DNA from: Ginkgo biloba
Taxonomy: Eukaryota > Plantae > Ginkgophyta
NCBI GenBank assembly: GCA_024626585.2
Contig: JANKJI020000001.1
Coordinates: 15,363,639-15,410,486, forward strand
DNA length: 46,848 nt
Reading direction: 5' to 3'
Positions 1 through 46,848 of the stretch are shown here, one piece after another (position 1 is the stretch's first letter; each line of letters opens with the position of its first letter). The notes under the pieces were generated by a model. That model was given only the letters and a program-made list of their open reading frames with translations. It was not told the origin of the DNA and did not search any database. The translations under genes were made by a program, and so were the position numbers.

Positions 1-179
1 ATCACCTAGATGATCAAAATTTGGTTTCCAAGATGTATGTGGTTGGGGTGTTTCTTCTAGAACCATCACATCATAATCCCAATTTTCTAATGGAAAATGT
101 TCACATTCGAGGACTACTATCCTCATTGAAATAAAAATTCTGGAAAGCTCAACATATAAAGTAGTATTTGAAAAAGGAG

Positions 180-882
180 CATAATATTGAATAATTGATG
201 CATAAAAATTGCTTGGATGTTGATTAGATAATCAACAAACATGAGAAATTCCTAAAAGTTATAATATTTCAGGATGACTACAAACTCAAATTTCTCTATT
301 GTTGAATTATGATAAGAGGCTAGAGATAAACTAGAAGTTTAATAAATAACTTGGGCTAGATTAAGGTGTAAGAAATTAATAGTGGAATTAAGGAACATGG
401 AGTCTTATAAAAATTAACATATTGACATTCTCTCCAAAGATTTGAACTAAAGGATAAGCTTATAATAATTTTGGGGAGTTCTTAGATCAGGACGATATTA
501 TTCTTTAATCCTTTAAATATGCCATTTCTTGCTCTATTTATAGTTTGGAAACATAGTAGGGTTGAGTCCCAAAATCCCTAGATGGGTTTTCCATGTAGGG
601 ATTATCACATTTTGAGAGTCCCATCCTAGATATGAAATGACTTATGGAAGATCCACTATCTATTAAAGGAATATTTTCTAGAATAGAATAGGTAGGAGGA
701 TGGGAAAGGAAAAATTGCTCAAAATGAAGTACAGATATTAGATCAAGCAATAACGGTTGTTGAAAGAGATCATAGGAGAGAGCATAGGGAATTAAAGAGA
801 AAGGACCCTATTGAGGCATAATACTATATCAAATATGATTATAGTTTACAAAGGAGCTTATAAAGTCAATTAGGGGGGTAAA
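180..882 (+). mobile_element. Decayed Ty1/copia RT-RNase H C-terminal remnant ending in a polypurine tract
   Basis: Fragments resembling DA..CLD.R.ST (~197-238), *HIDI (415-429; copia KHIDI motif) and FTKEL (~845-860), then TAGGGGGGTAAA and TGA at 883 as a possible 3' LTR start. Heavily frameshifted. Confidence 0.5.
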
Positions 883-2385
883 TGATAGGTTTTAATTTAT
901 CCCCATTATTGGCTCTATTTTCCCACCCTTTTTTGTGTTCTTATGGATAGTAGGCCTTATAATTCTATATGTTTTTTCAATAATAGTTGATTATAATAGT
1001 ACAAATAAGATCTCATAGATTTTATATTTTTAAGATACATTGGTGAAGAGGATAATATATCTAGCTATGTAAGAGTACTATTATGACCGTAAGTCACATC
1101 TAAAGTTAAGAAAGAGGAATCCCCATTAAAAGGGTGAAAAGGACCCAATTTTATCTTAATATATCTCACAGATAGGATTAGAGAGAGGGTGCACTTATTC
1201 CTTAATCCAAGGTGTAATTTAAGAATAAAACATCACCCCTAATCAATATAGAGGTAGCCATAAGTTAAGTTCCCAACTTGGATGTATATATAGACTTTAT
1301 ATTTTCATAATGTAAAAGGATAAAGAAACCTATTTGAAAACTAAAAAAACCATATACTCATTATAGTAATTGCCAAGATATATGGTGAATGTAACATTCC
1401 ACTTCTTTACATATGATTTGGCTTATATTTTAGACATTATAATCAAATAAATTTATTTTCTATGACCCACTCCTGTATACCCTTAATATGGAAAAAAAGA
1501 AAGAAACTTTGCATGGCCATCATGAGTCCATCCAACACTTAAACTAACACTTGGCAATACGATTGAATATCACATGGTCTACTAATCTTATGGGCTCAGC
1601 CATTAGACTTCATAAAATAATTAAGAATCTCATGGGAACTCTAACTCACACACATATTAAGTTCATTAATGATTGTGAAGTTTAACATTATAGTATTTTG
1701 GAACCCCTTATTTCTAATTGTAATATAATTTACTCAAATCCCATCACTTCCCTATAACTTTATCAAATTTATCCTTTAAACATTCAATAGTGGAGGATTG
1801 ATAAGTATATAGATGGTGGAAAGCATAGAAGATGAAAAAATAACACAATGAACTTTTAAGCACATTATAAGGAGAAGAAAAAGACTCAAAGAAATACTAA
1901 ATGACATCAAATTTAAACTTTTAGAAATAAGTGTTAAGAGGAGAATACAAACCTCCTAACTGAAAAAAGAGAAAANNNNNNNNNNNNNNNNNNNNNNNNN
2001 NNNNNNNNNNNNNNNNNNNNNNNNNNNNNNNNNNNNNNNNNNNNNNNNNNNNNNNNNNNNNNNNNNNNNNNNNNNCACTGTACATATATGAGGGGTGCGC
2101 GCCATTAGGCACTGTCATTCAAATACATAAGTTTACAAATTCCACAATATGGGAGTCAGATGCGATCTCCTAGTAAAGTAAACACCATGTACCCAAAATC
2201 CTGGTTACACTAAGGTGTCTCTAACACAAAGGGTAAATGCTGAGACTATAATATATTTTATCATTTTAAATATTATTTGTTAGTTTGGTATCCCTTTGAA
2301 ATTATTTTTAGATTAGGGAATTTATTTTTTGAATGAGATGATGTAAGAGGTAATTTTATAGTTAGGCANNNNNNNNNNNNNNNNN

Positions 2386-2945
2386 TTACTATCCTCAAGG
2401 GAATGGCCTAGCAAAGAGTACTAGTAAGTAATTGATTAACTTATCAAGATGGTGCCTTATAATAAAAGGTACTAACATCATAAGTTGGATTTAGCATTAT
2501 GGGCATATCTCACAACCCATATGGTGTCCATCAAAGCTACCCTATTTTATTTTTTTTATGCCAGGGAGGCAGTTATACCTATTAACTTTAAATTGGAGGC
2601 CTTCCATATGGACTTGGAAAATTATCAAGGATTGGAAGGCCATATCTAAACTTAACTAATTATAGCCTTGAAAATATATGAAGATCAACATATGATGATC
2701 AAATACATAGAGGCATGGTAGTCCTATCTTAATCCATGGTTGAGATGCATTCCTTTGAGAAAGACTACTTGGTCTCACTATGGGATAAATATAATGAAAA
2801 ATATCTTAAAAAATTTGATTCTCTATGGTTGGAGATATATTATATTTGGTAGCATTAAAATAACATATCCTTTAATTTGGTCTCCCTTAAAGACCAATAA
2901 TTATCATACACTTTTAATGGGGAATTACTGAAGTGCTATATCACT
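2386..2945 (+). mobile_element. Ty3/gypsy integrase core and C-terminal remnant
   Basis: Translates as YYPQGNGLAKSTSK*LINL, DLALWAYLTT and a terminal NG..LK.Y-like motif, matching gypsy integrase (YYPQ.NG.AE, LWAYRTT). Contains stops and frameshifts. Confidence 0.85.
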
Positions 2946-4814
2946 TAAGAGATTTGGAGAAAGTAGTTATGCTAGATTTATATATATGTAAATAGTTATA
3001 GTAAAAGTAAGGAGACTTTGGATAAAAGAGATCTATATATTTTGGAAATGAGTTTGATGTCTAAGAGAAACCCTAGGCGTAGTAAGTTATTTATGTTTTA
3101 TCCAATCATCTTGAGTAATAATGGAAGGCATATTGCCTAAGTGTTGGAAAGGAGATTAAGCTTGTTGTAGGGGGGAAACCCATTGCTTGCGATATGGTAG
3201 TAGAATGCAAGGTTAGAATGCTTATAGTAGGATGGATGTAATATCCTAGTCATCAAAGGGAGGGCCCAAGGGTAGTTTTTGTTCAGTCTAATTATGAAGG
3301 ATTCAAATGTGGGCCCATTCAAGATTTTTTCTTCCCTTTATTTTAATTGCATTCTCACCCTTATATGTATATTATTATGGGATGGATTATACATTATAGT
3401 CAATATAATTGATGACATTATATTTTGATTNNNNNNNNNNNNNNNNNNNNNNNNNNNNNNNNNNNNNNNNNNNNNNNNNNNNNNNNNNNNNNNNNNNNNN
3501 NNNNNNNNNNNNNNNNNNNNNNNNNNNNNNGCAGGTTACTGTGTCCATGACATACAGTAATTCCTCCAATTCTATCTTCTCCTCTGTGTAGTTCTCTCTC
3601 TTCTGTGCTTTCAACCAGTCTAGGAAGGAAATACATACAAAGTACAATTACTTCTTTATGAAAACTGTAAACCATACAAAGGTATAGAAGTCTGGAATTT
3701 ACTGTTCTCCTATGTGGTGATGTTCTTTGCTGTTTCCCTTTCTTTCTCTGCTGGTCTATTCTGATCCTCTTGGATTCTTTGTCTATGTGTGTCCTCAGTG
3801 ACCCATTGTGAACTTGTGCCTGGTCCTGGTACCCTATGGTATCCTCTGTCTCTCTCCCCTTTGCTGTTATACTATTCCTTTTTCCTCCATTGTTATCTGT
3901 CTATTGGAATTCTTTTTTTTCAAAACTTGCCAAGGTGACTTTTGGTGTTATGGATACCCAAATGGTGGATTAAAAACCTTATTTTTGGATAAATTTTGGA
4001 TATAGGTTCCATATTAATACAGTAAAAATTTAGTTGGAAAAAACTTCTTATGAATGAATTATGGCCAAAATATATTTTTTTGTAACTCACCTTTTTTAGG
4101 GGGTAAGAAAATGATTTAGGGTCTAAATTTTGGTATGAATGTGGTATTAGGTTTCATAATAATTTAATCAAAATTTTAGCTCATTTTGACTTTGTACAAA
4201 TAAGTTATAGTCAAAATATCAATCAATTATTTTATTTATTTTCCAGTCATCTCATCTTCTAGTCAATTGTTGACTAGTAAAGTCTATAAGGACAAGTAGT
4301 CATTAATTTGGCCATAATGTTTATTAATCATTTATGCCTAATGGTGGTATAATTATGTCCTATAACTCTACCATATGATACTACAAATCATTCCCTTAGC
4401 ATTATCATTCATTCATAGAAATCATCATACAAAAATATGAGAGAGAACCATCCAATCTTCTATTATAATAGATACCCAAGTACATAGATTATATGCACAT
4501 TACAAGACGTGGAATATAATAGGAATGAGGAAAATGCATACTCTAGCTTCTCTATCTTTTTCTATCTATTCTATTAGACATCTTCTATTTATATAGGGCA
4601 CTAATAGTTATGATATCCATCAAAGAGATTATAATGTATAGACTCTAATCTAGTGTTAGAGGAGGAATATTGTNNNNNNNNNNNNNNNNNNNNNNNNNNN
4701 NNNNNNNNNNNNNNNNNNNNNNNNNNNNNNNNNNNNNNNNNNNNNNNNNNNNNNNNNNNNNNNNNNNNNNNNNAAAAAAAAAAAAAAAAAGTCGACTGTT
4801 AAAAAATAATGAAA

Positions 4815-5439
4815 GTCACTTGCATATTAAGTATAGGTAACTTCATGTTAGTTGACAGGAAGTCACTTGCAACTTGTGTAGTTCTCTATTAGTTGATAAG
4901 TAAACACTTACAACTTGTGTAGTTTTCTATCAATTGACAGGAAGTCACTTGCAATATAGATAGTTACAATATATGTTACTTGCAATCATTGTGCAAGTGA
5001 CTTACTTGCACCTTGTATACAAGTGATTTCTCTGTTGGGTTACTTGCATCATAGGTGTAGGTTATAATTGAAATAAATTCAGGTAACGTTCACTCCAATT
5101 TTGGGTGAATCAAAGATGACAACTCCATAGGTTTATATGAATCACTCGAGCCCACTTGCAAAGAAAATGCAGGTGAGGGAAATTAACTATAGATGGGTTA
5201 CTAAGCTTCACTTACAGTTGTAATGTAAGTGAGCGATCCCACTCTTTGTCATTAGTTCACTTTCAAATTCTCTCCATGTCACCTACAACCAAGATGCAAG
5301 TGGCATTCCTTGTCTCTATGGCTTAGTCTAGTCTACTTATGGGTTTTGCTACATCTCACCTACACTCGATGTGTAGTGACTCTTACATGCACCTGATGTG
5401 CAAGTGAATTGGTTGAACTGCATTTGACTCGCATGTGAC
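4815..5439. repeat. Array of about 9 imperfect palindromes, consensus CACTTGCA-N7-TGCAAGTG, plus several half-sites
   Basis: Units at 4815, 4975 (GTTACTTGCA atcattg TGCAAGTGAC), 5001, 5039, 5151 (CCCACTTGCA aagaaaa TGCAGGTGAG), 5207, 5278, 5355 and 5382; weaker unit at 5415; half-sites at 4862, 4905 and 4944. Confidence 0.85.
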
Positions 5440-5736
5440 TCTAAACGCCTTGGACTTCATGTTAAGGTAGCCCAGCTACAGTCTTTTATGGATCCATCCC
5501 GGATTAGGAAGCGGATCTTGAAGCTCTCCCTCCTTATTATATGGATGCCATGTATTATGAGCTCACACATGTTAGTATGGGGACAAAGTTGTACCTCCCC
5601 TAACTATACCCAATTGCACATGTGTGAGTACCTTTGGAAAAAAGTAAGAAAAATATACTTTTTGAATGGAGTTTCATAGGGGGTTTTGAGAGATTTTTCA
5701 CATGTTAGAGGAATTTTGATTCTTGTGAGTTTGCAA

Positions 5737-5754
5737 AGAGAGAGAGAGAGAGAG
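5737..5754. repeat. (AG)9 microsatellite
   Basis: Direct reading. Confidence 0.9.
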
Positions 5755-6658
5755 GTTTGTTGAAGAGTGAGTGGTTGTTGTGTGGGATTTGGGATTCATG
5801 AGGGGATGGATTTTTGTGAAGATTATTATGCACTTGGCGAAATCTTATGAGTTGAAATTGTGAAGGAAGGTCTTATTGAATGTCCTTCCTTTACTTTTTG
5901 GAGTGTNNNNNNNNNNNNNNNNNNNNNNNNNNNNNNNNNNNNNNNNNNNTTAAATGGGAGGATTTTTGGCCTACATGAGGGAGATTTGTGAATTCTTATA
6001 CAACTTGGAGAGAAAAAAAATGAGTGGAATTCTATAGAAGAATGCGTTATGCAGATGGATCATTCATGGGCATGTTATGATTTATTCCTAGTCGTGTAAC
6101 TTGTAATATGGCCCTTCACCTTGTTGTAATTTTTGTACTCTTCTCCTCAATGAAAATGGATCTTTTGCCCACACATGAAGATCATTATTTTTTTTCNNNN
6201 NNNNNNNNNNNNNNNNNNNNNNNNNNNNNNNNNNNNNNNNNNNNNNNNNNNNNNNNNNNNNNNNNNNNNNNNNNNNNNNNNNNNNNNNNNNNNNNNNNNN
6301 NNNNNNNNNNNNNNNNNNNNNNNNNNNNNNNNNNNNNNNNNNNNNNNNNNNNNNNNNNNNNNNNNNNNNNNNNNNNNNNNAATATCAAGATTTTATTTTG
6401 TTTTCGTCTTCATTGCCATACTCAAGGTAGGATAAGAGTGAAGATTACTTGATAATAGTTTGTATCCCTATGACTTGTCACTTCATTTGGAAATCTTCAC
6501 TCCGGAATCCAATTTGAAAAGGAAATGTCATAAAATAAAAATAATCATAAATGTCATAAAATAAAAGCAAATGTAAAAAGCTAAAACAAAATTTTAAACG
6601 TATTTCATTTAATCAACAAAACTATAAAATCTATTACAATGACCTTACGGTCGGTGCT

Positions 6659-7318
6659 TTATATGCCACAAAAACTTGAAAAGGATCTCCCATCCTTCAT
6701 AAAGCCTCAAGCTCATCCAATGCTTCTACATTGGCTTGTATAGGAAAAATAGAGTATTTTCTCCACTGTCCATTTCTTCGGCCCTTCTCGGGATTTTGCA
6801 GGGAGATTACACACNNNNNNNNNNNNNNNNNNNNNNNNNNNNNNNNNNNNNAAGGCCCTCATGTCGAGGAAAACTTAAGTGCATAATGCTTTAATTGGCT
6901 ATAGTGATGACATAGGACTGTAGTGATCACATGCATTTTTCCTATAATAGTGATGCTGCCCTTCCCTGTCCTCTGATCGTTCCTTGCTCTGCCTCTTGAA
7001 TGCTATCGAGCTCACTGCATCTCCCAATTTGACAATGTTCCAATGGCTTTCCATTGATCTCTGTGCNNNNNNNNNNNNNNNNNNNNNNNNNNNNNNNNNN
7101 NNNNNNNNNNTTTTGGCTTTTGCAGCAGTCTTGATTTGGATTTGTCATAAGAGCGGGGACCTCCACCACAGCCGATTGTCATCCTCACTTCATCTGAACC
7201 GTCGGGGAATTGCAGTCTGTAGGTCGCTCGTACAAGTAGCCAGAGCATTAAAATTATAGCTGTCAGCTTTTCTAATGTTCAAATCTAATACTTGGGGGAG
7301 GACTCGGTGAAATGGACT
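6659..7318 (-). pseudogene. Unidentified degenerate ORF, copy 1
   Basis: One frame is kept across two sized gaps: LPQVLDLNIRKADS...PRRFR*SEDDNRLWWRSPLL*QIQIKTAAKAK..AQRSMESHWNIVKLGDAVSSIAFKRQSKERSEDREGQHHYY..SL*PIKALCT*VF... All stops are compatible with C-to-T changes. Homologous to 12,310-12,950. Confidence 0.6.
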
Positions 7319-7476
7319 CTACATGCTAGTATTACACGTCAATTTTTTATATTTATATTTAGGGCTTGCATGGTTAAGAACCTTTTTGTCTAATATTTTT
7401 TTGTTAATCATGGGTCCTTATTTTATTGAAAGCCACTTGTCCTTATACTTCATGTTGAAAAAAAGACGGGGGATAT

Positions 7477-7955
7477 TATTGGCACTCGTGTAGAAAACAT
7501 ATTTGACACTCAATTGACTTAAGAAGCTTAGACATAGTGCTTTCATGTCACAAAATCCAACTCATCTCATTATTTCATGAATGGTGCTCAATGAAATAAA
7601 AACTTATATTAAGGGCAAACTTTAGAACCCCACATAAAGACAAGATATAAATAACAAGGGAGAGGGCAAGGAGGAATAACATAAAGGAAGTATAATAATG
7701 GAAATATAATTTCGAGGACACTCATTAAACGACACCCATACCCCCACATATTCCACCCGTTTCAATCCTCTCTTTTCGACTTCGAGTCCACCTTGACACA
7801 ACGATGATCTTCGAATCATAAAAGGGACTGGAGGTTGAGGTTACTTCCTCTTGGTTTTAAATTAAAGGTAAAATCAATTAACAATCAAAGTTCTTGGCAT
7901 CGATCTCTTCTACCATGTGTCAGTGGGCGCGCATTAGGAATTTCTACTACCAACA
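7477..7955 (+). mobile_element. LTR of about 480 bp with a PPT upstream and a tRNA-Asp-type PBS downstream
   Basis: Starts TATTGGCAC..GTAGAA and ends TTCTACTACCAACA (inverted termini). Preceded by the purine tract AAAAAAAGACGGGGGA (7458-7473). Followed by TGGTTTCGTTATCAAGGATCAAA (7961-7983), close to TGGCGCCGTTGCCGGGGATCGAA. Confidence 0.65.
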
Positions 7956-8352
7956 TGTTTTGGTTTCGTTATCAAGGATCAAAAACCTTCATGGCTACTT
8001 GGGATTAAATATGCAAATCAAGTGAGTGGGAAAAGAAAAACAAAATGAGTTTATTTATAATTGGTCGTCAAGGAGCACTGACATCTTTTGGCATTATTAC
8101 CATGGAACGATAAACTATGTTGTTGAATGTGATTAAAAATGAAAGTTGCATGTGGATATAAGTATTGTCAAAGGCAATCTATAATCTACCATCATAGTAA
8201 TTGGTCACTAATAAGTGCCAAAATCTTTTAGTGATGTTGTCATGGATAATTCATTATGAGTCATTCATGAGATACTAAAAAATTAAGATTAAGTCTATCT
8301 GATAATTAGACATCAACAAGCAACAACATCTTTTAGTGTTATTACCATGGAC
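7951..8352 (+). repeat. Four ACATCTTT + tRNA-Asp PBS-like motifs spaced 105-140 bp apart
   Basis: PBS-like copies start at 7961, 8089, 8229 and 8334; differences from the tRNA-Asp complement are mostly transitions. Confidence 0.65.
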
Positions 8353-8999
8353 TCACTCATTAGGTTTCATTGGCTATAATAATATTCCATAATCAAAGAT
8401 ATAAGTTACATAAATATTGAAAGAAATGAAGCAAACTATAATTGTTGTCAACAACATCCTTTAATGGTGTGGTTGAAGATTAAGGCCCATAGGGTTTTGT
8501 TATCGCCATTTTTAACACCTCTAAATTCACCCTTCTATGGCACATAACGATACTTGTTACCATTCTTTGATACTTTTACCATTGTAATTTAGNNNNNNNN
8601 NNNNNNNNNNNNNNNNNNNNNNNNNNNNNNNNNNNNNNNNNNNNNNNNNNNNNNNNNNNNNNNNNNNNNNNNNNNNNNNNNNNNNNNNNNNNTCATGGGT
8701 CTTTGCAAATATTTTTGCATATATCTTTATTCTCTTCATTGATTTATTCCTTTGTGTGAGCTAAATACATTCAAAAGTATTCTTCTTCACATATTATGGG
8801 ATTAAATTCATCCTATACCCTTTTGGCATCACATTAGGTACATGCAAAGTTTCAATGTGGGAGTCAACACAAACACATACACCCCACACACAAAGGAAAA
8901 ACACACTTGTATATCTATGGGCAAATCATTTTCGATAATAATCATTAGGTTTGGTAACTATACTAGAGTTTATCCAGGTCTATCTTAAGACCTCCACTA

Positions 9000-10450
9000 A
9001 TTACAAATACCCCAAAATTATTTCTTCTTAAATAATTAAGAATGATAAACACCTTATTAATGATCGTATTGACCTTATAGTTTTTATAAGTGTTGGTGAC
9101 CATATTAATGATATATATCCTACATTATTAGTTAAACTATTTTATATCTTTCCAATCTTATATATTTTGTAGCCTCTAAGATCCCCTTGATCCTTAAAGA
9201 CTTAATTTGGTATGATGAAGATGTTAACTCCATAAAAGGGCATAATTCTAATGGCCATGACTTCTTGAGAGTTGTTAATAAGGGTTGTGTAGTTGATGTC
9301 AATATATTAAGGAGAATTAATCTTAGCCTAATGAGAAAACATTGCATTAAGTACTTGAATGAAGTGAAATTTCCTTGGCCTAGTTCAATAGATGATCTTA
9401 CCCTATCATGGGTGTTTCTCATTCTTATTATATTTAAGTGGTGACTTAGGATAGAATTGGAATAATTAATAAAATCCAGTTTCCCTTAACATGCAACCAT
9501 AATATTATGTATTTATTTCGAGAATAATTTGGATTTTTTAGTTGATGGAATAGTCTAACAAGGTAATATTCATGATATCAATGTGCCCCCACTTTTGGTG
9601 TCTAACTATCACATTTTCAAATAAATGGATAAATAGATCTATGTATATTTTCAATAGTGAAAGGAAGGGAGTTATAACAACTATAAAGAACTTTCTATGG
9701 TCTAAATAATTTTTATAAATTTGAATACTTGTTAATTAATATTTATCATAACATGGATTATAGAAGAGACATAAAATTAAGTCATAGAATATCTCTTTTT
9801 GTGTCACATAATATATATCATATAAATTGCAAGTGTTTTAAGGAGGTGGATTATGTATTTTTATTGTTAATTTGGTGATGTTTATGTGATTTATTTTATA
9901 ATATTTAGAGAGATTATAATTGATTTTTATATTACTTANNNNNNNNNNNNNNNNNNNNNNNNNNNNNNNNNNNNNNNNNNNNNNNNNNNNNNNNNNNNNN
10001 NNNNNNNNNNNNNNNNNNNNNNNNNNNNNNNNNNNNNNCCTTAACATACAGCCATAATATTATTATTTTGGGAATAATGTTCCCTCTCTAAACAAACATA
10101 TGATAAAATTATTAAAGAAGATGAGACACATTTTACCCCTCTATTAAGTTGAATCTACATTTTTTATAAATTTAAAAACCACTTAGTAATCCCTAAACAT
10201 TTCTTGATGAGTTTTGGATGTGTAGGTAATCCACGTACCATGATGAAATGGTGGATTACTACCTCTTAGAAGTTGACCCTTTCTAATTACTTACCCGAGT
10301 ATTACGGTTATATAATAAGTATAAATTTAAATTTGTTTTTCCTCAACTATATTTCATAGCCAAACATTGTGCTCATTATGTTGTCCTTGACCAAAGCATC
10401 ACCTTACATCCCTAAAACTATGTCTATGACAATTGTTAGGTAAACAACCA
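9000..10450 (-). mobile_element. Highly decayed Ty3/gypsy pol (RT about 10,450-10,150; integrase-like about 9,650-9,000)
   Basis: RT thumb-like LG.VI..G ... KCLGITKWF..FIKN, then KWG..D and PF.G..IP..SLRI fragments, in the expected order on the minus strand. Confidence 0.5.
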
Positions 10451-12309
10451 AAAGAAATAAAATATAAATAATTATTGCAAAAATAAAATAAAAACTAAAA
10501 AACTCAAATAAAATAAAAGAAATAAGAGAGAAAAGAGATTTAGAATAAAATAATGTCATCATCTTATATTTTTTGTACTTGTTTATTTATTATTTGTATA
10601 AAATATTTTATTCTTTCAATTGAAATTTATCTAAAATATGTCGTCTTATAGGTGAATTCCTTTTCCTTTATTGTTATCATTTTATATTTTTATGTGTGTC
10701 ACCTTTTGGGGAATTTTATTTGTCAACATTTTCTTTCTTATCATCAATTTTCAACCATTTATAGATAGTTTTGATTCATATGTGTTGTTGACCCTTTTAG
10801 TATTATTTTGTCAATAATTTATGGGAAATTTATCTCCACTCTTTGCAATATATTTTCTTGTCTTGTCGTAATTTAATCATTTTTGGTAATATTTGGTTAT
10901 TTTATTCCCTTAGCATTTTTTAAAATAAATGGATGGTCATTTTGGAATCCTTATGTAGTAATTCAAGGGTTTACATATAGTTAATTATGTAAGTTATTTT
11001 ATTAAATTGTTGATATTTTAACGTGCATTTCTAATTTTTCTTTCTTAGAAATTTGGGAAAAAAAAAGGCTTAGGGAGATCTCATGTAGACAAAAAGGTTT
11101 ATTCCTCAACACACCCATGCATTGTTCCAATTTTCATCCTATCATTTTTCCTAACTCAATTAGTTTAACTCCCTCTTTAGTCATTCTTTATACCTCTCCC
11201 ATCATACCTAATAAGCCATATATTTACCCTTGAGCCTAGTCACTCCTATTACTATCATGTGTTACTTTCCCCATATAGATGGCCTTTGCCTTTATTTGAC
11301 ATCCCCTTGCATGACATATTATTAAAGCATTATATTTTAAGGTAGTGATCAACATGCTCATATTACTCTTGATCCTCTTATGTGAAGGAGTGGTGATATG
11401 TCACAGTATAATTTTATCTAGCCTCAACATTTTACGTTNNNNNNNNNNNNNNNNNNNNNNNNNNNNNNNNNNNNNNNNNNNNNNNNNNNNNNNNNNNNNN
11501 NNNNNNNNNNNNNNNNNNNNNNNNNNNNNNNNNNNNNNATGTACAGAGGTTATCTATTGTATATGTATATGTACGCAACCATTTGAGTATGTTTTAATGA
11601 GATTATTATTGTCATACTAATTTCTTTGTGTTTGTCAATTGAATGTAAATTTGTAAGAGTTGGTTTTTATTTGTTGGTATAAATTTATCAACCCTCATCC
11701 TTTTCGAAGTTGGTTAGTCTTCCACCTGTATTTCACCTTATCGTGCCTTATATAGTCATGATCCTATGTTACTCCCAAATTTTGGCGTTCCTTCCAATAC
11801 CTCTTTTCCCCCGTAAGCGTGATCTTGGTGTGACCACCTATCCATTGTATTGTTATTTTCACACTCCTCTTTACTTCGAAACCTCTCCTTGGCACAATCG
11901 ATATAAAAACGATACCATGATGCTCATCATCATTTGCAAAAGTATCAAGACGGTGAGTAGATTCTAGTTTACTATCCATTAAAAAATGTGGCATTTCAAA
12001 TAGTTTGCTTCATCAAGGGTTATAACCTTATAAAGTGATCGACCTATCATGGCGCAGACCCAGAGGTCAACTCCGTGGTGAAAGCACGCAAAAATATATA
12101 TTTAAAGGAATCAAATATAATTTATATTGAAATGGTATTGAATGTCATGTCATAAAAAAAATATGTATTGATATATATAAATCACTTTTCCTAGGGTGAC
12201 TATGAATATGCACCTTTTCATAGGTGACTTATTATTAATATTAATTAATTATTCATTATCCTTAATAACTAACCTAATGACTAACCTTATTAAACTGACT
12301 ATTAGGTAT

Positions 12310-12950
12310 GTTACATGAATTTATAACTTAGCTGCCAAATGTTGTAGGGGGTGAAGCACCGATAACATAGTGATTTAATAGTCTTTAAATTGTAGATATG
12401 ACTTGCATGTCTACCATTGATCCCTCCCTTACTGCAATAAACTGCATTAAATTATTCAACAAAGAACACTAGAGAAATTGTTAACTTCTTCTTCCCATGG
12501 AAATTTGGCCTTAGGAGGATGATGCCTACCGAGATCCCAATATAGTAGTGTTGATGCCCTCTTTACAAAGCTTCCCTATCTACCTCTAATCATTCCTTGT
12601 TATGCCTTGTGAATTCTACCAAGCTTCCTATAAGCCCATCTAATGCAATTTTCCCTTTCAAGTTCTAGATTCTAACTATCTTGATTTGGATTTATCATAG
12701 AAGTGGGAACCCTTTCCATAGTTGAGATTATATCTTTGCTTTCATCTAAATCACCATGGAAGTGTAGTGTGTAGAGAAATGATATAGTCAATGATAGTGT
12801 AAATTCTATTTATCATCTTTCCTAATGTTCAAATTTAATATTTGGGGAGGCCCATTATTTAAGTAATTGATTATATTGGCTCCTAATATTTTTAAGTGTT
12901 AAATGTTAAATTTTTATATAGAGGGTCTACATGATTAAGAACCATTTTTT
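12310..12950 (-). pseudogene. Unidentified degenerate ORF, copy 2 (more decayed)
   Basis: Nucleotide blocks shared with copy 1 (TCTTGATTTGGATTTRTCATA; CTAATGTTCAAATYTAATAYTTGGGG; TTAAGAACC). Peptides LNIRKDD, FPLL**IQIK, IGSLVEFTRHNKE, HQHYY and IKSLC align with copy 1. Confidence 0.6.
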
Positions 12951-13864
12951 TAATGTNNNNNNNNNNNNNNNNNNNNNNNNNNNNNNNNNNNNNNNNNNNN
13001 NNNNNNNNNNNNNNNNNNNNNNNNNNNNNNNNNNNNNNNNNNNNNNNNNNNNNNNNGAGAAGGTGATCACCCCCTTGGGTTTGTTAAACTGTTTCCTCTA
13101 CAATTTCAATAACAAATCCTCCAGCAATTGAGCATGTGCATCAAGGGAGATAAGCCATGATAAGACTACTAACCAATTAATAAATTCCATATACTCCCTT
13201 CTCTAATTGAGATCTTCTCACTTGTTAGAAAGAAGGGAATCCTTAAATAATATACCTATTCTTGTTCTATTTGAGTAATAAATACTCCTCCAAGAGATGA
13301 ATGAGGACCCAACATACACTATTAACCACACATTAAGTATTATAATATGAAAAATATTCTAGTAATATTATTATCCTCATGTGTTTATAGAATTTAGTAT
13401 AGGATAATTATCAATTCTAGCTTTTAGTGGATAGGTGTGTCTATTATGATCCTAGTTATCATTAATTAATAAATAATTAATAGTCAAGAATATTAATTTA
13501 AGAGAAAGGGCATACGATGAAGAGGTGCCTCATAATAAGAACCTCCTTGACATTTTATAACTTATATATAAGTCAGTCAACCCACATTGTATCATCTCAT
13601 ATAATCAATTCATCATCTCTTTTACTTTTCTCTTCTTCTAAGAAGACGTTTCTCCTTTAAAAAGTAGGTGCTCCCAATTTAGATGCCTATTGTGGATAAT
13701 AGGTGTCCCACACCCTTCTTATTCTCTTATTATTGTTCTTATTAGATTATTCATATAATTATTATCTATTAATTGTTAATTTCTCTATATTATTAAGTAG
13801 TTTTCTTGTTTGGGAAAGTACAAGTTCTATAGGAGCATTAATAGTCTTAGATCGAGAAGGGTAT

Positions 13865-14284
13865 ATGGTACTTACAAGAAAACAAAAAGAAATAGAGGAA
13901 AAAGGCAAAATACCAGAATGGCATACCCCTACCTATGAGAAATTGGATTTCAAGATCAACGATATTGACATCAAGTTGGATAAGAAGATGAATGCAATAC
14001 GCGCCAAGATGAACATAGTAGATGCCAAGATCAAACTAATCCTCGAACAACTTAGCCCATTACCATAAGGTATTAGCAAGAGTTCATGTGATTGGACACT
14101 TTTACACCAAGAACAAGAGGACACCTAGGAGCTACAAAGAAAAACTAATGACAATCGAGGCCACGTCATCCAAGGAAGTACTAGAAGAATCACATATAAC
14201 TTGTAGTTAAAAATCCCAAACTATAGCTTCAATGATCTAATTGAACCACACGAATGAGTCAATAAGCCAAACTTAGCCTATGAC
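13865..14284 (+). mobile_element. Gypsy gag N-terminal remnant (MVLTRKQKEIEEKGK...), copy 1
   Basis: Gag-like MVLTR start followed by a coiled coil; a related copy begins at 14,385 after a gap. Confidence 0.55.
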
Positions 14285-14384
14285 NNNNNNNNNNNNNNNN
14301 NNNNNNNNNNNNNNNNNNNNNNNNNNNNNNNNNNNNNNNNNNNNNNNNNNNNNNNNNNNNNNNNNNNNNNNNNNNNNNNNNNNN

Positions 14385-14664
14385 ACTTACAAGAAAACAA
14401 AAAGAAATGGAAGAAAAGGAAAAAAGACTATAATGGTATATAATTATCTATGATAAACTAAATTCTAATATTAATAATATCAACATCAAGTTGAATAATT
14501 AGATGAGTATAATAGAAGCTAAGTTTAAGTAAATCCTCAAACGACTTGGCTAATTATCAATAGTTATAAGTAAAATATCAAGAAACTAAGGTGAGTGAAA
14601 ATTAGGATTAATAGAATGATCCCAAGCCAACAAAACCAATGTGCCATAGGAGAAAAGATAAAAG
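14385..14664 (+). mobile_element. Gag remnant copy 2, interrupted by the 14,665-21,010 insertion
   Basis: ACTTACAAGAAAACAAAAAGAAAT is shared with the copy at about 13,870. Joining across the TSD gives ..KDK-IEGKTCYCYKEPW, resembling the gag-end motif C..C.E.W. Confidence 0.6.
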
Positions 14665-15522
14665 TAATATATCATAGGACACATAGAATCCTAGTATTTG
14701 GTCTTATGGTGGTCTAGCCTTATAGGAATATGAGCAAAAGGAATCCTAGGTAAGGATAATTCCCTTATTATTATTTATTAAATGGGATTTTTCTCTTCCA
14801 TTATTTTATCCTATTAGTTTTTATATACTTATTGGTGCATATAGGCTCCTTACATTGATAAGTCCCTTCGTAGACCATGGTAGACTTCCACTGCATTGGT
14901 AAGATTACATGAGTGGTACATGAGTATGATGTGCATGGCTCTCCACTCTATTTTGAGAATGTTTGGGATCCTTATAAGGATGCCTTATGATATGTATTTT
15001 GATACATATATTCTTCTCCTTATTGAATTACTGCAAGTTTGAAGTCTTAAATATTGTCTTTAATTTTTTGGATTCTTGTCCCAAAGGTTTTATTGGGAAT
15101 ATTTTTTCTATCACATCCATGTTTATGTAGGTTAAGATTTAATATAAATATCGAGCAACATAGTTGTATGTATGAATAATGCACGTTCATGTGATTATTT
15201 TTTCTAACTTTTGGCTTTGAGAAAAAGATGTGATGCTCCATTAGGAGAAGGTGTACTACTTGATAGAAAATGTACGGTACTTAGGAGAAGGAGTGGTGTT
15301 CGACTATACATAACATAAAATCTACCTAAGAGCTAGATTTTATAGTTGGCATGAAATTTTTTCTTTGAACTTGAAGTACTAAGGTCACCTATACCTCTTT
15401 TACCTATTTGTGTTGATCAAGTGATTGTAGCCTATGGTTGTTATTAATGTAGACCAATTTCCTCTTTCTTTTTCTCATGTAAGAATTTCTAAGTTATAAA
15501 TTCTAATAATTTCATTACATCA
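14665..15522 (+). repeat. 5' LTR (about 860 bp)
   Basis: TAATA...CATTACATCA; colinear with 20,127-21,010 (e.g. AAGGATAATTCCCTTATTATTATTTATTAAAT, CTCTCCACTCTATTTTGAGAAT). Confidence 0.85.
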
Positions 15523-16982
15523 ATTGCTATCATAGTAGTTTTCTCTTAGGTGAGAATTATTTTTCTATTATTTTAGATTGCTATGGTCAATACACAATTT
15601 ATGATAAGGATTATAAGTCAAGTCCTAGACATGGAAAATATTTTTAACCATATTAAAAAATCAATTGAGGCTTTAGCATATCCAATTCCTCAATTAATCA
15701 TTGGGATACCTTTAGAGGATGAATAGGATTAGAACCATATTATGATTATGAAGAAGGAACACGAGTGTATAACGTAGGCTAGATTCATCTCATAGTGACA
15801 AAAATAAAGAGGGAGTAAAAATATACTCAACATATGATGAATGAGTTAGTGAGCCTCATGGCTTAATTTCAAACTCAATGTAAAACATTGACATTATATT
15901 CCTTTGGTTTAAATTATTCTCCTCCTCTTCTTCCTCTATGTTTTATCTCATTTTGGTACTTCTCATGTATAAACTCCATCTTCTCCTCTTGTAAATCCAA
16001 CCTTAGAATTGAACTCTTTCTAGGTGGAATATAAGGTAGATATAAAAAAAATTGATGAAAATATGGATACTAAATCTCTTGAGTCTTTTATTTAGTATTT
16101 GGAAGTTTATTATTCTTGTCAAAGTTATACTGATATGAAAAAAATTATATTTACCAATCGTAAGATGTTTAGGAAATCATTGTTATGGTGGGAAACCTTT
16201 TATTGAGAGAGGCAATAGGATAATAAAGAAATTATTTCTTCTTGGATAGATTTTAGGAAAGATCTAGGCCTAATTTTTATCCTTTAGTATATGAAGATGA
16301 AGTATATCTAATATGGTAACATTTGAGATAGAAGGCAGGGTAGCCATTATCTAATTATTATGAGGAATATAAAGACTTGGACATCTTTCTTAAAATTATG
16401 AAGCCTAAATAAAATTAAGTTTTAAAATTTATAGGAGGCCTTCACACACCAACTTCATCATTAAATTAAAATATTTCCTTTACATTCCTTGCATGAGGCC
16501 TACAATTTTTATTTTAAGGTTAATGTGAGAAAGTAAATGTTCCAACTCTTTCATGGAAAGGGTAAGACTAAGGATAATGTGCTAGCCTAACCAGGAGGGG
16601 GATAACATATGGTTCTATGGGGTCTAAACTTATTGAGGAGGCTATGACCATAAGGAATCTATTGGAGAGTTTTTACTATATTGGATTTTCTCTCACTNNN
16701 NNNNNNNNNNNNNNNNNNNNNNNNNNNNNNNNNNNNNNNNNNNNNNNNNNNNNNNNNNNNNNNNNNNNNNNNNNNNNNNNNNNNNNNNNNNNNNNNNCAA
16801 TATTTAATCTAGAAGGAAAACATCAATATATTTAGAGGAAAATCCTAAGAAGAATCTTACTCTCATTATCATCCTCATTTGGTTCTTCTAGAACTTCTTC
16901 AAGAAGTTGAGGTAAGAGGAAGGAGTATAGAAAGAAGAAATAAATTTCTTCAAGGAATAATAAGTATAATAGGTCAAGGACA

Positions 16983-17240
16983 TGTTCACACTGTGGAAAT
17001 AAAGGACACGGCGAGGATCAATGTTATAATCTTCATCTAGAGAATCCACTAGATGCATTACAATAATAGAATCATAGAGAAACTAAACTGAAGGATTTTA
17101 TTGTCACTTTAGATGATCCATATCCTACTCTAGTTATTTTTAACAAAAAAGATGAGAATATATATAGGTAAGGTTGATTTATATTTCAATTTAAAGTAAA
17201 GGATAGAGTAATTTTAGGTATTCTTAATAGTGGTAGCCAA
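16983..17240 (+). pseudogene. Gag CCHC zinc knuckle and aspartic protease active-site remnant
   Basis: CSHCGNKGHGEDQC (16,983-17,024) and ILNSGSQ (17,220-17,240; decayed ILDSGSQ). A second decayed gag-PR copy lies at about 19,180-20,000. Confidence 0.85.
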
Positions 17241-20126
17241 AAAATCTTGGTTTCTGCTAGTTTTGTCAAAGAGTTGGGATTAGACCTTAAGGACTATCCT
17301 AATCCTTATTAAATTAATGGAACAAATAGGGAGGAGAATGATTGAGTTACACATTTGTGTACTATCAAATTTATGATCACTAAGTATTTCATTTAGGAGG
17401 TTACTTGTGGCATAGTTCTCATGGATTTCACTAGTGTCTTATTGAGAATTCCATTTTTTATTGATAGGAAGGCCACAATCATTTATTACTTGGATAAATA
17501 TGATATTATGAAATATGGAGAGCCTCTCATTCTCAAAATAATTTTAATTTCTAATTCAACTACTTTTATTTCTAGTATGAAGGATAAGCAAGTGGTACAA
17601 GCTTCTAGCAAGTTTATTTTGATGACAAATGGAAAAGATATTAGATCAAAATTAGATATAGTTGTTGACTAGTCCTATCAACCATCATTTCCTATTGGAA
17701 GGATTATAGGTCCCATGTTTTATTTAGAATCTTATCTTATTGGAAGGTAAGGTCACTACCCACATGACGTTATGTGGGTACCTTTGGATAAGTTGAGGAA
17801 GGAGTCTTCACATCTTATGGATCAAGCAATAGGGTGAATTTCTTCCCTAAGGGTAAGGAAGTGATGTGTCATAGTATGGACACACTCATTTCTTACTTGT
17901 ATAAGTTTAAGATTATGAAATATGGACAACCTTTCATTCTTACAATGGTTCCAATTTTTAAGTTGACTACTTTGGTTTTTAATGTGAAGGATAAGCGAGT
18001 GGTATAAGATTCTAGGAAGTTTATTTTGATAAAAAAAATATTGGACCAAAATTAGAGATAGTTATGGATCGAAAGGATTATAGGTCCCATGTTTGATTTG
18101 TACTCTTCTCTTGTAGGAAGGAAGGGTCACTACCCATACTAGGCTAGGTGGGTACCTTTGGATAAGTTAAGGAAGGAGTCTTCACATCTTATGGATCAAG
18201 CAATGGGGTGCATTTATTCCCTAAGGGGAAGNNNNNNNNNNNNNNNNNNNNNNNNNNNNNNNNNNNNNNNNNNNNNNNNNNNNNNNNNNNNNNNNNNNNN
18301 NNNNNNNNNCATAGGGAATATATTGGAGAGTTTATATTATATTGGGTTTTCTCTTACTATTTCATCCCTCATTCTCTTTCTTTATTAACTATGGGATAAT
18401 TATGAACACTATATATGCAAGGGAATATTAATATTCTTAGTCATGCTTATTATTTCCATTTTCTATTCTTTTTGAGGTTAGCATAGATTGGTTGTGGAGT
18501 TCATGGCATTTTCCCTTTAAAATATTGCTAAATATGGTTAAGTATTGTCATATAAAAGATCCATTATCTTATATTTTCACAACATTGTATATTATAATAT
18601 TTTTCTCCCAAGTCTTATGACTTGTGCAAAGAATTCATGTGGATTAATAGAGAGAGATTTTATTTCTTATCTAATTGATCTTGTAAAGTTTATGTTTGTT
18701 GTTGCTTATAATTTTGTATAAGATTATACTAAGATGTTATGGTCCAATTCAATAGTGCACAGAGAATCTCTTTGGATATTTTACAAGTGTTTACAAGATT
18801 CAATAGGTGAGTATAGATTATTGTCTTGGGAAATATGCAAGGATGCAAGGTTTTTGAATCTCTATTCATATTTTTAGCTTCTATAGGTCGTATCTTGTAA
18901 TTGCACATAGTACCACATAGTCACATATTCCAAAGATACGCACTAACATAAAAATAATTTTATGCATTCCATATAGGTGATCACTAACATGATTTTATCT
19001 GCAATCATGTGCACTTACATAGTGTTACAAAAATTACTATACAGAGAGTAGAATTTTCCATATATGAGGATATTAAGCTATAATCTAGTGATTTTAGGAT
19101 ATTATAGATAGTGTAGTATATATCATACCCTTTCATTCCAATCAATTATTTTTCATATCTTTAATATCCTCTAATTACAAAGTAGGTGCAACAAAGGCTT
19201 CTTCTATCTCCTATACCTCATCCACTTCATCTACCTCATCTAATTCTTCTAATACTTTCTATAGTAAAAGAGGTAGGAGGAAGAGAGGTTATAATGAGAA
19301 AAAGATTTTTAGGAAGAAGAAAAGTTATGATAGGTCAAATACATATTAACACTATGGTAAGTGGGATATGTTGTAGTCCATTCTTATAATATTCATCTAA
19401 AAAATGAGATCTCTACATCATCAAAATTATAGAGAAAAGAGGAAAATATCAAAGGTTACCATAACTTAAAATGATATAGACCTCATAATTTCCCTTGTTC
19501 GCACAAAATGCAATAATAAATATTAGAAAATCCTATTCACATTATACTTATAGGTTAATTATAGGATTGTACCAACTATTCTTAATAATAACTACCAGGA
19601 GAACTTTGTTTTATCTACTATGGTCAAGGATTTGGGGATAGATCTTAAGGAGCACCATAACCCTTATGATATCAATGCTTGAAACTGATATGAGATTTAT
19701 TGTGTTACCCATTGGTATGGTTTTTGGTTTGTAATGATTGGGGAATATATTTATAAGTTTGCATGTGATGTAGTGCCTATGGATTATATTAGTATAATAT
19801 TTGGAATATTATTTTTGTTTGACAAGAAGGATACTATTATTCCTTATCTAGGAAAGTGTGAGTTGATGAAGGACAAAGAAAATTTCATCCTTAAATCAAT
19901 TTAGATACCTAAGTATATTATCTTGGTCATTAGTGAATAGGACAAGTAGGTGGTATAAGATTCTAGAAGTTTTATTTTGACTACACTTGGGAAGGATTCT
20001 AAGTCAAGTTTGGATACATGAAGATAATTATAGACACTACCTTCTACTTTGGATAGGTTATAGACTTAGATGGATCAATTTATAGATAAAGCAATAGGAC
20101 CCAATTCCTCTAAAGGGGAGAGGAAT

Positions 20127-21010
20127 TGATGCTTTATAGGACACATAGAAGCCTAACACTAGGTCTCATGGTGGTATATACTTAGAGGTATATTACCAAA
20201 GAGAATTCTATCCAAGGATAATTCCCTTATTATTATTTATTAAATAGGAATTTTTTCCACCATTTTTTTCTCCTATTAATTGTTATAGTCTTATTAGTAC
20301 ATATCGAATTCTTGCATGTATAAATCACTTAGGATACTATTGTAGACTTCAATTACATGAGAAAGATTACATAATTACATGAGTGGTTCATAAGCATATT
20401 GTGCATATCTCTCCACTCTATTTTGAGAATATTTAGGATTGTTATAACGATGCCTTAGGCTATGTATTTTGGTACATGTATTCTTCTCCTTATTAAATTA
20501 CTACAAGTTTGAAGTTTTAAATATTGTCTTTTAATTTTTATATTCTTATCTCAAATATTTTTTTATATTCTTTATCTTATTTAAAATATTTCTCACTATC
20601 ACACCTAAAATTTTGTAGGTCAAGATTTGGTTTGAACCTCGAGCAACACAATCACACATATAGAGGTTGCACATTTGTGCAATAAGTTCTTTTGAATTTT
20701 GACTTTGAGGAAAAGGCGCAATGATCTATTAGGAGAAGGTATGATTCCCGATGGAAAAAGGCATGGTGCTCAAGAGAAGGAACAATGCTTAACTATTCAT
20801 AACTAGAACATCATTTGAGAGCCAAATTTTAAAGTTAGGAATGTTTTTTTATTTAGAACATAACCACTAAGGTCACCCATACCTATTTTAGATATATATG
20901 TTGATTAGGTGCTTATAGCCCATGGTTTTAATTTATGAAAACTAATTTCTTGTTACTTCTAATCATGTGAGAATTCCTAAGTTGTGAATTCTACTTGATT
21001 CATTACATAA
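20127..21010 (+). repeat. 3' LTR (about 885 bp)
   Basis: TGATG...CATTACATAA directly after the PPT; aligns end to end with the 5' LTR. Confidence 0.85.
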
Positions 21011-22399
21011 AGAAGATTGAAGGAAAGACATGTTATTGCTATAAAGAACCATGGTTCTATGATGAAAAGTACACCCAAAATAAGTTATTTATGGAAGAGG
21101 CTCAAAGGGAGTTAGAGGATAAAATAGAGAATGAAGATATATCTATAGAAGAATAGGAGGTAGAGAAAACCTAGAACAATAATGACATCATTGATGATAT
21201 AATTGAAGAACTCAACCCCTCCAAAATAGAATTTATAGAGATATCATAAGAATATGAAGTGTGCAACAATCTTCATGGAAATATGAAACATCTTAGAGGT
21301 TCATATAGAATCTAGATTACTAAGGAAGGTTTGAAGAGAATACAAGATGACAAGGGTAGATCTTATGGAGAAAATAAAAAAAGGGTTTTCTAGTCATAAA
21401 AAAAATCAAACTTGAGAAAATAATTAGAGAGAACAAGGAAAATGTTATTTCATCTCTTCTATCCCTATCCCATATAGGTGTAAGAATCATGTAGAAAAAT
21501 AATATATAGAGAGAAAAATTACTATTATTGTATATTCATAATATGTATTCACAATGAAGTTCTTATATAGTTGTGTAGTGGGATCCTTAGTTATATAAAT
21601 ATGCAAGAGATCAAAGGAATAGATCTATTTTTTATAATTAAAAAACATCATTATGCTTCTCTATATTTTCATAAAGTATTAGGATCGTTGGATAAAGTAA
21701 ACTAGAAATCTATAAGTAATAAACTTGAAGGAATAATTAAAGCAACAACTATGCCATTTGATCTAAAAAAATCAAAGGTTGGAAATTAGAGGAAGAAGTT
21801 GACTAGTATAGGATAAAAGATAAAAGAGATAAGTAATAGATTTCATAATTCAACTCCATATGAAGAAGAAAAAAAATACAATATATAGGAATATGAGAAA
21901 TTGAGATCTTTCTATGTGTAGTTGAGTAATAACATTTATGGTGAATCTAGAGCCAAGCCTTGGGATTCTCATACTCTAAGATTTACTGAGCAATATGAGC
22001 TGAAACTCACTAAAATTTCAAGAAAATTCAGGAAGTGCCCAAACAACCTAGATGATAATTCAAATGTCCTATGTATAGGTGCTTGATGAAAGATCCTATA
22101 TAGTATAAGTGAAGAGAAGTTCCCCTTTTTGAAAGTTTATCATTAGATTTATAATAATATTTAACATGTCCTCTAATATGAGAATGAAGGATATCTAGAT
22201 AAAAAAATCCTATGCTTCATAATAGTGAATAAAATAAAAAAATAAATGGCAAAGATGGATGTTGTTGAACTCAATTCTTCATAATTGATGGATAAAAGAA
22301 ACTAAAATGTTCTCAAATGTCAAAAGGAATTTAATATTAAATAAAAGAAAAAAAAATGAAACAAATAAAATAAAATATTAAAAAATAAAAAATAATCGA

Positions 22400-23060
22400 A
22401 GAAAAAACTTCTTCCATACTACTACCCTTAATTATTGCATATATTTACTAAAGAAAATATAAAAAGTGGAGAAATATAGTTGTCCTCCCTCATCCATCCA
22501 ATGAGAAATCAACTCCCATCTATAGAGTACACACTAATAATTGAAATTTTCAATAATAATTTTGATATTGGACATATCCATGACTATTCATCAATGGTGG
22601 ANNNNNNNNNNNNNNNNNNNNNNNNNNNNNNNNNNNNNNNNNNNNNNNNNNNNNNNNNNNNNNNNNNNNNNNNNNNNNNNNNNNNNNNNNNNNNNNNNNN
22701 NGCCATGACCTTACAAGTGAGGGTAGATCTTACTAAAGTGGTATCAATATAGTTGACCACACTAAAGAAGATTAAGCAGAAAAGAAAAGGTCATTTACAA
22801 TTAGACTTAGATATTTTAGAAGGATAAATTACCACTAAAGTCACTATTAAATTGATTATAATATTAACAACTAAGCTCACTCAATAAATAATAGAGATTG
22901 AAGATAAACTATCTATGTAAGAAAATTCATAGAACAAAAAGATCATCGATTTGGAAGAAAAAATAAAATTATTGAAGAAGGATTTTAATTCTTTTGACTT
23001 AAATAGAATTGGAAACCATATGACGGATTTTATAAAACATTTCAACATTTCTATGTAAGT
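22400..23060 (+). pseudogene. Unidentified coiled-coil ORF remnant, homologous to 33,280-33,660
   Basis: VDLTKVVSI*LTTLKKIKQKRKGHLQLDLDILEG*ITTKVTIKLII versus IDPSLKSILIVPSISLNKVKEKRKGNFNPFVYIFDDALTTRSTSQLII. Confidence 0.5.
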
Positions 23061-23799
23061 TTATAATGGGAAATTTCTACTTTATCTAATTAAAATAGAA
23101 ACCATACAACCATGCATCCTTTTTATATGTTTCATTGAATATAATATTTTTTGTTGAATCGACGATGAATGATAATGGATTTTCCTTTATCACTACATTT
23201 TTTCCCACACCAAGAATTTCCTATACTATGGCAATGTTCCTTTTCCATAATGTTCTTTTATTGAACCACACCTTTGCCTAACTATGACAGTGCACTTTTT
23301 CTTGTTCGTGTTTTTTGTAATCTTTTTTTGCATTTGTTATTCATTCCAATGATTTTGGTGCTTTTTTGTTTTAGATCTACCTATATTCACTTATGTATTT
23401 GTTATTTTAGGTTGGCATTTTCATTTTTTTTTTCATTTTATTTTATCTTTCTCAATTTTTAGTTTAGCCTTCTTCATAGATTTTCTATCATATATAGAGT
23501 TTCTATTTTGGGATCTCTATCACACGTATATTTCCCTTCTATATATATTTTTTTCATTTCAAAAATATTTATTTATATTCAATATATTTTAGGGACTTCT
23601 ATCATATATAGTCTCATATTTTACATTTCTATTCATTTTTAAAATATTTGTTTATGTTTATTTGTGTCCTCTTTTTAAGCAAGCAATTTTTAATTTTTCA
23701 TTTAATTTTTTTCTCTTTGTTAGGACACACATAATCCATTTCTCTTCACTAAAACATAACATGAGATTAATTAAAATTCATTAAAAACAACATAGTACA

Positions 23800-24164
23800 A
23801 GATCATTTTTTCTTCTATTAGGTTACACTCATATTTATAAGGGTGGGATTTATTCCATTAAACCATCCCACCATTAAAATAATCCTTGAAACATATAATT
23901 ATAGGATAAGTAGGATTGGGTTTGATCCTTATATATCATTTACTCATGGGGGTTAGAGAATTTAAATTATATCATTATATAACTAATAGATCTCTCCTTT
24001 TAGGAGGAAATAAATTGGTCCCTCATGGGATACTTGTCTTAGTGATAAATTATTTAATGAGTATATGATGAGTAATATTTCAACATCAAGGGTACAATTA
24101 CAGTATCATATTACTAACATATTGGAAGGAAATATGGCCCTAAGAATAACAATCCTCCACTCAA
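23800..24164 (-). mobile_element. Copia-like PPT and LTR start; related copy at about 29,790-29,990
   Basis: Minus strand reads TTGAGTGGAGGAT-TGTT (24,164 to 24,148). The block CTCCTTTTAGGRGGAAAT...GGTCCCT...ATGATGAGTAAT recurs at about 29,835-29,920. Far boundary not determined. Confidence 0.5.
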
Positions 24165-24207
24165 ACTTAATGGTGTAGCTTGGTACTTTGGTGTTCTAAG
24201 GCCCCAA

Positions 24208-24860
24208 TGTTGCCTTAATAAATTAATATAAGATTAATTCTTTTAGGATTATCTCAAACAGATGCACAATTCAGCTTTCACAATTGAGAATTCATTAGAA
24301 ATGGTAAAAATACTGAAAAAGTGCTAATTTGATAAATAATTATGTATTTTTAATAATAATTTAATTATATAAATGAATAAGGTGAAAATGGTTAGAGGAG
24401 ACACTCTGTCATCCAAAGGGGAGGGAGACACTCTGTCTTCCCAAAAGAACCTAGAAGCACTCTGCTTCTGAGGGGGAGGAAGGATTTCCTCAAAGAAGGG
24501 GTTGAACCACCTTGATATTGAATTCTGGAATGGATGATGATCAAATGAACTCGAAGTTGCCTTATTTATATCTCAAATCTCCAAGGGGCACGACTCTTCA
24601 GATTCGGGGTACAACCTTCAAGGTACCCTTTGACCCTTTCATTAGTACTAATTAAATATAATTAGTATTAATGATTATAGTTAAGGGTTTAAGCTTAGTT
24701 AGGGTTTATTAACCATAATTAAGCATAATTAAGGGTATTTAACCACAAATGAAATTTTAGGGTTTATTTCAAATTTTAAAATACTCTTGTAAGCTTCTGT
24801 TGTGACGTTGGGGCACAACATACCCTCCCCCTTAAAAAATGCTTTGCCCTCAAAGCATAT
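24208..24860 (-). mobile_element. Gypsy PPT plus 3' LTR
   Basis: Minus strand: TTTGAGGGCAAAGCATTTTTTAAGGGGGAGGGTA-TGTTGTG with the LTR starting at 24,820 and a possible end GGCAACA at 24,208. A second PPT-TGTT motif lies near 24,975. Confidence 0.6.
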
Positions 24861-25379
24861 GGAGGTTATGGTCATTATGTTCTAATCTTACTCTGGGCTT
24901 GTTTTATAATGGAGTTTACTTTGATCTCTCTTTATTGCATGCATACTTCATCATACCTCTTAAATTTGGAACATAACATCCCCTCCCTTCTCAAACGCTT
25001 CATCCTCGGAGCAGTATTGGAATGAATACAACTTTGTGTATTCCATATACCGACAACATTTAAATGTTTAATTTTATCTCTCGTTGTTTTGCGACCTATC
25101 TTTGAGCCAATAAAAGAATTCTCATGGCATATATAATGGATTTTTATATATGTAGCTCTAAAACTACGGTTTCACATTTATTTCTCTAACATTTTTCATG
25201 TAAAAATGTAAAATCTAATTTCAAGCAACTTATCGCTTGAATTCCCTAATGTTTCAACCTTTATTCCGAGAAACTTTTATTAACCCTCAAAATATTCTTA
25301 TATTTTAAAAGACATTTTAATTTTAATTTTACCTAAACTCTTAATATTTAAGAAAAATAAAATGACTGTTATATTTTGC

Positions 25380-25574
25380 ATGCCGCGAACGAAATGGATG
25401 CGACGGCTTCGAATGGGCACGAATCGTTGTTGAAACACCATAACTCCTTCTCACCAAATGGCCCTTGGAAGAGACCCATTATGGATGATCCAAACGGCTG
25501 TGGCATAATGGGAGGCGGTGATGTGTCTGGGCGTAGGCAGGCAGGGAGGTCGAGGGACCAGATCATGCGAATAG
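25380..25574. other. GC/CpG-rich fragment open on both strands, possibly an exon, cut by a gap
   Basis: Abrupt rise in GC and intact CpGs; the + frame reads MDATASNGHESLLKHHNSFSPNGPWKRPIMDD...; no recognisable motif. Confidence 0.3.
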
Positions 25575-26000
25575 NNNNNNNNNNNNNNNNNNNNNNNNNN
25601 NNNNNNNNNNNNNNNNNNNNNNNNNNNNNNNNNNNNNNNNNNNNNNNNNNNNNNNNNNNNNNNNNNNNNNNNNNTAAGAGCATTTGATAAATATCTTTTG
25701 AAAAGAAAAGTATAACAAACCCTCACTACATGCAAAGTACAAATAAAAACTGAAAAAATCCACCAATTTCTTGGAAAGAAAGAATGTTGGGCCAAGTCTC
25801 GAATGCCCAGAATGCATACATAACTTGCTAACTACGAAAATATTAATAATCCAAAAGATCTAATAACAAATCTTTACATTACATAAAAATAGTACCGAAC
25901 ACATATTTCTTTAAAACTTGCAACAAATGTATTTTTGGCCTAAGTGGACATTACTTTATCTCATTTCATTTCATTCTGCATAGAAAGGATGAAAATGTAC

Positions 26001-26119
26001 CTGCGCCATGAGGCTGGACTTTCCCATGCCCCATTCGCCCAATATGCCCACAGCAATCGGAGATTTTACATAAGGATTCAAAAACAATGCGGCTAAACCA
26101 TTGGCGAAGTCACTTCTTC
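26001..26119 (-). CDS. Exon: KAP-family P-loop NTPase N-terminus with Walker A (GEWGMGKS)
   Basis: 119-nt exon flanked by gaatag| and |gtacat, translating GRSDFANGLAALFLNPYVKSPIAVGILGEWGMGKSSLMAQ. Walker A at 26,016-26,039; no stops. Confidence 0.9.
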
Positions 26120-26231
26120 CTATTCCACATAACATCATTCATAATATTACTATTTATGAAAGTAAGCAGAGAATTGCATCTCGTGTTATTTTATCATGAC
26201 AGATTAGTAATCAATAAATCTAGATTCTTAC

Positions 26232-26315
26232 CAAGATTGTCGGTTAATGCTGGCTGGTCAGTTCTATTTTCGGCAATCTTGTCAATACGCTCCATATGCT
26301 CCATATACTCCAAAA
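26232..26315 (-). CDS. Exon: linker into the KAP NTPase (VLEYMEHMERIDKIAENRTDQPALTDNLG)
   Basis: 84-nt phase-1/phase-1 exon flanked by tttctcag| and |gtaaga; carries the D.P...D.LG motif that precedes the KAP Walker A helix. Confidence 0.85.
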
Positions 26316-26610
26316 CTGAGAAACAATTGACGTTATTTTACAAAACTGACGAAAAAGATCTGCTTGATATTCAACGAGTAAGCTTGATCGGGCCGTAGGA
26401 AGATATTTTAATGCACTTGATCGGATATCAGGAATTTGTCTAGGAGTAGTTTCAGCCCAGGCACGAATTCACACGTGTCCTTTCCCCTCTTGGGTTGATT
26501 CATTTGGTGGTAAGACATTGAGTCATACGTTAGGCCCCGTGGGTTTTACAAACTTGGTATGCTCTTCTGTTGAAATATAAACAGAAAGACGAGGACTGGA
26601 AGCAACGTAC

Positions 26611-28320
26611 CTTTGTGAACATTTTCTTTTTCTTTCTCTGACAAACTACTTTTCCATGTGGAATTATCAATGTCAGCAATCTCTCCACCTCTGGTAAGAA
26701 GCTCCTGTGTCATCTCTGTATCGCCTAATTTTGCAGCCGTTTTCAGCAAATTGTTTGTGTCCTTTTCCATTGTTGTTTTACTTTTTTCATCCAAAAAAAG
26801 TTTTTGAGGTCACCCTCCCTTAAGCTCTCTTCTGCGGTACCGATGCCAGCTGCCGAAGCCCACAGCAAAAGGGATTTCTCCTCGTCGGACTCGCATTTGT
26901 CCAATATTAATTTGGCTATTTCGATTGCAACTTTTTCGTTTTCCACCTGCACTACGTAATGTAGTGCCGTTTTCCCATCACAATCGCGCTCTGCTAGCGG
27001 CCGGGCTCCATTATCTAATAGTGTTTTCACAGTTTCCTTGTGGCCTTCAATTGCGGCCTTATGCAGAGCAGTTTGCCCAAGAAAGTCTGCTCTCTTGACA
27101 TAATTTTCTAGAGTTACTCATTTTTAAAGTAGTTGTTTCACCATTTTTTTGTTGCCACTTGTGAAAACTATGTGTAATAGCATCTTTCAATTATAGTCTC
27201 ACATATCATACTCTGAAGATCCTTGAAGAAATAGGTCTACAAATTTTGTGTTCCCTCCCACAACTGCATAGTATAGACACCCTTGACCATCTCGATCCTT
27301 GATATCACCCAGTTTTACGTTCTGACTAAGAATATCCTCACATAGACTTTCATTTCCTAGAAAAGATGCAACGTGAAGAGGAGTTCTTTCATATTTATCG
27401 CATGTAGCTAATGCATCTCTTTCTTCACATTTTTTCAATAGTGCATCTACCAACTCTTTAACTATACCCTACTCCTTCCATTCAATGACATAGTGCAATG
27501 CTATTTTCCTGTCATTATCTTGGTCTAGCGATGATACTCCTCTGTCTAAAAGTTTTTTTATGAGATCGATATGTTGTCTACATATTGACTCATGTAGGAT
27601 CTCATGAAGTTCCATCTTTTCAAAATAGGCTTCTAGTTGTTTTGATACTGAAAGAAACTTTGTCACTATTCCTACATTGGAAATGGGTTGGAGGGTCGCC
27701 TTTTCCATAGGGCTAAGCCCCTTACATCCTTTTGAATCAATAGTATTTTCAGAGCTATAGTAAATCAACAAATCAATAATATTTTTGTAATCACCATTTA
27801 TTTCATTCATCATTGCATCAGGATCCATAGTTTCTCTAAAATGAAGTAGCAACTCACACATACGAGATTTCTCATAATTGCACCCCACGTGAAGAGCACT
27901 ATGTTTTCTTTCACTCTATGCTCTCGCCAAGCTCTCGCTTGTACAATGTTTATTGAAAAGAATTTATACATCTACTGATACTTCATGTTACTCTCCACAA
28001 GATATTAGATCCATGAAAGATGCAAAGATTGACAATGACTCTATGGAAGTAGGGCAATGTGTTGTGACTTTAAGATCTAACCGATTTGGCACATTTAGAA
28101 AATTTACCACAGGTCCTATGGGAAGTCAACGAATGATAATGTCTTCAAACTCATGAGGTTTGTTTGAATCCATCAGTTTCTTTTTGCATTCTCTAAGAGG
28201 CCTCTCACTTTTTAACTCTTTTTTCTTATCTTCCTTCACACCATGCAACTCTGCACAACATTCCTTACTGTAGTCAAGATAAGAAAAAATAAAAATTGCA
28301 TCTACTTCTTCTTTGCCTCT
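26611..28320 (-). pseudogene. Long ankyrin-repeat exon (about 9-11 repeats) of a KIDINS220-like ankyrin-KAP NTPase gene; disrupted
   Basis: A single frame links the ORF-track pieces: SALHVGC, IALHYVI, DKYERTPLHVASFLGN, DRDGQGCLYYAVVGGN, DFLGQTALHKAAIEGH, DCDGKTALHYVV, NLLKTAAKLGD. Nine in-frame stops between about 28,140 and 27,118 and one frameshift in a 7-base homopolymer (26,793-26,799). Donor AAAG|gtacgt at 26,611/26,610. 5' boundary uncertain (possible acceptor at 28,251). Confidence 0.9.
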
Positions 28321-28339
28321 ATCCTATCATTTTGGGGTA

Positions 28340-29039
28340 GGAGACATATCATAAACTAAACTTAAGTCTCCTCTTTTTCTTATGGAAGAGATTCATCTAA
28401 ACCTAATTCCCTCAACTTGTATGATTTTCTTTTATTCACATATGCACCAACATCATTGCCTACCCATACTTCTTGCTTCCCCTTCAAGGAACTAGAACCA
28501 AATTTGGCATTGTCACAACTATTGCCTCCTAGTTGCTTGTAATCATCGACCATATCTTCTTCATCATGGGAATAATAATCTTCATCATCATCATCATCAT
28601 TATTATAACCTTCGTCTTTACCTATGAAGCTATTTTCTTCTTTATTTAGTTGTTCATTGAGCTCCCTATCTAGTTCTTCTTCTTCGTCGAGAGGATCCAG
28701 TTTAGGGAATTCATCTTCTTAAATCCATAACTAGTGAGGTTCATCCCACTCTACTAGATCTTTATTTTCCATTTTCTCTTCTTCATTGACTTCTTCTACT
28801 ACACAATTTTCAACTATGGACTCCTTGTTTGTATTCTCGGCCTCCTTGTCCTTCTCTTCTTCTTCATCAAGAAGATATTCCAACTGTTCTTCTTCAAGAT
28901 TTTCATATTCTGATTTATTTTCTTTATCATAAGTCTCATATCCTTCATTGAGTTGTTTATCCTCTATAACCACTTCCTCATCTAGTTCTTCATCCAATTT
29001 TTCATCATCATCTTCTTCAACAATATACTCTACAAACTT
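28340..29039 (-). pseudogene. Glu/Asp-rich low-complexity coding-like region upstream of the ankyrin exon
   Basis: One frame of about 220 codons with few stops (EELDEEVVIEDK...NNDDDDDEDYYSHDEE...); one frameshift separates it from the ankyrin frame. Origin (gene N-terminus or retroelement) unresolved. Confidence 0.5.
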
Positions 29040-30569
29040 NNNNNNNNNNNNNNNNNNNNNNNNNNNNNNNNNNNNNNNNNNNNNNNNNNNNNNNNNNNNN
29101 NNNNNNNNNNNNNNNNNNNNNNNNNNNNNNNNNNNNNNNNNNNNNNNNNNNNNNNNNNNNNNNNNNNNNNNNNNNNNNNNNNNNNNNNNNNNNNNNNNNN
29201 NNNNNNNNNNNNNNNNNNNNNNNNNNNNNNNNNNNNNNNNNNNNNNNNNNNNNNNNNNNNNNNNNNNNNNNNNNNNNNNNNNNNNNNNNNNNNNNNNNNN
29301 NNNNNNNNNNNNNNNNNNNNNNNNNNNGGCTCTTGGTCATATTAATTAAAAGGTGGTTACATTATATAACTAAAAATAAAATGAGACATACACATTTGAA
29401 ACAACTAACTCGCAATGCTGAGACAAAAGGGCATGTAAAGGTGGCAAATTAAGAAGCATAGTTGTAATATTGAAATACTTTTATCAAATGGTACATGGAT
29501 CACGGACATCATATTAGTGTAGGTATGGATTCCATTGTGTGGCCTTGCTTCCTTTTTCAGTTTTCATTGGTGTTTGTAGTTGCATCTTTTCCCTATTAGT
29601 CGACTCGAGATTTCCTTCGTTGGCATCCTCGTCTCCTTGCTTGATATAGGATTTCCATTCCCCATGGCACTAATGGTATTGTTGTTGGCATAATATATGT
29701 GTAGTCTAGATATGTCATGCATGGAGGGCATGTTCGTAGTGAAGATAGTTATTGGGATCTACAAATGGATTCTCTCCAAACTAATGATAATAGTTAGGAG
29801 GGACAAATTCCACAACCTATGGATAAAATATACTCCTCCTTTTAGGGGGAAATGACATGGTCCCTTAGGGGATGCTTACTGAAATATAACTTCCTTAAAA
29901 AGTAAATGATGAGTAATGTGACAAACTCCATAGTATGGGTAAATTAGCATATTAATGTTGTGTTGGATGAGCATATGGGCCTAATTCTCATTCAAGAAAA
30001 TTGGTTCCTAGGATTAATTTAGATTTTCCTCCTTAAATGTTGGGTTTATAAACCAGAAATTTCCATTAAAGGTATTCTTACCCTAAGAAGTAGAAGGAAG
30101 TGGTTCTTTCACTTTTATTAGGTCCTAATCACCTTGAATAATACCCAAGACACATTCTATTTTTATAATGAAGTACACTTACATTAAAATTTCATATCAA
30201 CTTAAAAGGAACAAATAAATATTACTTTCACAATATTTAAATATAAGAGGTAAATACGAAGAGAAATTATTACTAAAGCTTCACACTTGATTTCATTGTT
30301 ACACTATGTATAAATGTACAATTGTACATATTTGTAGAAAAAATATAACATCATGGATTATAACTAACACATCGCCCAACTTAACACAAAAATAAGCATG
30401 GCACAATTATCAACATATCACTAACTATGGATAAAACTAAGAAACCTAAAATTTGACATTAACTCTAACACTCTCACTTAATGATAACTTATTTAACACA
30501 CAATATTTATTAACTCAATATGGGTCTTGGATACCACTCTTGGTATTACACCTAATTAGGTACCCATTT

Positions 30570-32025
30570 ACATTCAACATTTACATGTTTACATATTCAT
30601 CATGGTTGCATAGTCAACTTTCTTTGTGCTTCTTGAATCTAGTCTCCAACTTGATCATTTACCTATGTTTGTCCCTGTAATTCAGCAAACCACCATACAA
30701 TAAACCACATAAACAGGATCATCTTCAGATGGCAAAGATCGTCACTTGTTCAAACTGTTCTTTCTTTTGCAATCTTGACCACTTCCTTCCATGCGTCAAC
30801 TTTGACATGTGGCTACTTATCAAGCAACCATACTATCATACCTACAGATTAACTCCTACAACAACACACCCTTTTGTGGGAAACTTCGTTCTTTGTAAAC
30901 AACATTGCACTCATTATTTGTAGAAAACACTTTATTAAACAACTGAATCCATTAATTATGGTCTACAACAAACATTTATCCTTCTCAAACACTCATGGCT
31001 TTTGTTCACTGTCAATCTACCCCTAATCTTCTCTAGTGGTAATAACAACTTAGGTTTTTCCACTTCACTAATGTAATCTATCTATCTGCATGAAAAATAA
31101 TAAACTTTCTCCTTCCTTGAGAAGTTACGAGGCTAAGAAACTTTCTCTTTGAGGAGTTATAATCATACGCAATCATTTTTCTTCAATAAGAATTTCATAA
31201 GAAATAATCTTTAATTAGGCATATAAANNNNNNNNNNNNNNNNNNNNNNNNNNNNNNNNNNNNNNNNNNNNNNNNNNNNNNNNNNNNNNNNNNNNNNNNN
31301 NNNNNNNNNNNNNNNNNNNNNNNNNNNTTTTTCACATAACATTTGAATGTTTACTCATTCATCATGGATGCATAGTCAACATTCTTTGTGCTAATTGAAT
31401 TAGGTCTCCAACTTGGTCTTGTACCTATGTTTGTACATATAATTTAGTGAACCAGTATGTAATAAAACACAAAAATAATACCATTTTTAGATGGAAAATA
31501 TTGTCAACTATTCAAACTATTTCAACAACCTAAGAATGAATTCAATTTTCAATATTGAAGCACCATAATCTTGTGGGTATTCCCACTTTGTACAAACCTT
31601 GGCCACCTCATTCCATATGTCAACCTTGATGTGTGGCTACTTACCAAGCCACCATACCAAAATACATACATACTAACTTATAAAACAATACACCCCTTTA
31701 TGGGTAACAATGTACTCATGCTTTATGGACAACACTGCTCAAACAACTATATCCATTAAATATTCTTCAAATCATGGTATGAAATAAACACTTAGACTTG
31801 TAAAGAACTCACTATTTCTATTCACCATCAATGCACCACCAATATTCTCTAGTGATGACAACAGCTTGGATTTTTTACTTCATCAATATACTCTTCCTAT
31901 TTATACAAAAAATAATAAACTCTCTCCTTTCTTAAGGAATTACAAGGATACATTTTTTTTTCCTTATTTGATGAGTTACAAGCAATATACTCACCTCTTT
32001 GCAATGAGGATTTCACAAAAAAATA
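30570..32025. repeat. Diverged tandem duplication of about 630-690 bp (30,570-31,205 and 31,335-32,025) either side of a gap
   Basis: Shared blocks such as CATTCATCATGGWTGCATAGTCAAC, TGTGGCTACTTAYCAAGC and AAAAATAATAAACTYTCTCCTT; many substitutions and indels. Confidence 0.85.
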
Positions 32026-32827
32026 NNNNNNNNNNNNNNNNNNNNNNNNNNNNNNNNNNNNNNNNNCTTCATATTTCAACCATGGATCAAATTTATCACA
32101 AAACATTGAACCGTGCTCAACCTATAATCACTCATAGAAAATATCATCATATATTCTTAGAGACCTCATAAAACATTACACTTTAAACAAATTTTCTTAA
32201 ATCTTATTCTTCAAATATGCACTAATAATCATTCACAACCAACCATAAACATACTATAGCATCAAAAAATTAAATTATAACTCTTGCTTCAATCAAAATA
32301 CTAAAGAGCTTATTTACCAAGCACACATAACTTCTTTCATAATTCAAAATGTGATGAGTTATCATGAAACACTTAATAACCAAAAACTTATTAATGAAAT
32401 GCAAATTTGAGGAGAAAGAAACTTAAAACCTTTCTTCAATATATTACCATTATGTACATCCACTGACAACTTAACCTTTGAAGATAACAAATAGTAAGAA
32501 ACTCTTACATTTTTTCTCAACTATTTCCATACTTGATAATTCATCTAACCATATATGATCTTTATTGGGGTTGATGGATAGTAGATTATTTTTTGAGTTT
32601 ATGAATTTTCATAATTCTATAATTTTTTTGTCACTCTTTGATGTTGATGAGGTCTTGTCACATAACTTGTCTTTTGATTTTGATTTTGATTTGCTTTGCA
32701 TTTTATTCTCTTGAAATTCCTTTCTATTCTACTCTCTTGATTGTTGGATTTTATAAAAGTGATTTTTAGGTCTTCTTTCTTGCAACTTATCTTTTTCATC
32801 CTTTTGAATTGATTTATTTAGATCACT

Positions 32828-32947
32828 AAAACCAAGGCCTACATTCTTTGGCCTTATTTTCATTTCAGTCAGAATTGTTATTCCTTGCTCATTATTTCCT
32901 ATTCCTCCTCCTTTGTAACCAATATTTTCTAGAAATATCATCCCAAT
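32828..32947 (-). pseudogene. G-patch domain, probably retroelement-associated
   Basis: IGMIFLENIGYKGGGIGNNEQGITILTEMKIRPKNVGLGF matches the G-patch pattern G..hh..hG...G.GhG...QG...........GhG. Confidence 0.85.
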
Positions 32948-33279
32948 AATTTTTATTTGTTTCTCAACACTATCAAGCATAAGGGGAATTCTACCCAATA
33001 AACCCCAAAGTGGGAATCCATAATAGATAAGTCTCCTTCTTAGTCCTTTGAATAATTTAGGTATAAGTGCTTAAGATTCAAATCCTTGATTTGGTACCAT
33101 TCCACTAATAAGATAAAAGGTCATCATTTAAAGAGAACAAGTAAATTTAGTCAGAACAAAAAAAAAACTTAGGAAAATATAAAGGGTAGAAGAAATAAGA
33201 GAAAATTAAAAGGCAAAAGAAACATTCTAGTATTCCTACCCCTACCAATACCTCCAAAAACCTTGAGTAAATAATTACA

Positions 33280-34200
33280 TATTTAGATCCCAACACATAA
33301 AAAAATATTATAGTTATAGTGACTCCTTATATGACACCTTTGAATGCCATCCTCTCTACCACCCTCCAATATATAACCATAAAAGTACCCCTCACTCAGT
33401 GGAGTCAAAATATTTTAGAAATAGATCCTTCCCTAAAGTCCATATTAATTGTCCCATCCATTTCATTAAATAAAGTTAAGGAGAAAAGAAAGGGTAATTT
33501 TAACCCATTTGTATATATCTTTGATGATGCCTTAACCACTAGATCAACTAGTCAACTGATCATTAATACAACCCAAGAATTGATCAAGAGGGTGGAAGAG
33601 TTAGAGATTAAGTTGAATCTCAAGATAATTAGGCCCAAAAAGATAAGATCTCCCTAAATGATAAACTTTATTTATTAATAAATGAGATTAGTAAGCTATA
33701 TGTCCTTCCTTTAGAGGATAAATCCACTTTGGCTATAGGAGTTCTAGCTAATATTCATCCATACATACATTTTCTTAAAAAAAAGGAATTGTCATTAAAA
33801 GAGATTCCCTCTCTCCCTCTAAGTGCAAAGGATAAAATATATCACCTCAATATGGAGGTTTGTTGACTTTAAGAAGAGTATAAAACCTCTTGATTTTTTT
33901 TTTAATATAAGGAATAATTCATAGAAAGGTTGTATAAGGATTTTGATCAAATTAAGAGATTGAAATTAGTCCTAGACCAATTTTTTGATACCATAAAAAG
34001 GAAAGATGTGACCCAGGCTAGGGAGTAGATTATGAAAGGCATTGAGAGTCCTTTAAGTGAAGAGAAACTTGTAGGTCCCTTATTATCAGAGTTAGTGATG
34101 TTGCACAAATAACTTACCATGAAAAGAGTAGTATTAGAAGAAAGATACTAGGATATCTCCAATATTGTGGATGCAAACCAAGGAGAAAGAAAATAAAATA
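33280..34200 (+). pseudogene. Unidentified coiled-coil ORF remnant (probable TE accessory ORF)
   Basis: 112-aa ORF at 33,319-33,657 and decayed E/K/L-rich continuation; homologous to 22,400-23,060. Confidence 0.45.
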
Positions 34201-35539
34201 TATTATATTAATAATACAGATAAATTACTTAATTTTAGTTTTAGGTCTCTAAAAGGAGGGGAGATTTATTTAATGAACAACTTAGATCAAACAAGTTAAT
34301 ATAGTAAGCCAAAATTTTGGAAAAGATGGTTGAGGTTTCTCTCATGAACACATTACAATTAATTAGATATTAAGACCAATATATTAGTAAAATAGTTCTA
34401 TAAATAAGTTCCATAACCTCCCTTCTTCAAAGAACAAGTCAAATTTAGTTGCAATTGGCTCATTTGATATGCAATAAAATTAGATATGGAATGACTTATC
34501 AAGGACCCCTTCCTCTTATGCATCTTCCTCCTTTAGAAATAGGAACTATAAAGGACCCATTGATGGTCACTGCACCTGATGAATTTCAAGTATCCTTATA
34601 CCTTCTTAGACCTCCCTTAGAGATTTAATTCCTTGAGCCATCAGGGAAGAAATAACACTAGGGAACAATAAGGATCCATTAATAGTCATAGCTCCTAGTG
34701 AAGCACCATCCACCCTAACTCATAATATGATTTATTTAGAAAAGTAGTTTCCTAAGGTAGTTAGGGAGGAAGTGGATTTAGGCTTACCTTAGGAAATATG
34801 ATCTCTCTATCTTCCCCCACACATCTAGGTCATATCAAGCAACTTCTAGAATCTATAGAGCCATTGATTGGTCAAGTGGAGATTCTCTCTAAAGATCCAT
34901 GAGGAGATATATATGTATAGACCATTACCCCCCTTTTTGTATCATTAGTTTAGGTCCCACCTAGCTCCACTAAATCCTTGATGATCCCCTTAGTGAAATA
35001 TGATCCTTCTATGTGTGAAATCAATGACACTAAAAAATAGGGGACAATCTCTTTAATTATCACTGTAGATTTTACTATCTCTTCACCAACTCAAAAAGGA
35101 AAATAATCCAAGAGAAACTCCACCCCCTGTCTTAGAGCCCCCTTGAGGACATAGGTTAGGTGATGATAAAAAATGGATAAGGGAATTTTCTTAAAATAAA
35201 ACATATAAAAATAGGTGACAAAATTATAATGAAAGGATTAAAAAGAATCTAGGCATGTCAGTGAACTATTTAAAAAGGAAAGAAGTATTTACTATCAATT
35301 ACCTAAATCTTCTAGTAGGAAATCTATCAAAGGAGATATATTTGATTATAAAATATTCTAGAGTCTTGTTTTATTTTTTTTTACCTCATTGTAATTTCAA
35401 GTGGGTTATCAAGGAGTAGGAGTTTTGGAGAATAGATCTAAAATAGAAGTCATTTTTATGTCATTTTAACTAAGAAAAGAGATTTTAGTCTTGTGTTTCT
35501 GTCTATGATGTAATATGAACCTTGTAACTTTTATTTTTT

Positions 35540-36150
35540 ATGAAATAAAATATTATTTTATTTCATATTCATTTAGTGATGCCATTGAATATTAGGAACA
35601 AATAATCTTTCATGCATTATTTTGTGTGAGTAGTCTAGTAATGTCATCTAATCATTTATGCGATAATGCACTCGATTCTTCTTCAGAGTTAAAGGATCTA
35701 GAATATACTCCTCCTAATTAATCCTATATTGATATTTTACTACATAAATTAGGGGTTTGGTCTTGNNNNNNNNNNNNNNNNNNNNNNNNNNNNNNNNNNN
35801 NNNNNNNNNNNNNNNNNNNNNNNNNNNNNNNNNNNNNNNNNNNNNNNNNNNNNNNNNNNNNNNNNGAGCTTTCAGCCTTTTGTTTTTGGCTATGCTATAA
35901 TACAATCCTTGTAATATCGGTTTTTCATGAAATGAAATATTATTTTTTTCATATTTATCTAGTGATGCCATTGAATATTAGGAATAAATGATATTTTATG
36001 AATTATTTTGTGTGAGTAGCCTAGTAATTCCATCTAATAAATTATGATACAATGCACTCAATTGTTTTTTTGGAGTTAAAGTATCCAAAATCTACTCTTC
36101 TTAATTAATCCTATATTGAGTTTTTACTATTGAAGTTAGGGGTTTGATAT
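35540..36150. repeat. Duplicated segment of about 220 bp across a gap (35,540-35,760 and 35,925-36,147)
   Basis: TAGTGATGCCATTGAATATTAGGAA, ATTATTTTGTGTGAGTAG and TAATTAATCCTATATTGA occur in both copies. Confidence 0.85.
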
Positions 36151-36199
36151 TATTGCTAGTGGAAAATTTATTTTCTCTTTATTATATGGAATTCCTTTT

Positions 36200-39100
36200 T
36201 ACTCCTTTTTTCTATATATGTCATCATGAATGAGAAATAAACCATTTTAATTTACTCTATACTTTCATTGTAAATAATGGCGAATTAATTTTTAATATAT
36301 TTTCTATTCTTTTGAAATAAGGGAACCACCCTACAAGCCAAAGAGAATTTGATCGATGTTTTTGTGGTGTGATAGCGCCTTTCTCTATGTTTTAGACCAA
36401 ATCCTTATTTGCTATTCAATACATATACCAACTTATATATCAACATCATGATTTATTGAATATATACTTAAATTCTTAACTTGATGATTAAGTATTAAGT
36501 ATCATAAACATAAAGATCATTTTGACATTTTATGTATCATATTTAAACATTATTGTATGTATAACATTAGTCTTAATCCAAATAAATTGTCTTGGGTGTT
36601 TATTCTGGATGACTTCTAGGATACATTATTTTTTACTTAGAAATATATGTAGATTCCATTAAAATTATAGATATTTTAGACATTCCTCCACTAAAAAACT
36701 TGACAAAAATCAAATCCTTCCTTGGTAAGTTTTGGATATATGAGGATATTCATATAATATTTTTCCAAGATTTCTACCCACTTACATCATTTGACCAAAT
36801 AAAATACCCCTTTTCAATAGGATTCCATACTCTAATAATATTTATATGACCTCAAAAGGTCCTTATTATCCACTCCAATTATGGTGCCATATTAGTTGGC
36901 CATATAGTTTATATTCCATATTCTATGTTCTCAATAATGGGGTCCTTCTACAAGAGGATACTTCTTGAATTGAACTTGCTATTTATTACACAAGTAAAAA
37001 CTTGGTCATATATATGCTTAATTATATTAAGATTGATCATATATTCCTTACAATTATGTAGGTAATTAAGATACTAAGATATTATTTATTTCACATTTAA
37101 AATAAGGTTATGATCCCATCAAATCCTTGCAAGTATCTCTTTGATAAAATATCCTTGTTAGAACATTTTGATCATTGGATCATTCTTTTTTAATATTTTA
37201 AAATTGATTTCATTCATCTAAAAACTAAGGATATGAGTATTTATAAATTTATTACTCAATTTCCTTCTTCTTCACAAGCTCATGTTCCAATAGTCAATAC
37301 ATATTTCCTAAATGATACCTTGTTCCTAATTTTAGACAATGATGAATGGAATGGGTATGTTATTAATTAATTAATATATTAATCATATGCTCCACATTTA
37401 AATAAATGTCAATATTATAAAATTTGTATACAATCCCCCTTCTTTTCTATTTTGGATGCTACTTTATACAATTTATTAAGTTTTATTTGTCACTATCATT
37501 AGATCTTTTTCTTAGATATTTTTTGTATTCTTTGGGGAAAAATCACTATAGAATTCCACTTGTTTTGGTATCAATTAGTGACCGATAGAGGTTAGAAAGG
37601 TATATGATTTTTGGATTCTCTTTAGATTTTTTTGGGTCATGATATAGGTTACTTGCAAGATAGGTATATGTAAGGTGGCATCAATTTAAGACATAAGTCA
37701 CTTGCACTTCAAATTCAAGTGGAGTTGTGGCGATCACAAGAAAAGGTTACTTACATCTTGAATGTAAGTAAGTAATTGTTTACACTACTCATATAAGTGG
37801 TAATGAATAGAGATATTAAGTATTGTATGGTTTCAAGGATGTACCTACAACATTAAGAGGAGTTGGACATGAGGGCCAAAGTAGTTAAACATAATATTGA
37901 TGTTGTAATGGTTATTTGTAGTCATTTTAAAGTATCATATTTTTTTATAATTAATGTAATTCATTCATATAAAATTGTATGTTCATATTGAATGAGATTA
38001 ATGGAATGAGGTTTTATTTTCACTAAAATTGTAGATGGATTTTTGTTAATTGATAGAATCCTACTTACATCCAAAGTAGGTGAACTATTATGGATGATAA
38101 ATCTCTTCATCTTCTTAGTTTATTATCTAATTAGTTATGGGGAAGGATTTTCAATTATTAGTAACTTACCTGGTGTATAAAAGACTTCTTTATGACTAAT
38201 TAAAATTGGATAATTTCTTTTCCTAGTGAGAGGATTGTGACTAGATTCTATAGGTGTTATAAACCATGAAGGAGTTGTATGGATAGTGCACCACACCAAC
38301 ATAGAGTTCTTAAAGGTTGTCTCATTTCTAACATAGGATTTATACTTTCATTTTTTATTTTCTTATTGTGGTTTATTTTCTACCATAGTTAGCTATATGA
38401 GTGATTTCTATTTTCTACGTCTAGTGGATTGGACATATAGTAGTTTCCTTTTACTAATTATTTGAAAAAGAGGAATATTATTATTGTCATACTTCTGGGG
38501 TGAGGAACTATGGATTTCATCTCCCATTTTTCATTTAAAATAGAATTATCCCTAGTTGATAATTAATGGTTGTTTAAAACTTAGTTAAAAAGATATTTAT
38601 ATATGGTATCCTACAATGTTATGTTATAAGAGAAGAGGATAAAATTATACTTAATGAGTGTCTTTCTGCAACCTATAGAGGTAATTTATCTATTATTACC
38701 ATTGTGTCCAAGATTATTAGAGTGGGTTACTTTTAGCCTACTCTTGTTAAGGATTTTCATGAATTGATCAAATGTTTCCCAAGATGTTAATAGTTTGTCT
38801 CTAGATAGTATGAACCTCCTATGCCACTTCAACCTATAGTTGTAGCCAATCCCTGTACCAAATGGGGGATCAATGTTTTTAGACCATTTGAACCTCCTAT
38901 GAGAATAAGATACCACTATATGATCACTATACTTAACTATTATACTAAGTAGGACAAGGCCATGCTTATCATAAAGGATAATGGGAAAATAATTGCAATG
39001 TTTACTTTCAACTAAATTATCACAAGATTTAGTATTCCACTGTCCATTGTATTATATCAATGTACTTATTTCATAAATGAGATGATGAAAGAAATTTTTA

Positions 39101-39710
39101 TGAAATGAGGAATTGATCATTTAAATATTACCTCTTATTATTTATAATATAATAGCCTAGTAAGATCATTTAATAATACATTAAATACTATTATAAAAGG
39201 AATAATTGATGACAACTATCAAGATTATCATATTAATATATATCCATCATTGTGGTCATATAAAACAACTACCAAGGTTGTCTTTTATTTTACATATTTT
39301 TTACTTGTGTATAGTCAGGAAGTTATTCTCCTAGTAGAGGCTTAGATTCTTTCATTAATAATAACTATCCATAATATGTTATATTAAATAGAATATTATG
39401 TTGTGTGACTTACCGAGTTAAAACAAATCGATTATATTCACCTTCATACATTTGAAAATATTTAAGCTCATGCTAAATGATCCAAAACCTCTTTTAATTG
39501 AAAGTTCATAACTTAAACATATGAAGAGGGTGACCTTGTATTATATCTTAATACAAAGAAATTAGATATTAGTAAGTTGAATTATCAATGGTTTGGACCC
39601 TTCATTACTTCCAAAGTATTATCCAAGGGTTCTTATAAATTGTCTTATATGGATGGTATAATATTTACTAATCCAACAAATGGGTCTTTTCTTAACCATT
39701 TTTATTCTTA
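36200..39710 (+). mobile_element. Decayed Ty3/gypsy (Tat/Athila-like) pol: RT-RNase H-integrase, interrupted at about 37,390-38,600
   Basis: ILDDF (~36,603), FLG, IYYTSK; integrase GYF*PTL, MPLQPIV..KWGINVFRPF (38,821-38,890), NYYTK*, TRFSIPLSIV, LWSYKTT, WFGPF (39,589), NGSFL. Confidence 0.85.
37648..38085. repeat. Second array of CACTTGCA-N7-TGCAAGTG-type palindromes
   Basis: Units at 37,648, 37,697 (GTCACTTGCA cttcaaa TTCAAGTGGA), 37,746 (GTTACTTACA tcttgaa TGTAAGTAAG) and 37,775; weaker units at 37,841 and 38,060. Confidence 0.75.
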
Positions 39711-40749
39711 AGCTTGTATATGGGTGAATCCACCTTGCTTTCCTTCTTTCTCTACATGGTAATTAATATTTTAAAATGGGGTATACTTGTTCATTTTCCA
39801 TGATATCAATATATAAAATGTGTAAGTTATCATAATATAAAATAATCATATAGTGATCAACAAAGGATGTCAATATCAATATATATACATCTATACAAAA
39901 TGAATCATTATGATAAAAATCCTTGATAATAAGTACTACTTATTTACCATATATCTATCTATCTATCTATATATATATATATATGATACATAATAAAGCA
40001 TCATCCACCTCTCAAGAATATACCTATACTAAGTAGGAGCCTCATAGATCTCTGAAATGATAAAGTAGATCTCCTCACTAGAGATTCATTTGGGAGAGGT
40101 AGATATTATATCTAGTGGGTACTAATATCCCTCTCTATTATCAAAATAAAGAGATCCATTTAGATCATCTTTTTATCCATTATATGTGTTTCATGAGCTT
40201 CATCCAAAATGGATCTATACTCATCATTCAATATCATAACTACTCTATCTACCTATAATTACTCCTTTGGACCTCCTCCTCCTCTTGGATAATGATATAT
40301 TACTCCTTCACCTCCTCCTACTCCTCTAGATACTTGTGGTAGTGGTTACTCTCCCTCATATTCTCCTTCATAGTTAAATATTAGTGTTAGTATCCACACA
40401 TGTGTATATACTAATTCGATGTCAAATGATAAAAGTACTAACATAAGTAGATTATACCTAATTAATAACTAAATTTTTTTGTAACCATATCCATGATAAC
40501 ATGTACCAATATAAGTACTAAATATTCTCTTTAGTATAGTCCCACGTATAGATAAGATACCATATCAAACCTCTATAGAGTAAAAAAATATAGTAATGGT
40601 GATACCAACTACACCTATAGTCTTGTGGGATACACCTAGTTATACTTGTTCCTCAATTTGTATCACCTCCTATAGTCCTATGGGATGTAATTAGTTATAC
40701 CTATGCATTGATACATATCACCTCCTATATATATATTTGATTCATGGTA

Positions 40750-41260
40750 TACATAACTAGTATTGGACCACCCTATGGTCAAAGATGTACATATATCTCA
40801 AATAGAAAGGCTTGTAGTATTGACACATACTAAAATGTAGTCCTCCTACTATATAAATAGAATGTATATAGTGCCTCAATTAAGGAATATAATAGAATAT
40901 TAGTGATATTAATATAATATTGAATCTATATATCCATTATAGATATAAATAACTTTAAGTGATAGTTTATAATCTATAGTGAAACCAATAATCCATTAAG
41001 TAATGATATAAGTAATAATCTAGAAACTCTCATTTTGAATGTATGGGATCAATATAGTATGATTCCATTAAGAAGTGGTTGGATATCCATACAATATCTA
41101 AGACCAATATACATGATATTAACCCCTTAGTGTATGCCCCTATAGTGGTACATACTCATCACTCTATGATAGTTTAGTGATTTAATGAATGTCCTCTCTC
41201 ATGATGGTGAGAATATGACCTCTAAAGTCAAATACATGATATTATAGATCCTACTAAATC
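40750..41260 (-). pseudogene. Plant mobile domain (PMD, PF10536)-like ORF remnant, antisense to the upstream pol
   Basis: VFDFRGHILTIMREDIH*ITKLS*S..VPL (41,235 to about 41,143) resembles the PMD motif F.h..GE.TITL.DV..I.GL...G..V. The rest is too decayed to confirm. Confidence 0.5.
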
Positions 41261-42808
41261 ATAGTAAAACTAATAATTTAATTATTTTCTCTTAATTAGG
41301 ATACTTAATAGAATTTAAGGAGTCGACATATCCTTAATATCTCTACTTTAATAGGATTGTGACCCCTTTCATTAATCGCAGGCCCCACTTTCTCTCTTTT
41401 AGTGATAACAAGATCATAAATCCATCCTACATGATCAAGAAGTAAAAAGAGGTTCGTTTGGTCAATTTATTAGTTTTGGTCTCATTCAATAAATACTACA
41501 CTTTTTTTTGGTCAACGCCATGTCTTTTCCTTAGATGCATTATGCCTTTTCATTAAATACACTATGCTTTTTCTATTTAAGGAAAAGAGGTAGTGCATCT
41601 TAAGGGAATCAATGTCACACTAGGGGAAACACATGAAACCAATGGAAATTCATGGTTCCATACAATTTACCCTTATTCTATAAAAAATTAAGTGTAGAAA
41701 TAAGCAAATAGTAAAATAGAGATGGCTTATAGGACCTACCTAAAGATATACACTTAAAACCTACTATAATTAAAGTTTTATGGAATATTAAAATATCTCC
41801 ACCAACTCTATATTAACATGTGGATATGGTACAAAATATTTTAAAAGTATAAAATTTTTATTTATAGTGGGACCCATTTTTTCTATAATGCAATTTTTGC
41901 ACAACATAAATTTCACACTAGATGTCTATTTTTCACAAAATTATAGTTGTTGGAACTATTTTTTTGAGAGGATTTTATATTTGTATATTTTATTAGCATT
42001 TGATAGAATTTAAAGATATATGTTAGTATTTTTATCATCTAAAGACTATCTTTTGGGAAAATTTTCCCTTATAAATCATAAGAACCTAAGGGAATTTACA
42101 TCATCACCTCTTTAGAATCCATAAGAACCTAAAGAGAGTCATTTTGTTGATCATTTTACTTTATTTTCCCATTATTTGATATAATAACCTAAGGGGCATA
42201 TACTCATTTGTCACATTATTTAGATATTACACCTCCTAAAAAAAGCCTCATAACTCTTTAGATTTCAGACTATATTTTGAGCTATGACATTTTGGGGGTA
42301 TCAACATGTGTGTATTTTAGATAATTTATATATTTTCTTAGGTACTTAAGTTCATCAAAACTCATTTCTAGTTTATATTTTCCTCCCCAAAGATCCATAT
42401 TCTAGCATACAAAGGCTTTAAGATGTCGATATTCACTTCATCATATAAAGATATTGACCCAACATTCAGTATTAGCACATATCTAATTAAGTTGTTATTT
42501 TATTCATAGGTATATAGTTGGGGAAATCTTTAATTATGCTTGTATCCTATGGTATAATATATATTATACTTTTATAATTGGTGGATGACTTTCTTATATT
42601 CTTAGCAAATTATTAGTAATTTAATATACATCTCAATAATAATTCCATGGTTCATAAAATTTCACTTCATGTTTAGATGATCATTACACATTTATATTCT
42701 TATGCATGTTTCAATGAGTCATCATAAATGATCATCATTTTCTATTATTTTTATGTTATGACATATCATTATGACATTTTAACATTTTATATTATACATT
42801 TTTACATT

Positions 42809-42832
42809 TATATATATATATATATATATATA
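42809..42832. repeat. (TA)12 microsatellite
   Basis: Direct reading. Confidence 0.9.
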
Positions 42833-45800
42833 CTTTTTATATCATCGTACCTATGAGGATGGAACTTGTCCATACTTATTGTAGGGGCCAATGCCCTGCT
42901 TGGGCCTCATGAGTGGAAGGTGAATTTCCATCTACAAGGAGGTGGTACTTTCATCTTATTGTTGGATGTATGACTTAGAATTTCTTATAGAATACACAAC
43001 TTGATTATTTCATGGATACTTGTCATGTCATGTGATAGAGGAGGAAGGCCTCTTATACCCTCCCTCCATTTATTATTATTTAAACTAAGGATGGATATAC
43101 ATATGGGAGCATTAAGAGGAGGTTATTTCCTTCTCTAGTTTCATATGCTCGCACATTTATGATCTTCATGTATAAATGTGTAAGAGTGACCTTTTTGGGG
43201 GGGAAGGATATTCATGTATGGATCATATTTTTAAAAATAAAAGGTGAGAGAGAAAGGACTCTAGTGGGAAGCTTTATGAAAATAATAAGGAGAGAATTTC
43301 TTACATATAAGAGAGTTTTCATATTATGGGGAGTTTTTGGGGGTTATTGTGAGAAGTTTTTCCATGTTTTGGAAATTTCTTTTATGAGGAAGAAGAGAGT
43401 GAGAGTCTTACACACATTATGCACCTTGGAGATGTGGCCACTTGGAAGAGTTTACCTTAAAACCTTAAAGAGATTCATGTGATGAAAGAATGGAGATCCT
43501 CAGAAGGATATGATAGTTATTATCTCTATTAAGAAATATAACTTCATACTTTCTTATCACTTNNNNNNNNNNNNNNNNNNNNNNNNNNNNNNNNNNNNNN
43601 NNNNNNNNNNNNNNNNNNNNNNNNNNNNNNNNNNNNNNNNNNNNNNNNNNNNNNNNNNNNNNTCAAGAATTAGGATGCAACCATGACTCAGAGTTTCAGC
43701 ATGAAAGCCTCAACTCTGAAATTACTATCAGAAAATGGAGAGAATAGATGTAACACAATAATATTGAATATTTCTGAATATATTTCTGAGCAAACCATAT
43801 ATATTAGTTTGGGTACAAAACATGCCATCCCCCTTGTTTATAGGAATTTTATTTTTGTCATTCTATTCATGTATTTATTATAATTTTATTCTTTTATTTA
43901 TTGATATCTCTTTCATTCATAATGCCTAAGGAAGAGGGGATTTTCCATCCCATGATGATGATGTTTCTACTATTTTTTATTCTATGTTTCCTTCTTAGGT
44001 CTTTGCAATCACTTCCAAAGTTGTAAACAGAGATGAGCCTTCTATGATCATATTTTCATCCTATTGTTCATTTATTTCCTAATTTCCTTTATGCTATGTT
44101 ATTAAAAAAATATTTGTTAGCCCCCTTATGGAGACTATCATGTGGTCTCATGCATCCCATATGAATTCACTCATTCACACTTGGCCCTTTTTCATATTAT
44201 TGATATTTCCTATAGTTGTTAAAATTTATTTGATAGTTTATTTTAAAAAATTAAAGTATAAATTAAAAGGGAGGATAAGGGTGGAAAATTCAAAATTTTA
44301 GAGAAGTGGGAGAAGAATAACAAGGGTGAAATAAGTGAGGATGGATGAGAATACAATAGAAGGAAGACAATAGATAGATTTGGTTATCCTAGTGATTCCT
44401 CTTAGTATGTATGTTCTCATTATTGTTATTTGGTCTAATATACATTAAAATTTTAGTTTTTCCATAGTTTTGTTTACTTAGGGAAGGAAAAATTAATAAT
44501 CTCCCTTTATTCCACTTATCTCCATTTGAATCTACATCAATATATTTATCCATCAATTGATTTTACATGATATTAGTGCTTCTCTTTACTAAGGTGTTCT
44601 AAATTTAACTTTTTTTCCTTGGTAAATGAAATCCCTATATTTTTGCATGTGGGGTACCTTGCTTTTCCATAGATCCATCAACCTCTCCTTCTCTATGATC
44701 TATTTTGATGCTTATAAACCCCATGGGCCACATATAACACCTGCACAATGTATGTCTCTCATTTTCTTTTCTATCCCAAGAGTTTTGTCTTAATTTTTTC
44801 TTCATGATCTTTTGACAATCTCTAAATTTTAAAATCTCAATATGTTCTTGATTTATGTGGTATATTTTATTTGGAACCAATGTTGAATTTGAATTCCTAC
44901 CATACATCATCTAAATGGATGTTGAAAAATAAGAAAAAAAAAGGAAAATCCCATTCATATAGTTGTTTTGTATCTTATTAGGGGAAACAACATATTTGGT
45001 CCATTTTTTCCTTAAAGTGTGTATGTCTCATGGTCTTCTTTTAGTATGATTTTTCATGATTTAAAATTTTGTAGTTGTGATTCTAAGGAGGTCTAAATTT
45101 TTAACTATTGTTCCACTTCCATGATTTAAAATATTTACATTTCCTTTTATAGTTCCCTTCAATATTTTATGTGTGGTTCTCTTTTTTCTTTTTTCTACAT
45201 GTAATATTGTTTGTTTTGTTTTCTAACTCTTGAGAGATTCAAACTATTCACCAAAAATGGATGAGTATTCCTACATCAATGTCTCTTTCTAACCCCTTGA
45301 GTTGTCACTATGACCACATTTCTTTTTCTTATTTTAGAGGCCAAATTATAATGGGTTGTTCAACTCTTTAGTTAGTGATTTCATTGATACTATTACTATG
45401 AAAACTATTGAGTATTTGTTCCCTAAGAAACACGGTGCCTCTACAAGCCTCCCTTCCTTTGGATATAACAATCACTTATCATTATAAGACTTTGCACTAT
45501 GACACCTTTACCCATGATCTAAGGGAAAAATTATTTTCCCCTAGGATGCATTGATGCCTCCATTCAAATGCTTCTTCCCTTATCCTTCCCTCTATACCTG
45601 TTGAATGATAAAGTATGACATTAGAATGTAATATAATGTAATGTCCTTAATATAATGTCACTTTATATTATTATGTAATGAGAAATTAGGAAAGAAGATG
45701 GTAGTTGAGTCGTTTAAACACTTTCATCACCTATAAGTTGTTGTACCTTCTTAGTGTTGGAGGTTTTATCAAAGTGTAGAAAAAGTGATTTGATCAAAAT

Positions 45801-46202
45801 CTAAGTGGATAATATCCTTATGTCAATTGTAGTCTCTCTATAATGATGAAATCTAGTTGCTTATGAAATTTTAGGACTTATCTATGTACAATTTTTAAGA
45901 AACTATACGTTGTGTTTATATGCAAACATCTATTGATTTCCATGTCAATGTGTGCTCTTTAGGTGTGCACAAGAATAGTATCATGATATTATGATGCATA
46001 AGAAAGGTATGGATAGAAAACTTGAGAATGTAAAATTCTTTGTCTGGAATAATGCACCACCTACACTAAGCCTAAGACCCATCACATACTTGCCCTACAA
46101 TACTATCATAATAACCTACAAAGATTCCTATATGATATTCAATGCTTTCAAGGAGTTACAACCCCTTTATTCATATCCCCCTCTTAGTAGGATGGCACAT
46201 CA

Positions 46203-46848
46203 ATTCCTTCCCCCTAAGGAAGTAATGGACCCTATTTCTTTGTCCATGAGATGGGATAAAGCCTTCCTCAATTTTTCCAAAGATATCCACTTTCCTTGGT
46301 GTGAGTATTGACCCTTCCTTCCAACAAATAATGAGTCTAAATAATATGATCCTTTCTTCTTATTATTATGCCAAAGATCTTGTCCTCATCTAATAAATGA
46401 ACAAAATTTAGTATGACTACATCTGGATGTTAAGGTGTCTCCTTAATATCCTCAAGGGTAGATCAAATAGCTTTAGTTTATCCAAATTAAACACAAAATG
46501 AAGTACCATATAAGGTGATAAGTCCAATTCATTATCCCCAAGATTCCTAGTGATGAGATACAATCCATAATGTAGAGGATTGATCTTCCTTTCATTCTCC
46601 TTGAATCTCTCCTTGGGTAGGTACAGACAACATAAAAATTATGATCCATACTATGTCGATCGATCATCTATTTATACTTCTTATGTTCCTTTTCTATAGC
46701 TTCATGAACCTACTTATATACTCACTAAATATGATAAATGAATTTCCAAGCTTGCGCATGCCCATGGTGCTCGGAAGTAGAAACTTAAGTGGTCAATGTC
46801 ATCAACTACAAATTAATCGGATATCTAGGTATAAATCCCATATAATCA
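46203..46848 (-). mobile_element. Gypsy integrase C-terminus, chromodomain-like tail and PPT; 3' LTR begins at 46,202 (TGATGTG) and runs leftwards
   Basis: KERFKENERKINPLHYGLYLITRNLGDNELDLSPYMVLHFVFNLDKLKLF (GPY/F module), then VGRKGQYSHQGKWISLEKLRKALSHL and PPT CCTTAGGGGGAAGGAAT. Confidence 0.85.

Follow-up and report, generated by a model that had tools for sequence, protein, structure and literature searches.

A Decayed Ankyrin–KAP Gene Fragment in Ginkgo biloba Points to a Little-Described Family of Plant KAP ATPases

Results

An Ankyrin–KAP Locus with Conserved Introns

The stretch of DNA considered here (the window) comprises 46,848 nucleotides of Ginkgo biloba contig JANKJI020000001.1. 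On its minus strand lies a locus that joins ankyrin repeats to the beginning of a KAP NTPase domain. A long, decayed ankyrin exon (26611..28029) is followed by an intron of 295 nucleotides (26316..26610), an 84-nucleotide linker exon that leads into the KAP domain (26232..26315), an intron of 112 nucleotides (26120..26231), and the first KAP exon (26001..26119). Both introns are GT–AG introns of phase 1, in agreement with the first-pass annotation, which had proposed two introns of these lengths with consistent phases from the letters of the sequence. A third intron begins with a phase-0 GT donor (25675..26000, minus strand) and is interrupted by a gap of 100 Ns (25575–25674).

The domain assignments were examined by searches run exon by exon, not with the joined spliced peptide; for the part of the gene after 26001, the proteins Gb_30354 and Gb_30356 served as queries. 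The KAP exon alone (26119–26001) matched positions 1–37 of the Pfam KAP_NTPase model (PF07693) with a score of 26.3 bits against a cut-off of 20, confirming the proposed KAP P-loop start. It contains the D-L-G-R lead-in and a Walker A motif of the form GxWGxGKS (GEWGMGKS, 26039–26016, minus strand), both of which are conserved in relatives. Three pieces of the long exon matched ankyrin models in Pfam, and we count about nine to ten repeats, degenerate ones included, where nine to eleven had been claimed. We rejected an identity as an NB-ARC or NACHT protein, since Pfam matches were to ankyrin and KAP families only, and we rejected contamination of the contig in view of the Ginkgo relatives, the conserved plant introns, and the presence of the sequence in many samples.

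In a Cryptomeria gene of the same family, all three introns fall at the same codons and in the same phases as in the window. Contigs from X17, an RNA-type run, skip exactly 112 and 295 nucleotides and then read on past 26001 into another exon. Both of the proposed splices are therefore found in RNA, but in contigs that derive from a sister copy about 93% identical to the window and not from the window's own copy. Walker B and the transmembrane helices had been expected past the gap at 25575–25674; tblastn and profile searches detected no such later exons in the remaining 25.5 kb of the window.

Elsewhere in the window, a G-patch domain fragment (32732–32998, minus strand, 30.5 bits) is probably a retroelement remnant, and a region of short palindromic units with a 41-nucleotide tandem repeat at 4852–4954 is probably repeat DNA (4815–5439). 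Old direct repeats of 75–85% identity (14674–15523/20136–21011, a pair 5.46 kb apart; 30567–31135/31329–31950; and 35479–35764/35866–36151) resemble decayed LTRs or local duplications.

The Locus Is a Silent Pseudogene Fragment

The locus had been presented as a gene, a view that did not survive closer inspection. The long exon contains eight in-frame stops (at 27990, 27966, 27918, 27471, 27201, 27189, 27126, and 27120). In addition, compared with the sister copy that is transcribed, a run of Ts (26793..26799, minus strand) lacks one base, which creates a frameshift; the extra base, located behind 26792, is present in X15 and X17 and not in X1. An X1 contig covering 25694–28532 exhibited 0 differences from the window, stops and frameshift included. 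Assembly errors are thus an unlikely source of the stops, given this letter-for-letter agreement, with the qualification that X1 is possibly the assembly's own sample.

The window copy also looks truncated at its 5′ end, for three reasons. Similarity to the intact copy begins at about 28029, and not at 28320; the Cryptomeria counterpart of the long exon is 2.4 kb in length and is preceded by another exon; and a high-copy, acidic low-complexity repeat (28480..29039), over which the summed depth of DNA contigs climbs from 75 to several thousand, lies upstream, at the position in which one would look for the absent 5′ portion of the gene.

Between 65% and 100% of the words of the stretch, decayed part included, were present in 14 runs from five studies (at least eight samples), the runs being classed as DNA by size or guess. 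The best RNA-type runs held only 18–19% of the words. Two RNA-type runs had the sister copy's letter at every listed site as well as the missing base of the T-run, and a raw poly(A) run yielded only 11 partial reads, which came from a more distant paralogue; in these three RNA runs, no RNA with the window's own alleles was found. Because the stops and the frameshift are confirmed in X1 and RNA with its alleles was not found in those runs, we conclude that the locus is a silent, decayed, apparently 5′-truncated pseudogene fragment and not a functional gene.

The ratio of observed to expected CpG is 0.74–0.95 in four of the six segments of 26000–27100 and 0.2–0.5 in the decayed upstream part, a gradient that is roughly tracked by divergence from the transcribed copy. 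The lesser depletion of CpG in 26000–27100 would suit a locus that still yields a short, ankyrin-less KAP protein from an ATG at 26770, which lies beyond the frameshift: no stop interrupts the reading frame from 26794 to the end of both small exons, the splice sites are intact, and KAP-only models are known in Ginkgo, Cryptomeria, and Taxus. Such a product is nevertheless very improbable in our judgment, as the window's alleles at 26611–26770 were not found in the three RNA runs, the downstream exons are absent from the window, and at least some of the KAP-only models are split annotations.

A Decayed Duplicate of Gb_30355

The transcribed sister copy matches Ginkgo biloba Gb_30355, of which the locus is a decayed duplicate. 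At the amino acid level, the locus and Gb_30355 are 100% identical over the KAP exon, 82–95% identical over 27160–26800, and 50–75% identical upstream of 27160. Two near-identical KAP-only models, Gb_30354 and Gb_30356, lie one on each side of Gb_30355, and one or the other is probably its 3′ half. The arrangement would then represent a tandem pair that annotation has divided, the locus itself being the dead 5′ half.

A tract of 228 nucleotides (26231..26458), consisting of the linker exon and 143 nucleotides of intron, is identical to the transcribed sister copy between flanks that differ by 6–9%; at 7% divergence the chance of such identity is about 7e-8. Because the identity extends into an intron and is bounded by diverged flanks, the tract is likely to have arisen by gene conversion or recombination. 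In X15, both short introns are still present in the main contig of the sister copy (26001–27357), and a small contig extends into the third intron; retained introns, pre-mRNA, or DNA may account for this.

The patchwork of identity with the transcribed copy would also be explained if the sequence were a broken or hybrid haplotype of Gb_30355 that arose when tandem copies crossed over unequally, or a mosaic introduced in assembly. A single X1 contig crosses the identical tract unbroken and at even depth, with no second one among the records listed, which fits such a hybrid. We consider this explanation unlikely, however, since at least eight samples from five studies hold 65–100% of the words with the decayed part among them, and since the two KAP halves that flank Gb_30355 leave room for a second 5′ half.

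A Family of Ankyrin–KAP ATPases in Vascular Plants

The real finding is the family and not the locus, which is an ordinary pseudogene and matters as a pointer only. We identified at least 25 models in Ginkgo, about 50 clusters in Cryptomeria (a number that includes two overlapping annotations), and more than 10 models in Taxus, as well as members in Wollemia, the fern Pteridium, and the lycophyte Diphasiastrum. The Cryptomeria members fall in runs of neighbouring gene numbers. The genes of the family have about 12 introns, and in public runs single contigs carry full-length members in spliced form. In full-length members, an N-terminal fold resembling the APT domain is followed by ankyrin repeats and then by a KAP ATPase with a transmembrane hairpin. 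No angiosperm, bryophyte, alga, or animal was among the matches listed, in which bacterial KAPs came after the plant members. Absence from flowering plants is suggestive only, because three of the searches were filtered by word and length, the exhaustive one used a query of 39 amino acids, and a few Logan matches carry no species name.

That the family is little described, as had been supposed, was borne out. Its members are labeled in databases as uncharacterised or as "KAP NTPase domain-containing," and a full-text search on KAP terms, which covered main texts from outside most subscription journals, turned up no account of a KAP family in land plants. It is possible that the family has an entry in some plant gene-transfer table. 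As for the green lineage, the only mention that we found is a single line in one paper, on a KAP domain at a locus of the green alga Chromochloris (PMC7145615).

Full-length relatives score 85–105 bits on the Pfam KAP_NTPase model, and most members keep Walker A, a NAW motif, and Walker B (DDLDR), the last being present in Gb_30354 and Gb_30356 as well. Hydropathy revealed two hydrophobic helices between Walker A and Walker B, which appear as long helices in an AlphaFold model (pLDDT 79.7). The best solved fold for a relative's KAP model was that of the RADAR ATPase RdrA (Z 14.5, rmsd 3.3, 209 residues aligned), a match with which Foldseek agrees weakly (E 0.06); NLR folds ranked well below it. 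A search by sequence for solved KAP relatives returned only P-loop noise. Bacterial KAP clusters accounted for 10 of 10 Atlas shape matches among those listed, and the PADLOC models for QatA and PifA match the plant KAP domain partially. Pfam gave no match to NB-ARC/STAND or LRR models, only to ankyrin and KAP families, and SAM_KIDINS220 (PF23307) was matched neither in the seven proteins scanned nor in the precomputed domains of the plant matches. Mean identity among nine Ginkgo paralogues is 68% in the ankyrins, as against 82–86% in the ATPase core; the APT-like domain is conserved at 80%. In a conifer subclade represented by P0097 and P0098 (Cryptomeria) and P0100 (Wollemia), Walker A is of the GGSGMGKT type, NAG replaces NAW, and Walker B is changed; to judge from its motifs, this is possibly a catalytically different or pseudo-ATPase branch.

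The APT-like domain, of 75–90 amino acids, lies outside the window and opens about 60 of the plant proteins that we retrieved, isoforms counted. It is seen at residues 1–90 of P0009, P0044, P0048, and P0081, most full-length members have one, and in Cryptomeria it is encoded by an exon of its own. Its model (pLDDT 81.7) was compared with 48,161 chains, among which the small lobe of aerolysin (residues 7–84) ranked at the top (Z 8.9, rmsd 4.3, 76 aligned), followed by pertussis toxin S2/S3 (Z 7.1) and then by C-type lectin folds. Pfam APT (PF03440) is the best profile match but falls below its cut-off (15.3 versus 25 bits, E 0.02) and matches two of 12 members at all. No toxin part, whether pore-forming or enzymatic, is present in the plant members. 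Since no hydrophobic, signal-like stretch was seen at the members' N-termini and the ATPase contains a two-helix hairpin, the APT-like domain should be cytosolic. APT domains are lectin-like, with putative sites for glycans (PMC11610972).

A Single Plant Origin and a Bacterial Sister Lineage

In a tree built under LG+C20+F+G4, 17 plant KAP domains formed one clade (100/100), which, at the level of sequence, shows a single plant origin of the KAP domains. The fern and lycophyte members nest inside the gymnosperms in the mixture-model tree. The plant clade grouped with ten bacterial proteins at 97/93 in a tree that is unrooted, has no animal rows, and includes bacterial rows retrieved with plant queries, a procedure biased toward a closely related bacterial group; a quick tree of 96 rows agrees. 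Close members of the bacterial sister lineage (at least 38% identity) come from at least five GTDB genomes, namely one of Gaiellaceae, three of alphaproteobacteria, and one further MAG. At three sister-clade loci that we examined, the surroundings were metabolic genes or a baseplate operon, and no defence-island context was seen. In a Dormibacteraeota MAG (L082:353–10673), the KAP gene stands directly behind an operon for baseplate and sheath initiator that resembles that of a contractile injection system.

The grouping of the plant clade with a rare bacterial lineage favours a bacterial origin. The simplest reading would be a single transfer from a putative bacterial donor before the lycophyte split, followed by fusion to ankyrin repeats and to the APT-like domain and by the gain of introns. 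The earlier guess of horizontal acquisition fits the tree just described. An ankyrin fusion independent of that in KIDINS220, and hence convergent, would also be favoured.

Could the plant proteins instead be vertically inherited orthologues of KIDINS220 that were lost in algae, mosses, and angiosperms? The two share their domain order, the tree contains no animal rows to separate them, and an Atlas feature search placed a cluster of chordate NKPD1 first, with 0.94 versus 0.93 for bacterial clusters. Inheritance of this kind is nonetheless quite improbable: no animal protein was among the matches listed in plant-query searches in which bacterial KAPs reached E 6e-38, the tree places the plants with one particular bacterial lineage that is itself rare, the listed shape matches are bacterial throughout, and many losses would be needed.

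Discussion

Our preferred explanation is that the locus is a decayed duplicate of Gb_30355 and that the family to which it belongs consists of membrane KAP ATPases of bacterial derivation that act in ligand-switched defence signalling. We put the probability of this explanation as a whole at roughly 0.55. The family would have arisen once from a bacterial KAP gene that gained ankyrins and an APT-like lectin fold. The two-helix hairpin would anchor the protein in the membrane, leaving both termini on the cytosolic side. A putative ligand, such as a glycan or protein of foreign origin or derived from damage, would be recognised by the APT-like domain together with the variable ankyrin array, and binding would switch the KAP ATPase, which might then oligomerise and give rise to a defence signal or a change in the membrane.

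Several features of the family point toward immunity: the neighbouring gene numbers, the many partial copies, ankyrins that are more variable than the core, and a best solved fold that is the RADAR ATPase RdrA. On the other side, it is usual in any family for ankyrins to change more quickly than an ATPase core, and a build-up of pseudogenes is general in gymnosperm genomes. Also against an immune role are the APT-like domain, which is conserved (80%) and not hypervariable, and the position of the three sister-clade bacterial loci outside defence islands. Bacterial KAPs provide defence against phage in a manner that depends on Walker B (PMC13552941), and Tmn is a transmembrane P-loop oligomer that senses by means of repeats (10.64898/2026.03.01.708804); the immune analogy is drawn from these systems and from a birth and death of genes like that of NLRs. 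On this analysis we rate an immune role for the family as a little short of an even chance. A broader proposal, which we advance tentatively and with some doubt, is that lycophytes, ferns, and gymnosperms have in these proteins a second class of intracellular immune receptor, distinct from the NLRs: an ATPase of the bacterial anti-phage KAP type, acquired near the origin of vascular plants, equipped with ankyrin and APT-lectin sensors, multiplied to dozens of copies in gymnosperms, and absent from flowering plants through loss.

The ankyrin and TM–KAP order shared with KIDINS220/ARMS would also suit a scaffold for membrane signalling or trafficking, with the ankyrins as docking sites for endogenous partners and the ATPase governing how complexes assemble in growth or development. 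The strong conservation of the core, the conservation of the APT-like domain, and the first place of NKPD1 in the Atlas feature search are in keeping with such a role. Housekeeping scaffolds, however, rarely form dozens of clustered copies with many fragments and rarely drop out of angiosperms, and the SAM domain of KIDINS220 was not found in the proteins that we searched. We therefore regard a scaffold as somewhat unlikely and favour ligand-switched defence signalling.

Comparison with Known Systems

In KIDINS220, N-terminal ankyrins precede a KAP NTPase that has membrane helices between Walker A and Walker B. The KAP family to which it belongs has been described (10.64898/2026.03.01.708804). 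The plant proteins, which had been credited with a KIDINS220 architecture, do resemble KIDINS220/ARMS (and, in the KAP domain with its membrane helices, NKPD1) in the order of their domains, with the ankyrin array first among them. The likeness does not extend further: besides the added APT-like lectin fold, the plant members have two evident TM helices and no SAM_KIDINS220 match, number in the dozens, and fall with bacterial KAPs in a tree without animal rows.

Among bacterial KAPs (PifA, QatA, EF_KAP), the nearest are uncharacterised proteins from MAGs of Gaiellaceae, Dormibacteraeota, and Alphaproteobacteria. These have the core, the TM hairpin, and a C-terminal helical motif in common with the plant proteins over about 600 amino acids; they differ in having neither ankyrins nor an APT-like domain and, at the three loci examined, in lying outside defence islands, whereas the plant genes have their dozen or so introns. 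RADAR RdrA is more distant, with about 15% identity confined to the core, and the plant family has no RdrB partner. Tmn, of the YobI family, likewise has two TM helices inside a P-loop domain and senses through a repeat arm (10.64898/2026.03.01.708804), but ankyrins are absent from it, and it is classed with YobI. Plant NLRs share with the family a repeat sensor joined to a P-loop switch, expanded clusters, pseudogenes, and gene conversion. Their ATPase is of another family (the plant KAPs have no NB-ARC, LRR, or TIR match), and in the plant KAPs the repeats are N-terminal and a hairpin lies inside the ATPase. Finally, the APT domain of aerolysin and pertussis toxin (PF03440) resembles the predicted fold of the N-terminal domain of 75–80 amino acids, but identity is 18–20%, below the Pfam cut-off, and the plant domain is apparently cytosolic and fused to an ATPase.

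KAP NTPases have been described from bacteria and animals, and their anti-phage role in bacteria has come to light only recently (PMC13552941). The family supplies immunity candidates that can be tested in conifers, Ginkgo, and ferns, and it raises the question of why angiosperms seem to be without ankyrin–KAP genes. If our explanation is correct, a prokaryotic P-loop module would have been turned into a eukaryotic repeat-sensor receptor, in convergence with both KIDINS220 and the NLRs.
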